DNA of 64,000 nucleotides from the NCBI GenBank assembly GCA_044867785.1, contig JBIOVM010000098.1, forward strand, positions 1,004 to 65,003. The letters are read 5' to 3'. Both the position numbers and the translations under genes were made by a program. A model generated the notes under the pieces. The model did not search any database. It was not told where the DNA came from and saw only the letters and a program-made list of their open reading frames with translations. This document shows, one piece after another, positions 1 to 64,000 of this stretch (its first letter is position 1; each line of letters starts with the position of its first letter). The DNA comes from Candidatus Rokuibacteriota bacterium (GTDB lineage Bacteria > Methylomirabilota > Methylomirabilia > Rokubacteriales > DASRDR01).

Positions 1-1545
1 CTCTTCCTCGGCCTGGCCGGCGTGATCGCCGGCTTCGTCCTCCGGATGTACCGGCCGTCGTGGACGAAGGTGTGGCCGGCCCTCCTGATCGTGGGCGGCC
101 TCGTGCTGCTCCTCGGGCTCTACGCGCTCTTCGCGGCCAACGTGCGGCGGGCGCTGGCGGGACGCGCAACCCGGTACGGGCTCAACGCGGCGGTGCTGGT
201 CGTTCTCATCCTGGGCGTCATCGCGCTGGTGGAGGCGGTGTCCTACCGGCACAGCCACCGCTGGGACCTGACCGAGAACAAGCGCTGGAGCCTGTCGCCC
301 CAGACGATCAAGGTCGTCGGCGAGCTGCCGGTGGCGGTCAAGGCCGTGGCCTTCTACCGGCCGGACCAGCCGGGCAAGCGGACGGCCGAGGACCTCCTCA
401 AGCAGTACGCGGGCCGGTCGGATGGAAAGTTCACCTGGGAAGTCATCGACGCGGACCGGAACCCGCTGGCGGCGCGCCAGTACAACGTCGAGAGCTACGG
501 CACGGTCATCCTGGAGACGACCCTGAAGGATGGCCAGAAGAAGCAGGAGAAGCTCACCGAGCTGGAGGAGGAGAAGCTCACCAACGCGCTCATCCGGGTG
601 ACGCGCCCCGGCAAGCGCACGGTCTACTTCCTCAAGGGGCACGGCGAGAAGGATCCGAGCTCGAGCGACCGGACCGGCTACAACCAGATGAAGTCGGCCA
701 TCGAGACGCTCAACTACGACGTCAAGGACCTGCTCCTCGCCCGCGAGACCAAGATCCCCGACGACGCGGCCATCGTCGTCGTGGCCGGCCCCCAGCGGGA
801 CCTCCTGCCGAACGAGCTCGACGCCCTCACGGGATACGTCGGCCGCGCGGGCAAGGTGCTCTTCCTGGTCGACCCGTTCCAGAACGCCGGCCTGGGGCCC
901 CTCCTGGACCGGTGGGGCCTGGTCCTGGGCAATGACGTGATCATCGACATCAACCCCCAGGGGCGACTGGCCGGCGCCGGGCCGGAGGTCCCCGTCGTCG
1001 GGGACTACCTCGCCCATCCCATCACCCGCGACTTCCGGTTCGCGACGTTCTTTCCGGTCGCGCGCTCGGTGTCCCCCAAGGACAAGGGGCCCGAGGGCGT
1101 GCAGGCACAGGGGCTCGCCCGGACCTCCGGCGAGAGCTGGGCGGAGACCAACCAGGACCAGATCCGGACGGGCCAGGTCAAGCCGGACCCGGGCGAGGCG
1201 CGCGGGCCGCTCACGATCGCCGCGGTCTCGACCGTCGACGCCAAGGACGTGCCGGCCGAGCGGAAGGACGCGAAGGCGCGGATCGTCCTGATCGGCGACT
1301 CCGACTTCGCGTCGAACGGCTTCGTGAACCTCTCGGGCAACCGCGACTTCTTCCTGAACACGCTCTCGTGGCTCGCCGAGGAGGAGAATCTGATCGCGGT
1401 GCGCCCGAAGGAAGCGTCGCGCCCGGCGCCCGTGTTCCTCACCGCCGCCCAGGGACAGGTCCTGTTCCTGGTGCCCGTGGTGGTCATCCCGCTGGCGGTG
1501 ATCGTGGCCGGCGGGGTGGCGGTCGCCCGCCGCCGCGGGCGGTAG
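1..1545 (+). CDS. GldG-like ABC-transporter auxiliary component (ABC_transp_aux domain), 5' partial. The frame is open to the window edge; the first in-window start is GTG at 22.
   Basis: N-terminal hydrophobic helices, a large hydrophilic middle and a C-terminal TM anchor (VLFLVPVVVIPLAVIVAGGVAVARRRGR). This architecture and its position directly upstream of a DUF4340 gene are typical of GldG/DUF4340 pairs. No stop codon lies upstream in frame. Confidence 0.55.
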   Translation, partial: LFLGLAGVIAGFVLRMYRPSWTKVWPALLIVGGLVLLLGLYALFAANVRRALAGRATRYGLNAAVLVVLILGVIALVEAVSYRHSHRWDLTENKRWSLSPQTIKVVGELPVAVKAVAFYRPDQPGKRTAEDLLKQYAGRSDGKFTWEVIDADRNPLAARQYNVESYGTVILETTLKDGQKKQEKLTELEEEKLTNALIRVTRPGKRTVYFLKGHGEKDPSSSDRTGYNQMKSAIETLNYDVKDLLLARETKIPDDAAIVVVAGPQRDLLPNELDALTGYVGRAGKVLFLVDPFQNAGLGPLLDRWGLVLGNDVIIDINPQGRLAGAGPEVPVVGDYLAHPITRDFRFATFFPVARSVSPKDKGPEGVQAQGLARTSGESWAETNQDQIRTGQVKPDPGEARGPLTIAAVSTVDAKDVPAERKDAKARIVLIGDSDFASNGFVNLSGNRDFFLNTLSWLAEEENLIAVRPKEASRPAPVFLTAAQGQVLFLVPVVVIPLAVIVAGGVAVARRRGR

Positions 1546-1561
1546 CGCGAGGCCGCTGGCG

Positions 1562-3337
1562 ATGCGCTGGACGACGACGGTGGTCCTGGCCGTCCTCCTG
1601 GCGGGGCTCGCGACCTTCTACTACGTCTACGAGATCCGCCAGGCGCCCGATCGGGAGAAGGCGGCCGCGGTCAAGGATCACCTCTGGAAGGGCGTCGAGG
1701 CCAAGGACGTCGAGGAGATCGTCGTCCGCAAGGGCGGCGAGACGCTCCAGCTGAAGAAGACCGGAGAGACGTGGAGCCTGACGGCCCCGGTCGCCGCCCC
1801 GGCCGACCGGCAGGCGGCCGACGCCCTGGCCTCGTCCCTGGCGACGCTCCGGGTGGAGCGGGAGATCGAGGCCAATCCGCAGCAGCCCGCGGACTTCGGT
1901 CTGGCGCCGCCCGCCGCGGAGATCACCTTCAAGGCCAAGGGCCAGGAGCGGAGCGTCAAGCTGGGGTCGAAGAATCCGACCGGGATCTGGGTCTACGCTC
2001 AGGAGGGCGGCAAGCCGGCGGTGCTGCTGGTGCCGGAGGGCCTCCTGCGGGACGCGCAGAAGCCGACCGGCGACTTTCGGGACCGCACGCTCCTCGCCTT
2101 CGACCGGAAGGACGTCAAGGGCGTCGAGGTCCGCGGCCCCGGAGGGCAGGTCCTCGCCGCCGTCGCGGCCAAGGGCGCGGACGAGTGGGCGCTCACGGCG
2201 CCCCTCGCGGCGCCCGCGGACCGCGAGGCGATCACCGCGCTGCTCGAGAAGCTGCGGGCGGCCCGGATCAAGGAATTCGTGGCCGATGGGAAGGCGCCCG
2301 CCGAGTACGGTCTCGATCGCCCCACGCGTCTCACGCTCGAGATGGGCGAGGCGGCGACCCGGACGACGCGCTCCTTGCGCTTCGGCAAGGCGCTCCCGGA
2401 CAAGAAGGGCGTCTACGCCCAACGGGAAGGCGAGCCCGGCGTCCTCGTGGTCGAGGAGGAGCTCTGGACGGCGGTGCCCACGTCCGCGACGGCGCTTCGG
2501 GACAAGTCCGTCTTCGCCTACGACCGCGGGAAGCTCGAGCGGGTCGAGATCGAGAGCCCCAAGGGGAAGGTCACGCTCGCGCTCCAGGACGGCAAGTGGC
2601 GCATCACCGCGCCCAGCGCCCTCCGGGGCGACGACGGCGCGGTGAGCGAGTGGCTCTTCAAGGCGCGGGACCTGCGGGCGCGGGAGTTCGTGGCGGAGGA
2701 CGGCAAGCGTCTCGCCCCCTACGGGCTCGACCGGCCGCAGATCCGCCTTGCGATCTGGGAGAAGGACGCCAAGGAGCCGAAGGTCCTGCTCCTCGCTCCG
2801 GCGAAGGAGAAGGAGCGGGCGTACGCGACGACCCTCGGCCTCGGCGCCACGCGGGTCGTGACCGTCGACGCGAAGGCGCTCGACGAGCTGGCCCGCGGCG
2901 TCGCGGAGCTCCGCGACCGGTCGCTCGCCGAGACCTTCGACACGAAGGACGTCACGCGGATCACGATCCAGCGCCCGAGCGTCACCTTGACCCTCGAGCG
3001 AACAGGGACGGGCGAGGAGGACTGGCAGCTGGCCGCGCCGAAGCGGGGCAAGGCCCGCGGCGGGCGGGTGAGCGAGCTCCTCTGGACGCTCCGCAATCTC
3101 AAGTGGAAGACCCTCGTCGCCGAGCAGGGCTGGGAGCCGGGGCGCTACGGCCTCGACGCGGGCGCCACGACGATCACGCTCTCCGGCAAGGATGGCCAGG
3201 CGATCGCCGCGCTCGTGGTCGGCAAGCACGAGGGCGGCCTGACGTACGTCCGGATTCCCGGGCAGCCGGCGCTCTACGCGATCGAGTCGACGACCCTGGG
3301 GGATCTGCCGACGGCGCCCGAGGAGCTGCTCGCCTAG
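1562..3337 (+). CDS. DUF4340 domain protein (companion of GldG-like proteins)
   Basis: N-terminal TM anchor (VVLAVLLAGLATFYYVY) followed by repeated beta-rich modules of about 120 aa (APxAADR repeats). It starts 16 nt after the GldG-like gene on the same strand. Confidence 0.55.
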   Translation: MRWTTTVVLAVLLAGLATFYYVYEIRQAPDREKAAAVKDHLWKGVEAKDVEEIVVRKGGETLQLKKTGETWSLTAPVAAPADRQAADALASSLATLRVEREIEANPQQPADFGLAPPAAEITFKAKGQERSVKLGSKNPTGIWVYAQEGGKPAVLLVPEGLLRDAQKPTGDFRDRTLLAFDRKDVKGVEVRGPGGQVLAAVAAKGADEWALTAPLAAPADREAITALLEKLRAARIKEFVADGKAPAEYGLDRPTRLTLEMGEAATRTTRSLRFGKALPDKKGVYAQREGEPGVLVVEEELWTAVPTSATALRDKSVFAYDRGKLERVEIESPKGKVTLALQDGKWRITAPSALRGDDGAVSEWLFKARDLRAREFVAEDGKRLAPYGLDRPQIRLAIWEKDAKEPKVLLLAPAKEKERAYATTLGLGATRVVTVDAKALDELARGVAELRDRSLAETFDTKDVTRITIQRPSVTLTLERTGTGEEDWQLAAPKRGKARGGRVSELLWTLRNLKWKTLVAEQGWEPGRYGLDAGATTITLSGKDGQAIAALVVGKHEGGLTYVRIPGQPALYAIESTTLGDLPTAPEELLA

Positions 3338-3355
3338 GTCCGCCCGGCCGAGGAC

Positions 3356-4144
3356 GTGATGCCAGAGACGATCCTCCTGGACGTGACGGACGGTGTCGCG
3401 CTGCTCACGCTGAACCAGCCCGCCCGGCGCAATCCCATGAGCGAGCGCATGGGGGAGGAGCTGGCCGACGCGCTCCGCGACCTCGCCGCCCGCGAGGACG
3501 TCCGCGTCCTGGTCCTGGCGGGGGCGGGGGAGTCCTTCTGCGCCGGGGGCGACATGGCTCTCATCGAGGCGAACACCGAGCGGAGCGTCGAGACGCGCCG
3601 GCAGGTGATGCGGGCGTACTACGACCGCTATCTCTCGCTCCTGCGTCTCGAGATCCCCACGATCGCCGCCCTCCACGGCCACGCCGTCGGCGGCGGGCTG
3701 GCGCTGGCGCTGGCCTGCGACCTTCGGTACGCAGCGGAGGACGCGCGGCTCAGCGTGAATTTCGCCCGCCTGGGCCTCCATCCGGGCATGGCGTCCACCC
3801 TCACGCTGCCGCGCGCGATCGGAGCGGCGCGCGCGCTCGAGCTCTTCTACACGGGGCGCGTGGTGTCCGGACGCGAGGCGGAGGCGCTCGGTCTGGTGAA
3901 CCGCGCCGTGCCGCGCGCGGAGCTGATGGCGGCCGCGCTCGAGACGGCGCGGGCGATCGCCGCCGGCGCGCCCCTCGTCGTGCGGATGCTCAAGCGCGCC
4001 GTCTACCAGGGCCTGGAAGGCGCCGTCACGGCCGCCGTCGAGTACGAGGCCTTCTGCCAGGCCATCACGTTCGGGAGCGAGGACCTCCGGGAGGGCCTCG
4101 CCGCCGCCCGGGAGCGTCGCGCCCCGCGGTTCCTCGGCCGGTGA
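3356..4144 (+). CDS. enoyl-CoA hydratase/isomerase (crotonase) family protein
   Basis: Crotonase oxyanion-hole motif GAGESFCAGGDM and AALHGHAVGGGLALALACDLR; length 262 aa. Confidence 0.8.
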   Translation: MMPETILLDVTDGVALLTLNQPARRNPMSERMGEELADALRDLAAREDVRVLVLAGAGESFCAGGDMALIEANTERSVETRRQVMRAYYDRYLSLLRLEIPTIAALHGHAVGGGLALALACDLRYAAEDARLSVNFARLGLHPGMASTLTLPRAIGAARALELFYTGRVVSGREAEALGLVNRAVPRAELMAAALETARAIAAGAPLVVRMLKRAVYQGLEGAVTAAVEYEAFCQAITFGSEDLREGLAAARERRAPRFLGR

Positions 4145-4854
4145 CGGACACCGTGGCCGGCGAGGCGAGCGCGCTCTACCTCCGGCAGATGGAGCTCGGG
4201 CCGATGCAGAACTTCGTCTACCTCGTGGGAGACCGCGAGGCGGGCGAGTGCGTCGTCGTCGATCCGGCCTGGGAGATCGACACCATCGTGCGGACGGCCG
4301 AGGCCGACGGGCTCCGCATCACGGGCGCCCTCGTGACGCATACGCACCAGGACCACGTGGGCGGGAGCCTGGCGGACTGGGGCATGCCGGGGCGGATCCC
4401 CGGGGTCGAGGAGCTGCTCGGCCGGGTGCGGGCCAAGGTCTACGTCCATCGGGCCGAGCGCGAGTTCCTACGCGGCTTCGGCTCCGATCTGGTGCAGGTG
4501 GAGAGCGCGACCGAGCTCCCCGTGGGGCGCTTCCCGATCGTGTTCATCCACACGCCCGGTCACACGCCGGGCTCCCAGTGCTTCCTCGTCGACGGGCGGC
4601 TCGTGTCGGGCGACACGCTGTTCATCCAGGCGTGCGGCCGCACGGACCTGCCGGGCGGGGACCCGAGCGAGATGCACCGGAGCCTCACCGAGCGGCTCGG
4701 CCGGCTTCCCGACGACACCGTCCTGCTGCCGGGCCACAACTACGGCGGGCGCCAGTCCACGCTGGGCGTCGAGAAGCGCGAGAACCCGTTCCTTCAGATG
4801 GGCCTCGGCGAGTTCCTCCGCGCGATGGGGGGCGGCCGGATCACGCTGCCATAA
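4141..4854 (+). CDS. MBL-fold metallo-hydrolase (glyoxalase II-like). Alternative start is ATG at 4189.
   Basis: THTHQDHVGG (HxHxDH) metal-binding motif, HTPGHTPGS and LLPGHNY. A GTGA overlap with the upstream stop suggests coupling. Confidence 0.7.
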   Translation: MTDTVAGEASALYLRQMELGPMQNFVYLVGDREAGECVVVDPAWEIDTIVRTAEADGLRITGALVTHTHQDHVGGSLADWGMPGRIPGVEELLGRVRAKVYVHRAEREFLRGFGSDLVQVESATELPVGRFPIVFIHTPGHTPGSQCFLVDGRLVSGDTLFIQACGRTDLPGGDPSEMHRSLTERLGRLPDDTVLLPGHNYGGRQSTLGVEKRENPFLQMGLGEFLRAMGGGRITLP

Positions 4855-4884
4855 CCCTCGCCGGGCCGGCCCGCCGGCCTTCCG

Positions 4885-5727
4885 TCAGAGCCGGTAGCAC
4901 GCGACCGCGTTCAGGCCGAGGACGCGGTCGCGCGCCGCCCGTTCCAGCCCGCCCAGCAAGGCCTCGGCGGCGGCCAGCCACTCCGCATAGCCCGCGCGCA
5001 GGGTCACCACGGGCCAATCGCTCCCGAAGATCATGCGGTCCGGTCCGAAGTGGTGGAGCAGGTGGTCCACGTACGGCCGCAGGCGCTCGACGGACCAGGC
5101 CGGCCCGTCCTCGGTGACCAGGCCCGACAGCTTGACCCAGGCGCGCGTGTCGCGCGCGAGATGCGCCATGTCCTCCGCCCACGCGCCGGAGCGTCCGCCG
5201 GCGATGTCGGGCTTGGCGCCGTGGTCGATCACCACGCGCAGGTCCGGATGGGAGGCGAGGAGGCGCCGTAGATTCGGGAGATGGGCCGGCCGGACCAGCG
5301 CGTCGAAGACCAGATCGTGCGACGCGATCGCCCGAAGCCCCGCGGCGAGCGCGGGCCGGAGCATCCAGTCCAAGTCGGGCACGTCGTGGAGCATGGGCCG
5401 GAGGCCCCGCAGGCGAGGATCGGCGGCGAGCTCGGCCACGACCTCGGCCGCGTCCGGCGCGTCGAGGGGTGCCCAGCCGACGACCCCCGCGACGAACGGG
5501 GCGACGGCCGCCAGCTGGAGCAGGAAGCGCGTCTCCGCCACCGTCGGAGCGGCCTGGACGAGCACGGTCCCGTCGATGCCGGCCCGTGCGAGCAGCGGCG
5601 CGAGATCGGTCGGCTCGAAGTCGCGGTAGATGGGCGCCAGGCCGGGGGTCAGCCAGCCGTAGTCGCCGCGGGCCAGACGCCAGAAGTGCTGGTGCGCGTC
5701 GATACGGCGGGGCCGGTCGGCGGTCAT
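4885..5727 (-). CDS. amidohydrolase-2 family TIM-barrel hydrolase (L-fucono-1,5-lactonase-like)
   Basis: N-terminal IDAHQHFW (HxH metal site) and C-terminal FGSDWP motif typical of the amidohydrolase_2 lactonase/decarboxylase family. Its ATG overlaps the upstream AKR stop (ATGA). Confidence 0.7.
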   Translation of the reverse strand: MTADRPRRIDAHQHFWRLARGDYGWLTPGLAPIYRDFEPTDLAPLLARAGIDGTVLVQAAPTVAETRFLLQLAAVAPFVAGVVGWAPLDAPDAAEVVAELAADPRLRGLRPMLHDVPDLDWMLRPALAAGLRAIASHDLVFDALVRPAHLPNLRRLLASHPDLRVVIDHGAKPDIAGGRSGAWAEDMAHLARDTRAWVKLSGLVTEDGPAWSVERLRPYVDHLLHHFGPDRMIFGSDWPVVTLRAGYAEWLAAAEALLGGLERAARDRVLGLNAVACYRL

Positions 5728-6758
5728 CCGGGCGTGGGCGCGTCGGCGCGAAGGAGCCCTTCGGTCTTCAGATCGCCCCAGAGGGTCGGCGGGATCGGGT
5801 GGCGCAGCAGCCGCAGGTTCGCCTCCACCTCGTCGGGCGATCGCGTCCCGGGGATGACCGCCGCCACGGCCGGATGGTGGAACGGAAACTGCAGCGCCGC
5901 GGCGGCGAGCGGGACGCCGTGGGCGGCGACCACCCGCTCGAGGGTCCCGACCCGGTCGAGCACGGCGGGCGGCGCCGGCTCGTAGTTGTACGTCGTGCCG
6001 GGCCGGGCGCCCGTCGCGAGAATGCCGGAGTTGTACGGTCCGCCCACGATCACGCCGATCCGGCGGCGCTCGCACATCGGCAGGAAGCTGTCGAGCGCGG
6101 TCTGCTCGAGGAGCGAGTACCGTCCGGCCAGGAGGAAGCAGTCGAAATCGCCGTCTCGCGCGCAGCGCTCCAGGATCTGCCACTCGTTGGCGCCCACGCC
6201 GATGGCCCGGATCGTGCCCGCGGCGCGCAGGTCGTGCAGGATCCGGTAGGCGCCCTCCATGGCCTGGGCGTATCGCAGGTCGTCCTCGGCGCCGTGGGTC
6301 ACGGCGCCGAGATCGTGGATCAGGACGACGTCCACGCGGTCGAGCCTGAGCCGCTCGAGGCTGCCGTCGAGCGAGGCCCGCGTGGCCTCGGCCGTGTAGT
6401 CGAACACCGGGGTGAGTGGCGGGATGTCCACGTACGGGCTCCCGCCCCGGGGCGCCTCGGCGGATCGCGGCACGAGACGCCGACCCACCTTCGTCGACAG
6501 AGCGAACGCGTCGCGGGGCTCGCCGTGGAGCGCGGCCCCAATCCGCCGCTCGCTCAAGCCGGACCCGTAGAGCGGCGCGGTGTCGAAGTAGCGGAGCCCC
6601 GCGGTCCACGCGCGGCGCACGGTGGCGGCGGCCTGCGGCTCGTCGAGCGGTCGGAAGAGATTGCCGAGAGGCGCGCCGCCGAACCCGAGTCGCGTGACCT
6701 GCACGGCTGTCCGGCCGAGCGGCCGCCGGTCCCCGGGGTCGATCGGGCGCGTGCTCAC
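5724..6758 (-). CDS. aldo/keto reductase (aldose 1-dehydrogenase-like, e.g. L-fucose dehydrogenase type)
   Basis: AKR fold signatures (LGFGGAPLGN, RYFDTAPLYG, VVLIHD) and a 4-nt overlap with both neighbouring genes. Confidence 0.75.
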   Translation of the reverse strand: MSTRPIDPGDRRPLGRTAVQVTRLGFGGAPLGNLFRPLDEPQAAATVRRAWTAGLRYFDTAPLYGSGLSERRIGAALHGEPRDAFALSTKVGRRLVPRSAEAPRGGSPYVDIPPLTPVFDYTAEATRASLDGSLERLRLDRVDVVLIHDLGAVTHGAEDDLRYAQAMEGAYRILHDLRAAGTIRAIGVGANEWQILERCARDGDFDCFLLAGRYSLLEQTALDSFLPMCERRRIGVIVGGPYNSGILATGARPGTTYNYEPAPPAVLDRVGTLERVVAAHGVPLAAAALQFPFHHPAVAAVIPGTRSPDEVEANLRLLRHPIPPTLWGDLKTEGLLRADAPTPG

Positions 6759-7198
6759 GCGGCGGAGACGACGCCCTTCACCAGGAGAATGTTCCCGTAC
6801 GGTCGACGTTCGCCGGTGGCGACCACCGCGAAGGCGGCCCTCGCGCGCTCGTAGAACGCGAAGCGCTCCAGCGCCTCGAGCGCCACCGAACGCCCGGCGG
6901 CGGCGTCGACGAGCGCTTGGAACTCCCGGACGGGCTCGGGCACCGCCGCCGGGTCTCCCACGACGGCCATGACCGCGGCCGGCCGTGGCGTGAAGGTGTC
7001 GAGCGGCAGCACCGAGAGGATCGCGCGCAAGGCCCGTGGCGCGTCGACCCCGTCCAGGCGGACGAGCCGGCGCGCGACGCTAGCGGCCGGGAAGTTCCCG
7101 TCTGCGACCACGAGCTCGTCCCCGTGGCCCATCGCCGCGAGGACGTGGAGGAGATCCGGGCCCAGCACGGGGTCGAGACCCTTCAGCATCGGCATCAC
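6755..7198 (-). CDS. RbsD/FucU family sugar mutarotase
   Basis: MLKGLDPVLGPDLLHVLAAMGHGDELVVADGNFP is the hallmark N-terminus of FucU/RbsD pyranases/mutarotases; 147 aa. Confidence 0.7.
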   Translation of the reverse strand: MMPMLKGLDPVLGPDLLHVLAAMGHGDELVVADGNFPAASVARRLVRLDGVDAPRALRAILSVLPLDTFTPRPAAVMAVVGDPAAVPEPVREFQALVDAAAGRSVALEALERFAFYERARAAFAVVATGERRPYGNILLVKGVVSAA

Positions 7199-7281
7199 AT
7201 CCTACCGCGAGCCGCGGCCCGGGGTAGACCAGCTGCCCGGCGCGCGTTGATCCCTCCGAGGAACCGGGCTACGCTCGGCGC

Positions 7282-8715
7282 GTGGCCCTCGACCTCGTGA
7301 TTCGCGGCGGGACCGTAATCACCCCCGACGGCGTCGGCTCATGGGATGTCGGCATCCAGGGCGAGCGGATCGCCGTGCTGGCGCTGCCGGGGACGCTGCC
7401 GACGGACGGCGCGAGGGTGCTCGACGCGTCGGGACGGATCGTGGCGCCGGGCGGGGTCGAGCCCCACACGCACCTGGCCCACGCGATCCGGACGCATCCG
7501 GACGAGCCGGGCCTCACCCTCGGACCCGAGGACGACACGCGGGGGATGGCGTGCGGCGGCACGACCACCCACATCGACTTCGCCTTCGTCCGGCCGGGGG
7601 CGGGGATCGCCGAGACCCTGGAGCAGCGCCGGGCCCGCTGGGCCGGGCACTCTCACGTCGACTACAGCTTTCACGTGACCCTCTGCGGCGCGCTCCCGCT
7701 CGGCATCTTCGCCGAGATGCGGGACGCGATCGCGGCGGGCTTCCCCAGCTTCAAGGTGTTCACGACCGACATCCTCCCGCCGCACCCGAAGCGCCCCTCG
7801 TTCCGGCTGGACTTCGGGCGGATCCAGCTCGCCATGGCCGAGGCGGCGCGGCACGGCGGCCTGGTGACGGTTCACGCCGAGGACGACGAGCTCGTGCAGA
7901 CGGCGTACGAGCGCTTCCGGGCCGAAGGCCGGCTGGACGGGGCGAACATGCACCTGGTGCACACGAAGCTGTCCGAGCAGCTCGCCTTCGGCCGTACGAT
8001 CGGGCTGGCCCGCGCGACCGGCGCCGGGATCTACTTCGTCCACACCTCGGCCCGCGAAGGCGTGGAGGCGGTGGAAGCGGCGCGCGCGACCGGCCAGCCC
8101 GTCTACGCGGAGACGCTCCACCAGTACGCGTGCTTCGACGCCGAGCACTACAAGACCCCACGCGGGTTCTGCGCCCACACCTACCCGTCGCTCAAGCTGC
8201 CGGAGGATCGAGAGGCGCTGTGGCGCGGGCTGGTGGATGGCCGCGTCTCGACCTTGGCGACGGACGAGTACCCGACCAGCCTCGCGCAGAAGCTCCGCGG
8301 GCGCACGATCGAGGACGTGACGGGCGGGAACGTCGGTGCCGAGGCGCGTCTCGGCATCGCGTTCACCGAAGGCGTCGTCAAGCGCGGGATGTCGCTCGAG
8401 CGGTTCGCCGCCATCACCGCGACCAACGCGGCGCGGATCTTCGGTCTATTCCCGCGGAAGGGCGCGATCGCGACCGGCAGCGACGCGGACCTCGTCCTCA
8501 TCGATCCGGCGATCCGCAAGACGTTGGCGCGCGACGACTTCCACGTGAGCGACTACAGCCCGTGGGAGGGGTGGGCGGTGTCGGGGTGGCCGGTCACGAC
8601 CCTCCTGCGCGGTCGCGTGATCGCGGATCGCGGCCGCGTGCTCGGCGCGCCAGGCGACGGCCAGCTGGTCGCCCGGCGGATCGACCCCGCCGTCCTCCAC
8701 CGCCCCGTCTGCTGA
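7282..8715 (+). CDS. dihydropyrimidinase/D-hydantoinase-type cyclic amidohydrolase (GTG start)
   Basis: GGVEPHTHL metal-binding HxH, the FKVF region around the carboxylated Lys, and a 477-aa length typical of hydantoinases. Confidence 0.8.
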   Translation: MALDLVIRGGTVITPDGVGSWDVGIQGERIAVLALPGTLPTDGARVLDASGRIVAPGGVEPHTHLAHAIRTHPDEPGLTLGPEDDTRGMACGGTTTHIDFAFVRPGAGIAETLEQRRARWAGHSHVDYSFHVTLCGALPLGIFAEMRDAIAAGFPSFKVFTTDILPPHPKRPSFRLDFGRIQLAMAEAARHGGLVTVHAEDDELVQTAYERFRAEGRLDGANMHLVHTKLSEQLAFGRTIGLARATGAGIYFVHTSAREGVEAVEAARATGQPVYAETLHQYACFDAEHYKTPRGFCAHTYPSLKLPEDREALWRGLVDGRVSTLATDEYPTSLAQKLRGRTIEDVTGGNVGAEARLGIAFTEGVVKRGMSLERFAAITATNAARIFGLFPRKGAIATGSDADLVLIDPAIRKTLARDDFHVSDYSPWEGWAVSGWPVTTLLRGRVIADRGRVLGAPGDGQLVARRIDPAVLHRPVC

Positions 8716-8731
8716 TCGCTCGATCGCCTCC

Positions 8732-8758
8732 CAGCGGCGGCGCGGCCTCACGCCGCTG
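8732..8758. terminator. GC-rich hairpin between convergent genes (candidate bidirectional terminator)
   Basis: Perfect 8-bp inverted repeat CAGCGGCG-(11 nt)-CGCCGCTG located between the hydantoinase stop (8715) and the MFS stop (8748). No U-tract is present, as expected in high-GC genomes. Confidence 0.3.
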
Positions 8759-9980
8759 ACCCCGTCGACCCGCCGGCTGGCCGCCACGGGCGGGTGCTCG
8801 CCAAGAGCGCGAGCAGACCGAGCCCGAGAGAGCCAGTGAGGAGCAGCGCGCCGGAGACGCCGTGGCGCTCCGACGTCGCCCCGACGAGAAAAGACCCGAT
8901 CGGGAACACGCCGTGGAACACCCAGGTGTAGAGGCTCGTCAATCGCCCGCGAAGCGCGTCCGGGGCGCCGAGCTGGAGGGTCGTGTTGCATCCCGTGACC
9001 GTGACAAGCCCCGAGAATCCCGTCACGAGCAGGACGGGGACCGCCGTCCAGAAGTCTCGGACCATGGCGAGCACCAGCAGCCCAGTGCAGGCCACTCCGG
9101 CGGCGCCGAGCAGCAGGCCGAGGCCGGGCTCGGGGTTGGCCCGCGCCCCGAGCGCCAGCGCGCCCGCGACCGCGCCCACCCCGAGCGCGGCCATCAGGAA
9201 CCCGAACCCCTCCGGCCCGAGGTCGAGCACATCGCGAACCAGAAGGGGCACGTAGACGGTGAAATTGAAGACGCAGAGGCTCACGACGAAGAGGATGCTC
9301 AGCGCCGCGCGGAGTCGCGGCGTCTTCGTCACGTAGCGGATCCCCTCGGCGATGTCGTGGCGGATCGAGGTGCCTCGCCGCGGCCGGCCGGCGCTTTCGG
9401 CGGGCAGACCGAGGAGCGTGAGCAGGACGACCGCGAAGCCGAGCCCGTTCACCGCGAACGCGGGGACGACGCCGAAGCGCGCGATCACGACGCCGGCGAC
9501 CGCCGGTCCCACGATCCGGGCGGCGTTGAAGGACGCCGAGTGGAGCGCGACCGCGTTGCCGAGATCCGCGCGACCCACGAGCCCCAAGACGAAGGACTGC
9601 CGGGTGGGCGCGTCGACGGTGTTCGCGAGGCCAGTGACCAGGGCGAGGAGGGCGATGTGCCAGTAGCGAGCGCGGCCGCTCGCGACGAGCACGGCCAGCG
9701 CCCACGCCTGGCACGCCAGCGCGCTCTGGCTGGCGATCAGCAAGCGGCGCCGCGGCCACCGATCGGCGATCACACCGGCGATCGGCGAGAGCAGGAGGAT
9801 GGGCCCGAACTGCAAGGTGCCGAGGAGACCCAGCTTGAACGGCGAGTCCGTGAGCTGGAGGACGAGCCACGACTGTGACACCGTCTGCATCCAGGCGCCC
9901 ACCAGCGCGACGAGCTGAGCCAGGAAGAAGGAGCGGAACGCGGTGTGATCCAGCGCCCGGAATCCGCGGGGAAACCCCAT
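8748..9980 (-). CDS. MFS transporter (EntS/MFS_3-like exporter)
   Basis: Twelve predicted TM helices and an N-terminus FRALDHTAFRSFFLAQLVALVGAWMQTVSQSWLVLQLT typical of the MFS_3 family. The start is placed at the internal Met after the arginine-rich leader of the ORF. Confidence 0.65.
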   Translation of the reverse strand: MGFPRGFRALDHTAFRSFFLAQLVALVGAWMQTVSQSWLVLQLTDSPFKLGLLGTLQFGPILLLSPIAGVIADRWPRRRLLIASQSALACQAWALAVLVASGRARYWHIALLALVTGLANTVDAPTRQSFVLGLVGRADLGNAVALHSASFNAARIVGPAVAGVVIARFGVVPAFAVNGLGFAVVLLTLLGLPAESAGRPRRGTSIRHDIAEGIRYVTKTPRLRAALSILFVVSLCVFNFTVYVPLLVRDVLDLGPEGFGFLMAALGVGAVAGALALGARANPEPGLGLLLGAAGVACTGLLVLAMVRDFWTAVPVLLVTGFSGLVTVTGCNTTLQLGAPDALRGRLTSLYTWVFHGVFPIGSFLVGATSERHGVSGALLLTGSLGLGLLALLASTRPWRPAGGSTGSAA

Positions 9981-10071
9981 GACGCGCGACAGTGTACCGC
10001 CCCGGGCGGCGGCAAGGGGCCCGGTCGGCCGGTGGCGCCGCATCCTATAATGGCGAGGGGAGGATCGCGCC

Positions 10072-11271
10072 ATGCCGGATGCTTTCATCTGCGACGCCGT
10101 TCGGACACCCATCGGCCGGTACGGGGGTGCGCTGGCGCCGGTCCGCGCCGACGATCTGGCCGCGATCCCGATCCGGGCCCTGGTCGCCCGTCACTCGCGC
10201 GTCGACTGGGCGCGCATCGACGACGTCATCCTGGGCTGTGCCAACCAGGCGGGTGAGGACAACCGCAACGTCGCGCGCATGGCGACCCTCCTGGCCGGCC
10301 TGCCGGTGGAGATCTCCGGAGCGACCGTCAACCGTCTCTGCGGCTCGGGACTCGACGCGGTGGCGACGGCGGCCCGGTTGATTCGCGCGGGTGAGGCCGA
10401 TTTGGTGCTCGCCGGCGGCGTGGAGAGCATGTCGCGGGCCCCGTTCGTCATGGGCAAGGCCGACGTGCCGTTCGCGCGCGACGCGAGACTCTACGACACG
10501 ACGATCGGGTGGCGCTTCGTCAACCCGCGGATGCAGGAGCTCTTCGGCACCGATGCCATGGGGGAGACGGCCGAGAACGTGGCCGAGGAGTGGAAGATCG
10601 ACCGCGCCGACCAGGACGCCTTCGCGGTGCGCAGCCAGCTCCGGGCGCGCGCGGCACAGAAGCGCGGGCGCCTCGCCCAGGAGATCGTCCCCGTTCCCGT
10701 CACTCGCGGGAAGGACACCGTGCAGGTGGCCGAGGACGAGCACCCGCGGGACACGACGCTGGAGGCGCTCGCCCGGCTCAAGCCCGCCTTCCGGGCCGGC
10801 GGCAGCGTGACGGCCGGCAACGCCTCCGGTGTGAACGACGGCGCCTGCGCCTTGCTCGTCGCGTCCGAGCGCGCCGCCGCCGCCTACGGGCTCACGCCCC
10901 GGGCGCGGGTCGCGGCGGGCGCGACGGCGGGCGTGCCGCCGCGCATCATGGGGATCGGTCCGGTGCCGGCGACGCGAAAGCTCCTGGCGCGCGCCGGGCT
11001 CGACCTGTCGCGGATCGACGTCGTGGAGCTCAACGAGGCCTTCGCCGCCCAGGCCCTGGCCGTTCTCCGCGACCTCGGGCTGCCCGACGACGCCGAGCAC
11101 GTGAACCCGAACGGGGGGGCGATTGCCCTCGGCCATCCCCTCGGGATGAGCGGCGCGCGCCTCGCGGCGACGGCGACCTTCGAGCTCCAGGCCCGCGGCG
11201 GCCGCTACGCCGTCTGCGCGATGTGCATCGGCGTCGGCCAGGGGATCGCCGTGTTGCTGGAGCGCGTCTGA
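10072..11271 (+). CDS. acetyl-CoA C-acyltransferase (3-oxoadipyl-CoA/beta-ketoacyl-CoA thiolase)
   Basis: Active-site Cys region [29 protein letters not shown] and C-terminal [10 protein letters not shown] thiolase signatures. Confidence 0.85.
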
Positions 11272-11306
11272 CGCGGCGTGCGCCCGCGATGTAAGGTGAC
11301 GCGTCT

Positions 11307-11684
11307 ATGAGCACGGTCAACGTCCGCTACATGGTCGAGGACGTCGATGCCGCGATCGCCTTCTACACGACCCACCTCGGCTTCAAGCTGCTCACCCGGG
11401 CGGCGCCCGCCTTCGCCGACGTCACGCGAGGGGACCTCCGGCTCCTGCTGAGCGGGCGGACCAGCTCGGCCGGCCGTGCCATGCCCGATGGCCGGCAGCC
11501 GGTGCCCGGCGGCTGGAACCGCTTTCAGGTGGTCGTCGAGGACATCGCCGCCGAGGTGGACCGCCTGCGCCAGGCCGGGCTGCGATTCCGCAACGAGATC
11601 GTGCGGGGACCGGGGGGCGCGCAGATCCTCCTCGAGGACCCGTCCGGCAACCTGATCGAGCTCTTCCAGCCGGCCGCGCACTGA
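11307..11684 (+). CDS. VOC (glyoxalase/bleomycin-resistance) family protein
   Basis: Length of 125 aa and paired beta-alpha-beta-beta-beta modules (AIAFYTTHLGFKL ... LEDPSGNLIELFQ). Confidence 0.55.
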   Translation: MSTVNVRYMVEDVDAAIAFYTTHLGFKLLTRAAPAFADVTRGDLRLLLSGRTSSAGRAMPDGRQPVPGGWNRFQVVVEDIAAEVDRLRQAGLRFRNEIVRGPGGAQILLEDPSGNLIELFQPAAH

Positions 11685-11708
11685 GCGCGCGCCGTCGCGG
11701 AGCCCACT

Positions 11709-12539
11709 TCAGCGACGGAGAAACGCGCCGAGCCGGCGCGTGAACGCGTCGCGCTCCTCGACCTGGGGCGAGTGGCCGCTCGCCTCGAAGATCGTGAGCT
11801 CCGAGTGCGGGACGAGCGTGTGGATCTCCTCCGCCTGGTCGACAGGGCAGATCCAGTCGTGGCGCCCCACCATGACCAGGGTGGGGCCGGCGATGGCGGC
11901 GAGCTCAGCCCGGCAGTCGTACGTCGGGTACTCGTGCTCGATCACGAACTTCCGGACGGCGATGCGATAGCGCGTGTCCGCCCGCGCCTGGTTCGCCGCC
12001 GCGGCCAGCGCCTTGTCGTGGAAGTAGAGCGGCCGGATCGTCTCGAACGCGCGCCGGAAGCTCGCGTCGTCGGGAAGCGAGCCGTCCCAGAGGGACCGGT
12101 AGGCGGCCCACTGCTCGGGCGTCGCCTGGCGCCGGGCGTTGGCTTCCGCGCGGGGCATGAACGCGTGGCTCGCCGAGGCGCCCACGACGGCGAGCGTCCG
12201 CATCGCCGCGGGATGGCGGGCGGCGTACATGAGCGCGAGAAAGCCGCCCCAGCTGATGCCCAGGACATGGACGGAACCGAGATCGAGCGCCTGCCGGATC
12301 CCTTCCATGTCCCGGACGAGCTGGTCCTGCGTGCACTGCTCGACCGGCCCCCACTCGGACCGGCCATGCCCACGGTGGTCCCAGAAGACCATGCGAAGCC
12401 CGAGCGGCCCGGCCATCGGGCCCAGCGAGCGGACGAGGCCACCCGAGTCCGTGCCGGGGCCGCCGTGAGGGACGAGGCACGGCGACCCGTCCCCCACGAC
12501 CTCGGCGTGGAGGGTCGTTCCGTTGACCCGGAGCTCCAC
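11709..12539 (-). CDS. alpha/beta hydrolase (proline iminopeptidase-like)
   Basis: HGGPG oxyanion motif, nucleophile elbow GISWGG, and C-terminal HSPQ. Confidence 0.7.
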   Translation of the reverse strand: MELRVNGTTLHAEVVGDGSPCLVPHGGPGTDSGGLVRSLGPMAGPLGLRMVFWDHRGHGRSEWGPVEQCTQDQLVRDMEGIRQALDLGSVHVLGISWGGFLALMYAARHPAAMRTLAVVGASASHAFMPRAEANARRQATPEQWAAYRSLWDGSLPDDASFRRAFETIRPLYFHDKALAAAANQARADTRYRIAVRKFVIEHEYPTYDCRAELAAIAGPTLVMVGRHDWICPVDQAEEIHTLVPHSELTIFEASGHSPQVEERDAFTRRLGAFLRR

Positions 12540-12546
12540 GCCCGCC

Positions 12547-14184
12547 CTACCGGCCCGTCAGCTTCACGCTCTTCAGGGACTGGTAGATCCCTCCGTACGC
12601 CGGGATGGGCACGAACCCGTCGTAGCTCTGGCGCGTCACGTAGACCTGCTGGGGGAAGTAGAGGAAGACGTAGGGCGCGTCCTCCATCAGGATCTTCGAG
12701 AACTCGGCGTACTGCCGCTTCCGCTCCGCCTGGTCACCGGCGCGGCGCGCCGCCTCGAGGGCGGTGTCGGCGCGTGGATTCTTGTAGTGGGCGAAGTTCC
12801 GTCCCTTCCACTGACCCGAGTGCCAGATCGAGTACGCGAAGGGGTCCGGATCGTGGAAGTTCGTCCAGCCCACCACGATGCCCTCGAAGTCCGACGCGAA
12901 GAGCTTCTTCACGAAGGTCGGCCAGTCGAGCGGTTCGATGCGCGCCTCCACGCCGACCTTCTTCAGGAACTCCTGGATTATGATCGACGTGTCCTTGACG
13001 GTCTGGTCGGCCTGGTCGTGCTTGAGCGAGAAGGCGAGGCGCTTGCCGTCCTTCTGGAGGACGCCATCGGACCCCGGCTTCCAGCCGGCCTCGGCGAGCA
13101 GGGCCTTGGCCCGATTCGGGTCGTAGGGGTACGGCTTGACCGAGGGATCGAACGCCCAGCTGCCGGGCGGAAACTGTCCGGTGGCGACGGTGCCGTAGCC
13201 CTGCAGCACCTCCCGGACGATGGCCGGAATGTCGATCGCGTGGTAGAGCGCCCGGCGGACCTGCAGGTCGTCGAACGGGGCGAGGTCCTGGCGGAAGCCG
13301 AAGTACGTGTACGAGGTGTTGTCGGCGGTGAGGACCTTGAACCCGGGCGTCTGCTTGAGCCGCGCCATCTCGGTGAGGGGCGGCCGCTCGATGAAGTCCA
13401 CACCGCCGGCGCGCAGCTCCTGCAGCAGCACGACCGTGTCGGGGATGACGCGGTAGATCAGCCGATCCAGCGCCGGCCGTCCCGCATGGTAGTCGGGATT
13501 GGCCTCGAGGACGATCCGCTCGCCCCGCCTCCACTCGACGAACTTGAAGGGCCCGGTCCCGATCGGCTTCCGGTTGAATTCCGTCGTGTTGAGGTCCTGG
13601 CCTTTCAGGATGTGCTCGGGGACGATGCCCGCCCGCGGGTTGACGAGCACCGCGAGGAACGCGCCGTAGGGATAGCGAAGGCGGAAGCGGATGGTGTGGT
13701 CGTCGAGGACCTCGATCGGCTTCTGCGCGAGCTCCTCCGGCTTCTTCGGATGGTCCTTGTTGGTCAGCTCGGGGAACCCGACCAGCGCGTCGAAGTAGCC
13801 CCGATGCGGCGTCGTGACCTTCGGATCGAGCACGGAGTAGAACGTGAAGGCCACGTCCCGCGCGGTGAACGGCTTGCCGTCGTGCCACTTCACGCCCTTC
13901 TTCAGCTTGAACGTGTAGGTGAGCGCGTCCCGAGAGACTTCCCAGGACTCCGCCAGCAGCGGCTTCACCCCGAGCTTCTCGTCGAGCTCGACCAGGCTGT
14001 CGTAGATCGGCCACTCCGCGATGTAGGACTGGCCGTCGGTGGCGATCACGGGATTGAGGCTGGTCGCGTCGCCGTGGAACCCGATCACGAAGTCCTTCCC
14101 GACGGCGGCCGTGTCCGACGGGGCACCCAGCCCGGCGGCGAACGCCAGCGACAGGACCATCACGAGCACGAGCCGGTAGCGCAT
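12547..14184 (-). CDS. ABC transporter substrate-binding protein, family 5 (oligopeptide/dipeptide/nickel type)
   Basis: Signal peptide (MRYRLVLVMVLSLAFAAGLGA) and a DppA/OppA-like fold (GTGPFKF, VLEANPDYH). A GGAGAG Shine-Dalgarno sits before the ATG at 14184. Confidence 0.8.
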   Translation of the reverse strand: MRYRLVLVMVLSLAFAAGLGAPSDTAAVGKDFVIGFHGDATSLNPVIATDGQSYIAEWPIYDSLVELDEKLGVKPLLAESWEVSRDALTYTFKLKKGVKWHDGKPFTARDVAFTFYSVLDPKVTTPHRGYFDALVGFPELTNKDHPKKPEELAQKPIEVLDDHTIRFRLRYPYGAFLAVLVNPRAGIVPEHILKGQDLNTTEFNRKPIGTGPFKFVEWRRGERIVLEANPDYHAGRPALDRLIYRVIPDTVVLLQELRAGGVDFIERPPLTEMARLKQTPGFKVLTADNTSYTYFGFRQDLAPFDDLQVRRALYHAIDIPAIVREVLQGYGTVATGQFPPGSWAFDPSVKPYPYDPNRAKALLAEAGWKPGSDGVLQKDGKRLAFSLKHDQADQTVKDTSIIIQEFLKKVGVEARIEPLDWPTFVKKLFASDFEGIVVGWTNFHDPDPFAYSIWHSGQWKGRNFAHYKNPRADTALEAARRAGDQAERKRQYAEFSKILMEDAPYVFLYFPQQVYVTRQSYDGFVPIPAYGGIYQSLKSVKLTGR

Positions 14185-14229
14185 GGGACTCTCCTTCGTG
14201 TGACGTAGCGGTGGTCCGTTCACCATAGC

Positions 14230-15066
14230 CTAAGGGGCCCCCGAGCGCAGCGCCGGGTCGAGCGCGTCGCGGAGGCCGTCGCCGAAGAGGTTGAAGCCGA
14301 GGACGGTCACGAAGATGGCCACGCCCGGGAAGGTCGAGACCCACCAGGCCGAGGCGAGGAACTGGCGACCTTCGACGACCATGTTGCCCCAGCTGGGGGT
14401 CGGGGGCTGCGTGCCCAGGCCGAGATACGACAGGCCCGACTCGATCAGGATCGTCTGGCCGAGGAGCAGCGTGCCCTGCACGATGATGGCGGGTACGGCG
14501 TTCACGAGCACGTGCCGCGCCAGGATCCGTCCGTGGCTCGCGCCGAGCGCGCGGGCGGCCTCGACGAAGTCCCGGGCCCGGAGAGACAGGCACTCGCCCC
14601 GGACGATGCGGGCCACCGGCGCCCAGGTCACCAGCCCGACCACGAGGGCGGTGTTGAGCAGGCTCGCCCCGAACAGCGCGACGACCACGAGGATGAGAAA
14701 GAGCGCGGGCACGGACATGAAGACGTCGGCCACGCGCATGATCGCGGTGTCCACGCCCGCCCCGAAGTAGCCGGCGGTGCCGCCGACCGCGGTTCCGACG
14801 AGGATGGCCAGGCCGGTGGCCAGGAAGCCGATCTGGAGCGAGACGCGGGCGCCCCAGATGATGCGGGTCAGGATGTCCCGCCCGAACCCGTCGGTCCCGA
14901 GCCAGTGGGCCGGCGTCGGCGGCTTCAAGCGCTGGAGGAGCGACTGGGTCGAATAGCTGTAGGGCGCCACGGCCGGCGCCAGGATCCCGGCGACGAGGAT
15001 CAGGGCGACCAGGACGCCGCCGAGGAGCCCGCGCCGGTTTCGGACGAGTCGCTTCACGCTGCCCAT
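14230..15066 (-). CDS. ABC transporter permease (DppC/OppC-like)
   Basis: Six TM helices and an EAA-like loop LGASHGRILARHVLVNAVP. Confidence 0.8.
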   Translation of the reverse strand: MGSVKRLVRNRRGLLGGVLVALILVAGILAPAVAPYSYSTQSLLQRLKPPTPAHWLGTDGFGRDILTRIIWGARVSLQIGFLATGLAILVGTAVGGTAGYFGAGVDTAIMRVADVFMSVPALFLILVVVALFGASLLNTALVVGLVTWAPVARIVRGECLSLRARDFVEAARALGASHGRILARHVLVNAVPAIIVQGTLLLGQTILIESGLSYLGLGTQPPTPSWGNMVVEGRQFLASAWWVSTFPGVAIFVTVLGFNLFGDGLRDALDPALRSGAP

Positions 15067-15073
15067 GGCCGGC

Positions 15074-16036
15074 TCAGGAGTAGGAGATGCGTGGGTCGAT
15101 CAGGCAGTAGGCCAGATCGGTGAGGAGGTTCGCGGTGATGACGACCGCCGCCACCAGCAGGTTCACGCCCATGATGACCGGGTAGTCACGCTCGAAGACG
15201 GCGCCCACGGCGAGCCGTCCGATCCCGGGCCAGGCGAACACGGTCTCTGTGAGCACGGCGCCGCCGACCAGGGTCGGGAGGGAGAGCCCCACGACGGTCA
15301 CCACGGGGATCAGGGCGTTGCGGAGCGCGTGGCGCCAGATTACCTGCCCAGCCGGCACCCCCTTCGCGCGCGCCGTCCGGACGTAGTCCTGGCGCAGCGC
15401 CTCGAGCAGGCTCGACCGGGTGAAGCGCATGAGCGCGGCCATCTGGATCAAGCCGAGCGTGAGTGTGGGCAAGACGGCGTGACGTAGGCGCGCCCCCAGG
15501 TCGCCTTCGCGGCCGTACTCGCTCAGCCCCGAGGGCGGGAGTAGGTGGAACGCCTCGGAGAACAGCAGGATCAGCATGATGCCGAGCCAGAAGCTCGGAA
15601 AGGAGACCCCGAACAGCGACACCGCGGACGCGACCGTGTCCCAGATCGTGTCGCGGCGAACGGCGGCGAGCACGCCCAGCGGCACGGCAACGAGGAACGC
15701 GAGGGCGAGCGCGCCACCCGTCAGCTGGAGCGTGGGGCCGAGCCGATCGAGGATCAGGGTGAGGACCGGGTCACCGGTCTTGAAGGAGCGGCCGAGGTCG
15801 CCCTGGAGCGCGGCCAGGACCCAGCTCCCGTACTGGGCGAGGAGCGGGCGGTCGAGGCCGAGGCGCTCGCGCACCTGGGCCGCGACGTCCTGCGAGAATT
15901 CCCCGCCGATGAGGACGGCCTCGGGACCGCCCGGCGCCAGGCGCATGAGGGTGAAGAGGACGACGGAGACGCCGGCGAGCATCAGCGCCGCGAATCCGAG
16001 TCGCTTCGCCGCGTAGCGCGCGAGGCCTCGCGTCAT
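15074..16036 (-). CDS. ABC transporter permease (DppB/OppB-like)
   Basis: BPD_transp_1 fold with an EAA loop (ARAKGVPAGQVIWRHALRNAL). Confidence 0.8.
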   Translation of the reverse strand: MTRGLARYAAKRLGFAALMLAGVSVVLFTLMRLAPGGPEAVLIGGEFSQDVAAQVRERLGLDRPLLAQYGSWVLAALQGDLGRSFKTGDPVLTLILDRLGPTLQLTGGALALAFLVAVPLGVLAAVRRDTIWDTVASAVSLFGVSFPSFWLGIMLILLFSEAFHLLPPSGLSEYGREGDLGARLRHAVLPTLTLGLIQMAALMRFTRSSLLEALRQDYVRTARAKGVPAGQVIWRHALRNALIPVVTVVGLSLPTLVGGAVLTETVFAWPGIGRLAVGAVFERDYPVIMGVNLLVAAVVITANLLTDLAYCLIDPRISYS

Positions 16037-16091
16037 CTCACCGGGTTCCGCGCGGTGACGCTAGCATCGGCGTCGAGAGAGGGTCAATGGC

Positions 16092-16589
16092 TCAGGGCCG
16101 CCGGCGGTCGGGTGACGCGGCCGGGATGGTGCGCCCGCCGCGCCGCCGCCGCCGTCCGCGGCGCGCCGCTCCGCCGGGTCGGTCGCGCCGGGTCCTCGGG
16201 CGCGCGGGCCACTCGCCCCGCTCCTCGAGGACGCGGCGCAGCACGGCCAGCCCCTCGGCCACGACCGGCATGCCGCCGTAGGTCACCTGCTGGAAGATCG
16301 CCTCGGCGACTTCCCGCCGCGTCGCGCCGACGTTGAGGGCGGCATGCACGTGAGCGTAGAGCTCGTTCGACCGCGCCAACACCGTCAAGGCGGCGACCGC
16401 ACAGAGCTCGCGCTGCCGCTGGGAGAGCACCGTGCGGCTGTAGAGCCGCCCGGCGAAGAAGACGCTCAGCTCGCGCGCCAGCGCCGGGTCCAGTGTCCTC
16501 CACGTGTCGTAGCCCACGCCGCCGCGGACCGTCCGGAAGAGACGGCGCGCGGTGCGGCGGGCCTTCTCCATCAGCGCGCGATCCGGCAT
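16092..16589 (-). CDS. carboxymuconolactone decarboxylase (AhpD-like) family protein with an unusual Arg-rich C-terminal tail
   Basis: CMD-family core (ELCAVAALTVLARSNELYAHVHAALNVGATRREVAEAIFQQVTYGGMP). The last roughly 45 aa are low-complexity Arg/Gly. Confidence 0.55.
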   Translation of the reverse strand: MPDRALMEKARRTARRLFRTVRGGVGYDTWRTLDPALARELSVFFAGRLYSRTVLSQRQRELCAVAALTVLARSNELYAHVHAALNVGATRREVAEAIFQQVTYGGMPVVAEGLAVLRRVLEERGEWPARPRTRRDRPGGAARRGRRRRRGGRTIPAASPDRRRP

Positions 16590-16628
16590 GTCCTTCCTCC
16601 TGGGCCGGAGGCCCGATCCAGGTCCAAG

Positions 16629-17800
16629 CTAGCGGGCGCGGCTCCCACCGCGCAGGCGGGTGGCTCCCGCCGCCGCCACCCCCGCGGCCGCGACGGCCAC
16701 GGCCATCGGCACCGGCGTGCCGTCGTAGAAGCGGCCGATCAGGATTCCGTAGCCGGCGGCGGCGGTCAGCTGCAGGAATCCGAGCACTGCCGAGGCCAGG
16801 CCCGCGGTCCGCGGGAACGGCCCGATGGCGCCCGCCACGGCGGTTGGGAGCACGACCCCGACGCCGACGGCGAAGGCGTACATCGGCCCGATGACTGCGG
16901 GCACCGTCCAGATGCGAGCCCACGCCAGGCCCGCCATCAGGCCGCCCGCCGCCGCGCCGAGGCAGGTTGCCGCGCGGATCAGACCGTCGATGCCCACGCG
17001 GGGGACGAACCGGGCGGCCAGGAAGCTGCCGGTCATGATGCCGAACGCCACCAGCCCGAAACAGAGCCCGTAGACATCCGGCGTGACGCCGAGCACCTCG
17101 ATCAGGACGAACGACGAGCCCGAGATGAACGCGAACTGCCCTCCGAACATGAGCGCGACGACCAGGGTGTACCCGAGGAAGCCGCGGTCGGTGAGCAGCT
17201 CCGCGGTGCTCGTCGCGAGGCGTCCACGATCGCGCTGTCGGTTCGTCTCCGGGACGAGCAGCGCCGCGACGCCTAGAAACACCGCGCCGCACGCCGCCAG
17301 GACGAGGTACACGGCCCGCCAGCCGAAGGCGACGTGCACCAGGCCCCCGACGATCGGCGCCAGGATCGGCGTGAGCGCCATGGCGGTGCCCATGTAGCCG
17401 AGGATGCGCGCGGCCTCCGAAGGCTCGTAGAGGTCGCGTACCACCGCGCGTCCGACGACCGGGCCGCTCCCGGCGCCGAGCGCCTGCAGAAGCCGGCCGG
17501 CCACGAGCAGCCGCGCCGTCGGGGCGGCCCAGCAGGCGAGGCCTCCGAGGGCGTAGACGGCGAGGCCGCCCAAGAGCACGCGGCGCCGACCGACTCGATC
17601 GGAGAGCGGGCCGTGGACGAGTTGCGCCAGCGCGAACGTGGCGAGGAACAGCGTGACCGTGAGCTGCATGCTCTCGGGTCGGGCGCCCAGGTCGTCGGCA
17701 GCGGCCGGCAGCGACGGCAACGCCATGTCGATGGACAGCGAGCCGATCGCCACCACGGCCGTGAGCAGGACGGCGACCGGGCCCCGCAGGCGATCGGCGG
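16629..17800 (-). CDS. MFS transporter, Bcr/CflA drug-resistance subfamily (start codon unresolved)
   Basis: TM1-loop motif GSLSIDMALPSLPAAADDLGA and LSDRVGRRRVLLGGL (MFS motif A). No ATG, GTG or TTG lies between TM1 and the upstream gene stop at 17852. The nearest in-frame GTG is at about 17906. Confidence 0.6.
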
Positions 17801-17851
17801 CTCCCGCCGAGCCGGCGGGCGGACGGTCGGGGCAAGCCGTGAACCGGGTCC

Positions 17852-18838
17852 CTACGGCTCCGTCACGAGCCGCGAAAACGTCGCCGCGTCGATGTTCGTG
17901 CCGCACACGATCACGCCGACCCGGCGGCCGCCCAGGCGCTCGCGAAGCGGCCCCAACAGGGCCGCGGTGGCCGCGGCTCCGGCCGGCTCGACGGCGAGCT
18001 TCACGCCGCGGAAGAGGAGCCCCATCGCGCGCCGCAGCGCGTCGTCCTGCACCAGGACCAGGTCGTCGAGCGCCCGCCGGCACAGCTCGAAGCTGTAGGC
18101 CGCGGCATGCGGCGCGCCCAGGCTGTCGGCGATGGTCCGGACCGCGTCGATCGCCTCGGGCTTGCCGGCGGCGAGACTCCGCCGCATCGAGTCCGCGCCG
18201 GTGGGCTCCACGCCGAAGACCTGACAGTGGGGCAGGGCGAGCTTGACCGCCGTCGCCACACCGGCGCACAGCCCGCCGCCGCCGATCGGCACGATCACGG
18301 CCTCGAGATCCGGCGCCTGCTCGCAGAGCTCGAGGCCGAGCGTGGCGGTGCCGAGGGCGGTGCGCGGTCCCTCGAACGGGTGGACGAAGGTGCGCCCTTC
18401 GGCGGCCTCGATCTCCCGCACCCGCTCGAACGCCCGGTGCACGTCTTCGACCAGGTCGACCTCGGCGCCCCACCACCGGCAGGCGGCCACGCGGGCCGGG
18501 TTGGCGGAGCGCGGCATCACGACCTTGGCAGTCGTGCCGAGCACCCGTGCGGCGTATCCCACCGCGATGGCGTGGTTACCCGCGCTGACGGCCGTCACGC
18601 CGCGGGCGAGGGCGGCGCGGTCGAGCGCCAGCATCACCGTCAGCGCGCCTCGCGGCTTGAAGGTCCCCGTGTGCTGGAAGAGCTCCAGCTTCAGGACGAC
18701 CTCGGTCTTGGGGTCCAGGTGGTCGGTGATCTCGCGCCCGCGCCAGCGCCAGACCGGCGTCTCGACCACCAGGTCCCCGAGCCGCTCTCGGGCCGCGCGA
18801 ATCTCCGAGAGCGTGGGGGCGGACACGTCCTGTCCCAT
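17852..18838 (-). CDS. PLP-dependent threonine/serine dehydratase (fold-type II, catabolic/EutB-like)
   Basis: PLP-lysine motif HTGTFKPRGA, glycine loop VIVPIGGGGLCAG, and SAGNHA. The ATG at 18838 overlaps the upstream stop (TGATG). Confidence 0.8.
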   Translation of the reverse strand: MGQDVSAPTLSEIRAARERLGDLVVETPVWRWRGREITDHLDPKTEVVLKLELFQHTGTFKPRGALTVMLALDRAALARGVTAVSAGNHAIAVGYAARVLGTTAKVVMPRSANPARVAACRWWGAEVDLVEDVHRAFERVREIEAAEGRTFVHPFEGPRTALGTATLGLELCEQAPDLEAVIVPIGGGGLCAGVATAVKLALPHCQVFGVEPTGADSMRRSLAAGKPEAIDAVRTIADSLGAPHAAAYSFELCRRALDDLVLVQDDALRRAMGLLFRGVKLAVEPAGAAATAALLGPLRERLGGRRVGVIVCGTNIDAATFSRLVTEP

Positions 18839-19680
18839 CAGGCCGGGCGCTCCGAGGGGGCCGGGAGCGGCATCCCGTGATTGCCCCGGTAGCTCGCCGG
18901 CTCGGGCGAGCGCCATCCGGCGAGCAGCCCGGCCGCCGGCTGCCAGACCTCGACGCCGAGGGGCCGGCACACCTCGATCGGGTCGCGCGCGTCCGGGCCC
19001 CACAGCGGGATGGAGAGGTCGCCGCCGGGGCACGTCGAGATCGCGCAGAGGAGGTCGATCTCGGCGAAGATCTCGAAGAAGTCGCCCTTCCGCGCGGGGC
19101 TCGCCTTCATGAAGTAGCGGTCGTCCTGGAGCCCGGTCACCTGGAAGATGTTGAGGACGTCGTGCACGTCGAGCTCGGTCAGTCGCCACGGCGCGATCGC
19201 CCGCACCAGGTTCGAGTGACAGCAGAAGTCGAATTCTTCCCCGGTGAGGAGCTTGGTGACGTACGGGTCACAGCGCGTGCCGAGGAGGTCGTGGCAGCGC
19301 CCGCCGTCGGCGTCGATCCCGTACCGAAGCGTGTCGTTCGTGATGGTCGCCATCGGACGCAGGTACGGGAGGGTCGACCACAGCCGGTCGCCGGTCGTGA
19401 CGTGAGCGCGGTGGAGCTGCTTCGTCCGGGAGGCCCAGAAGCGCTCGCGCGGGTTGTGGAGGTGCCAGGCGTTGAAGTCGGCCACCTGCGGGCCCTCGAC
19501 GGTCACGATGCGGCAGAGCTGCCCGGCTCGGACCGGCCACGCGCGCCCCGATCGGATCGGCACGACGAAGCGCTCGACGAGGGTGCGCGCCGTGTCCTGC
19601 GCGAGGCGGTCATAGAAGGCGCGGTCCACCGCCAGGGGCCCGTCCGGCGTCGAGGGCAGGTACGTCCACGGCCGTGACAT
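18838..19680 (-). CDS. DUF1989 (urea-carboxylase-associated-like) domain protein
   Basis: About 280 aa with AWPVRAGQLCRIVTVEGPQVADFNAW and LLCAISTCPGGD, which resemble the DUF1989 family. The assignment is from memory. Confidence 0.45.
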   Translation of the reverse strand: MSRPWTYLPSTPDGPLAVDRAFYDRLAQDTARTLVERFVVPIRSGRAWPVRAGQLCRIVTVEGPQVADFNAWHLHNPRERFWASRTKQLHRAHVTTGDRLWSTLPYLRPMATITNDTLRYGIDADGGRCHDLLGTRCDPYVTKLLTGEEFDFCCHSNLVRAIAPWRLTELDVHDVLNIFQVTGLQDDRYFMKASPARKGDFFEIFAEIDLLCAISTCPGGDLSIPLWGPDARDPIEVCRPLGVEVWQPAAGLLAGWRSPEPASYRGNHGMPLPAPSERPA

Positions 19681-19696
19681 CGTCGTCCGGACTCTA

Positions 19697-20677
19697 TCAG
19701 GCGAAGCGCCAGCCGTCGAGCGTGGCCGGCCTGTCCGGCCGAATCCGCCGGGGGAGATCGCGGCTGCCGAGGATCCCCGCGTCGACGAGCGGCGAGAGTC
19801 CCTCGCGACGGGCGCGCGCCCGCGACAACCGCGGCATGAGACCGAGGCCGGCCACGCGCGTGGGCACCTGGGTCCACAAGAACGTGGGGCTGGCGGGCGG
19901 AATCGGCTCCGCGAAGCCCGACGCGACGTCCCATCGAAGGAGTCCCGCACCACGCCGTTCGCCGGCGGTCCGGCGCGCCTGGCCCCACGTGAGCGTGACG
20001 GCCAGCGAGCGGCGCCGGCAGACCACCGCATGCGGCGTGCGCGCCGGCAAGTGGAACAGGCTTCCCGGCACGAGGTCGAACGTGCGCCACCCCGCGCGCG
20101 GGCCGCCCTGGGCCAGTCGGTCGTCGAGGTCCTCCGGAGTGCCGCGCGGCACTCGGGGGCCGACCGTGACCGTGCGGCGGCCCTCGAGCTGGAGCCAGAA
20201 GGCGTCGACCTCGCCGTCGTGGTGGAGCCCCATCCCCGGCCGTCCCGTGCCGTCCACGACGAACAAGAAGGAGGACTCGTCGCGGTCCGGCCCGAAGAAG
20301 GCGACGCGAAGCGCCACCATGAGCCGCATGAGGCGCGGCAGGACCTGATGCACCTGCGGAAGGTAGACGGTGACCCCGGTCGCGAGCGCCGCCGCCAGGC
20401 GTCGCGGGTTCCCGGACCGGTCGACCTCGCGCTCGGCGACCACCTGGAACGGGAGCCCTTCGCCCGCCATTGCGACGCACTCGGCGAAGCCGGGCACGAC
20501 GGCGCGCCACGCGCGGTCCCGCGGCGGCAGCACGATCGGCGCCCGACCGAGGCTCCCCCTCCGGAACCGCCGGACTCCGCGGTCGCCGGGGAACCAGGTC
20601 GCCAGCGGCGAGACGCGATGGGCGCGCGCCCGCGGGCGCGGCGGGGGGCGTGGCGGAACCGATCGCGTCGGCGCCAT
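19697..20677 (-). CDS. JmjC/cupin-4-like oxygenase family protein
   Basis: Core HHDGEVDAFWLQLEGRRTVTV resembles the Fe-binding HxD...H cupin_4 / ribosomal-oxygenase fold. The start is placed at the internal ATG at 20677. Confidence 0.45.
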   Translation of the reverse strand: MAPTRSVPPRPPPRPRARAHRVSPLATWFPGDRGVRRFRRGSLGRAPIVLPPRDRAWRAVVPGFAECVAMAGEGLPFQVVAEREVDRSGNPRRLAAALATGVTVYLPQVHQVLPRLMRLMVALRVAFFGPDRDESSFLFVVDGTGRPGMGLHHDGEVDAFWLQLEGRRTVTVGPRVPRGTPEDLDDRLAQGGPRAGWRTFDLVPGSLFHLPARTPHAVVCRRRSLAVTLTWGQARRTAGERRGAGLLRWDVASGFAEPIPPASPTFLWTQVPTRVAGLGLMPRLSRARARREGLSPLVDAGILGSRDLPRRIRPDRPATLDGWRFA

Positions 20678-20845
20678 GATCGCGGAGGATAGGCGAGGGG
20701 CCGGGCGAAGACAACCGGCGCCGCTCGGGCGACGCGCCCCGCCGGCGGGAGTGGACGCCGGCCGGCCGGCGCGGTAGAGAAGAAGCGCCACGCCGCCGAC
20801 GGTCCGGCGGCTTCCCCGTCACCCGATCGCATCGCGGAGGCGCGC

Positions 20846-21367
20846 ATGAACGTCGAAGCCAAGCTGGCGAGCCTGGGATTCCCGCTGCCCGACCTCGAGG
20901 CCGAGTACCGGCGGAACACGTCCGGCGCGCACTTCGTGTCGCATCGGGCGGTGGGGTCCCTCCTCTACCTGTCCGGGACGGTGCCGATCCGGGACGGAGC
21001 GGCCTACCTTCCCGGCCTTGTCGGCCGCGATCTCACCGTGGCCCAGGGATACGAGGCCGCGCGCTGGGCCCTGATTCCCACGCTCACGGCGGTGCGCTAC
21101 GCCCTCGGTGACCTGGACCGCGTGGAGGCCGCCATCCAGATGATCGGCTACGTGAACTCGGCCCCGGGGTTCGCGGACCAGCCCCGGGTGATCAACGGGG
21201 CAGCAGACCTTCTCGTCGAGCTCTACGGCGAGCGTGGGAAGCCCACCCGGGCGGCGATCGGCTGCCAGGGTCTGGCGCTCAACTCGTCGGTCGAGATCGT
21301 TCTTACCGTGCAGTTCTCCGGCGCGGAGGCGCGGCCTCCGCTGGCGCGTGATCGCTGGCAGCAGTGA
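20846..21367 (+). CDS. RidA/YjgF family enamine/imine deaminase-like protein
   Basis: About 150-aa chorismate-mutase-like fold and a C-terminal RAAIGCQGLALNSSVEIVLTV motif typical of the Rid family. It is divergent from the dehydratase operon. Confidence 0.6.
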   Translation: MNVEAKLASLGFPLPDLEAEYRRNTSGAHFVSHRAVGSLLYLSGTVPIRDGAAYLPGLVGRDLTVAQGYEAARWALIPTLTAVRYALGDLDRVEAAIQMIGYVNSAPGFADQPRVINGAADLLVELYGERGKPTRAAIGCQGLALNSSVEIVLTVQFSGAEARPPLARDRWQQ

Positions 21368-21378
21368 CAGCGGGTATA

Positions 21379-22038
21379 ATGCCTCCGTTCGACGGGAGGC
21401 GGCGCGTGCAGGGGCGGATCCGATCGTGGTTCAAGGTGCGGTTCTTCACCGGCTTCTTCGTCACCTTGCCGGTGGTCCTGACCGCCTGGGTCTTCTGGCT
21501 CTTCTACGCCTCGGTCGACAACTTCATGGCGCCTCTCTACGAGCAGTTCCTCGGGCGCCACCTGCCCGGCCTGGGATTCCTGACCGCGGTCCTCCTCATC
21601 CTCCTGATCGGCGTGTTCGCCACCAACGTCGTGGGGCGTCGCGTCCTGCAGTGGGCCGAGCGCCTGATCCTCTACGTTCCGCTCGTGCGCCGGGTCTACC
21701 CGACGGTGAAGGACTTCGTCGACGCGTTCTCGCCGAACCGGCGCTCCGGGTTCCGGGAGTTCGTCGTCATCGAGCACCCGCGCGAAGGGGTGTACGCGTA
21801 CGGATTCCTCACCGGGGACGTGATCGTCGAGGGCGCCAAGCCCGAGGCGTTCGTGTCCGTGTACGTGCCGACGAACCACTTGTACCTGGGCGACGTCGTC
21901 CTCGTCCCGCGGGGCGCGGTCGTGGCGACGGGCCTCTCCATCGAGGACGGGATTCGCATCATCCTGTCGGCGGGCACGGCAGCGCCCCCGCGGCTTCCGC
22001 ATGGGAGCGCGGGCGAGCTGGGGGCAGCCGCCAAGTGA
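21379..22038 (+). CDS. DUF502 family membrane protein. Alternative start is GTG at 21364, overlapping the RidA stop.
   Basis: RIRSWFKVRFFTGFFVTLPVVLTAWVFWLF N-terminal helices followed by a soluble domain, as in the DUF502 family. A TATAAT hexamer overlaps the ATG. Confidence 0.5.
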   Translation: MPPFDGRRRVQGRIRSWFKVRFFTGFFVTLPVVLTAWVFWLFYASVDNFMAPLYEQFLGRHLPGLGFLTAVLLILLIGVFATNVVGRRVLQWAERLILYVPLVRRVYPTVKDFVDAFSPNRRSGFREFVVIEHPREGVYAYGFLTGDVIVEGAKPEAFVSVYVPTNHLYLGDVVLVPRGAVVATGLSIEDGIRIILSAGTAAPPRLPHGSAGELGAAAK

Positions 22039-22060
22039 CGGATCCCAGGAGACGAGCGTC

Positions 22061-22588
22061 ATGAAGTTTCTCTGCATCGCCTGCGATCAAGCCATGCGGC
22101 TCGCCGGGACGGCGGGACCGAGCGCGGACTCGCTCACCGTCACCTTCAGCTGTCCGGGATGCGGGCATCGGATCGCCATGTTGACGAACCCCTGGGAGAC
22201 GCAGCTGGTGCGGACGCTCGGGGTGAAAGTGGGCAGCGCCTCCGCCGAGGCGCCCGCGCCGTTCGCCTCGGTGCGCGCGGGCCTCGCTCGCCAGCGCGAC
22301 GCGGCGCTCGAGGCCGGCCCCGCCGGATCCGATCGCGAGGCCGCCGCCCCGTCCGCCGCCACCGCGACCGAAGGGCCGGGCTGCCCCTTCGCCGCGATGA
22401 TCGGGAGCGCGGGGACGGACGCGGTGGCCGTCCCCTGGACGGCCGAGGCCGAGAGCCGGCTCGAGCGCATCCCGACCTTCATCCGCCCCATGGCCCGGCA
22501 GGCGATCGAGCGGTTCGCGCGCGAGCGCGGTCACACGGCGGTCGACGCCCAGGTGATGGATCAGGCGCGCGACTTCATGGGGATGTAA
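22061..22588 (+). CDS. small protein with an N-terminal zinc-ribbon (CxxC...CxxC) and a C-terminal PCP_red-like domain
   Basis: MKFLCIACDQ...FSCPGCGH four-Cys ribbon. The C-terminal WTAEAESRLERIPTFIRPMARQAIERFARERGHTAVD resembles the standalone PF08369 (protochlorophyllide-reductase 57 kD C-terminal) domain. Confidence 0.4.
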   Translation: MKFLCIACDQAMRLAGTAGPSADSLTVTFSCPGCGHRIAMLTNPWETQLVRTLGVKVGSASAEAPAPFASVRAGLARQRDAALEAGPAGSDREAAAPSAATATEGPGCPFAAMIGSAGTDAVAVPWTAEAESRLERIPTFIRPMARQAIERFARERGHTAVDAQVMDQARDFMGM

Positions 22589-23495
22589 CCCCGACCGCCG
22601 CGGGCTCGCGGCGCGCCTCCTCCTCCGGAGGAAGCAGGCGGAACCCGTCGTCCAGCCAGGCCGGCGGGCGGTCGGCCAGCAGGATCTGCCGGAACGCGGC
22701 CAGCGTCGCATCCTGCGGCACCTCGGGGTGGCCCTCGATCGCGGCCCACATCTGCTCCGGCTCGTCGTACGCCCACCGGGAGACCCGCGCGACGGTGCCG
22801 AAGAATCGACGGACCTTCCGCTCCACGGCTCGCTCCACCACGGGCCGGGCCACGGCCGTCGCGAGCTGCGCGACCGCGCCCACGAGCGGCGTGTCCAGCC
22901 GGAGATGACCGCTCACGCTCACGTCGACCTGGGTCTCTCCCTCGGGGCTCGCCTCGTGGCGAAACTCGAGGAGCACGAGCATCTGGCCCTTCATCGTCGG
23001 CATCCCGCGCGCCTCGTACAACCCGTCGAGGTGGAAGAGGCGCCGCTCGTCGTCGGCGTAGAGGGTCCGGATGTGGCCCCGCGCGCCCCGGCGGTCGTCG
23101 CCCCAGTACCCATCCTCGTGCAGGGTCACCCGATACTGCCCGAGGCGCAGCGCGCGGGCGAGGGCCGCCGCGAAATGCGGATGGTCGACGAGGAAACGAA
23201 ACACGGGCTCCCGACTGCGCGCCCGGAGCCCGCTCACCCGGTGCGCGAAGACGCTCGTCCCGAGCACGGCCTCCGCGCGACTCCGGGCCGGCTCGTCCAG
23301 CCGGGCGAGGGGGACGCCCAGGGGCAGGGCGTCGAGGGTCACCCGCGGTACCGGCGCGTCGGGCGACGGCTCGACGCTTTCCGCGGCGATCGTCCGCGCG
23401 AGGCCGAGGATCAGCGCGGCCCCGAGCGCCAGCGTCACGCCGAGCCGGTGGGCGGGCCGCCGACCGCGCCCGCCCCGGATCGCAGGCATGCCCAT
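22575..23495 (-). CDS. secreted hypothetical protein
   Basis: Signal peptide RLGVTLALGAALILGLARTIAAE and no recognisable catalytic motif. The frame was chosen because it is the only non-Arg-biased translation in the region. Confidence 0.35.
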   Translation of the reverse strand: MGMPAIRGGRGRRPAHRLGVTLALGAALILGLARTIAAESVEPSPDAPVPRVTLDALPLGVPLARLDEPARSRAEAVLGTSVFAHRVSGLRARSREPVFRFLVDHPHFAAALARALRLGQYRVTLHEDGYWGDDRRGARGHIRTLYADDERRLFHLDGLYEARGMPTMKGQMLVLLEFRHEASPEGETQVDVSVSGHLRLDTPLVGAVAQLATAVARPVVERAVERKVRRFFGTVARVSRWAYDEPEQMWAAIEGHPEVPQDATLAAFRQILLADRPPAWLDDGFRLLPPEEEARREPAAVGVTSP

Positions 23496-23618
23496 CCCTC
23501 CGGCGCCTACGGTACCACGGGGGGCAGGCGCGTCGGGACCGGCGCCATTTCGTGCCGACCTCCACGCCTCCGCTGCTACAATGACGCCTCGTATGACTCC
23601 CCACGCCGAGGCCGCGCG

Positions 23619-24533
23619 GTGACCGGCCGTCCCCCTCGCGGCCGCCGCCGGCCCGTCTCGAGCCTCGCCGTGGCCATCGGACTCGGGCTCCTGCTGGAAG
23701 CGGGGATCCTCCCGGCGCCGTCCGCCGCCGCCGCCGGGAGCAACGGCACGGTCCCCGTGTCGGCCGAGGCCGTGGTGTTGATCGATCTCGAGAGCGGGAA
23801 GGTGCTCTTCGAGAAGAATCCCGAAGAGGATCGGGCGCCCGCCAGCCTGGTCAAGCTGATGACCCTCTACCTGGCCTACGACGACCTCCGGACGGGCCGC
23901 GTGACCCGAGGCGATCCGGTCACCATCAGCGTCAACACGATGCGGACGCCGCGCTTCCGGATGGGGCTCATGGCCGGACAGGTGGTGCCGTTCGAGACGC
24001 TGCTCGCGGGCGTCGCGATCGCGTCGGCCAATGACGCCGCCACCGCGGTGGCCGAGCACCTGGCCGAGAACGAGGAGCGGTTCGTGGAACGGATGAACGC
24101 CGAAGGCGAGCGCATGAAGCTCGCGCACACGGTGTTCGCCAACCCTCACGGATTGCCCGATCCGCGCCAGCGGACGACCGCGCGAGACATGGCGACGCTC
24201 GCGGAGCAGCTCCTCCGGGACTTTCCCGAGAGCCGCGTGCTCCTGGGCGATACGGACTTCAAGTGGCGGGGTCGCGTGTACCAGCGCCGCATTCCGCTGT
24301 TCCGCGATCCGGGCGGTGTGACCGCGCTCAAGACCGGCTTCACCCTGGAGGCGGGCTACAACATCGCGGTGGCCGCCGGCCGGGCCGGGCAGCGATTGCT
24401 GTGCGTCGTGCTCGGCGCCGAGACGCGCGGCATGTCCTTCATCGATGCGGGGCGACTGCTGCGGTTCGGGTTCGGCGAGCCGCCGACCTCGCCGACGCGC
24501 CAGCGGCGCTGGCGGCGCGGCACGCCGCAGTAG
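23619..24533 (+). CDS. D-alanyl-D-alanine carboxypeptidase (peptidase S11, PBP5/6 family)
   Basis: SxxK (SLVKLMT), SxN (IASANDAA) and KTG (LKTGFT) motifs and a signal peptide. The start is GTG at 23619. Confidence 0.8.
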   Translation: MTGRPPRGRRRPVSSLAVAIGLGLLLEAGILPAPSAAAAGSNGTVPVSAEAVVLIDLESGKVLFEKNPEEDRAPASLVKLMTLYLAYDDLRTGRVTRGDPVTISVNTMRTPRFRMGLMAGQVVPFETLLAGVAIASANDAATAVAEHLAENEERFVERMNAEGERMKLAHTVFANPHGLPDPRQRTTARDMATLAEQLLRDFPESRVLLGDTDFKWRGRVYQRRIPLFRDPGGVTALKTGFTLEAGYNIAVAAGRAGQRLLCVVLGAETRGMSFIDAGRLLRFGFGEPPTSPTRQRRWRRGTPQ

Positions 24534-24539
24534 ACGCCC

Positions 24540-24875
24540 CTATTCCCGCTCGATGGCGCGGCGGACGATCCGCCCCTCTCCGTCCAGGTAGAACAGGATC
24601 CGCTCGTACTGGTTGAAGGTGTCGCCCCGATCCGCGCCGTAGTAGTGGTTCGGGGTCTTGTCGATGACAACGGCTCGCCGGTAGACCAGCACCGTGCCGA
24701 GGTCCGACGAGCGGATCTCGTGCGGCGGACCGAAGAGCCGGATCGCCTCCTCGCGCGTCTCCACCCGGTTCACGTCCTCGGACGGGTCGAGCGGCGGCTC
24801 CCGCACCGGCGCGAACTCGGCGCACGCGCCGAGCGCCAGCGCGGCGGCGAGGAGCAGAAGGCGAGCACGCGCCAT
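24540..24875 (-). CDS. small lipoprotein
   Basis: MARARLLLLAAALALGAC lipobox signal; 111 aa. Confidence 0.45.
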   Translation of the reverse strand: MARARLLLLAAALALGACAEFAPVREPPLDPSEDVNRVETREEAIRLFGPPHEIRSSDLGTVLVYRRAVVIDKTPNHYYGADRGDTFNQYERILFYLDGEGRIVRRAIERE

Positions 24876-24968
24876 GGCCTCGTCATTGTACGGGCGCGGC
24901 CGCGGGCACGGCAAGGGCGCCGGCGGGGCGAGAACGCCGGCGACTCGCGGAAGGAGGGAGGAGACGAC

Positions 24969-25631
24969 GTGGAAGTGAGCGGGCTCCTGTTCGATGCGTA
25001 CGGGACGCTGTTCGACGTCCACTCGGTGGTGGAGGCGGGGCGAGCCGTCACCGCCGATCCATTGCGACTGTCGGCCCTATGGCGCCAAAAGCAGCTCGAG
25101 TACACCTGGCTCCGCAGCCTCATGGGGCGCTACGAGGACTTCTGGGCCGTCACGGAAGCGGCCCTCGCCTTCGCGTGCCGGCAGCTCGGGCTCGACGCCG
25201 ACGCCGCCGCGCGGCAGCGCCTCATGGAGGCCTACCTGACGCTCGACGCGTTCCCCGAGGTCCCGGGTGTGCTGGCCCGGCTCGGCGACCGGCCGTCCGC
25301 CATCCTGTCGAACGGCGCCCCGCGCATGCTCGACGCCGTGGTCGCCCACAACCGGCTGGGCGCGCATTTCCGCGCGGTGATCAGCGTCGACGCGGTGCGG
25401 ACCTTCAAGCCGCATCCGGCCGTGTATGCCCTCGGCGCCGCCCGGCTCGGACTGCCCCGAGAGAAGGTCGGCTTCGTGTCCGCGAACGGCTGGGACGTCG
25501 CCGGCGCCAAGGCGTTCGGGTTCCGCGTCGTCTGGGTGAACCGCCATCGGGCGCCGCTCGAGGAGCTGGGCGTGGTTCCCGACCTCGAGGTGGGCGACCT
25601 CGCGGCGCTTGCGGCCGCCCTCGCTGGCTAA
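24969..25631 (+). CDS. HAD-superfamily hydrolase, haloacid dehalogenase type II-like
   Basis: N-terminal DxYGT motif (LLFDAYGTLFDV), SNG, and KPHPAVY. An AGGAGG lies 11 nt upstream of the GTG start. Confidence 0.7.
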   Translation: MEVSGLLFDAYGTLFDVHSVVEAGRAVTADPLRLSALWRQKQLEYTWLRSLMGRYEDFWAVTEAALAFACRQLGLDADAAARQRLMEAYLTLDAFPEVPGVLARLGDRPSAILSNGAPRMLDAVVAHNRLGAHFRAVISVDAVRTFKPHPAVYALGAARLGLPREKVGFVSANGWDVAGAKAFGFRVVWVNRHRAPLEELGVVPDLEVGDLAALAAALAG

Positions 25632-25655
25632 CGCCGCCCGCGACAGCTGCCGCCG

Positions 25656-27278
25656 TCAGGCCTCGCCGGGCCGAAGCGACTCGAGCGCCGCCGGAGCGGG
25701 CGCCAGTCCCCCCGGGGTCCGCTGTCGCGCGGCGAGGCCGAGCGCGGTGACGAAGATCGCGTCCTGACCGGCGGCCGCCGGTGCGAAGAACTGCACCACG
25801 TCGTCGTCGAAGAAGGTGAGGCCGGACGCCCCGAGGCCCAGGCCGTACGCGCCGAGGTAGAGCCGCCCGCCCAAGAGCCCGGCAGCGAGATTGGCTGCCC
25901 GATAGCCCCGGTTCCCCCATCGCTTCACGATCGCGTCGAGGTCCGAGAGGAAGAACGCGACGGCCGCCGCATCGGCACCCAGTGGCTGTCCGAGGCAGAG
26001 GTGGCCGCCCGCCTCGCGGAACGCCCCGGGCCGCAGCAGGCGCGGCGCCCGAGCGGCCGGATCCCAGACGTACGCGCCGGACGGCCGGCCGTCGACCGCG
26101 TGGATGAGGAGATAGGTTTCAACAAGCCGCGAGGCGCCGGGATCGAGGTCGAGGGGGAGCGGGCGCAGCGCGGCGTCCAGGATCGCGGCGAACGAGGCGC
26201 CGGCGATCGGGTCCCGGCGAAACTCGCGCGTCGACCCTCGGCGGAGGATCGTCTCGCCGAGTGGCCGCGACGCCGGCGGGAGGCCGGGGTCCCTCCCGAA
26301 GGCGTCGGTCGCCGACGGCGCCGCTGGCTCGAGATCGCGGCCGTCCTCGGCGCCTCGCGCGACCCAGGCGCGCGCGGCCGGGCCGTCCGGAAGCGTCGAG
26401 GCTTCGTAGGCTGAGCGCACCAGCGGACAAGGGACCTCGTGGGCCGAGAGCGGCACCCAGCGGGGATCGAGGGGTGGAGCGGCAGGGCTGGGCGGCGCCG
26501 GGCCGGCGCTGCGTCCGAGAGGGACCAGCGCGAGGCTCCCCTCGTGGGCGGGGTCGACACCGACGAGGCCGTTCACCAGGGGGTCGGCGAAGCCGAGGAG
26601 GACCCGGGCGGGGACGTCGATGGCCGTCGCCGTCGCCAGCATCGTCGCGAGGAGCGTGCCCGCATCCCAGAAGAAATGCCGGAACGCCCGGGCTCGATAC
26701 TTCCAGGTGTTGCGCCAGTGGATCGCCGTGAGCACCACGGTGGCGGGTGCGTCGCCGACGAGGTCGCCGCGGCCCGCCGCCGTCGCGAGGGCGGCGCGAT
26801 GGTCGCCCGGACGCAAGAGGCGCAGCGTGAAGTCCCCCGGACAGAAGTGGTACACGCCGGGGGCGAGCCCGTCGACCGCTCCGGCCACGACGTAGACCTC
26901 GGTCTGATAGAGAGCGCCGGTCGATGGCGAGGCCCGGAAGTGCTGGGTCTCCCCGCCCGGGTAAACCCGCCGCTTCGTCAGTCCCGCGGAGAAGAAGAGC
27001 AGCTGCGCCAGGGCGAGCACGTCCACCGGGCTCCGGCCAGGGCGAGCGACGCCGCGTGCCACCGCCTCCAGCACGGGGAGCGACGGCGGCGGCAGCTCGC
27101 GCGGCAGGGGCCGGGCCGGCGCGTCGGGGTACACCTTGAACAGGAAGGGCTTGTTTCCCCAGTCGAGCACGTGCGGGTCCGCCCGGACGCTGGCCCACGA
27201 GTGCTTCGTCGAGTCGTGGTAGGCCCGGGCGTCGCCCGGACCGGCGGCGGGTGTGAGCGGTGCGGCCGGGCCGGTCAC
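25656..27278 (-). CDS. SagB/ThcOx-type dehydrogenase (tandem nitroreductase-like domains)
   Basis: N-terminal YHDSTKH motif and a second-domain nitroreductase FMN motif RRGSTREF; 540 aa, a two-domain architecture like ThcOx/SagB-family proteins. Confidence 0.55.
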   Translation of the reverse strand: MTGPAAPLTPAAGPGDARAYHDSTKHSWASVRADPHVLDWGNKPFLFKVYPDAPARPLPRELPPPSLPVLEAVARGVARPGRSPVDVLALAQLLFFSAGLTKRRVYPGGETQHFRASPSTGALYQTEVYVVAGAVDGLAPGVYHFCPGDFTLRLLRPGDHRAALATAAGRGDLVGDAPATVVLTAIHWRNTWKYRARAFRHFFWDAGTLLATMLATATAIDVPARVLLGFADPLVNGLVGVDPAHEGSLALVPLGRSAGPAPPSPAAPPLDPRWVPLSAHEVPCPLVRSAYEASTLPDGPAARAWVARGAEDGRDLEPAAPSATDAFGRDPGLPPASRPLGETILRRGSTREFRRDPIAGASFAAILDAALRPLPLDLDPGASRLVETYLLIHAVDGRPSGAYVWDPAARAPRLLRPGAFREAGGHLCLGQPLGADAAAVAFFLSDLDAIVKRWGNRGYRAANLAAGLLGGRLYLGAYGLGLGASGLTFFDDDVVQFFAPAAAGQDAIFVTALGLAARQRTPGGLAPAPAALESLRPGEA

Positions 27279-27547
27279 CTGCGGCGCCGCGGGCGCGGCG
27301 TCGCGGCGCCGTCGCCCCGCGGGCGCGGACGCGCGGCGGCCGCCGCCGCGCGCGAGGTCTCGTTGAAGGCCGTGGCGTCGCGGTCGACCTTGCCGCCGAC
27401 GGCCGTGCCACAGTCCTGACAGACGTAGTCGTACTGGTTGCCGGTCGGCAAGACCAGGAGCAGCTTCTTGCGGACCGCCACCGCGCGGCGGCAGCGCGGA
27501 CAGAAGAGGCTCTGCGCCTCGAACTCGCGGAAGGAGGACTCGGTCAT
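27275..27547 (-). CDS. small zinc-ribbon protein translationally coupled to the SagB-like gene
   Basis: 90 aa with CPRC...(21 aa)...CQDC. Its stop overlaps the SagB-like start by 4 nt. Confidence 0.4.
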   Translation of the reverse strand: MTESSFREFEAQSLFCPRCRRAVAVRKKLLLVLPTGNQYDYVCQDCGTAVGGKVDRDATAFNETSRAAAAAARPRPRGDGAATPRPRRRR

Positions 27548-27594
27548 GCGCGTTCCATTCTAGCGCGGGTCGCCCGGCCGGCCCGCACGCGCCG

Positions 27595-28605
27595 TCAGCT
27601 CTGGCGGGGCGTGAGCGCCAGCATGCGGAGCGGCGATCCCGAGGCGCCGCGGATCCGCAGCGGGGGGACGACGAGGCAGAACAGGTGGACGCCCGCCGTG
27701 CCCAGCTCTTCCAGGTTCGCGTTCTCGACGAGGTAGATCCCGTTGTCGGCGATCAGGAGCATGTGGACCGGAAAGAGCTCCTTGCCGTGGACGGCGGGCC
27801 GAACCTCGTACGTCGCGGTGTCCGTCCCGGTGAGCCGTACGCCCTGGGCGACGAGCCAACGCGCGGCGTCCACGCCCGGGCCCGGCGACTTCTCGCCGAG
27901 ATAGCGGGCGTTCTCCTTGCCGAAGTACTGGCCCCACCCGGTGCGGATCAGGACCGAGTCGCCGCGGCCGACGCGCACCCCGTGCGCCTGCGCGGCGTCC
28001 TCGAGATGCTTGGCGGTGATCTCGAGGCCCGGCGGCAGGGGATCGGCCCGGCCGCCCGCCACGACGCGGGCGACGTCGAGGAGGACCGCCCGGGAGAAGA
28101 GAAGGTCGCGCGGGAAGGCTTCGATGCCGAGATCGTTCCCGATTCCGTCGGGCCGCCCGGTCGCCTGCGCCGCGTCGACGCCGCCGTGGAGCTTCATGTT
28201 CCGACCGATGTGGCCGATGGCGTCGATGGTCGGGGCCCCATGCTGACCGGAGAAGTACAGGATCTCCGAGGCCCAGGAGACTTGGCTGCCCGGAGCCGAG
28301 CCGAAGATCTCGTGGGTCTGCCGATGCGTCGCGTTGAGCGCCATCGCGTACGGCGGGTTGAGCGACAGGACGGGAGCGGACTGATCCCAGGTGAAGCCGA
28401 GATCGAAGACTCGGGCGGCGCGGACCCCGCTGATGAAGGCCTCGACGTTGACCCGCTCCGGGGTCTGCGCGGCGGCTTCGGCCGCGAGCGTCGCGGCGGC
28501 GGCCGTGGCCGCTCCGCCGAGGAACGTCCGACGGGACACCTCGCTCACGGACGCGCTCTCGCTCCGCGCCGGCTGGTGGGGACGGGCTTCGGCCTGTGAG
28601 CTCAT
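27595..28605 (-). CDS. putative cyclase family protein (kynurenine formamidase-like), Tat-secreted
   Basis: Twin-arginine signal SRRTFLGGAATAAAATLAA and a PF04199-like core (GHIGRNMKLHGG...TGTDTATYE). A GGAGG lies before the ATG at 28605. Confidence 0.6.
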   Translation of the reverse strand: MSSQAEARPHQPARSESASVSEVSRRTFLGGAATAAAATLAAEAAAQTPERVNVEAFISGVRAARVFDLGFTWDQSAPVLSLNPPYAMALNATHRQTHEIFGSAPGSQVSWASEILYFSGQHGAPTIDAIGHIGRNMKLHGGVDAAQATGRPDGIGNDLGIEAFPRDLLFSRAVLLDVARVVAGGRADPLPPGLEITAKHLEDAAQAHGVRVGRGDSVLIRTGWGQYFGKENARYLGEKSPGPGVDAARWLVAQGVRLTGTDTATYEVRPAVHGKELFPVHMLLIADNGIYLVENANLEELGTAGVHLFCLVVPPLRIRGASGSPLRMLALTPRQS

Positions 28606-28654
28606 TGCGGTCCTCCTCTGCACACGACGGGTGGACGCCGTGAGATTCGGCGAG

Positions 28655-29209
28655 TCAGAAGGCCCGGCCTCCCATGAATCGGACGACCACCAGGCCGAAG
28701 ACGAGCAGCCCCACGGCCGCCGCCACGAGCGTGCGCCAGTTCCCGAACCCTCCGGCTTGCTTCGGCGACGCCTCCCGCCGGGGCCGGCGTTCGGGCAGCA
28801 GCATCTGGGCGGTCGTCGCGGGGGCGAGCCGCAGCAGCGCGGGGTTGACCCCGAGGCCTTCGATGCCCTGACGGGCCACATCCGCCTCCCCCGACGTGAG
28901 CGCCAGGAACGTGAGGAAGGTCCCGTGCTGGAGCTCGTGTTGGACTTCGACCAGCTCGTAGGCCGGCGCCCTGTCGACGACCCAGCGCGCCACGCGGTAC
29001 CGCAGCCGCTCGTCGACCAGGGGCCCGAAGGAGAGCGCATACGCCTGCTTGGTTCCCGGCGATGCCACCGCCGGCTCCGCGGAGGGCAGGTGCGCCCCGC
29101 CGGCGCCGTTGCTGCTCTCCGGGCTCGGCTTCGGCGCGAGCCGGGCGCCGCATGCCAGGCAGAACGCGCTCCGGTCGGGAACCTCCGCCTGGCAGCTCGG
29201 ACAGGTCAC
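28655..29209 (-). CDS. zinc-ribbon domain membrane protein. Alternative start is ATG at 29248, which overlaps the aminotransferase gene.
   Basis: N-terminal CPSCQAEVPDRSAFCLACGARL ribbon and a C-terminal TM helix LVAAAVGLLVFGLVVV. Confidence 0.35.
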   Translation of the reverse strand: MTCPSCQAEVPDRSAFCLACGARLAPKPSPESSNGAGGAHLPSAEPAVASPGTKQAYALSFGPLVDERLRYRVARWVVDRAPAYELVEVQHELQHGTFLTFLALTSGEADVARQGIEGLGVNPALLRLAPATTAQMLLPERRPRREASPKQAGGFGNWRTLVAAAVGLLVFGLVVVRFMGGRAF

Positions 29210-29228
29210 CTCGGGCCCTCGGGCGCGG

Positions 29229-30575
29229 CTAGAGCCGCGCCTCGACACCGCCGATCGCGGCGTCCAGGATCGACACGATCTCGTCCGCCTGCGCGCGGGT
29301 GAGGATGAGCGGGGGAGTCAGCTTGATGTGATCGCCCATGACGCCGTCCACCGAGCCCGTGCCGGGGTAGGTCACGAGCCCGCGCGGGAGGGCCTCGAGC
29401 GCCACGGCGCGAGCCACCTCGCGCTCCGGGGGAAACGGCGCCCGCGTGCCGCGGTCGGCCACGAACTCGAGCCCGACCATCATGCCGAGGCCGCGCACGT
29501 CCCCGACGATGGGATGGCGCGCCATCAGGCCGCGCAGCCCGGCCAGCAAGTGCGTGCCGACCTCGCGGGCGTTGCGCACCAGGTCGTGCTCCTGGATGTA
29601 CCGGAGGACGGCCAGGCCGACGGCGGCGGCGACGGGATGGCCGGTGTAGGTGTGGCCGCCCACGAAGTTCGAGTTGTTGCGCTCGAAGGCTTGGATCAGC
29701 TCGTCCCGAACGATGACTGCGCCGAGCGGGATGTAGCCGCCGGAAACGCCCTTGGCGGTGGCGATCAAGTCGGGGATCACTCCCCAGTGATCTACCGCGA
29801 AGTTCGCCCCGGTCCGGCCGAAGCCGGTCATCACCTCGTCGGCGATGAACAGCACCTCGTAGCGATCGCAAATCTCGCGGATCTTCGGGAAGTATTCCGG
29901 GACGGGCGGAACCGCCCCCAGCGTCGCGCCGACCACCGGCTCGGCGATGAACGCCGCCACGTTCTCCGGTCCCTGCATCCGCAAGAGTCGCTCCAGGTAG
30001 TCGGCGCAGTATGTGTCGCAGGCGGGGTAGGTTTGCCGGAAGTGGCAGCGGTAGCAGTACATCGGCGGCAGGTGGCTCGCCTCGTTGAACATCGGGACGT
30101 ACTTGCGGCGGCGGATCGTGTGCCCGCCGAACGCCATCGAGCCCAGGGTATTGCCGTGGAAGGACTGCCAGCGCCCGACCACGATGGACTTCGAAGGCTT
30201 GCCGCGCTCGAGCCAGTACTGGCGGGCGAGCTTGGCGGCGTTCTCGGTCGCTTCCGACCCGCCCGACACGAACCACACGCGATTCAGGTCTCCGGGGGCG
30301 AACTTGGCGACGGCCTCGGCCAGGGCCTCGAGGGGCTCGCTCGTGAAGAGGTGCATCGGCACGAACGCCACCTTGCGGGCCTGCGCCGCCATCGCGTCGG
30401 CGATCTCCGGGACCCCGTGGCCGATGGACGTCACGGCGGACGAGCCGCCCGAGCCGTCGATGTAGCGCCGGCCCTCGGCGTCCCAGAGGTAGACGCCCTC
30501 GCCGCGGACGATCGTCGGATAGGCGCGTCCGAGGTCGCGGTAGAGCACGCTCGACTGGATGAGGGATCGCGTCAT
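29229..30575 (-). CDS. class III (omega) aminotransferase, PLP-dependent
   Basis: DEVMTGFGRTG motif and PLP-lysine region ATAKGVSGGYIPLGA; 448 aa. Confidence 0.8.
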   Translation of the reverse strand: MTRSLIQSSVLYRDLGRAYPTIVRGEGVYLWDAEGRRYIDGSGGSSAVTSIGHGVPEIADAMAAQARKVAFVPMHLFTSEPLEALAEAVAKFAPGDLNRVWFVSGGSEATENAAKLARQYWLERGKPSKSIVVGRWQSFHGNTLGSMAFGGHTIRRRKYVPMFNEASHLPPMYCYRCHFRQTYPACDTYCADYLERLLRMQGPENVAAFIAEPVVGATLGAVPPVPEYFPKIREICDRYEVLFIADEVMTGFGRTGANFAVDHWGVIPDLIATAKGVSGGYIPLGAVIVRDELIQAFERNNSNFVGGHTYTGHPVAAAVGLAVLRYIQEHDLVRNAREVGTHLLAGLRGLMARHPIVGDVRGLGMMVGLEFVADRGTRAPFPPEREVARAVALEALPRGLVTYPGTGSVDGVMGDHIKLTPPLILTRAQADEIVSILDAAIGGVEARL

Positions 30576-30630
30576 CGTCGCCTCCCGGGGCTGCGGCGGG
30601 TCACCGGTTCGAGGATTTGCCGCCAGCCTA

Positions 30631-30852
30631 TCACGCCTTCGCGGCGGCGATGAGCTCCGGCAGCCGCTCGAGCCACTCGGCGAGCGGCTGGTCGGCGTCG
30701 ACGACGATCTCGAGCTTGCCGCTGGGAAGGCGGCGCACCCGGCCCGGTCGCCCGGGGCCGAGGGGGATGACCAGCGCCTCGCGCGAGATGCCGAGCGCGT
30801 CCGTCACGCCGAAGATCGCCTGGATCTCTGCCAGGGTTACCCGCTCGAGCAT
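30631..30852 (-). CDS. small hypothetical protein
   Basis: 73-aa ORF with non-biased composition (MLERVTLAEIQAIFGV...); no recognisable domain. Alternative start at 30915. Confidence 0.25.
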   Translation of the reverse strand: MLERVTLAEIQAIFGVTDALGISREALVIPLGPGRPGRVRRLPSGKLEIVVDADQPLAEWLERLPELIAAAKA

Positions 30853-30968
30853 GATCGCCACCCCTTGTCCGGCGCCCGAGGGCGCCCACGTGCGTCCAGT
30901 CCTGCCCGGGGCCATCGGTCGGATCGCGAGAACCAGGCCTCCGGGTCGACGACGCCCCCGCGTTGGTC

Positions 30969-31772
30969 TTAGCGACGCCGGCGCTGCGCGGCGGTGACCG
31001 GTGGCGCGGCGGTGACCGGCGGCGCGGCGGCGACCGGCGGCGCGGTGGCGACCGGCGGGGGAATGACCTTCAGCATCGCCTGAAACCAGATGTCCGCCAT
31101 GACGGCGTAGCCGCGATCGTTCGGGTGAAGCGGGTCGCGACTCGGGCTCTGACCGAAGAGCGACCGGTCGTTCATGCCCTCGAAGATCTCCGCGAGCACG
31201 ATGTTCTCGGACGAGGCGATGTTGCGGACCTCGACGTTGATCTTGCTCACGACATCCTGCGCGCAGGGATCGTTCCGGAAGTTCGGCGTAACCGTGCCGA
31301 TGATCGGGACGGTCTTGTTGGCCTTGGCGATCTGAACCATCCCACGAAGGTTGGCGGCGGTGGAGGTCGCGTCCAGACAGTCGGTGGCGTCGTTGGCTCC
31401 TTCCATGATGAGCACGAAGCCGGGGTGATCCAACGCCAACACGCCGGGCAGCCGAGCCACCCCCCCGCGGGTCTCTTCACCGCCGACGCCGCGGTTGACG
31501 ACGACCCAGGCGGGATTGAGAGCTTTCAGCTTGCCCTGCAGGACCGCTGGATAGTTGTTGGAGGTGCTCAGCCCGAAGTCCCGGCGCTGTAGCTCGAGGA
31601 CGCCCTGGGTGATGCTGTCGCCGAACGCGGTCACCTTGAGCGGGTTGTTCGCACCGAAGTCGATCGAGCTCGACGCGCTCGTCGAGCTGCTGCTTCCCCC
31701 CCCGCAGCCGGTGGCGGCGAGGAGGGCCAGACCAAGGCAGACGGCGCCGACCGGGCGGACGATCCGGATCAT
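30969..31772 (-). CDS. SGNH/GDSL hydrolase family lipoprotein with a Pro/Ala/Val repeat tail
   Basis: Lipobox LAATGC and SGNH block I (FGDSIT). The C-terminus is PPVATAPPVAAAPPVTAAPPVTAA. The start overlaps the upstream GT2 stop. Confidence 0.65.
   Translation of the reverse strand: MIRIVRPVGAVCLGLALLAATGCGGGSSSSTSASSSIDFGANNPLKVTAFGDSITQGVLELQRRDFGLSTSNNYPAVLQGKLKALNPAWVVVNRGVGGEETRGGVARLPGVLALDHPGFVLIMEGANDATDCLDATSTAANLRGMVQIAKANKTVPIIGTVTPNFRNDPCAQDVVSKINVEVRNIASSENIVLAEIFEGMNDRSLFGQSPSRDPLHPNDRGYAVMADIWFQAMLKVIPPPVATAPPVAAAPPVTAAPPVTAAQRRRR
30987..31060. repeat. about 4 tandem copies of an 18-nt repeat (GGCGGTGACCGGYGGCGC) inside the 3' end of the GDSL gene
   Basis: Direct reading of the sequence: gcggtgaccggtggcgc / ggcggtgaccggcggcgc / ggcggcgaccggcggcgc / ggtggcgaccggcggggg. 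These encode the PPVxAA repeats. Confidence 0.7.
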
Positions 31773-32776
31773 GTGAGCCTCTCCGAGACGATCTCTCGAA
31801 TCGTGTAGATGGGCTTGCGCTGGGACTCGTGGTAGGTGCGCACGAGCATCTCGCCCAAAAGGCCGATTGACACGAACTGAAAGCCGACCAGCACGAGAAG
31901 AACGCTGAGCAGAAGAATGGGGCGGTTGGCGAGTCCGAGCCCGAGGACGATCTTCTGGTACGAGAGTACCCCGCCGAGCACGAGACCGGCACCGCCCAGC
32001 ACCAAGCCGAGGAGCCCGAAAATCTGGATCGGCCGGGTCCAGTAGCTCATGAGGAACTTGACCGTGAGGAGGTCCAGGAGAACCCGCACCGTGCGGCCGA
32101 GACCGTACTTCGACACCCCGCGCTGGCGCCGCGCGTGGCCGACCGGCAGCTCTCCGACGGTGGCGCCGACCCAGTGGCACAGGGCGGGCAGAAAGCGGTG
32201 CATTTCCCCATACAGAGCCACATCCTGGAGAATTTCCCTGCGGTAGACCTTAAGGGCGCACCCATAGTCGTGGAGGTGGACCCCGGTAATGCAAGAGATG
32301 AGCCCATTGGCGATCTGGGACGGGAGTCGGCGTGACCAGAAGGGATCCCGGCGATCATGGCGCCATCCGCTCACGACGTCATACCCTTCCTTGAGCTTGT
32401 CGACCAGCCGGGGAATGTCGGCCGGGTCATTTTGGCCGTCGCCGTCCAGGGTGGCAACCAGCTCGCCCCGGGCTAGGTCGAAGCCGGCGGCCAAGGCCGC
32501 GGTCTGGCCGAAGTTCGCCCGGAGCCGGACGACCCGGAGCGCGGGGAACCCGGCGGTCAGCTCGCGCAGCCGGGGCCACGTCCCGTCCCGCGACCCGTCG
32601 TCGACGACGATCACCTCGTAGGGACGCCCGAGGCTGTCCATGACGTCCCGCAGGCTCGTCAGCACGGGGCCAACGTTGTCCTCCTCGTTGTAGACGGGGA
32701 TGACGACCGAGAGGGCCACGCTCGGGGGCGCGGACGGGTCCTCCGCCCGCTCGCGTCCGTCCTTCGGCGGGCTCAC
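31769..32776 (-). CDS. GT2 polyprenol-phosphate sugar synthase (DPM1/ArnC/GtrB-like)
   Basis: VVIPVYNEEDNV, DDGSRDGT and DGDGQNDP (DxD) motifs plus a two-TM C-terminal anchor typical of GtrB/ArnC enzymes. Confidence 0.8.
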   Translation of the reverse strand: MSPPKDGRERAEDPSAPPSVALSVVIPVYNEEDNVGPVLTSLRDVMDSLGRPYEVIVVDDGSRDGTWPRLRELTAGFPALRVVRLRANFGQTAALAAGFDLARGELVATLDGDGQNDPADIPRLVDKLKEGYDVVSGWRHDRRDPFWSRRLPSQIANGLISCITGVHLHDYGCALKVYRREILQDVALYGEMHRFLPALCHWVGATVGELPVGHARRQRGVSKYGLGRTVRVLLDLLTVKFLMSYWTRPIQIFGLLGLVLGGAGLVLGGVLSYQKIVLGLGLANRPILLLSVLLVLVGFQFVSIGLLGEMLVRTYHESQRKPIYTIREIVSERLT

Positions 32777-33747
32777 GTGGGTTTCTCGCTCGCCACGCGA
32801 AGATCGCCCAGGGTCAGGTTGAGGACGCTCAGATAGGCCAGACCCACGAGCGTGATCGGGACGTAATTGGCCAGGTGATAGACGATCGACAGCGACAGAG
32901 CCGTGTCGCGCGCCACCCCGACGAGCGCGAGGCCCTCGACGGTGCCCACCTGGAACGGCCCGACGTAGCCGGGCGCCGACGGCAGGACGAGCGCCACCGC
33001 GATCGTGCCGAGGAGGAGGAACGACGCGTAGACGGGCAGATCCAGCCCGAAGGCGTAGAAGGTCGCCTCGACGCCGGCGGCGTTGACGAGCCAGATCAAG
33101 AGCGACAGGGCAGCGGTGGAGACGAGCGCGCGACCGTCGCTCAGGACGTCCAGGCCGGCGCGGAACGAATCAACCAGCCGTCGGGCCGGACCGGCCAGGC
33201 GGGCGGGCAGGCGCCCGAGCATCGCGGTCAGGAGGCCCATGCCCCGCCCCGTGCGCAGGACCACCAGGCCGACGAGGACCGCCACGTAGAGCGCGCACGT
33301 GAGGCCCGCCGCCCAGAGCAGGGTGCGGCCCGGGCGTAGGAACGCCAGCCCGCCCAGCAGGAACAGCAGGAGCGTGAAACCGTCGAAGATCCGCTCGATC
33401 ACGATCGTCGCGAACGGCAGCGACGGGGGCAGCTGTTCGGAGCGCCCGAGGGCATAGGCCCGGACGAACTCGCCCAGGCGCGCGGGAAGGACGTTGTTGG
33501 CCATGAAGCCGATCATCGTGACGGCGAAGAGGCGATGGACGCCGATCCGCTTGATCGGCCGAAGCAGGAGCTGCCAGCGGATGGCGGTGAGCCAGAACCG
33601 GACGAAGATCGAAGCGAGGAGCGGCACGAGCCACAGGGGCCGCACCTGGCGGAGCTGTTCGAGCACTTCCTCGAAGCTGACCCCCCGGACGGCCACCCAG
33701 AGGAGGACCGCGCTGACTGCGACCCCGATCCAGACCTTGCCGCGCAT
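32773..33747 (-). CDS. LPG-synthase-TM/flippase-like (UPF0104) integral membrane protein
   Basis: Eight TM helices with an N-terminus WIGVAVSAVLLWVAVRGVSFEEV...RFWLTAIRWQLLL characteristic of PF03706. Coupled by 4 nt to the GT2 gene. Confidence 0.55.
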   Translation of the reverse strand: MRGKVWIGVAVSAVLLWVAVRGVSFEEVLEQLRQVRPLWLVPLLASIFVRFWLTAIRWQLLLRPIKRIGVHRLFAVTMIGFMANNVLPARLGEFVRAYALGRSEQLPPSLPFATIVIERIFDGFTLLLFLLGGLAFLRPGRTLLWAAGLTCALYVAVLVGLVVLRTGRGMGLLTAMLGRLPARLAGPARRLVDSFRAGLDVLSDGRALVSTAALSLLIWLVNAAGVEATFYAFGLDLPVYASFLLLGTIAVALVLPSAPGYVGPFQVGTVEGLALVGVARDTALSLSIVYHLANYVPITLVGLAYLSVLNLTLGDLRVASEKPT

Positions 33748-33964
33748 CGCTCAGGCGGCTCGGTACCGGCGGTCGTTCGCCCCGAGGCGCCCTCCCGGGG
33801 GCGCCGGCTCGAGCCTCGAACGTGCTTGGCCCCCCGGGTGCGTCATCAGACCGGGCAGTATACCCCCCGACCTCGGATTCCGGCAACCGACCGGTCCTGG
33901 GGGCGGCGTCGACTGGAGCCTGGCCCGCCTCGCTCGCGGGGACCGGCTCTCCAGGAGCCGACGC

Positions 33965-35407
33965 TCAGGTCCGGCGGGCGATGGCGATCAGTGACAGTCC
34001 GAAGGGCAGGGGCAGAGCCGACTCGACCCGGAGAATGGGCACGAGGAGGTTCTGCAGGCGCAGCTGAAGGGCGGGGACCCGCGAGCGCCGCAGCAGGACG
34101 CTGTTCAGATACCACCCGAGGACCCCGACCCGGTTGAAGAACGCCATGTGCTCGACCTGGAATCCGGCCTCCGTCAGGCGCGAGACGAGCCCGGTCCGGT
34201 CGTAGCGCCGATGATGGTCAATCGCGCGGTCGATGGCGCCGTACAGCCGCTGATGGGCCGGGACGAGCAGGAGCAACCGTCCACCGGGGACGAGGGCGTC
34301 GTGCACACGGCGGAGCGCCTCGCGGTCGTCCTCGACGTGCTCGAGGACGTTCAGGCACAGGACCGTATCGATGCCCATCGCGGCGAAGGGCGCGGGATCG
34401 AAGCTCGTGAGGTCGAGTGGCACGACCTCCACCCGGGTGTGGCGCTCGAACGTGTTCGAGAGGATCCGGAGGTACCGAGGGTTGAGGTCGGTGGCCACCA
34501 CCAGCTCGCGCCCCATGAGGTAGCGAGTGAAGCTCCCGATGCCAGAGCCGATCTCGAGGACCCGCTGCCCCAGCCAGGGCGAGAGCTGCTGGAACATCCA
34601 CTGGTTGTAGCGCTCCGCCCGAGACAGCCGCAGGAGGGTCTTGTAGCCGGGGTCGGCGTTTTCCTGGTCGTCGACGAACGCGTAGCGGAGGATCGTCCAG
34701 AGGGCGACGATCCCGTCCGTCCAGCGGATCTTCTTGCCCTCCCAGTAGGCGCGGCCGGCGTACGAGATCGGCACCTCGTAGATCCGCGCGTGTACCTTCG
34801 CGAGCTTGGCCGTGAGTTCCGGCTCCACCCCGAAGCGGTTCGAGCGGATGGGGATGCTCTTGATGATGTCGGCGCGGAAGACCTTGTACCCCGTCTCCAT
34901 GTCGGTGAGATTCAGGTTCGTGACCATGTTGGAGACGAGCGTGAGCGTCTTGTTGGCGATGTGGTGCCAGAAGTAGAGGACGCGCCGGGGGGTGCCCGTG
35001 AAGCGCGAGCCGTAGACCACGTCCGCCTTCCCCTCGAGGATCGGCGCGAGCAGCTTCGGGTAGTCGCGCGGATCGTACTCGAGATCGGCGTCCTGGACCA
35101 GGATGATGTCTCCAGTGGCCTCGGCGAAGCCACGCCGGAGGGCGGCGCCCTTCCCCTGATTCGGCTCCTGATAGTAGATCCGGATCTCGTTCTTCTCGTC
35201 GGCGGTCCCCAGCTGGCGCGCCTCGGCCAGCTCGGCTTCCAGCCGGCGCAGGTAGTCGCGGGTGCCGTCCGTGGAGCAGTCGTCGACGATGACGATCTCC
35301 TTCGGCAGCGCCACGGCCTGAATGCGCTCGAGGATCTCGGGAAGCGTGAGCCGCTCGTTATAGACCGGAACCACGACGGAGAGCCGCGAGGAAGGGACCG
35401 GTGTCAC
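33965..35407 (-). CDS. bifunctional GT2 glycosyltransferase / class I SAM-dependent methyltransferase. Alternative start is ATG at 35548.
   Basis: N-terminal [18 protein letters not shown] and QDADLEYDP (DxD) motifs. The C-terminal methyltransferase has motif [12 protein letters not shown] and post-I DLN. Confidence 0.7.
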
Positions 35408-35425
35408 CGCGGCATTATAACAAGG
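35408..35425 (-). promoter_or_regulatory. TATAAT -10 box 6 nt upstream of the GTG start of the GT2-MT gene (candidate leaderless promoter)
   Basis: The minus strand reads ...cttgTTATAATgccgcgGTGaca. TATAAT is rare in DNA of this GC content. Confidence 0.35.
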
Positions 35426-36226
35426 CCCACCCTCCGGCTTTCGATTCCGCCCGAGGCTTCCGCCCTTAGCGAATGGATGGCTCGGGGCGGGGCTCGGGGG
35501 CCCGGCTCCCGTCACGCGGGCGGGGAGTCCTCCCGCCGCCGCCACCACATCCGGATTCCACGGTCAGCCGCTCCACGACGAGGACCCCCGGAGCCGGCGC
35601 ATCTCGCTCGCCCGAGCCCCCTGGAGGACAAGCTCGACGATCCGAGCGCCTCGGGGAAGATCCAACATCGCCCGGTCCGTGTGGCCCTGGTAGCCCGCAG
35701 AGACCGGCCACGGCCGCGCCCCGGCCGGCCGGCCGTGACGGACCGGGCCACCGGGACGATCGATCGCCCACTCCACCGTCTCGACTCCCGCCCGAAGCGG
35801 CATTGCCGTCACCGTCCCGTCGTCTTCCAGTCGTAGCCGAGCCCCGCGCGGTGAGAGGAGACCGCGAGCTCCCAGGTGGGGATGAGCTGCACGGCCGAGG
35901 CGCCCGCCGCGACGAGTGGAACCAGCAGGCGCGTCGTCGCGCGGCGCCCGACGAGCGTGAGACCAAGCGCGACGGTGACGAGCGCGACGTGGTAGAAGAG
36001 CTGTGGATGCCCGGGGCGAGAGACGCGATGCCCAGCGCCGGTCCGCCGATCGCTCCCCAGCGCCGTCGTTCGGTTGCGTCGGCCTGCACGAGGCAGGCGA
36101 GATCGCGGGCAGCCACGCGATCGTGTCGAGCATCGTCCAGTGGTGGGCGTGACCGAGCATGAAGCCCGAACAGATCTCCTCGACGTCGACCTCCGACCAC
36201 CAGCGGTGAGGGCAACGGAGCGCGGG

Positions 36227-38929
36227 ATGGGCCTCCGGCGTTTGCGGAGCGGGCTCGTCGTCGCGCTGGCGGTGGGTGTGGTCGTGCGGCTCCTCCTGCT
36301 CCGGTGGCCACGCCTCTGGTACGACGAGGCGACGACGGGCCTCCTCGGCTTGGCCGTGCTCCAGGGTGACTTGCCCATCTACTTCTTCGGCCAGCCTTTC
36401 ATGGGCGCGCTCGACGGGTATCTCGCCGCCCCCATCTACTGGAGTCTCGGCATCTCGGCGCGGACGCTTGAGCTGGTGCCGGTGTTGCTGGCGCTTGTCG
36501 TCGTCGGGCTGACGATCCGGTTGGCGAGCGACGCGTTCGGGCCGCGCGCGGCGCTCCTCACCGCCGTGCTGCTGGCCCTGCCGCCCGACTTCCTCCTCTA
36601 CTGGTCTCACGAAGCCCGCAACCACTACCCGCTCACGCTCGTGCTCGGCACCCTCGCGCTCCTCCTCGCCCTCCGGGTGCCGGTCGCCGCGGGCCGCCGT
36701 CGGGCGTTCCTCTGCCTGCTGCTCGGGGGCACGCTCGGGCTCGCGCTCTGGACCAACTTCCTCTCCCTGGTCTATTGGCCCGCCGTCGCGGTGCTGCTGC
36801 TGAGGCGGGGTTTCCGACCGCTGGCGCCGAGTCTCCTCGCCGCGCTGCCGGCGTTCGCCCTCGGCAGCCTGCCCCACTGGCTCTACGGCGTGCCGCACGG
36901 CACGGCGATCCCGCCGCCGGGCCGACCGATCGGCATCGCGGGTGTCGTGGCTCACCTCGGCCTCTTCGCGGAGACGGGATGGCCGATCGTGGCCGGGCTG
37001 CCGGCGGCGCTCCGCGGGAGCTCGACGGGTGCGGCGCTCGCCGGTCTGATGGGGGCGCTCTACGTCATCGCGGCCGGTGCAGCCCTGGGCGGCGTCCGCC
37101 TCGCCGCGTCGCCGTCCGGTTGGACCGGCCGGGCCCTGGTCGTTCTCGTTGCCACCACCGTGGGCGTGGCCGCGGGGACGGAGTATGGGCGCGGCCTGGG
37201 CGACCGCGACCCCCACTACCTCCTCCCCCTCTACACGGCGCTCCCGCCGCTCCTGGGCCGGTTCCTGGCGGCACTGGCGCCGCGCGGGATGCTGGCCGGG
37301 ACGGCTGCGGTCCTCGCACTGCATGTCGCGGGCGCGCTCGGTGGCACCTTTCGAGATCTCCGGCCGGAGGTCGCCGCGGCTGAGCGCGCGGAGTTCATCG
37401 CGCATCGCGAGGCCGTCCAGACCTTCGAGCAGGCCGGCCTCCATCGACTCTACGATCGCGAGTTTTCGAGCCGGACGATCACGTTCCTGTCGGCCGGCCG
37501 CGTCATCTTCTCCAATCCCTACGAGGAGATTCGACCGTCGTTCGCGCGGGCGGTGGACGGCGCGGCCGAGTCCGCCTGGTGGACGGGCCGGCACTCCCCG
37601 GCGCTGGAGCGGAACTTCGCCGCGCTCGGGATCCAGTTCACGTACCAGCGCCTGCCCGGCCTCGGCGGGGCGTACCGGGGCTTCGCGCTCAGGGCGCCGT
37701 CGATTCGGGAGCTGGAGCCCGCCACCCTTCGGGCCAGCGCGAGCACCGGCACGGCCGCGCATGTGACCGACCGGGTGGGCGCCACGATCTGGAGTGCCGG
37801 GCGGACCCAGCGCGGCGGGGAATGGCTCGAGATCGATCTCGGCCGGGTCCAGCCGGTCGCCTTGGTCCGCTGGCTGCCCGGCACCTTTCAGGAGATGCCC
37901 CGCGGCCTCCGGCTCGAGGCCTCGAGCGACGGCGCTGCCTGGCACACGCTCCTGGATCTGCCCCGGTATCTCGGACCGCTCTATTGGTCGGCGGGACGTC
38001 CGATGGCGCGCGTGCGGAGCGGCCGGGTGGAGCTGCGCGTGCCGTCCGTTCCCGCCCGCCACCTGCGCATCACCCAGACCGGAGTCGACGAGACCTGGGC
38101 GTGGACGATCCGGGAGCTCTACGTGTACGCGGCCACGGGGCCGGCGCCGGCTCCGTCTCTCGACGCGGACGGCGCCGAGCTTGCCGGGGCCGTTCGACGC
38201 GCGGGCGTCCGGCGGCTCTACGCCGATCACGGCTGGGCCAGCCGGGTGGCCCTCGCCGACCCGTCCATCCACGTCCCGCCGGCCAACCTCCAGGTCGACG
38301 ACTACGGCTGGAAGGGCCCGGGGGCGATGCTGTTCCCGCCGTTTCGATGGACGCCCGGCACCGGCGTTCTGCTGGAGCCGGCCGACGCCGAGGGATTCGA
38401 GGCAACGGCCCGCGCCGTCGGGCTGGCCTTCGAGGTGCGACGGCTCGGCGGGCTCACGCTGTTCGTCCACGCGCCGCCGCGCGACGCGGGGACGGCCCTT
38501 CCCCCGAGCGCGCTCACGGTCACGGGGTCGCGGCACCCTCGGAGCGCGGCGCGAGCCGTCGACGGCGATCCGGTCACGCGCTGGACGACGGCCGGGCCGC
38601 GGGCGGCGGGCGACTGGTTCCGGATCGACCTTCCGACGCGACCGGTGGTCCGCGGCCTCAGCATGACGTCGGAGAATCCTGCCGATCTCCCGCTCGCGAT
38701 GGCGCTGGAGAGCTCGTCCGACGGCGCCCACTGGCAGCCCCTCGCCGCGACCTTCCGGCTCGAGCGCCGCTACCGGTGGGGCGGCTTCGGGCTGCTCGAC
38801 GACGGGGCGGTCGCCGCGCGGCTCGACTTTCCGCCGGCCGCCGTCGGCGCGCTCCGGATCGTGCTCCGGGACGGCGATCCCACGTTCGACTGGTCGATCC
38901 ACGAGCTCGCCGTCTACGGCGGCGACTGA
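36227..38929 (+). CDS. GT-C-fold membrane glycosyltransferase (GT39/ArnT/PMT-like) with C-terminal F5/8-type-C (discoidin) domains
   Basis: N-terminal polytopic domain with a first-loop acidic motif WPRLWYDEATTG. The C-terminal region has discoidin-like modules (GEWLEIDLGRVQPV..., AGDWFRIDLPTRPV...). Start placed at the ATG at 36227. Confidence 0.65.
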   Translation: MGLRRLRSGLVVALAVGVVVRLLLLRWPRLWYDEATTGLLGLAVLQGDLPIYFFGQPFMGALDGYLAAPIYWSLGISARTLELVPVLLALVVVGLTIRLASDAFGPRAALLTAVLLALPPDFLLYWSHEARNHYPLTLVLGTLALLLALRVPVAAGRRRAFLCLLLGGTLGLALWTNFLSLVYWPAVAVLLLRRGFRPLAPSLLAALPAFALGSLPHWLYGVPHGTAIPPPGRPIGIAGVVAHLGLFAETGWPIVAGLPAALRGSSTGAALAGLMGALYVIAAGAALGGVRLAASPSGWTGRALVVLVATTVGVAAGTEYGRGLGDRDPHYLLPLYTALPPLLGRFLAALAPRGMLAGTAAVLALHVAGALGGTFRDLRPEVAAAERAEFIAHREAVQTFEQAGLHRLYDREFSSRTITFLSAGRVIFSNPYEEIRPSFARAVDGAAESAWWTGRHSPALERNFAALGIQFTYQRLPGLGGAYRGFALRAPSIRELEPATLRASASTGTAAHVTDRVGATIWSAGRTQRGGEWLEIDLGRVQPVALVRWLPGTFQEMPRGLRLEASSDGAAWHTLLDLPRYLGPLYWSAGRPMARVRSGRVELRVPSVPARHLRITQTGVDETWAWTIRELYVYAATGPAPAPSLDADGAELAGAVRRAGVRRLYADHGWASRVALADPSIHVPPANLQVDDYGWKGPGAMLFPPFRWTPGTGVLLEPADAEGFEATARAVGLAFEVRRLGGLTLFVHAPPRDAGTALPPSALTVTGSRHPRSAARAVDGDPVTRWTTAGPRAAGDWFRIDLPTRPVVRGLSMTSENPADLPLAMALESSSDGAHWQPLAATFRLERRYRWGGFGLLDDGAVAARLDFPPAAVGALRIVLRDGDPTFDWSIHELAVYGGD

Positions 38930-39013
38930 GCGGCGCACGCGCGCCGCCGCGCTCGCGCTCTTTCCCGACGGGCTCGGGCACCGCCGTCGTGGCGCCCGCC
39001 GAGGGGCCCCTGC

Positions 39014-39019
39014 TATACT
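39014..39019 (+). promoter_or_regulatory. TATACT -10-like box 6 nt upstream of the ATG of the epimerase gene (candidate leaderless promoter)
   Basis: ctgcTATACTcggcgcATG; same spacing as at 35408-35425. Confidence 0.3.
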
Positions 39020-39025
39020 CGGCGC

Positions 39026-40012
39026 ATGCGCGCGCTGGTCACCGGGGGCACGGGCTTCACCGGGAGTCACCTCGTGCGGCGCCTCCTGGCGAGAGGTGAT
39101 CAAGTGCGGGTCCTCGACGCCGCGCCGGGGCTGTTCCGCGACGAGCTCCAGGCCCTCGGCGCGCAGGTCACCCTCGGGAGCGTGACCGACGCGGCGCTCG
39201 TCGACCGGCAAGTCGCCGGCACCGACGTCGCCTTCCACCTGGCGGCGGCTTTCCGGAAGATCAATCTGCCGAAGCGAGAGTATTGGGAGGTGAACTGCCA
39301 GGGGACGCGCCATGTGGCCGAGTCGTGCCTCCGACACCAGGTGCGCCGGCTGGTCTACTGCTCGACGCAGGGGGTGCACGGGCACGTCGCCCGGCCGCCG
39401 GGCGACGAGACCTCCCCGATCGCGCCCGAAGACTACTACCAGCAGACCAAGTACGATGGGGAGCTCGCGGTGTGGGAGATCGCCCGGAACGGGCTCGAGG
39501 CGTGCGTGGTCCGCCCGATGGGGATCTACGGTCCCGGCGACCCCGGCCGATTCCTGATGCTCTTCCGCGCCGTCCAGCGCGGGCGCTTCCTGATGTTCGG
39601 GGACGGTGAGACCTTCTACCATCCTTGCTACATCGACAACCTGGTCGACGCGTTCGAACTCGCCGCCGAGCATCCGAAAGCCGTCGGGGAGACGTACCTG
39701 ATCGGCGACGATCGGTACGTGTCGCTGAACGAGCTCGTCCGGACGGTGGGCGAGAGCCTGGGGAAGCCGGCGCGGATCGTCTACCTGCCCTTCGGCCCGC
39801 TGTGGGTCGTCTCCGCCGTGTGCGAGTCGGTGCTGATGCCGCTCGGGATCGAGCCGCCGCTGTTCCGGCGCCGGGCGGACTGGTTCCGCCAGACGCGTGC
39901 CTTCACCGTGGACAAGGCCGTGCGAGAGCTGGGCTTCGTCCCCCGCGTGCCGCTCGCCGAGGGCCTACGCCGGACGGCGGCGTGGTACCGCGAGCACGGA
40001 TACCTCCGCTAG
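39026..40012 (+). CDS. NAD-dependent epimerase/dehydratase (extended SDR)
   Basis: VTGGTGFTGSHL Rossmann motif and catalytic YQQTK. Confidence 0.85.
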   Translation: MRALVTGGTGFTGSHLVRRLLARGDQVRVLDAAPGLFRDELQALGAQVTLGSVTDAALVDRQVAGTDVAFHLAAAFRKINLPKREYWEVNCQGTRHVAESCLRHQVRRLVYCSTQGVHGHVARPPGDETSPIAPEDYYQQTKYDGELAVWEIARNGLEACVVRPMGIYGPGDPGRFLMLFRAVQRGRFLMFGDGETFYHPCYIDNLVDAFELAAEHPKAVGETYLIGDDRYVSLNELVRTVGESLGKPARIVYLPFGPLWVVSAVCESVLMPLGIEPPLFRRRADWFRQTRAFTVDKAVRELGFVPRVPLAEGLRRTAAWYREHGYLR

Positions 40013-40015
40013 GCC

Positions 40016-41899
40016 ATGTGCGGAATCGCCGGGGTCCTCGAGCTGCGACCGGGCCGTGCGGTGTCCCCCCACGTCCTCGAGGCGATGGGAAAGGTGATCG
40101 AGCACCGGGGACCCGATCAGGGCGGGATCTTCCAGGACGGCCCGGTGGGCCTCGCAGCGCGCCGCCTCAAGATCATCGACCTGTCCCCGGCCGGCTCTCA
40201 GCCCGTTCCCAACGAGGACGGCACGATCCAGCTCGTCTACAACGGCGAGATGTTCAACCACGACGCCCTCCGGCGCGAGCTCCAGGCCCTCGGGCACCGG
40301 TTCCGGGGCCGCTGCGACTCGGAGGTGGTGGTCCACGCGTACGAGGCGTGGGGCCCGCGCTGCGTGGAGCGGTTCCGCGGGTTCTTCGCGTTCGCGCTCT
40401 GGGATGGGGCCCGCGGCGAGCTCCTGCTCGCCCGCGACCGCATCGGGATCAAGCCGTTGTACTACGCGTGGTCGGACGAGCGATTGGTGTTCGGCTCGGA
40501 GATCAAGGCCATCCTGGAGCACCCCGACGTGCCCCGCGCGATGGACCTCCAGTCGATGTACCACTACCTCGGCTACGAGTTCGCGCCGGGCCCGGCGACC
40601 ATGTTCCAGGGAATCCAGAAGCTGCCGGCCGGCACGTACGCGCGCGTCCGGAACGGCCGGCTCGAAGTCGAGCCGTACTGGGAGCTGAGCTTCGAGGACG
40701 CGCCCGAGGACGCGCCGACCCTGGCGCGCCGGGTCCGCGAGACCCTCCGCGAGTCGGTGCATGCGTGGATGATGTCGGACGTCCCCGAGGGCGTTTTCCT
40801 CTCCGGCGGGCTCGACTCGACGGCGGTCCTGGCCTTCACGCGCGAGGCGACGGTGGGCCCGCTCCCGACGTTCACCCTCGGCTACGACGACCCGTCGTTC
40901 AGCGAGTGGGAGTACGCGCGCGAGGCCGCCCGCTACTACGGGACCGAGCACCGGGAGATCCGCGTCCCGCCTGTCACGCCCGAGGTCATCGAGCAGACGG
41001 TGTGGCATCTGGACGAGCCGATGACCGACCTGTCGGCCCTCCCGCTGTTCCTTCTGTGCCGGGAAGCCCGCCGGGACGTGACGGTCTGCATGTCGGGGGA
41101 GGGGGGCGACGAGGTCTTCATCGGGTACGACCGCTTCATCGCCTCGAAGGCCGATCGGCTCTACCGCCTGCTGCCGCGCGCCCTCCGCCGCGGGGTGATC
41201 GAGCCCCTGGCCACGCGGCTTCCCGACCAGGAGCAGAAGAAGGGCCCGCTGGTGGTTCTGCGCCGCTTCGTGGAGGGCGCGCGGCTCGATCCCGCCGGGC
41301 TCCACATGCGGTGGCAGTACTTCGGGTCGGACGCGCTCGACGCGCGCCTGTTCCGGGAGACGGTGCTCCGATCGGTCGACCGCGACCGCTTCGCGCCCAT
41401 CCGGCGCGCCGTCGCGCGGTGCAACTCGTCGCGACAGCTCGACCGGGAGATCTTCGTCGACACCCGGTTCACGATGCCCGACTCGGTGCTGATGAAAGTC
41501 GACAAGATGTCGATGGCGCACGCGCTCGAGATCCGAGTGCCGCTTCTCGACCACCATCTCATCGAGCTGGCGGCGTCGATCCCGCCGCGCCTCAAGTTCC
41601 CGGGGTTCCGGCGGCGGGCGATCTACCGGCGGGCGCTCGAGGGCGTGCTGCCGCCGAAGATCCTGCAGCGGGGCAAGCAGGGATACAGCCTGCCGCTCAA
41701 GCAGTGGCTGCGGCACGAGCTGCGCGACTACATGGTCCAGCTGTTCCGGGGCTCCGAGGTGGTCCGCGCGTACCTCGACCCGGCCGGGGTCGAGGCGCTG
41801 GTCGCCGAGCACATGAGCCGCCGCGCCAACCACAATCACACGCTCTGGGCGCTCATCAACCTGACCCTGTGGCACCGTCGGTTCATTGAGGGAGCCTGA
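40016..41899 (+). CDS. asparagine synthase (glutamine-hydrolysing) family amidotransferase
   Basis: N-terminal nucleophile MCGIAG, PP-loop SGGLDST, and a length of 627 aa. In glycan clusters, AsnB homologues typically amidate sugar carboxylates. Confidence 0.85.
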   Translation: MCGIAGVLELRPGRAVSPHVLEAMGKVIEHRGPDQGGIFQDGPVGLAARRLKIIDLSPAGSQPVPNEDGTIQLVYNGEMFNHDALRRELQALGHRFRGRCDSEVVVHAYEAWGPRCVERFRGFFAFALWDGARGELLLARDRIGIKPLYYAWSDERLVFGSEIKAILEHPDVPRAMDLQSMYHYLGYEFAPGPATMFQGIQKLPAGTYARVRNGRLEVEPYWELSFEDAPEDAPTLARRVRETLRESVHAWMMSDVPEGVFLSGGLDSTAVLAFTREATVGPLPTFTLGYDDPSFSEWEYAREAARYYGTEHREIRVPPVTPEVIEQTVWHLDEPMTDLSALPLFLLCREARRDVTVCMSGEGGDEVFIGYDRFIASKADRLYRLLPRALRRGVIEPLATRLPDQEQKKGPLVVLRRFVEGARLDPAGLHMRWQYFGSDALDARLFRETVLRSVDRDRFAPIRRAVARCNSSRQLDREIFVDTRFTMPDSVLMKVDKMSMAHALEIRVPLLDHHLIELAASIPPRLKFPGFRRRAIYRRALEGVLPPKILQRGKQGYSLPLKQWLRHELRDYMVQLFRGSEVVRAYLDPAGVEALVAEHMSRRANHNHTLWALINLTLWHRRFIEGA

Positions 41900-42878
41900 G
41901 CGCCCCCGCCGGGAGGCCAGCCGCCGCGGGTTCCGCCTCCGTTTCGCGGTCAGCCTCGCCCTTCTTCTCCTGCTCGCGCTGTTCGTGGACTGGGATCGCC
42001 TCGGCGCCCGCCTGGCCGCCGCCAATCCTCTCCTCATGCTGGCCGTCGTGGCCCTCGCCACCGCGGATCGGCTCCTCATGGCGTGGAAGTGGTGGCTCCT
42101 CGTGCGAGGCCGGGACGTGACGCTCGGGCTCTGGGCGGCGATCCGCGCGTACTACCTGGCGTCGTTCGTCGGCTACTTCCTCCCCATGACCGTGGGGGCC
42201 GACGCCATCCGGGTGGGCGCGCTCGCCCGCGCCGGCCGCACCGCCGTTTTGGTGGCGTCCGTGGTGCTCGAGCGGGTGATCGGGGCGCTCGCCCAGGCCG
42301 TGCTGGCGGGCCTCTCGGTGGCGACGCTGGTGAGCCTGGGGCTGGGGGCGGAGATGGGGCCGGGTGAGCGCTGGGTGCTGGCGGCGCCCGTCGCGCTGGC
42401 GTTTCTCGCGTTCCCGTTCACCTTCCCGGCCGCCCGGTGGCTCGCCATCCGGCTCGGCTCGCGGGGCGGGTGGCGCGGGGCCCTCCGGGCGATGGCCGAG
42501 CAATACGCCGGGTACGGCGCCTCGACGCGCCTGCTCTGTCTCTTCTTCGCCTTGACGCTGGTCGAGGGCGCGGTGCCGGTCGTGATCCACTACACGTCGG
42601 GCCGGGCCCTCGGCCTCGATCCGGGCTGGACCTTCTACATCGCCACGGTGCCGCTGGTCTACCTGGTGGCGCGGCTGCCCGTGAGCATCGGCGGGCTCGG
42701 CTTCCTCGAGCTCTCCTTCGTCTCGCTGGCGGGCATGCTCGGCGTGGGCTGGACAGACGCCTTCGCGATCGCCGGTTTGGCGACGGCACTGTACCTGACC
42801 GCGCTGATTCCCGGCGCCCTGATCTACCTGATCCCGGCGCCCGCCGTCCGGCCGGCCCCGCGCGAGCGGCTGCCGTGA
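41886..42878 (+). CDS. LPG-synthase-TM/flippase-like (UPF0104) membrane protein
   Basis: Eight TM helices with LLMAWKWWLLVRGRDVTLG and a conserved Arg/Lys in TM2, as in PF03706. Overlaps AsnB by 14 nt. Confidence 0.55.
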   Translation: MREPERPRREASRRGFRLRFAVSLALLLLLALFVDWDRLGARLAAANPLLMLAVVALATADRLLMAWKWWLLVRGRDVTLGLWAAIRAYYLASFVGYFLPMTVGADAIRVGALARAGRTAVLVASVVLERVIGALAQAVLAGLSVATLVSLGLGAEMGPGERWVLAAPVALAFLAFPFTFPAARWLAIRLGSRGGWRGALRAMAEQYAGYGASTRLLCLFFALTLVEGAVPVVIHYTSGRALGLDPGWTFYIATVPLVYLVARLPVSIGGLGFLELSFVSLAGMLGVGWTDAFAIAGLATALYLTALIPGALIYLIPAPAVRPAPRERLP

Positions 42879-43705
42879 GCGCGCCACCGCCTCCGCCGGC
42901 GGCCGACGGGCGGCTACCGCTGACCGCTCCCGATCGAGGGGAGACCGATCCTCACCGTGCGATCAGCGACCGGCTCACCGACGTTCCGGGCGCGCTCTTC
43001 GACGCGCGGCGATCGAAGGTCGAGCGGTACGCCGATCTCGTGGTCGGCGAGCGCGGGTGGTGGCCGCTCGTCCGCCACGAGCTCGTGATGCTCGTGGCGT
43101 CCTGGGTGCCGGGCGCGCTCGGCCTGGCGCTGCGCGGGTGGCTGTACCCCTGGCTCCTGGGCGTCTGCGGCCGGAACGTCTCGTTCGGCACGAACGTCGT
43201 GCTGCGGCATCCGCGGAAGATCCGGATCGCCGACGACGTCGCCATCGACGACGGCTGCGTGCTCGACGCCAAGGGCACGAGCAACGATGGGATCCGGATC
43301 GGCTCCCGGGTGTTCCTGGGGCGGAACACGTTCCTCGCGTGCAAGGACGGCGACATCGTTCTCGAGGACGGCGTCAACGTCTCCTACAACTGCACCATCT
43401 TCTCGGCGTCGTCCGTCCGGATCGGCGCGGAGACGCTGCTGGCCGCCTACGTTTACGTGGTCGGGGGCGGCCACGACTTCGACCGCGTCGACCTGCCCGT
43501 CGTGCAGCAGGCGCGCCCGTCCCGCGGGATCACCGTGGGTCCCGGAGGCTGGCTGGGAGCCGGGGCGGTCGTGCTGGACGGGGTGACCGTCGGGGCGAGC
43601 GCCATCGTGGGCGCGCATGCCGTGGTGGCGCAGGATGTTCCCGCCTTCGCGATCGCCGCGGGCGCGCCGGCTCGCGTGGTCCGGGACCGGCGACAGCCGG
43701 CATGA
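42875..43705 (+). CDS. hexapeptide-repeat (LbH) acetyltransferase, WcaF/CysE-like
   Basis: Repeated [LIV]-G-x4 hexapeptides (IGSRVFLGRNTFL, IGAETLLAAYVYVVGGGH, VGPGGWLGAGAVVLDGVTVGASAIVGAHAVV). The GTG start overlaps the upstream stop (GTGA). Confidence 0.7.
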   Translation: MSAPPPPPAADGRLPLTAPDRGETDPHRAISDRLTDVPGALFDARRSKVERYADLVVGERGWWPLVRHELVMLVASWVPGALGLALRGWLYPWLLGVCGRNVSFGTNVVLRHPRKIRIADDVAIDDGCVLDAKGTSNDGIRIGSRVFLGRNTFLACKDGDIVLEDGVNVSYNCTIFSASSVRIGAETLLAAYVYVVGGGHDFDRVDLPVVQQARPSRGITVGPGGWLGAGAVVLDGVTVGASAIVGAHAVVAQDVPAFAIAAGAPARVVRDRRQPA

Positions 43706-44784
43706 GCGTGTCGGCGACGGGCGCCGCGCCCGCCGCCCGGCCCGGCTCCTCCGGGCGCCCGGCCGCCGCGCGTTGCCTGCTGGTGCGCTGGCTGCTCCCT
43801 TTCCTGGTCTCCGGCGCGATCCTCGTGTACCTCTTCGCGGCTCAGGGGGTCGATCCCTGGGCGCTTGTTCCTCTCGTGCAGGCCATCTCGTTGCCGGGGT
43901 TGGCCGCGTACGTGGCGGTGTCGGCGGCCGGGCTGGTGTTGCGCGCGCTTCGCTATCGACTCCTCCTCGGCGGATCCGTCCCGCTCGGGTCCCTCGTGCT
44001 CGTGACCGCCGTTCGCAACATGGCGGTCGACCTCGTCCCGGCGCGGGCGGGGGCGGCGGCGAGCTATCTCTATCTCGTCACGGCTCGACTGGGGCTCCCG
44101 CTCGAAGCCGGTGTGGCGTCCTTCGCGCTCTCGTTCATCCTCGACACCCTGGCCGTGGCGCCGCTGCTCGTCCTGGCCCTGCTCGTGGTCGGCGACGCAC
44201 CGGGACCCTTGTCCGTGCTGCTCGTCGGGAGCCTCCTGATCCTGGTCGGATCGATCGCGGCCCTCTGGGTTCTGGCCCCGCTGCTCCGGCTGGGCGCGTC
44301 CGTCGCACGGCGGCTCCCCGGGCCGGCCGTCCGCCTGGCCTCGGTGCTCGGCGCGGCAGCGGCCGAGGTCGAGTCGCGCGAGCGGACGCGCGTCCTCGTG
44401 CCGGCGCTGGGGCTCTCGCTGCTCCTGCGGCTCGCGAAGTACGGCGCCTACTACTGCCTCCTGCAGGCGCTCCTGGTCTCGCAGGGCGCGTCGTGGGGAA
44501 GCTTGAACTTCCTGCACGTGTTCCTCTCGGTGGCCGGGGCGGAGGTGGCTGCCTCCCTGCCGCTGCCGACCCTCATGAGCCTGGGGCCGTACGAAGCGGC
44601 CGGTGCCGCCGGCTTCGCCTTCTGGCTCGGCCTGCCCGGAGAGCTGGCGACCCTCGCCGCGACGGCGTTCCATGGCCTGTCGCAAGTGCACGACTACGCC
44701 TTGGGACTCGTCGCGTGGATGTGGATCATGACCCGGCGGCCGGCGCCTCCGGGGGAGCGCGTCCCGAAGAACGACGCGGGGTGA
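43702..44784 (+). CDS. second LPG-synthase-TM/flippase-like membrane protein
   Basis: Polytopic protein with LLVRWLLPFLVSGAILVYLFAAQGVD..LRALRYRLLL. The ATG overlaps the acetyltransferase stop (ATGA). Confidence 0.5.
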   Translation: MSVSATGAAPAARPGSSGRPAAARCLLVRWLLPFLVSGAILVYLFAAQGVDPWALVPLVQAISLPGLAAYVAVSAAGLVLRALRYRLLLGGSVPLGSLVLVTAVRNMAVDLVPARAGAAASYLYLVTARLGLPLEAGVASFALSFILDTLAVAPLLVLALLVVGDAPGPLSVLLVGSLLILVGSIAALWVLAPLLRLGASVARRLPGPAVRLASVLGAAAAEVESRERTRVLVPALGLSLLLRLAKYGAYYCLLQALLVSQGASWGSLNFLHVFLSVAGAEVAASLPLPTLMSLGPYEAAGAAGFAFWLGLPGELATLAATAFHGLSQVHDYALGLVAWMWIMTRRPAPPGERVPKNDAG

Positions 44785-45075
44785 CCGGTCCGTCCGATGC
44801 GAGCGATGGGCTTGCACGCTGCGGCGTCGGGACCCCGGCGACGTCGGTCCCGGACCGTCGTTAGCTGCTAGACTTGGACAGGCCGAGACGCTGTCACCGG
44901 ACTCGACAAGGGCTGGGTCCCTGTCGGCCGGATCCGGGGCCGGATGACGAGCCGCGGGAAGCCGGCGCTCCGACGTCCGGGGCGCGCCGCGGACGCGTGA
45001 CGTCGCGACTGCGCGCCAGGGGAGCCCACCGTGGATCGATGCTCCGAGGTCCGCCCGGCGGCGCGGCCGCCTCCC

Positions 45076-45954
45076 ATGGCGTGGCGCGACTATCTGCGAC
45101 CGCTTCGCTTCGACCACTGGATCAAGAACCTCGTCGTCCCGGTCGGGAGCCTCCTCGGTCTGACCGCCACGCGGTTCCGCGGCGGCTGGGGCGCCGTGGA
45201 CACGATTCTGCTCACCTTCGTCGTCTCCGGTCTCGTGTCGTCGATCAACTACGCGGTGAACGAAGTCCTCGACGCGCCGTTCGACGCACGGCATCCGACG
45301 AAGCGGGAGCGTCCGATCCCGTCGGGCCGCGTTCGCGTGCGTCCATTGCTCGTCCTGACGGCGGCGGTGGCGCTGCTCGCGCTCGGCCTCGGGTGGTGGC
45401 TCCTGCCGCCCGCCGTCCTCGGAGGCTGCGGCGCCCTCTTCCTGGCGGGCCTGGCCTACAACATCGCCCCGATCCGGCTGAAGGACCGGCCGTACCTCGA
45501 CGTGGTCGCCGAGTCCCTGACGAACCCGATCCGGATCGCGATCGGCTGGTACGCCGTGTCCACCACGCCGCCGCCCCCACATCTCCTGCTGACCGTGTGG
45601 ACGTTCGGCGCGTTCCTCATGACGGGCAAGCGCCTCGGGGAGCTCCGGCTCCTCGGCGACCGCGCCGCGCACTATCGTCCCACCTTCGGCGCATACTCCG
45701 TGGCCGGGCTGCTGGTCGTCCAGCTCGGCTACGCCCTGGCCGGGCTGGGGACGCTGGCCTGGCTGATCGCCGCCGAGCGGCCGCAGGTGCTGCCCGGGCT
45801 TCCCCTGGTGGCCGGGCTCCTGGCCTGGGCGTTCAAGATGACCTTCGAGCCGGCCAGCCCGCTCATCGATCCGGAGCACCTCTACCGCCGTCCGGTCTTC
45901 CTGCTGGTGTCCATCGGTGTCTTCGCCGTTCTCCTGACGCTGGCCCTCGTCTAG
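45076..45954 (+). CDS. UbiA-family polyprenyl/phosphoribosyl transferase (DPPR-synthase-like)
   Basis: NYAVNEVLDAPFDARH (NxxxDxxxD), a second Asp-rich motif, and 8-9 TM helices. Confidence 0.7.
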   Translation: MAWRDYLRPLRFDHWIKNLVVPVGSLLGLTATRFRGGWGAVDTILLTFVVSGLVSSINYAVNEVLDAPFDARHPTKRERPIPSGRVRVRPLLVLTAAVALLALGLGWWLLPPAVLGGCGALFLAGLAYNIAPIRLKDRPYLDVVAESLTNPIRIAIGWYAVSTTPPPPHLLLTVWTFGAFLMTGKRLGELRLLGDRAAHYRPTFGAYSVAGLLVVQLGYALAGLGTLAWLIAAERPQVLPGLPLVAGLLAWAFKMTFEPASPLIDPEHLYRRPVFLLVSIGVFAVLLTLALV

Positions 45955-45962
45955 GCGATGTC

Positions 45963-48635
45963 GTGAGGCTGCGCGCCCATCTCGGCGTCTTCCTGGTGTG
46001 TCTGGGTCTCATCGCCCTGTGGACATGGCCGCTCGCCCGGGATCCGGCCCACCTGGTCCCCGACAACACGGATCCCCGCCTCTTCAGCTGGGTGATGCTC
46101 TCGGTGTTCTGGAATCTCCTGACGCGACCGCACCTGCTGCTGCACGGGAGTGCCTTCTATCCTCACGGCGCGAGCCTGACGTTCGCCGAGCCGCTGGTGA
46201 CGCCCGCTCTCCTGGCCGGCCCCCTGTACGCGCTGACCGGCAATCCCTACCTCGCCTACAACCTGACCCTGCTCGTGTTCTGGGCGGTCTCCGGATGGGC
46301 GGCCTACGCCGTCACCTACGGGATCACGCGCTGCCACCCCGCGGCGGCCGCCGCGATGCTCGTCTTTACGCTGGCGGCACCCCGGATCCAATACGCCGTC
46401 GAGTTCCAGATGGAGATGATGTTCGGGCTGCCGCTCGCCGTGTACGCCCTGGTCCGCTACCTCGAGACCCAGCGGGTCCGCCCTTTGCTGGCGTTTCTCG
46501 TCGCCTTCTGGCTCCAGGCCATCGCCGTGTGGTACTTCGCCGTCATCCTGGGCTCTGGTCTCGTCGTCCTCGCGCTCTCGTACACGCTCCGGCACTGGTC
46601 GGGCTGGCGGCCGCGGGCCGTGCTGGTGGCGGGAGCCGGCGGCGTGGCGCTGGCCGCCGCGCTCGGTCCGATCGCGTGGCCGTTCTTCATGACACGTCGC
46701 GAGCTTCGCCTCGAGCGATCCCTCGACGATGCCCTGGGCCGGTCGGCCGATGTCCTGAGCTACGTCTCGACGGAGGGCAACTGGCTCGGCCAGCTGGTGC
46801 ATGTGAGCTACGGGCACGAGACGACGCTCTTGCCGGGTCTCGTCGCCGTGGGGCTCGCGCTCCTGTCGATCGCCTGGCTCCGGGCCGACCGGGCAACGCC
46901 GCCGGCGACCGGATGGCCGGAGCGGCTCGTCACGCTGGCGATGGTCGCCAGCGCCCTTGCGGGCGTGCTGACGATCGCGGGAAGCGGCTGGATCGCTCGA
47001 GACAAGGCCTGGACCCGGGTGCCCTTTCTCACCGTCAGCGGCGTGGCGCTCCTTCTGAGTCTGCTCCTGCGTGACGCGCTCGCCGGCTGGCGTCGCTGGC
47101 GAGCTGGACGGACGGATCGGCGGCTTACCGCGGGGGAGTGGGTCTCCACGCTCGGCACCGTCGGTCTGTTCGCGTGGCTGCTGTCCTTCGGGCCGGTCGT
47201 CAAGATGGCCGGAAGCCCGCTCGGCGCGGGCCTCTATGCCTGGCTCCATCCCTACGCGCTGCCGCTGCGAGCCATCCGCGGGACGACGCGCTTCGGCCTC
47301 TTGGTGCTGCTCGTCGTGGCCCTCCTGGCCGGCCTCGGCGCGGCCTGGCTCTGGGGACGGCTCTCGGGAAGGGCCCGCCCCTACGCGATGGCGGCGGTCC
47401 TCCTGGTGCTGGCGCTCGATTACGCTCACGTCCGGCAACCCTACGACCGGATCGCCAGCTGGACACGGCCCGTCGACGCGGCCCTCCGCGCGGACCCGGC
47501 GGACGTCGCCGTGCTCGAGTGGCCGCTGAACCGCAGTGCCACCGACGTGGACGCCATGCTCCGCTCCATCGGGCATGGCAAGCGCGTCGTCAACGGCTTC
47601 GCCGGGTTCGCTCTCGATTTCGAGCGCGAGCTGTCGGGGCTCCTGTCGAGCTCCATGCCGCCGTTCGCGACCCCGGAGGCCCGCACCGCCCTCGCGGGGA
47701 TCTATCCCTTGCGCTATCTGGTCTTGCGGGACCGCGCTCAGCGTCCGCCCGGCTGGCCGGCGGGCGAGGCCCTGGCCCAGGTGTCCGGCGGCTTCCTGCA
47801 CTTCCGTGGCGCTCACGGGCCCGACGATCTCTACGAGATCGTGTCGCTGCCGGAGCGGGGCCACGTGCTGGAGCGTCGCGTGTCGTACGACCTGCTCCGG
47901 TCGCGGCCGGTCCTGCGCGTGAGCGTCCGGCCGCAGCGGACCGATGCCGGAATCGAGCAGTGGGTGGACATCGCGCTGAACGCCGTCCCGCTGACCCGCG
48001 TGCCCCTCGATCAGGCCCGGGCGGCGACCGCGACCGTGACCCGGCCTTTCCACCGGACGCTCCCGAACGTGTTCGAGCTCAGGCACGACTACCGCCGGAC
48101 GGCCGCGGCGCGGGGCCCGAAACACTGGATCGGGACCTCCGGAGTGGCGAGCCCCGTGGACGCTGTCGTTCGGAGCGGAGGCCAGCCGCACGGTGACGTG
48201 GCGTCGATCCGGATCGGGGTCCGCGAGCTCGCCCCGAACCGGCGCGGCTACAATCTGGTGGCCGTCGGTCCCGCGGGCGAGGTCCGGAGCCGTGCCGCGT
48301 TCGACACGCTGGGGAACCGGGCGAACAGCGGACGACTCGTCGCGTGGGTGCACGACCTTCCGGCCGGCACGATCGTCTTCGGAGCCGTCAAGGACGAGGC
48401 CTCGGGACAGTTGTCGCCACAGGCGGTTGGAGCGCTGTCGACGCTCGGTGTCCGCGGTGACCTGCGCGGCCGGTACCGGGAGTCCCACGCCTTCATCGGT
48501 GTCAAGGGCGCTCCGCCCGGGTCGGCCATCGAGGCCTTGGGTCCGCACGCGGTCGAGGTGCAGGTGGGGATCCCCGATGCCGGGCTCGGGCTCGAGCTGG
48601 TCGAGTTTTCGCTGGAGGCGCCGCCGGGCCGCTGA
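45963..48635 (+). CDS. large polytopic membrane protein with a C-terminal extracytoplasmic beta-rich domain (probable GT-C-fold glycosyltransferase)
   Basis: Roughly 12 TM helices in the first 480 aa, then a roughly 400-aa hydrophilic region. GTG start at 45963. Same architecture as the two minus-strand paralogues. Confidence 0.55.
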   Translation: MRLRAHLGVFLVCLGLIALWTWPLARDPAHLVPDNTDPRLFSWVMLSVFWNLLTRPHLLLHGSAFYPHGASLTFAEPLVTPALLAGPLYALTGNPYLAYNLTLLVFWAVSGWAAYAVTYGITRCHPAAAAAMLVFTLAAPRIQYAVEFQMEMMFGLPLAVYALVRYLETQRVRPLLAFLVAFWLQAIAVWYFAVILGSGLVVLALSYTLRHWSGWRPRAVLVAGAGGVALAAALGPIAWPFFMTRRELRLERSLDDALGRSADVLSYVSTEGNWLGQLVHVSYGHETTLLPGLVAVGLALLSIAWLRADRATPPATGWPERLVTLAMVASALAGVLTIAGSGWIARDKAWTRVPFLTVSGVALLLSLLLRDALAGWRRWRAGRTDRRLTAGEWVSTLGTVGLFAWLLSFGPVVKMAGSPLGAGLYAWLHPYALPLRAIRGTTRFGLLVLLVVALLAGLGAAWLWGRLSGRARPYAMAAVLLVLALDYAHVRQPYDRIASWTRPVDAALRADPADVAVLEWPLNRSATDVDAMLRSIGHGKRVVNGFAGFALDFERELSGLLSSSMPPFATPEARTALAGIYPLRYLVLRDRAQRPPGWPAGEALAQVSGGFLHFRGAHGPDDLYEIVSLPERGHVLERRVSYDLLRSRPVLRVSVRPQRTDAGIEQWVDIALNAVPLTRVPLDQARAATATVTRPFHRTLPNVFELRHDYRRTAAARGPKHWIGTSGVASPVDAVVRSGGQPHGDVASIRIGVRELAPNRRGYNLVAVGPAGEVRSRAAFDTLGNRANSGRLVAWVHDLPAGTIVFGAVKDEASGQLSPQAVGALSTLGVRGDLRGRYRESHAFIGVKGAPPGSAIEALGPHAVEVQVGIPDAGLGLELVEFSLEAPPGR

Positions 48636-48655
48636 CCGCGGCCGGCTCGTCCGGG

Positions 48656-51127
48656 TTACCGGGGACTGACCGTGAGCCGGTCGAAGAACACACCCGTCCC
48701 GCCCAGGTAGAGCACCGGGAACTCCAGGACGGTCGGTCGGCTCAACTCGAAATCGAGCGTCGCCTCGCCGTACGCGTCGGCCGGCACCTCGCTCGCGTCG
48801 ACGGTCCGGGCCGCAAGCACCGCGCCCACGGGTTCGGCCACCTGGAGCCCGACGAGCGGACCGTGGGCCCCTGGCAAAGCGCGCAACCGGACAGACAGCC
48901 GATAGCGCCCGGGCGGGAAGAGACGGACCGGTCCGGACACGAGCCCTGCCCGTTGGCTCACGCCCGGGTCCGCGTAGCCGGCCCAGCCGCCCGAGGCGAG
49001 GGGATCCCGGCGCTCCCCGAGTCGGTGCGGGAGCGCCTCCACCTCGTACGTCCATTCGGGGTCGGGCCGGTCCGCAGCGACGACGAGGACCCAGTCGACC
49101 TCCGCGGCCCCGGCGCCGCTCCAGGCGACGCGGAACTCGAGCGGCTGCCCGCGCTCCAGAACGAACGGAACGTCGACAGTCGTCCAGTCGGCCTCCTCGT
49201 CGACGGCGCGGGCGGCGATGACGCGACGGCCACGATCCGCGGCGACATCGAGGGTGAGCCCGCGACCACGGATCCGGAACCGAGCGGTGTAGGCGCCGCT
49301 GGGAAACGGCCGGTAGGGGCCGAACGTGAGGAATCCCGGGGCATTCCGGCCGGGACGTGCCGCCACGACGCGCCCGCCGGAGGCGCCGGCCGCCTCGCCG
49401 GCGGTGCCGGTCATGCGACTCTGCCACTCGGCCTCGTAGAAGGTGCCCACCGGAGACGTGCGACTGTCCGGCGCCGAAGGCTGGCGGCCGGTCACGCGGA
49501 AGAGCCAGAGCGGGTCCGCGGCGAGCTCGAGCGTCAGCGCGGAGGAGGACCCGAGGCGTTGGATCGTGAACGCCGACGGGTATGCCGACACCTGGGACGG
49601 GAAGACGGAGCGATCGACGACCACGTGGGACACGCCGAGCCGCGCCAGCTCGTCCGCTTCTCCCTGCCCGAGATCGCCCGTGTTGAGCGGCTCCAAGGCC
49701 TTGAAGACGTCGCGCACGTAGTGGCGAGCGACCAGAGGCGAGTAGCCGTTCACCGTCGGCGTGCGGGTGCGCGTGATCGCATAGAGATAGAGGGACGAGT
49801 GGGCGCTGTCCCCCGGCCAGATCGGCAGATAGAGCACCCGCCCGGCGCCGGTACGGAGCGCTTCGAACACGGGATTGTCGTCGAGCCGCGCGACGGCGAT
49901 GCCGTGCCAGGACGCCGTCGTGAGGAGCACCAGTCCGGCGAGCCCGCCGGCGACCAGCCGGAGACGCCACCCATCCGCGGCCGGGACGCGAGCCAGGACC
50001 GCACGCGCGCCGAAGGCCGCCAGGACGAGCATCCCGACGGCCGTGAGGAGCTCGAGCTTCCGCGGGTTCCGGATCATCGCGAAGAGCGGGAGCCAGCGGT
50101 GGAGCGCCTCGTAGAGCGGGATCCCCGGGAGCGTCGGCCCCGGCGTCAAGAGGAGACCCAGCGCCAGGATCCCGCCGTAGAGGAGCCGCAGCCCGCCATC
50201 GCCGCGTGACGTGCGGGCCGCGAGGCCGATCAGCGCCAACCCGGCGAGGACGAGTCCCCCGTACGTGGCCGGATCCGTGAGCACGTCGGGGCCGGGGGCG
50301 AACAGGCGGACCTCGTTGATGCGCCGGCCGACGCTGGCGATCGAGTCCGCGACGAATGCCTGGCGCAGCATCAGGACCCACCCGACTCCGGCGACGAAGA
50401 GCGCGCCGAACGCGGTGAGGGAGCGCCACGCCCGGGCCCTCCCTCGATCCAGCCACCACCGGACCAGGACGTGCGCGACGATCAGCCCGACCGTCAAGTA
50501 GGTGTACTGAGGCTCGAGCATCGCGAGCATCAGAAAGGCCAGCCCCCCGCCCACGCCGCCGGCGACACGTCCAGCCACGAAGGCCACATCGACGCCCCAG
50601 AGCACCGCCGGCACGAGAGCCAGGGCGAACCCCGCGGGATGGCCGCCGAACAGGGGGTCGAGCCGCGCCGGCAGCACGGCGAAGCCCACGGCGGCGATCA
50701 ACGCGGCGCTCGTCGAGCCGGTGAGGTGGCGCGCGAGCCCGTAGGCGGCGAGTCCGCTCGCCGGGAAGGAGAGCAGGAGCACCAGGTTGTAGGCGGCGTG
50801 GAGCCCGAACCCCGAGAGCAAGGTGAACGGCAGGGACAACGGCAGAAAGGCCTGGGTGAGATTCCAGCGAGCGCCGTTGATCCGGAACTGGTACGGATCG
50901 GTGAAGAGCGGCGTCGGCCCGAGTAGGCCGTCCCGGACGAGCCACATCTGGTAGTAGAGCTGGAGCGTGTCGCTCGGCGTGCGGGACAGGACGGGCACGT
51001 CGACGGGCTGTCGGGCGCTGACCGGAAGGCCCCGTGTCAGCTCCCAGGGCAGCGGACGCGAGACGATCAGGCCGGCCGCGAGACAGAGGCCGGCGAGAAC
51101 CCAGGCGGCGCGGGGGCGGACTCTCAA
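48656..51127 (-). CDS. large polytopic membrane protein, paralogue B (probable GT-C glycosyltransferase with duplicated C-terminal PGRY beta-modules). TTG start overlaps the upstream stop.
   Basis: YYQMWLVRDGLLGPTPLFTDPYQF...GGHPAGFALALVP is colinear with paralogue A. C-terminal repeats contain FPSGAYTARFRIRG and FPPGRYRLSVRLR. Confidence 0.55.
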   Translation of the reverse strand: MRVRPRAAWVLAGLCLAAGLIVSRPLPWELTRGLPVSARQPVDVPVLSRTPSDTLQLYYQMWLVRDGLLGPTPLFTDPYQFRINGARWNLTQAFLPLSLPFTLLSGFGLHAAYNLVLLLSFPASGLAAYGLARHLTGSTSAALIAAVGFAVLPARLDPLFGGHPAGFALALVPAVLWGVDVAFVAGRVAGGVGGGLAFLMLAMLEPQYTYLTVGLIVAHVLVRWWLDRGRARAWRSLTAFGALFVAGVGWVLMLRQAFVADSIASVGRRINEVRLFAPGPDVLTDPATYGGLVLAGLALIGLAARTSRGDGGLRLLYGGILALGLLLTPGPTLPGIPLYEALHRWLPLFAMIRNPRKLELLTAVGMLVLAAFGARAVLARVPAADGWRLRLVAGGLAGLVLLTTASWHGIAVARLDDNPVFEALRTGAGRVLYLPIWPGDSAHSSLYLYAITRTRTPTVNGYSPLVARHYVRDVFKALEPLNTGDLGQGEADELARLGVSHVVVDRSVFPSQVSAYPSAFTIQRLGSSSALTLELAADPLWLFRVTGRQPSAPDSRTSPVGTFYEAEWQSRMTGTAGEAAGASGGRVVAARPGRNAPGFLTFGPYRPFPSGAYTARFRIRGRGLTLDVAADRGRRVIAARAVDEEADWTTVDVPFVLERGQPLEFRVAWSGAGAAEVDWVLVVAADRPDPEWTYEVEALPHRLGERRDPLASGGWAGYADPGVSQRAGLVSGPVRLFPPGRYRLSVRLRALPGAHGPLVGLQVAEPVGAVLAARTVDASEVPADAYGEATLDFELSRPTVLEFPVLYLGGTGVFFDRLTVSPR

Positions 51128-54063
51128 TCCCCGAGCCGCTCGACGCGAAGACGGTCGAACCAGACGCCGACTCCACCGCGGTAGGTGCACGGGAACTCGA
51201 GCACCGACGGGCGCGACACGGTGAACGGAACGGCCAGCTCGACGTAGCGCCCAGCTTCGGGCACGTCCGCTCCGAGCAGCTCCCGTCCGCCCAGCTCGCC
51301 GGCCCGGGACGCGAGCTCGACGGCGCAGCGCGCGAACGCGCCGGCGACGGCCCGGTCGAGCTTGAGCCGGACCCAGAGCTGATAGCGGCCAGGCGAATAG
51401 CCGCGGAGGGGTCCGCTCCAAACCGCATCGCGCGCCGTGCGGTCGGGCACCGCATGACCGGCGACGCCCCCGGACGCGAAGGGGTCGGGGCGTTCCTGCA
51501 GCTCGTGTCCCAGGATCTCCACCTCGAAGGTCTGCGCCGGGTCGGGCTCGGCCGTGAACCCGCCGCGCACCGTATCCACGGCCACCCAGCCCTGACCGTC
51601 CCACCGCGTCCGGTACTCCACGGGCGCGGCGGCGGCCAAGGCGAACGGCACCGCCACCTCGACGAAGACCCCGTCGGCCAGGTGAATCCGAGCCCGGCCC
51701 AGGACCTCGCGTCCGCCCTGCGTGGTCACCTGGAGCTCCACCGTGCTGCCCACGCCTTTCAGCCGGAACCGGGCGCGGTAGTCACCCGGCGGGAGCAGCC
51801 GGTACGGACCGGACGTCAGGAACCCCGGCCGGTCTTCCTCGCTCCGGGCGAGAGTCACCCGGCCGTTCGACGCGTCGGCGTCGGCCGTCACTCGCCCGGT
51901 GTCGCGCCCGAGGGACTCGGCCTCCCAGAAGATGCCGAGCGGACTGGTGAAACGGGCCGGGGCGACCGGGCGCGGCGTCCGGCGCACGCGGAACACCCGG
52001 AGCCGCCACTCGCCGGACGGTGCCTCGACCGGATCCAGATAGGGGGACGCCTCGAGATACGCGCGCGCGAGCGCCGGACCGAACGCGCTCACCTTCAGCG
52101 GGAAGGCGTCCTGGGCCAGGATCACCTGGCGCACGCCGTACCGGCGCAGCACCTCGGCCTCCGCCTCGCCGACGACGCCGAGGTTAACGGGCTCGAGCGG
52201 ACGGTAGACGTCCGTGAGGTACGAGCGACCGAGCCATGCGGAGTACCCGTTGAGCATCGAGATCTCGGTAAGCGTCGTGGCGTACAGGTAGAGTCCCGAA
52301 AGGGCGCTGTCCCCCGGCCAGAGAGGGATCCAGAGCGCGCGCGGACCCTCGGCGCGGATCGTGTCGAACGCGGCGCCTCCTGTCGGCAGGATGCTGATCC
52401 CGGCGGGACGCCAGGAATGGCTGTCCGCCGCCACCAGAAGACCCAGCGTGAGCGCCACGGCGGCTCGGGCAGCGGATCCGCGGCGACGAGCGAGCGCGTC
52501 GGCGCCCACCCCGGCGAGGATGGCGAGTCCGAGCCCGGCCAGGACCTGGGCCTTGGCGGGCTGCCGAATGAAGTTCCATGAGGGCACGAGCCGAAACGCG
52601 ACCTCGAACAGCGGGAGGGCCTCGAGGCGCGGGCCCAGGGACACGATCACGCCCGTCACCAGGAGGGGCACGAAGATCCAGAGCAGGCGGCGCGTGCCCG
52701 TGGGGCGTTGTCGGGCGAGCACGACGACGGCGAGTGCCGCCAGGACGAGGGCGACGACACCCGGATAGACGAGCCGCGCCGCGAGCGGGTTCGCCCGGGT
52801 GAAGAGGTCGGCCGGCGTCGGCGAGAAGAGGAGCACCTCGTGCAGGGTGCGGCCGCCGCCCGACACGGACCGACGCAGCAGCAGTCGCTGCAGCAGGAGC
52901 AGGAACCCGGCGCCCGCGATCGCTCCCGCCGCGGCGAGCGCGACCGGAAGCAGGGGCAGGCGGGGATGCCACCACCGCCGCCACCGCGCCAGCATCCAGA
53001 CGCCGTGCACCAGGAGCGGCGCCGCCAGCGCGGCGACGGCGATCCTCCCTCCACGCGGCGACACGGCTCCGACCGTGAGGAGCCACGGGAGGCAGGCCGC
53101 GAGACTCCGCCGCGCGGCCACGCGCGGATCCGCCGTCACTCCGGCGGCGAGGAGCCATGCCGCCAGAAGCTGCCAGACCGTGAGGGCCAGCAGGGCGACG
53201 ACGGCCCCGACCGCCAGGCGGACGGGTACGGGCGCGACCCAGTTCTGGCGAGCCAGGGCGGCGAGGGCGCCTCCGGCCGGGGCGAGGGCCACCAGGCTGG
53301 CCAGGAGCCCCGCCCACGGCCCCACGGCCAGGAGCTCGGATCGCCAGGCCGGCAGCCCGATTCGCGCCAGGGCATAGAGCGGGACGCCGAGCGCAGCGAA
53401 GTAGGCGAAGTGGGGCTCCATGATGGCAAGTCCCAGAGCCGCGCCGCCGGCGACGAGCCCGCTCCACACCGAGCCGGCCAGCGCGCCTTCCAGGCCCCAC
53501 AAGAGCAGCGGAACCAGAGGATAGGCGACGCCCGCCGGATGGCCTCCGAGCAAGGCTCCCACCCGATACGGCGCGCAGGCGAAGACCACGCCGGCAATGA
53601 ACGCGCCGGTCCACGAGATGCCGTAGCGCCGCGCCAGGAGCGCCGTCGCCAGGCCGGCGAACGGAAAGGAGAGCATGACGAGGGCGTTGTAGGCGAAGAG
53701 CGGCCCCAGGGCGGAGAGCGGCACGAAGAGGAGGGCGGCGGGCAGGAAGATGTTCGGGAGGTTCGGTCGGGGTCCGTCGATGGCGAACTGAAAGGGGTCA
53801 CGCAGGAACGAGGTGCCCGTCAGGGTCCGCTCCCGGACCAGCCACAGGTAATAGTAGAACTGCAGGTAGTCGCCGGGAACGCTGAAGCCGAGCTCACGGC
53901 CCGGGCCGGGCACGGCGGTGAACGGCAACGCCTCGTCGACGTGCCGGACCAGCGGGATCGTGAAGACGATGCCGAGGAGCAGGAACGCGACGAACAGACC
54001 GAGCGCGGCGCCGCGCCCGACACCCGGGCGGCTATCGCTCCTCGAGGCAGGTCCGGTAGACAT
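51124..54063 (-). CDS. large polytopic membrane protein, paralogue A (probable GT-C glycosyltransferase with duplicated C-terminal PGRY beta-modules)
   Basis: First-loop acidic motif VRHVDEALPF, YYYLWLVRERTLTG..DPFQF, GGHPAGVAYPLVP. C-terminal LPPGDYRARFRLKG and YSPGRYQLWVRLK modules. Confidence 0.55.
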   Translation of the reverse strand: MSTGPASRSDSRPGVGRGAALGLFVAFLLLGIVFTIPLVRHVDEALPFTAVPGPGRELGFSVPGDYLQFYYYLWLVRERTLTGTSFLRDPFQFAIDGPRPNLPNIFLPAALLFVPLSALGPLFAYNALVMLSFPFAGLATALLARRYGISWTGAFIAGVVFACAPYRVGALLGGHPAGVAYPLVPLLLWGLEGALAGSVWSGLVAGGAALGLAIMEPHFAYFAALGVPLYALARIGLPAWRSELLAVGPWAGLLASLVALAPAGGALAALARQNWVAPVPVRLAVGAVVALLALTVWQLLAAWLLAAGVTADPRVAARRSLAACLPWLLTVGAVSPRGGRIAVAALAAPLLVHGVWMLARWRRWWHPRLPLLPVALAAAGAIAGAGFLLLLQRLLLRRSVSGGGRTLHEVLLFSPTPADLFTRANPLAARLVYPGVVALVLAALAVVVLARQRPTGTRRLLWIFVPLLVTGVIVSLGPRLEALPLFEVAFRLVPSWNFIRQPAKAQVLAGLGLAILAGVGADALARRRGSAARAAVALTLGLLVAADSHSWRPAGISILPTGGAAFDTIRAEGPRALWIPLWPGDSALSGLYLYATTLTEISMLNGYSAWLGRSYLTDVYRPLEPVNLGVVGEAEAEVLRRYGVRQVILAQDAFPLKVSAFGPALARAYLEASPYLDPVEAPSGEWRLRVFRVRRTPRPVAPARFTSPLGIFWEAESLGRDTGRVTADADASNGRVTLARSEEDRPGFLTSGPYRLLPPGDYRARFRLKGVGSTVELQVTTQGGREVLGRARIHLADGVFVEVAVPFALAAAAPVEYRTRWDGQGWVAVDTVRGGFTAEPDPAQTFEVEILGHELQERPDPFASGGVAGHAVPDRTARDAVWSGPLRGYSPGRYQLWVRLKLDRAVAGAFARCAVELASRAGELGGRELLGADVPEAGRYVELAVPFTVSRPSVLEFPCTYRGGVGVWFDRLRVERLGD

Positions 54064-55201
54064 CGACGAGCCGCCTGCCCAGCGCGGGCCACCCGAAGCG
54101 GGCGACGGCGCGCTCCCGAAGCGCCTGACCTCGAAGCTTCTGCTCTTGTGAATCCCGAAGGAGCCCGGCGATGGCCGCCCCGAGCGCCCGGACATCCCGC
54201 ATCGGGGCGTAGACGCCCGCCTCCCCGAGGAGCTCCCGGGAGACGGGGCCGTCGTAGGCGACGGAGGGGAGGCCCATGGCCATGTAGCTCAGGAGCTTCC
54301 CGTTGGCCTCGGTGCTGACGCGCTTTGCGCTCACCGCGACCTCCCCGAGTGCCAGGTAGCGCGGCGATTCCGGGTAGGCGATCCGACCCGTCAGCGTCAC
54401 CGAGGCCGCCAGGCCTCGCTCGACTACGCGAGCCCGATAGGCCTCCACGTTCGGATGCCCCATGAGGAGGAGATGCGCGTCCGGGACCGCGGCCATGACG
54501 GCCGGCCAGGCGGCGAACAGGTCGTCGATGCCCTGATACTCGGTGAGGACGCCCAGGTAGACGACGACGCGCTTTCCGACCAGCCCCAGCCGCTCGCGCA
54601 GGTCGTCGGGCGCCGGGCCGGGTCGGAGGAAGTCCGGGTCGATGCCGTCCGGGAGCAGCGCCACCCGCCGCGCCGCAATTCCCTGGACCTCGACCAGCTC
54701 TCGCGCGAAGTTCTCGGAGGATGGTAGGAGCCGGGCGGGCCCGCGCAGGACCCATCGTTCCAGGCGGCGCACCGATGCCGGAAGCGGTCCCCGCGCGGGC
54801 AGGTGGCCGTGCGCGATCATCTCGTCGGCCACGCTGCCCTGGAGATCCCCCACCGCCGGCCGCCGGACCAGCCGGCCGACGACGGCGGCGATCGCGGCGC
54901 CTTCGTGGAGGTGCCCGTGCAGGATGTCCGGCCGAAATCGTCTCGCCGCCCGCCACGTGGTCGCGAGGAGCATCGCGTCCAGGTACGGGCGATGCGGCGA
55001 GAAGCCGACGGGGAGGCTCCGCACCCACGGCACGCGGGGCGAGCGGACCGTCGTGACCTCAGGGTGCTCGCGCCCCACCGCGTACGTGGCGACGAGCGTT
55101 TCGATCCCGAGGCCCCGAAGCGCCCGGACCTCCTCGAGGATGCGGATGTGGCACCCGCGGTCCCCGAAGAACGGCGTCGGGGCGACCATCAGCACGCGCA
55201 T
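54032..55201 (-). CDS. GT1 (GT4-type) glycosyltransferase
   Basis: GT-B architecture. N-terminal MRVLMVAPTPFFGDRG and a C-terminal EX7E-like region (EANGKLLSYMAMGLPSVAYD). Confidence 0.8.
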   Translation of the reverse strand: MRVLMVAPTPFFGDRGCHIRILEEVRALRGLGIETLVATYAVGREHPEVTTVRSPRVPWVRSLPVGFSPHRPYLDAMLLATTWRAARRFRPDILHGHLHEGAAIAAVVGRLVRRPAVGDLQGSVADEMIAHGHLPARGPLPASVRRLERWVLRGPARLLPSSENFARELVEVQGIAARRVALLPDGIDPDFLRPGPAPDDLRERLGLVGKRVVVYLGVLTEYQGIDDLFAAWPAVMAAVPDAHLLLMGHPNVEAYRARVVERGLAASVTLTGRIAYPESPRYLALGEVAVSAKRVSTEANGKLLSYMAMGLPSVAYDGPVSRELLGEAGVYAPMRDVRALGAAIAGLLRDSQEQKLRGQALRERAVARFGWPALGRRLVDVYRTCLEER

Positions 55202-55248
55202 TGACGCCTCATTGTAGCAGAGGGGCGTCGCGCGTCGGCGGACCGGCG

Positions 55249-56130
55249 TCAGTCGACGCGGTGCTTCTTGACGCGGAGGTATGCCTCCAGGGCCTCCCGC
55301 CACGGCGGGAGGAGCGGCACCCCGAGCGACGCGGCGCGGGTGTTCCGGAGCACCGACTGCGGCGGCCGGCGCGCCGGCGCGTCGAACTCGGCGCTCGTTG
55401 TCGGCTCGAGCTCGGGTGTTCGTCGGCAGAGCTCGAAGATCGCGCGCGCGAACTCGTACCACGAGCATTGGCCGGAGTTCGTGAGGTGGAAGATCCCGCC
55501 CGGGGGATTCGACGCGATGAGGCCGGCGATCGCCCTCGCCAGGTCCGCGGTGTACGTCGGGGTGAGCACCTGGTCGTCCACGACCCGAATGGGCTTGCCC
55601 GCATCTGCCAGCTTCAGCATCGTCTCGACGAAGTTCCCGCCCTTGCCGGCGGAGCCGGCGACACCGTAGAGCCCCGAGGACCGGACGATCACGTGGCGAG
55701 AGCCCGCCTGCCGGACGAGAAGCTCCCCGGCGAGCTTCGAGGCGCCGTACACGCTCAGCGGCGCCGGGCTGGCGTCCTCGGCGTATGGGCCCGGCGGCCC
55801 GCCCCCGAAAACGTAGTCCGTGCTGAGCTGAAGGAGCCGCGCCCCCCGCCGTTCGCAGGCGATCGCCAGGTGGCGGGCCGCGACCGCGTTCACGGAGAAC
55901 GCGAGCTGCGCTTCGCCGCGCTCGTCCTTCTCGATGTCGTCGACGCGGTGAAACGCCGCCGTGTTGATCACCCAGGCGGGACGGTGTCGGGCGAGGATCT
56001 GCTCGATGGCCTCCCGGTCGGTGAGGTCGAGGTCGGCCCGCGTCAGCGGGACGAGCGCATCCGGGGGGAGGACGGACCGGAGATCGGTGCCGAGCTGCCC
56101 GCCGGCTCCGATGAGGAGAATGCGCGCCAC
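55249..56130 (-). CDS. rmlD: dTDP-4-dehydrorhamnose reductase (RmlD family)
   Basis: N-terminus LLIGAGGQLG, STDYVF and YGASK catalytic triad region; 293 aa. Confidence 0.75.
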   Translation of the reverse strand: MARILLIGAGGQLGTDLRSVLPPDALVPLTRADLDLTDREAIEQILARHRPAWVINTAAFHRVDDIEKDERGEAQLAFSVNAVAARHLAIACERRGARLLQLSTDYVFGGGPPGPYAEDASPAPLSVYGASKLAGELLVRQAGSRHVIVRSSGLYGVAGSAGKGGNFVETMLKLADAGKPIRVVDDQVLTPTYTADLARAIAGLIASNPPGGIFHLTNSGQCSWYEFARAIFELCRRTPELEPTTSAEFDAPARRPPQSVLRNTRAASLGVPLLPPWREALEAYLRVKKHRVD

Positions 56131-56139
56131 GCCCCCATG

Positions 56140-57204
56140 CTACTGCGGAAGCGGCTCGGTGGAGGCGTCGAGGACGGAGCCGGGCCGGCCGGCCCCCACC
56201 CAGGCGGCGTCCAGATGCTCCAGCCAGCGGATGTTGTAGTACCGGGGGTTCTCGAACTCGACCCGGCTCTCCCTGCGAATGCGCTGCACGAGGTCGCCGA
56301 CCGACTCCTCGATCGAGACCTTCGGGCGGAAGTTCAGGATGCGGGCGATCTTTTCGCCCGACACGCGGTAGTTTCTGACGCTGCCACGCTGGTAGTCGGG
56401 ACGGAGGTCGGCCGCGATCCCGAGCCCCCGGAGAGCCTCCCGCACCCGGAGCGCGAGCTCCGAGATGCGCAGATTCTGGTAGCAGAGGTTGAAGATCTGG
56501 CCCTGCACGAGAGCCTGGTCGGCCTCGGCCACGAGGATGTACGCCTGGACCGCGTCTCGGATGTCGACGAGCGGGCGCCACATCTCCCCGCCGTGGTGGA
56601 GCGTGAGCATGCCATGGGTCAGGGCGTCGCGGACGAACGTGTTGACCACGAGGTCGTAGCGCATCCGCGGCGAGTAACCGTACACCGTGCCCTTCCGAAG
56701 GATGACCGGGCAGAAGTGGCGGTCGGTGAGCGGGAGCAGCCCCCGCTCGGCCTCGTACTTGGAGGTGGAATAGGGCGCTCGCGGCGCGACGGAGGACGTT
56801 TCATCCTGGAGGACATCCGCCCGCTCGTCCGTGACCCCGCAGTCGTAGACCGAGCACGACGAGGCCAGTACGTAGCGCCGCACGCCTTGGGCCTTGCACT
56901 GTTGCGCCAGCGCCACCGTCGCCCGGGTGTTGATCTCGTAGTTGGCGCGCGGGTTGAATTCCGCGGTGGGGTCGTTCGAGAGACCCGCGACGTTGAACAC
57001 GGTGTCCACGTCCTCGAACGCCCGGGCCGGGGCCGCCCGCATGTCGGCATCCACCAGCTCGACGCGGTCACGCACGGCGCGGAGCCCGCCGTCCCCGAAG
57101 TACAGGCGGTCGAGCACGCGCACCGCGTAGCCGCGGTGCACCAGTTCCTCGGTCAGGACCGACCCGACGTAGCCGGCGCCGCCGACGACGAGGACCCGCC
57201 GCAC
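56140..57204 (-). CDS. NAD-dependent epimerase/dehydratase (extended SDR)
   Basis: VVGGAGYVGSVL Rossmann motif and catalytic YSTSK. Confidence 0.8.
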   Translation of the reverse strand: MRRVLVVGGAGYVGSVLTEELVHRGYAVRVLDRLYFGDGGLRAVRDRVELVDADMRAAPARAFEDVDTVFNVAGLSNDPTAEFNPRANYEINTRATVALAQQCKAQGVRRYVLASSCSVYDCGVTDERADVLQDETSSVAPRAPYSTSKYEAERGLLPLTDRHFCPVILRKGTVYGYSPRMRYDLVVNTFVRDALTHGMLTLHHGGEMWRPLVDIRDAVQAYILVAEADQALVQGQIFNLCYQNLRISELALRVREALRGLGIAADLRPDYQRGSVRNYRVSGEKIARILNFRPKVSIEESVGDLVQRIRRESRVEFENPRYYNIRWLEHLDAAWVGAGRPGSVLDASTEPLPQ

Positions 57205-57205
57205 T

Positions 57206-57670
57206 CTAGCGCCCTCGGACTGTCCACACGTCGCCGAAGGCGTCCGGAGGGATCCGAACCTCGTCGGGCTTCGCGTGGTTGTAGACGTGGCTCGCGGTAC
57301 TCACCATCTGCGTGTCGTCCTCGAGGGACATCCACCCGTGGTAGACGCCGGGAGGCACGACGATGAGCCGGGGCTTCCGAGCGCTGGCGATGACGGTCAT
57401 CAGGGCGCCGTGCGTCCGGCTTGCCGGCCGATCGTCCTGCAGCACGAACTTCGCGCTGCCGTGGCTGATGAAGAACCAGTCCCAGAGCTCCTCGTGCTTG
57501 TGGAACGCGCGGATGGTCCCGCGGGCCGGGTTGCCCACCAGATAGACTTGTCCGAACTGGTGAACGACCGCGTGCGGGGAAGGGTCCAGGGCGTGCCGGG
57601 CGATCTCGGTCAGATAGCCGCGATCGTCCTCGTGCGTGACCAGGTCGACCACCTTGACCCCGTCGATCAT
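57206..57670 (-). CDS. RmlC-like cupin (dTDP-sugar 3,5-epimerase / 3,4-ketoisomerase family)
   Basis: 154-aa cupin with DDRGYLTEI and FHKHEELWDWFFISHG, resembling RmlC/FdtA. Start at the internal ATG at 57670. Confidence 0.55.
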   Translation of the reverse strand: MIDGVKVVDLVTHEDDRGYLTEIARHALDPSPHAVVHQFGQVYLVGNPARGTIRAFHKHEELWDWFFISHGSAKFVLQDDRPASRTHGALMTVIASARKPRLIVVPPGVYHGWMSLEDDTQMVSTASHVYNHAKPDEVRIPPDAFGDVWTVRGR

Positions 57671-58089
57671 CCGACCATCCCCTTGGTGAGCGTGAACGGC
57701 CGCCGGCCACGGCTCGGGTGGCGACGCAAACAAGCACTTCGCTGGCGAAACTCTACGCAAACACAGGCTGAAAACGCATCAGGGGTTTACCTGACAGCGG
57801 CGGCGGCGGCGAGCGAGACGCGAGGGAGCCGGGCGAAGCGGGTCGTAGGGCGCCCGGCGGCCGGCAGGCGAGGGTCGGCCGGCACGGTCCTCGGCCCGGC
57901 TGCCGCGGGGACGCCCATCGGCGGCGGGGCCTGCCCGTCCGGCGGCGGACTAACTAACTGCCGGCGAGCCGAGCGAGCCCGCGGTGGGAGATCACCTGGT
58001 CGGGCCGGCGATAGTCGGTCGGCACGCCCGTCCGGAGAAGTCCCCCGTGAAACCGTCGCGGGCGGCTGCGCGCCCGCCGCGGCGGCAGA

Positions 58090-59130
58090 CTAGACGCGTG
58101 CGAGCCGACGGAGCCAGCCGTAGGACATCAAGTGGTCGGACAGGAAGGTCTTGAGATAGTCCGTCGGTACCCTCATCACCTGGTGACGCCAGATGCGATC
58201 GCACGTGTAACACGGCAGCTCTTTCGGGATGTCACCCTTGGCCATCTGGGCGCGCAGGGTCACCAGCCGGGAGTCGTTCCAGATCTCCCGCAAGGGCTTC
58301 GTCTTCAGGTCGCCCATCCCGAGCTTGCCGAAGAAGTCCTGGGGGCAGGCGACGACGGTGCCGTCCCAGTACACCGACGTGGAGTACCAGAGGAACGTGC
58401 ACGGCGTGAACCGCCGCCCATCCGCAAGCAGGGCTTCGCGCGAGAGATCGGGCACGAAGATGTCGCCCGCCCAGTTGTGCGGCGTACGCAGGACGACGCG
58501 ATCGAGCGGTAGCCCCTTGAAGTTGTCGAGGAACGCTCGCCGGAGGCGCTTCAGCTCGTGCTTGGGCGGCCCGCCGATCTCCATGACCTGGAGCACGGTG
58601 AGGGGATGCTTCGCCCCCAGGTCCTTCTTGAGCCGAAGGAAGTCCGTCAGGTGGCCCAGCGCCCACTCGAACTTCGCGCCGACCCGGTTCTTCTCGTACA
58701 TGTCCTTCTCGTAGCCGTCGAAGGAGCACGAGAGGAAGTCGAGCCCGGATTCGATCAGCGCCCGGCCCTTCTTCTCGTTGAGCAGGGTGATGTTCGTGTG
58801 GACCCGCGTGTACAGGCCCTTCTGCCGGGCATAGGCGACCATGTCGGCGAGGCGGGGATGCATGAGTGGCTCGCCGCGGTGGAAGAGGTTCACGTCGTAG
58901 GCGTGGTCGGCGACCTGGTCGATGATCGACGTGTAGAGCGCGTAGTCCATGAAGCCGTGGTCTTCCTTGACCACGTCTTTGTTCGGGCAGTAGCCGCACT
59001 TGAGGTTGCAGCGGCTCGTGGACTCGATCCAGAGCCGAACAGGGAGCTGGCCGACCTTGCTCGCGCCGCTCCGGTAGGCCCAAAGGATGCGCGCCAGACG
59101 CGCTACATGGCGAAGGTGTCGCCGGTCCAC
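58090..59130 (-). CDS. radical SAM protein with a C-terminal SPASM/twitch-like Cys cluster
   Basis: CNLKCGYCPNK (CxxxCxxC) near the N-terminus. C-terminal Cys are CTFLWY...VVACPQDFF...CYTC. GC content is noticeably lower than in flanking genes. Confidence 0.75.
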   Translation of the reverse strand: MDRRHLRHVARLARILWAYRSGASKVGQLPVRLWIESTSRCNLKCGYCPNKDVVKEDHGFMDYALYTSIIDQVADHAYDVNLFHRGEPLMHPRLADMVAYARQKGLYTRVHTNITLLNEKKGRALIESGLDFLSCSFDGYEKDMYEKNRVGAKFEWALGHLTDFLRLKKDLGAKHPLTVLQVMEIGGPPKHELKRLRRAFLDNFKGLPLDRVVLRTPHNWAGDIFVPDLSREALLADGRRFTPCTFLWYSTSVYWDGTVVACPQDFFGKLGMGDLKTKPLREIWNDSRLVTLRAQMAKGDIPKELPCYTCDRIWRHQVMRVPTDYLKTFLSDHLMSYGWLRRLARV

Positions 59131-59182
59131 TCGCCCGAGTATAGCAGACGGAGGTTGCGCGGCCGCGCGCAGTCGGGACCGG

Positions 59183-61960
59183 TCACTGGCCGGGACGCAC
59201 GACCTCGACCCGGCTCAGCGCGAGCGTCGTCTCCAGGGTCGGGGCGAGGCCGCGCCACCAACGGTGCAAGCGCCATCCCGACCGCGGGTTCCAGACGCCG
59301 GCCACCACCCGGTACCGCCCCGGCGCGAGGTCGGGGGGCACCGCGAGGCGCCGCCGGACGCTCACGTGCTGGGGACCCGAACCGAGCCCGGACAGGAGGC
59401 CGGGCAGCGGGAAGTCGTCCCCGAAGTGCGTTTCCGGGCCCTCGGGCTGCCCGACGGCGCGGAAGTGCACCCAGACCATCAGCGGGGACGAGGTGTCCGC
59501 GAGCACGCGCCAGTGCGTCGTGAGGTCGACCGCCTCCCCGGCTCGGAGAGGCTGGGGCGCGATGTCGTATCCCCGGAGCTCGACGACCCCGCCGAGCACC
59601 GCGCCGATGGTCGTCGACGGGGCGAGTGACGCGTCGGCCTCGGCGGTGAGCCTGGCCGCCTCCGGGACGTCGCCGTCGGCGGCGGCGAGACGGGCGCGGA
59701 GGCGCCAGAGCTCCGCGTGCACGCGCTCGGGGGCGAACCCGCGCGCGATGTCCGCATAGGCGGCGCGCGCCTCCTCCACGAGGCCGACCTTCGCGAGCCG
59801 TGCGGCGTAATCGACCGGCGACCGGGTCCTCGCCCGGAGCGCGGTCGTCAGCCGCGAATAGGCGCCGTAGCCGCTCGGGTCGTCGGGGGCGACGCGCATC
59901 GCGTCGCGATAGCGAGGGAGGGCGGCGGCCGCGTGCCCGGTGGCTTCCAGCTGGCGGCCCTCACGCACGAGGCCGGCGGCCACTTCGGGTGAGGCGCCGG
60001 GCGGGCTCGGTCCTACCAAGAAGAGCTCGGCCACGCTCCATCGCCCGCCGGGACCCGCGTCCATCAGCCGCACGCGCCGTGTCGTCACCGGCGCGAAGCG
60101 CACGGTCAGGGTTCGGCTGGGCCCGATCCGCGCGGCGCCGTTCTCCCAGCGGGTCGCGACGGCCAGAGGGAGGAGCTGGGCCACCTGCTCCCAACCGCGC
60201 CCGGCGTCGATCATGACGAGGAGGTGCTCCGGCGCTCGCTCGGCGCGGTCGTTGATGAGCACCACTCCGCCGAGCGTGCGCATGGCGCCGAGGTCCACCT
60301 CGACCCAGGCGGATCCGCTGGGGCCCGCCGCGCTCGACCAGCCGGTGTCGAGTCGAGCGTCCACCAGGCTCGAGGCGTCGCCGCGTCCGTCACTCGCGCG
60401 GACGGCCCACCCCGAGCGTGGCAGGGGCGAGACGTCCGACGGCGGCGTGAACTGGTCGAACACCCAGTAGTCGCCGATCCGACGCTCCCGGGCCCCGATC
60501 TCCGCCGCGGCCAGCCAGTGGCGGAAGTACTCGACGCCGGCCTGCACCACGTAGGCCGGTCGCGGCGAGTCGTCGACGGCGCGCGTATGCGGCGGGTAGC
60601 GGTCGTTGAACGGCTGGGCGACGATGACGTCCCCGCCGCTGTCGAAGGTGAGCCGGGGAGCGACCCAGTACGTGAAGGCGTACGCGCGCGGGAGGTCGTT
60701 CGCTCGCAGGAAGGCGAGGAGGCGCTCGTCGGCCTCGCGCTCCTGCCGGTACTGGCGGCGCGCTTGCGGCCAGAGCGCCGTGATGTCCGGGAGCAGATCG
60801 ACGCCGACCGCGGCGAGATATAGGGTCACCGCGACGACCGCGCCGACGCGCGACCGGCGCCACGTGAGCTGGGCCGCCCGCGCCAGCACCAGCGCGAGGA
60901 AGGGGACGAGCGGCAGCAGGTAGCGCGGCACCCGGACGTACCCCCCGTACCAGACCACTCCGAGCGTGACGGCGATGGCGACGAGCAGCAGGGCTTCGCC
61001 GGCGCGGCCGGGGTCGCCTCGCAGGCGCGCGACTCCCACGAGGACACGCCCGAGGAGGAGCGCGACCGCCGCGCCGAGGATCACCGGGATCGTCCAGGCG
61101 AGCACGCCCGGCAGATGGGGTGGATCGCTGCCGCCCGCCTGCACGCCGAGGAGCACCGGCAGGCGCTCGAGGAAGAGGATCCGGGTGGCCCCGATCCCGG
61201 GAAACTGTCCCTGATAGCGGACGCCGGTGCTGAAGGTCGCCCAGTCGTGCGTCAGGTTGTACGCCCAGAACGGGAGGCTTCCGACGAAGAACGCGCCGAT
61301 GCCGAGCCAGGCGGCGCGTTGGAGCGGCAGCCGTGGCTCGACCAGGAGCAGGGCGAGCGCGGCCGGGATCAGGGCGTCGACGATCTGGAAGTTGAAGTAG
61401 AGGCCGAGCCCCCCGGCGAGACCCATGGCGATCGCCACCCGGCAGCGCGCGGGCTCGGCAAGGGGACGAGCGAGCCAGAGCGCCGCGCCGAGGAGGACCA
61501 GCTGACCCACGAGCAGGTGCTCGACGTAGTACGACCGGGCCAGCGTGTAGTTCGCCGCCGTGTAGGCGGAGACCCAGATCGTGAAGAGCATCGCGAGGAG
61601 GCCGGCCTCGTGACCGAAGAGCACCCGGCCCGTGCGGTAGACGGCCAGGACGAGCGCGACGGTCGCGAGGGCCGGGGCCAGGACCAGCGCCCACCGTGAT
61701 ACGCCGAAGAGAGCGAAGAGGGGAGCGGCGACGTACACCTCGGGCACACCGGCGTGGTCCTGCATCCAGAAGAAGACGGGGAACTCCCCGCGCAGCACGT
61801 AGGCGCCCATCAGCCCGGTCACCGCCTGATCGGCGTCGAGGCGGGGGAAGGCGAGGGGCAACCCGAGGAGGAGGGCGAGGAGGCCGAGGAGCGCCCAGAA
61901 GCGCCAGTCGCGGGAGGCCCGGACGCGCGCCCCGCCCGGCGGCGGCGCGGCGGCGCTCAT
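59183..61960 (-). CDS. GT-C-fold membrane glycosyltransferase (GT39/ArnT-like) with a discoidin-like domain, a TPR-like region and a C-terminal PGRY beta-module
   Basis: About 13 TM helices in the first 430 aa with first-loop FPRLDADQ. The middle region has LDTGWSSAAGPSGSAWVEVDLG (F5/8 type C-like), an Ala-rich helical repeat region, and a C-terminal LAPGRYRVVAGVW. Confidence 0.65.
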   Translation of the reverse strand: MSAAAPPPGGARVRASRDWRFWALLGLLALLLGLPLAFPRLDADQAVTGLMGAYVLRGEFPVFFWMQDHAGVPEVYVAAPLFALFGVSRWALVLAPALATVALVLAVYRTGRVLFGHEAGLLAMLFTIWVSAYTAANYTLARSYYVEHLLVGQLVLLGAALWLARPLAEPARCRVAIAMGLAGGLGLYFNFQIVDALIPAALALLLVEPRLPLQRAAWLGIGAFFVGSLPFWAYNLTHDWATFSTGVRYQGQFPGIGATRILFLERLPVLLGVQAGGSDPPHLPGVLAWTIPVILGAAVALLLGRVLVGVARLRGDPGRAGEALLLVAIAVTLGVVWYGGYVRVPRYLLPLVPFLALVLARAAQLTWRRSRVGAVVAVTLYLAAVGVDLLPDITALWPQARRQYRQEREADERLLAFLRANDLPRAYAFTYWVAPRLTFDSGGDVIVAQPFNDRYPPHTRAVDDSPRPAYVVQAGVEYFRHWLAAAEIGARERRIGDYWVFDQFTPPSDVSPLPRSGWAVRASDGRGDASSLVDARLDTGWSSAAGPSGSAWVEVDLGAMRTLGGVVLINDRAERAPEHLLVMIDAGRGWEQVAQLLPLAVATRWENGAARIGPSRTLTVRFAPVTTRRVRLMDAGPGGRWSVAELFLVGPSPPGASPEVAAGLVREGRQLEATGHAAAALPRYRDAMRVAPDDPSGYGAYSRLTTALRARTRSPVDYAARLAKVGLVEEARAAYADIARGFAPERVHAELWRLRARLAAADGDVPEAARLTAEADASLAPSTTIGAVLGGVVELRGYDIAPQPLRAGEAVDLTTHWRVLADTSSPLMVWVHFRAVGQPEGPETHFGDDFPLPGLLSGLGSGPQHVSVRRRLAVPPDLAPGRYRVVAGVWNPRSGWRLHRWWRGLAPTLETTLALSRVEVVRPGQ

Positions 61961-62673
61961 CGCCGGATGAGCCGCAGGCGGAGCACCGACGCGAGGTAGG
62001 TCCAGAAATACGTGAGGAAGCGCGTCTTGGACTCGCCGCCCTTCCGGATCCGGTAGACCGTCGGGATCTCCAGCACCCGGGCGCCTCGGCGGACCACATG
62101 GTCCAGGAGGCGGATGGCGTAGTCGCCGTAGCCGTAGAAAACGGCGTCGGGGTCGATGCCGTGGAGCAGCGTCGGCCGGAACACGAGATACCCGGACAGG
62201 TTGTCGTGGATGCGCAGCCCGAGCACGATCCGGATCAGGATGTTGAACGCGTACGACCCCCAGTAGCGGGACCGCGACGTGACCATGTCGCCCCCGAGGA
62301 CGTACCGGGAGCCGATCACCACGTCGAAGTCCTCCACGCAGCGGACCATGAGCGGCAGCAGGGCGGGATCGTGGTTGCCGTCGGAGTCCATGATCGCGAC
62401 CACGTCCCCGCGCGCCTCCCGGATGCCCCGATGGATCGCGCTCGCCAGGCCGCGCTCGCCCCGGCGGACGTGAACGCGCACCGCGGGCTCGGTCCGGAAC
62501 GTCGCCTCGACGTGCTCGGCCGTGCCGTCCGGCGAAGCGTCGTCGACCACGAGGACCTCGACGGTGAGGCCCGCCCGCCGGGCGACGGTCAGGACCTCGC
62601 CGACGATCTCGGCGATTCCCTCGCGCTCGTTGTACGTGGGCAGGATGACAGAGACCATCGAGGCTCGCCTCAC
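61957..62673 (-). CDS. GT2 polyprenol-phosphate sugar synthase (DPM1/ArnC-like, soluble form)
   Basis: VSVILPTYNE, VDDASPDGT and DSDGNHDP (DxD) motifs; 238 aa. Overlaps the GT-C gene start by 4 nt. Confidence 0.8.
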   Translation of the reverse strand: MRRASMVSVILPTYNEREGIAEIVGEVLTVARRAGLTVEVLVVDDASPDGTAEHVEATFRTEPAVRVHVRRGERGLASAIHRGIREARGDVVAIMDSDGNHDPALLPLMVRCVEDFDVVIGSRYVLGGDMVTSRSRYWGSYAFNILIRIVLGLRIHDNLSGYLVFRPTLLHGIDPDAVFYGYGDYAIRLLDHVVRRGARVLEIPTVYRIRKGGESKTRFLTYFWTYLASVLRLRLIRR

Positions 62674-62709
62674 CTCAGCCGGGCGCGGATCGATCAGGGC
62701 TGCGCTCCC

Positions 62710-63804
62710 TCAGCCCCGGCCGAGCTCCCGCACGGCGTCGCATACCGTCGCGATCTCGTGAGGCAGGAGTCCCGTGCCCGAGGGGAGGTTCATGCCCGTC
62801 TTTCCGAGGGCGGTCGCGACCGGGAACCTCGCCTCCACGTGGTAGGGGGGCAGCTCGTGAAGCGGCACGAAGAAGGGTCGCGAGTCGATGCCGCGGGCGC
62901 GAAGCGCCGTCCGCACGGCTTCGCGGTCGAGCCCGAACGCCGGTTCGACGAGGACGGAGTACATCCAGTGGACGCTCTCGGCCCAGGCCTCGGCCGGCGG
63001 CGGCGTGAGACCGGCGATCCCGGCCAGACCGCTCGCGTAGGCGGCGGCGATCTCCTTCCGTCGCGCCAGGATCCGGTCGGCCTGCTCGAGCTGCGCGCAG
63101 CCGATCGCCGCCTGGATGTTCGTCATGCGGTAGTTGAAGCCGATCTCCGGATGGTAGTAGCGGCGTCGGGGATCCATGGCGTGGTCGCGCAGGAATGCCG
63201 CGCGCTCGGCCAGCTTCGGGTCGTTCGTCACGACCATGCCGCCCTCGCCGGTCGTGATGATCTTGTTCCCGTAGAACGAGAAGGCTCCGATGCGGCCGAG
63301 GGCGCCCACCCGCCGGCCCTTGTAGCGGGCGCCGTGGGCTTCCGCCGCGTCCTCGACCACGTCGACCCCGTGCGCGGCTCCCAGCGCGAGGATCGGGTCC
63401 ATGTCGACGGGATGCCCGTACAGGTGCACGGGAATGATCGCCCGGGTCCGCCCGGTGAGCTTGCGCCGGGCATCTTCCGGATCCATGCCCCACGTGCGCG
63501 GGTCGGCGTCGACCAGCACGGGCGTCGCGCCGGTATAGCGAACGACGTTGGCCGTCGACACGAAGGTCATGTCGGGCACCAGGACCTCGTCGCCCGGCCC
63601 GATCCCGAGGGTGACCAGGCAGAGATGGAGCGCCGTCGTGCCGTTCGACGTGGCCACCCCGTGGCCGGCCTCGCAGAACGCGGCGAAGTCGCGCTCGAAC
63701 CGCCCGACGTACTCGCCGAGCGAGGAGATCCATCCCGACTCGACGCAGTCGAGGACGTAGCGCCGGACGCTGTCGGACAGCCAAGGGGCGAAGACCGGGA
63801 TCAT
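62710..63804 (-). CDS. DegT/DnrJ/EryC1/StrS family sugar aminotransferase
   Basis: PLP-lysine motif SFYGNKIITTGEGG and the GTTALHL region; 364 aa. Confidence 0.85.
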   Translation of the reverse strand: MIPVFAPWLSDSVRRYVLDCVESGWISSLGEYVGRFERDFAAFCEAGHGVATSNGTTALHLCLVTLGIGPGDEVLVPDMTFVSTANVVRYTGATPVLVDADPRTWGMDPEDARRKLTGRTRAIIPVHLYGHPVDMDPILALGAAHGVDVVEDAAEAHGARYKGRRVGALGRIGAFSFYGNKIITTGEGGMVVTNDPKLAERAAFLRDHAMDPRRRYYHPEIGFNYRMTNIQAAIGCAQLEQADRILARRKEIAAAYASGLAGIAGLTPPPAEAWAESVHWMYSVLVEPAFGLDREAVRTALRARGIDSRPFFVPLHELPPYHVEARFPVATALGKTGMNLPSGTGLLPHEIATVCDAVRELGRG

Positions 63805-64000
63805 TCTTGCTCCTCTCGCACCTCGGCCACGGCGTCGCACACGTAGGCGATCTCCGCTTCCGTGAGAGTCGCTCCCGACGGCAAGTAGAGACCGCGCCGG
63901 CAGAGGTCCTCCGCCACCGGGAACCGCTGCCCGCGGAACGCTTCATAGTAGATCGGCTGCAGGTGGATGGGAATGAAGAAGGTGCGGGTTTCGATCCCGC
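63801..64000 (-). CDS. second DegT-family sugar aminotransferase, 3' portion only (the gene continues beyond the window)
   Basis: The reverse translation ends ...GLYLPSGATLTEAEIAYVCDAVAEVREEQE*, which is the conserved DegT C-terminus. Its stop overlaps the downstream DegT ATG (ATGA). Confidence 0.55.
   Translation of the reverse strand, partial: GIETRTFFIPIHLQPIYYEAFRGQRFPVAEDLCRRGLYLPSGATLTEAEIAYVCDAVAEVREEQE

Follow-up and report, generated by a model that had tools for sequence, protein, structure and literature searches.

An orphan tandem SagB-family protein and a small zinc-ribbon protein encoded side by side in one sub-clade of Rokubacteria

Introduction

The 64,000-nt window considered here, that is, the whole stretch of Candidatus Rokuibacteriota DNA that was analysed, contains on its minus strand a small gene with two CxxC motifs, followed directly by a gene of the SagB dehydrogenase family. 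Does this locus represent a cryptic thiazole/oxazole peptide cluster, an enzyme with a dedicated zinc-ribbon partner, or two independent families that have come to lie in one unit? The original prediction, which was made from the sequence, described an orphan SagB/ThcOx-type dehydrogenase whose small neighbor might serve as a redox partner, a substrate carrier or, less likely, a precursor peptide. We examined the two proteins, their junction and their distribution, and we favor the third reading, in which enzyme and small protein are expressed together but the latter is probably not an obligate partner of the former.

The Two Genes and Their Junction

Both ORFs lie on the minus strand exactly where the original prediction had placed them (Table 1), together with every motif that it had quoted: Y20-H21-D-S-T24-K25-H26 and R346-R347-G-S-T-R351-E-F in the large protein, and C16-P-R-C19 and C43-Q-D-C46 in the small one. 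Both are genuine genes rather than open frames that arise by chance in DNA with 72–75% GC. Homologues of the large protein number more than 4,400; for the small one, a search with the single sequence gave 270 and a profile search 2,179. In frame, the GC3 of the small ORF is 0.95. Its synonymous codon differences outnumber amino-acid-changing ones by 1.44 to 1, and it is under purifying selection, also at loci that lack SagB.

Table 1. Features of the two-gene unit, with positions in the window.
Feature	Position	Strand	Basis or remark
540-aa tandem (pseudodimeric) SagB-family nitroreductase-fold protein, 3EO7 type	25656..27278	-	TIGR03605, PF00881, 3EO7, AF2
Domain 1, SagB-type, residues ~15-256	26511..27236	-	Best TIGR03605 stretch; ThcOx and McbC align here
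Y20-H-D-S-T-K-H-S27 motif	27198..27221	-	Occupies the place of the Arg-rich FMN-phosphate motif in domain 2
W192-K193-Y194	26697..26705	-	Invariant in 55/55; aligned to WKY of ThcOx (FWKY)
Inter-domain linker, residues ~257-339	26262..26510	-	Pro/Ala-rich, partly low-confidence (AF2), conserved PLSxxE...AS segment
Domain 2, nitroreductase, residues ~340-518	25725..26261	-	PF00881 over 344-498; BmdC aligns here
R346-R347-G-S349-T-R351, FMN-phosphate/isoalloxazine motif	26226..26243	-	Equivalent to BmdC Arg145, Arg146, Ser147, Arg149 (PMC8795117)
GTGA junction	27275..27278	-	TGA of the small ORF and GTG of the SagB-type gene share these 4 nt
Small C4 zinc-ribbon protein (predicted metal site), 90 aa, first cistron of the unit	27275..27547	-	ORF, homologues, AF2 model
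First zinc knuckle C16-P-R-C19	27491..27502	-	C16, C19 invariant
Second zinc knuckle C43-Q-D-C46, then G47	27410..27421	-	C43, C46 invariant
Conserved -10-like box GCTAGAAT	27557..27564	-	9 nt upstream of the small-ORF ATG; conservation

The predicted 4-nt overlap between the stop of the small ORF and the start of the large one is present as a GTGA junction. Its GTG is the sole start available to the SagB-type gene, as no other in-frame start codon occurs from the upstream stop to the point where conserved residues begin. Of 13 paired loci that could be read, 11 keep an overlap of 4 nt or 1 nt. Translational coupling from the small ORF to the SagB-type gene is probable. In compact genomes of high GC content such as these, a 4-nt start/stop overlap is weak evidence for a partnership: in related lineages, three different genes take the upstream place in the coupling with this one enzyme gene. 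Overlaps of this length are also frequent between unrelated neighboring genes in related genomes (e.g., 626/629 and 1582/1585 in L003).

Directly upstream of the small ORF, the box GCTA[C/G]AAT is found in 12 of 13 loci within intergenic sequence that has otherwise diverged. This box may well be the promoter of the unit, which would yield a leaderless or near-leaderless mRNA. A two-hexamer sigma-70 scan found no full -35/-10 pair, so it is the conservation of the box that points to promoter function. A terminator scan gave two terminator-like matches, both inside the SagB coding region and at chance level, and an Rfam search of the whole window returned no RNA family. The cyclase gene further upstream was considered as a member of the unit and was rejected because the box separates it from the small ORF, a gene on the opposite strand intervenes in L001, and L085 and L171 have other genes in its place.

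The Large Tandem SagB-Family Protein

The large protein scores 147.3 bits with TIGR03605, well above the cutoff of 78.4, in two stretches of which the best covers residues 89-256. Its proposed membership in the SagB family is thus borne out by the family model and is not a matter of generic nitroreductase matches alone. A phmmer search against PDB entry 3EO7 gave an E-value of 1.6e-52 with two aligned domains (residues 16-255 and 343-514). With the AF2 model (pTM 0.81), Foldseek returned 3EO7 as the only full-length structural match (E 4.8e-33, 535 columns, target-normalised TM 0.75, 29% identity). The protein has two nitroreductase-like domains in one chain, the YHxxT motif and full-length homology to 3EO7, and it belongs to a 3EO7-type family that occurs in at least 586 GTDB species. 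The original prediction had correctly seen two domains, but both are nitroreductase-like and arranged in tandem, and the suggested likeness to the ThcOx architecture does not hold, as ThcOx, McbC and BmdC each align to one domain only.

Conservation over 55 orthologues assigns different motifs to the two halves. Domain 1 carries YHxxTxHS, FRAxxSTGALYxxExY and W192-K193-Y194, the last of which matches the Lys-Tyr pair of azoline dehydrogenases. Melby and colleagues are said to have described, in 2014, a catalytic role for Lys-Tyr in TOMM dehydrogenases. In the N-terminal motif, Y20, T24 and H26 are invariant and S27 is kept in 52 of 55 sequences. The YHxxTKH form put forward originally is present in this protein, but a lysine at K25 is shared by only 22 of 55 orthologues, and the family consensus is better written as YHxxTxHS; YHxxTK also aligns in 3EO7. 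Domain 2 has the canonical FMN-phosphate motif (R347 in 54/55, S349 in 54/55 and R351 in 55/55) and R457-G458-Y459. The Lys-Tyr pair and the FMN-binding Arg motif that mark azoline dehydrogenases are therefore both present, but in different domains of the tandem, and FMN binding is predicted. The complementarity of the invariant motifs in the two halves is in favor of the explanation preferred below.

The Small Zinc-Ribbon Protein

Residues ~8-58 of the small protein form a conserved core, which is followed by a helix (59-72) and by an Ala/Pro/Arg tail that is basic and variable; the pI is 10.5 for the whole protein and 12 for the tail. All of 59 close and 25 distant homologues keep the four cysteines C16, C19, C43 and C46, and the AF2 model (pLDDT 77) has four beta-strands (13-16, 21-33, 36-43 and 49-55) followed by the helix. 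With two invariant CxxC knuckles on a beta-ribbon fold, the protein is modeled as a C4 zinc ribbon with a predicted metal site, in agreement with the four-Cys ribbon proposed originally. Its family shares the strongly conserved signature EFEAxxLFCxxCxxAxPVRKxLLLVLPxGxKYxYxCxxCGxxVGxK and comprises at least 374 clusters at 50% identity.

This widespread family is recognised by no curated model. When the small protein and 25 distant relatives were scanned with Pfam, NCBIfam and PADLOC, all matches were to generic zinc ribbons and below threshold, and none of the generic C4 ribbons (Zn_ribbon_8/FmdB type, DUF8106, ribosomal L44e/eL42, NrdR and TFIIB) reaches its curated cutoff on the small protein. 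DUF8106 (PF26408) has only "weak" or "faint" precomputed matches on some homologues and is absent from hmmscan even at E <= 10. The small protein matches neither the model nor the fold of rubredoxin, a possible Fe-Cys4 redox partner. PADLOC found no anti-phage system match for either protein of the pair or for two distant small homologues, and among 150 family representatives the small domain is nowhere naturally fused to SagB or another informative domain. A candidate tandem paralogue of the small ORF at distant loci was discarded, as it is the antisense shadow of a divergent epimerase gene.

One further reading of the unit is that the small ORF is an upstream cistron that sets the translation of SagB, its product being irrelevant to the enzyme. 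The conserved -10-like box with its very short leader would fit such a device, as would the sole SagB start inside the stop overlap with no spaced Shine-Dalgarno sequence and a downstream cargo that varies among ACT, SagB, SRPBCC and molybdoenzyme genes. However, the small protein is strongly conserved in its amino acids and is a stand-alone gene in many phyla, and it must therefore have a function of its own; we regard this reading as improbable. It overlaps with the explanation that we prefer and is not a true alternative to it.

The Question of a RiPP System

If the locus were a RiPP-like system, the 90-aa protein would be a precursor or scaffold peptide modified by the SagB-type dehydrogenase. 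The enzyme does pass the SagB-family HMM and has the Lys-Tyr pair in domain 1, and a small ORF immediately upstream occupies the usual place of a precursor gene. However, the genes needed for azoline formation are missing. On a syntenic contig with a SagB copy of 93% identity, the annotation within 10 kb of that copy lists no YcaO, E1-like or cyclodehydratase gene, and no YcaO, E1-like or Ocin-ThiF Pfam family occurs in the neighborhoods L001-L004, L085 and L170-L172. The orphan status of the dehydrogenase, as originally described, is supported over the 10 kb of that contig.

The two proteins themselves also argue against a RiPP system. What is conserved in the small protein folds as a zinc ribbon and is not a Cys/Ser/Thr-rich precursor, and the variable tail (residues 59-90) contains no Cys, one Ser and three Thr; the doubt that the original prediction expressed about a precursor role was justified. 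RRE and peptide-clamp domains are absent from the enzyme. The enzyme family is widespread in housekeeping contexts, and the small family is widespread without SagB. Taken together, modification of the small protein by a RiPP-like system is highly improbable, and a role for it as a RiPP precursor is very unlikely.

Distribution of the Pair

The pair is restricted to about 20 loci in one sub-clade of Methylomirabilota (Rokubacteria), in which SagB identity ranges from 56 to 93% and the start/stop overlap is nearly always kept. Conservation of the small ORF with the large protein in other genomes, which the original prediction had made a test of the pairing, was not found beyond this sub-clade: 65 of 80 genome loci with a SagB orthologue have no homologue of the small ORF within 6 kb. 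These loci belong to other Methylomirabilota, Terriglobia, Binatia and Dehalococcoidia, and the SagB gene of L002 likewise has no small ORF. In a sister clade, 11 of 24 loci have a 4-nt overlap between the stop of mtnA and the SagB start. At three loci (L011, L014 and L171), an ACT-pair gene lies between the small ORF and SagB and supplies the overlap.

The reverse situation also occurs. Two lineages (L087-L089 and the contig of P0230) have the same synteny and keep the small ORF, with SagB missing from the locus and no remnant of it; the small protein of L087-L089 (P0208) is present on at least 60 contigs. The small gene is also unpaired with SagB in L173 and L174. Near distant homologues of the small protein, SagB was found at none of 80 metagenome loci, of which 55 had at least 600 nt of downstream sequence; recurring neighbors there were genes for methylmalonyl-CoA epimerase, an FG-GAP protein, a MobA-like protein and a Memo-like protein. 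The pairing is clade-restricted and dispensable both ways. Because either gene is found alone in most other genomes, the operon is a local arrangement, not a new system for peptide antibiotics.

Against this distribution stands the possibility of a dedicated partnership within this lineage, in which the zinc ribbon would be a subunit of the pseudodimeric SagB enzyme, acting as a Cys4-metal electron relay or as an adaptor or targeting subunit. The pair is translationally coupled, as far as can be judged, across about 20 loci over which SagB identity falls from 93% to 56%, and such coupling favors equimolar amounts of the two products. Four cysteines of the small protein are invariant, and the FMN enzyme is without a fused electron-transfer or substrate-recognition domain. 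As an electron relay, the small protein would re-oxidise FMNH2; as an adaptor, it would bring a substrate, nucleic-acid or protein target to the enzyme. We consider a dedicated partnership rather unlikely.

Discussion

The explanation that we consider the most plausible, with moderate confidence, is that two independent families were brought into one translationally coupled two-gene unit in a single sub-clade. The first gene encodes a small, basic C4 zinc ribbon of a widespread stand-alone family; as it lies directly behind the conserved -10-like box, its translation is probably leaderless or near-leaderless. The second encodes a protein of the 3EO7 family in which two SagB-type domains of the nitroreductase fold form a pseudodimer within one chain. 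Because its sole start lies in the stop of the first gene and no well-spaced Shine-Dalgarno sequence is present, its translation probably depends on ribosomes ending on the first gene.

Within the enzyme, one canonical FMN site is most likely, formed by the RRGSTR motif and Tyr459 of domain 2, and the invariant STGALY and WKY of domain 1 may complete or line the FMN pocket across the pseudodimer interface. We suggest that the protein is a dehydrogenase or an oxidase that depends on FMN, and that its substrate is a small molecule or another non-RiPP compound. The small protein would be co-expressed with it, yet be neither an obligate partner nor a substrate or precursor, and the two are presumably not in physical partnership. 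It should be noted that the pair is kept over substantial divergence and nearly always overlaps, a pattern that a real functional partnership would also give.

For genome mining, the outcome is that a false lead has been removed: the locus is not a cryptic thiazole/oxazole peptide cluster. Matches to the SagB model include a large and phylogenetically broad group of free-standing tandem 3EO7-type proteins in housekeeping contexts, and genome miners should not take these as RiPP markers. If the partnership should be true, the pair would be the first experimental handle both on the 3EO7-type orphan SagB proteins, which are elsewhere coupled to mtnA, and on the zinc-ribbon family, and co-expression of the two genes would be the easiest route to the function of both families.

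Comparison With Known Flavoenzymes

The azoline dehydrogenases SagB, McbC, ThcOx/PatG-ox and BmdC share with the large protein the TIGR03605 family, the FMN-phosphate motif, an active-site Tyr and the nitroreductase fold, with the Lys-Tyr pair located in domain 1 of the large protein. SagB, McbC, ThcOx and BmdC are homodimers of a single oxidase domain, whereas the large protein is a tandem pseudodimer. ThcOx consists of two peptide-clamp (RRE) domains and one dimerising oxidase domain (PMC5108345). In contrast, the N-terminal half of the large protein is itself a SagB-type domain, and ThcOx aligns with it over only ~260 columns, that is, one domain. ThcOx and BmdC are fused to RRE or peptide-clamp domains and the Mcb enzyme is assembled with a cyclodehydratase (McbBCD), whereas the large protein is without an RRE. 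The genes of azoline dehydrogenases adjoin YcaO and E1-like genes and a Cys/Ser/Thr-rich precursor, or an NRPS, whereas the large gene lies in housekeeping-type neighborhoods.

Two oxidase halves in one polypeptide are also known from the pseudodimeric Ox domain of the indigoidine synthetase IndC (PMC8795117). The Ox domain of IndC is inserted in an NRPS adenylation domain, whereas the large protein is free-standing, and the two are likened here by description and not by sequence.

Literature searches on the function of orphan tandem or 3EO7-type SagB proteins, on a combination of SagB and a zinc ribbon, and on DUF8106 yielded only uses of 3EO7 as a molecular-replacement or comparison model. 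This structure, of Ava_2154 from Anabaena variabilis, is an unpublished JCSG entry described as a "putative nitroreductase"; it is cyanobacterial and only 29% identical, with no small zinc-ribbon partner reported, and it is a full-length homologue of the large protein.

Gene prediction and the gene junction

The GC content of the window is 70–75%, and at this composition chance alone yields long ORFs in all frames; despite this, the ORFs encoding the 540-aa SagB-type protein and the 90-aa zinc-ribbon protein are both real genes. More than 4,400 homologues of the former exist. For the latter, single-sequence and profile searches retrieved 270 and 2,179 homologues, respectively, with four invariant cysteines and a strongly conserved core of about 55 residues. 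The small ORF has a GC3 of 0.95 in its own frame, and its synonymous and amino-acid-changing codon differences stand at 1.44 to 1 (19 loci). The small ORF ends in ...CGC AGG TGA and SagB begins with GTG; the shared GTGA is the 4-nt overlap named in the original prediction, all of whose quoted motifs were found in the sequence. SagB has no alternative in-frame start codon upstream of the first conserved residues.

Features of the window and of comparison loci (L numbers, genome or metagenome loci carrying either gene; P0230, a homologue of the small protein)
Feature	Location	Strand	Remarks
SagB-type 540-aa ORF	window 25656-27278	-	TIGR03605 and Pfam Nitroreductase matches
Small C4 zinc-ribbon 90-aa ORF	window 27275-27547	-	invariant Cys, GC3, codon differences
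Conserved -10-like box GCTA[C/G]AAT	window 27557-27564	-	equivalent position in L003-L014, L051
Putative cyclase (PF04199)	window 27595-~28600	-	weak twin-arginine signal; synteny conserved upstream
Zn_Ribbon_1 protein	window 28655-29248	-	N-terminal CxxC...CxxC, hydrophobic C-terminus; synteny conserved
ACT-pair gene	L011:5574-5965; L014:~5570-5962; L171:3781-4173		PF01842, PF19571; ~130 aa
Frameshifted or fragmented small ORF or SagB	L004:5730-6476; L170:3802-5339; L051		some long-contig assemblies
SagB directly after mtnA in housekeeping block (example)	L017:4685-7524		sister clade
SRPBCC/Polyketide_cyc2 gene	L085:5879-6511; L171:5786-6448; L172:5359-6009		directly after SagB
SRPBCC/Polyketide_cyc2 gene	P0230 contig 4409-5086		directly behind small ORF
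Neighbors of distant small-protein homologues (examples)	L150:611-1252; L108:5350-7029	-	
Memo-like gene (example)	L129:504-1868		near distant small-protein homologue

The small-protein family

The small protein is a C4 zinc ribbon whose family is undescribed yet widespread. It had no significant match among Pfam, NCBIfam and PADLOC models, and some of its homologues carry weak precomputed matches to DUF8106. The family comprises 374 clusters (50% identity, E ≤ 1e-3) with the signature EFEAxxLFCxxCxxAxPVRKxLLLVLPxGxKYxYxCxxCGxxVGxK; its members come from DNA of 38–61% GC, and its range extends far beyond Rokubacteria, the Methylomirabilota group of the source organism. A weak NCBIfam match (TIGR04337, E 0.005, far short of the cutoff) pairs residues 8–64 with ~55 residues at the C-terminal end of the radical-SAM enzyme AmmeMemoRadiSam. 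Independently, 12 loci of distant homologues have a Memo-like gene nearby. Perhaps this is coincidence, perhaps a sign that the ribbon is related to that enzyme's C-terminal module. The Zn_Ribbon_1 protein of the window is unrelated to the small protein.

Pairing within one sub-clade

Every locus whose SagB shares at least ~56% identity with the window copy has the small ORF a short way upstream (L001, L003–L014, L051, L085/086 and L170–L172), in most cases with stop and start overlapping as GTGA or TGATG. In 12 of 13 loci the small ORF is directly preceded by a GCTA[C/G]AAT box, which lies 6–10 nt from the ATG in most and 20–26 nt in some; a generic promoter scan did not detect it. Because of this conserved box, and because L001 has a gene on the other strand between the cyclase and the pair, the two genes appear to form a separate transcription unit, in which the small ORF comes first and has little or no leader.

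Three loci (L011, L014 and L171) carry an ACT-pair gene between the small ORF and SagB, and the stop that overlaps the SagB start, as in L011, is then that of the ACT gene and not of the small ORF. The inserted gene suggests possible regulation of the unit in those lineages by a small, amino-acid-type ligand. The small-ORF or SagB copies that appear frameshifted or fragmented in some long-contig assemblies (L004, L170, L051) probably reflect assembly indel errors rather than pseudogenes; a near-identical contig, L003, is intact.

Failure of the pairing elsewhere

Outside this sub-clade the pairing fails in both directions. The expectation that the small ORF would be conserved with SagB did not hold for most other genomes: 65 of 80 genome loci with a SagB orthologue lack any homologue of the small ORF within 6 kb. 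Conversely, L087–L089 and the P0230 contig keep Aminotran_3, Zn_Ribbon_1, cyclase, an intact small ORF and HAD, with neither SagB nor a SagB remnant at the syntenic locus; the small protein of L087–L089 (P0208) occurs on at least 60 contigs. L173 and L174, the small-protein branch next in similarity (core 73–79% identical), are likewise unpaired, and SagB was within reach of none of the distant homologues at 80 metagenome loci (L090–L169), 55 of which extend 600 nt or more downstream. Recurrent neighbors at these loci are a methylmalonyl-CoA epimerase (50 loci; TIGR03081 at 168 bits), whose gene and that of the small protein are typically transcribed divergently, an FG-GAP-repeat protein (38, its gene coming after the homologue), MobA-like (21) and Memo-like (12) proteins. 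Genes behind the small ORF also vary, among them SRPBCC/Polyketide_cyc2, a small molybdoenzyme or a glycosyltransferase, and 4-nt overlaps also occur between unrelated adjacent genes of these genomes.

The best-supported reading, and a reasonably probable one, is a lineage-specific operon joining two independent families. The constant element would be the small zinc-ribbon gene with its promoter, the SagB-type gene would be one among several downstream genes, and SagB translation would re-initiate at the small-ORF stop codon. A purely expression-level role of the small ORF, which overlaps with this reading, seems improbable. The stable retention of the pair across the sub-clade leaves some room for a genuine SagB/small-protein partnership in this lineage, which we regard as unlikely.

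Genomic neighborhood and distribution of SagB

The best database match to the large protein (93% identical) sits on a contig syntenic with the window. Genes within 10 kb there encode glycosyltransferases, a GDSL lipase, a class-III aminotransferase, a Zn_Ribbon_1 membrane protein, a putative cyclase, a HAD hydrolase, a D-Ala-D-Ala carboxypeptidase and others. YcaO, E1-like and cyclodehydratase genes are absent from this interval, in agreement with the predicted orphan status. That the two genes are a RiPP precursor and its enzyme is very improbable. In the window, the longest cyclase ORF call (481 aa) starts too far upstream, relatives having 317–354 aa, and across all 64 kb no Rfam family attained its gathering score.

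When one genome per GTDB species was scanned by pattern, at least 586 loci of the large protein's family were confirmed, with Methylomirabilota, Terriglobia and other Acidobacteriota, Binatia and Dehalococcoidia among the matches listed. In a sister Methylomirabilota clade (31 loci among L015–L084), SagB lies in a housekeeping block ordered yfiH, yggS, proC, yggT, divIVA, mtnA, SagB and class-V aminotransferase. The gene ahead of SagB there is a bona fide mtnA (S-methyl-5-thioribose-1-phosphate isomerase; TIGR00512, 439 bits vs. 279), and at 11 of 24 loci there is a 4-nt overlap between its stop and the start of SagB; a link to methionine salvage or sulfur metabolism is possible. In L085, L171 and L172 of the paired clade, an SRPBCC/Polyketide_cyc2 gene directly follows SagB, overlapping its stop in L171 and L172, and the next gene is often a small sulfite-oxidase/MsrP-like molybdoenzyme (Oxidored_molyb, 205 aa); the window has neither. 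These neighbors point to small-molecule metabolism, as only a hint.

Architecture of the large protein and comparison with known systems

The 540-aa protein scored 147.3 bits against TIGR03605 (NCBIfam "SagB family peptide dehydrogenase"; cutoff 78.4) in two stretches, which bears out the predicted family, and Pfam Nitroreductase matches its C-terminal half. PDB 3EO7, a 511-aa "putative nitroreductase" of Anabaena (Ava_2154) with known structure but not function, aligns with residues 16–255 and 343–514 (E 1.6e-52), including the N-terminal YHxxTK motif. In a Foldseek search with the AF2 model (pTM 0.81), 3EO7 was the sole full-length match (E 4.8e-33, TM 0.75 normalized to target), and ThcOx, McbC, BmdC and ordinary nitroreductases each covered one domain, which indicates a single-chain pseudodimer. 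The protein thus belongs to the SagB HMM family and the 3EO7 group.

Across 55 orthologues, domain 2 conserves R347, S349 and R351, whose BmdC equivalents hold the FMN phosphate and N1/O2 (PMC8795117), and also has R457-G458-Y459 at the position of the proposed general-base Tyr. Domain 1 carries FRAxxSTGALYxxExY and an invariant W192-K193-Y194 aligning with WKY of ThcOx, and has YHxxTxHS where domain 2 has its Arg-rich motif; the predicted YHxxTKH is present in the window protein, but its Lys is not conserved among the orthologues. These complementary invariant elements suggest that one FMN site is canonical and the other remodelled. Under the operon reading, the enzyme would be a 3EO7-family FMN dehydrogenase or oxidase, free-standing and pseudodimeric, that acts on a non-RiPP substrate.

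The observation behind the original prediction was therefore borne out and its interpretation only in part: the family assignment stands, the ThcOx layout does not, and the pairing is conserved within one sub-clade. The finding serves mainly as a caution, both for RiPP genome mining and against taking 4-nt overlaps as evidence of partnership; with low probability, the pair could also open a way into the function of two orphan families. A TOMM, cyanobactin or ThcOx-type azoline oxidase system was rejected, the large protein having failed system-level tests. ThcOx has two peptide-clamp (RRE) domains followed by a single homodimerizing FMN oxidase domain (PMC5108345), and BmdC one RRE-like and one oxidase domain (PMC8795117); the ThcOx architecture is ruled out here, since the N-terminal half is, like the C-terminal one, itself nitroreductase-like, in a 3EO7-type tandem. 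The single-chain pseudodimer is common to this protein and the IndC Ox insertion, for which such an arrangement has been described (PMC8795117). Nothing in the pair is categorically new: these are known kinds of protein in a lineage-specific arrangement.
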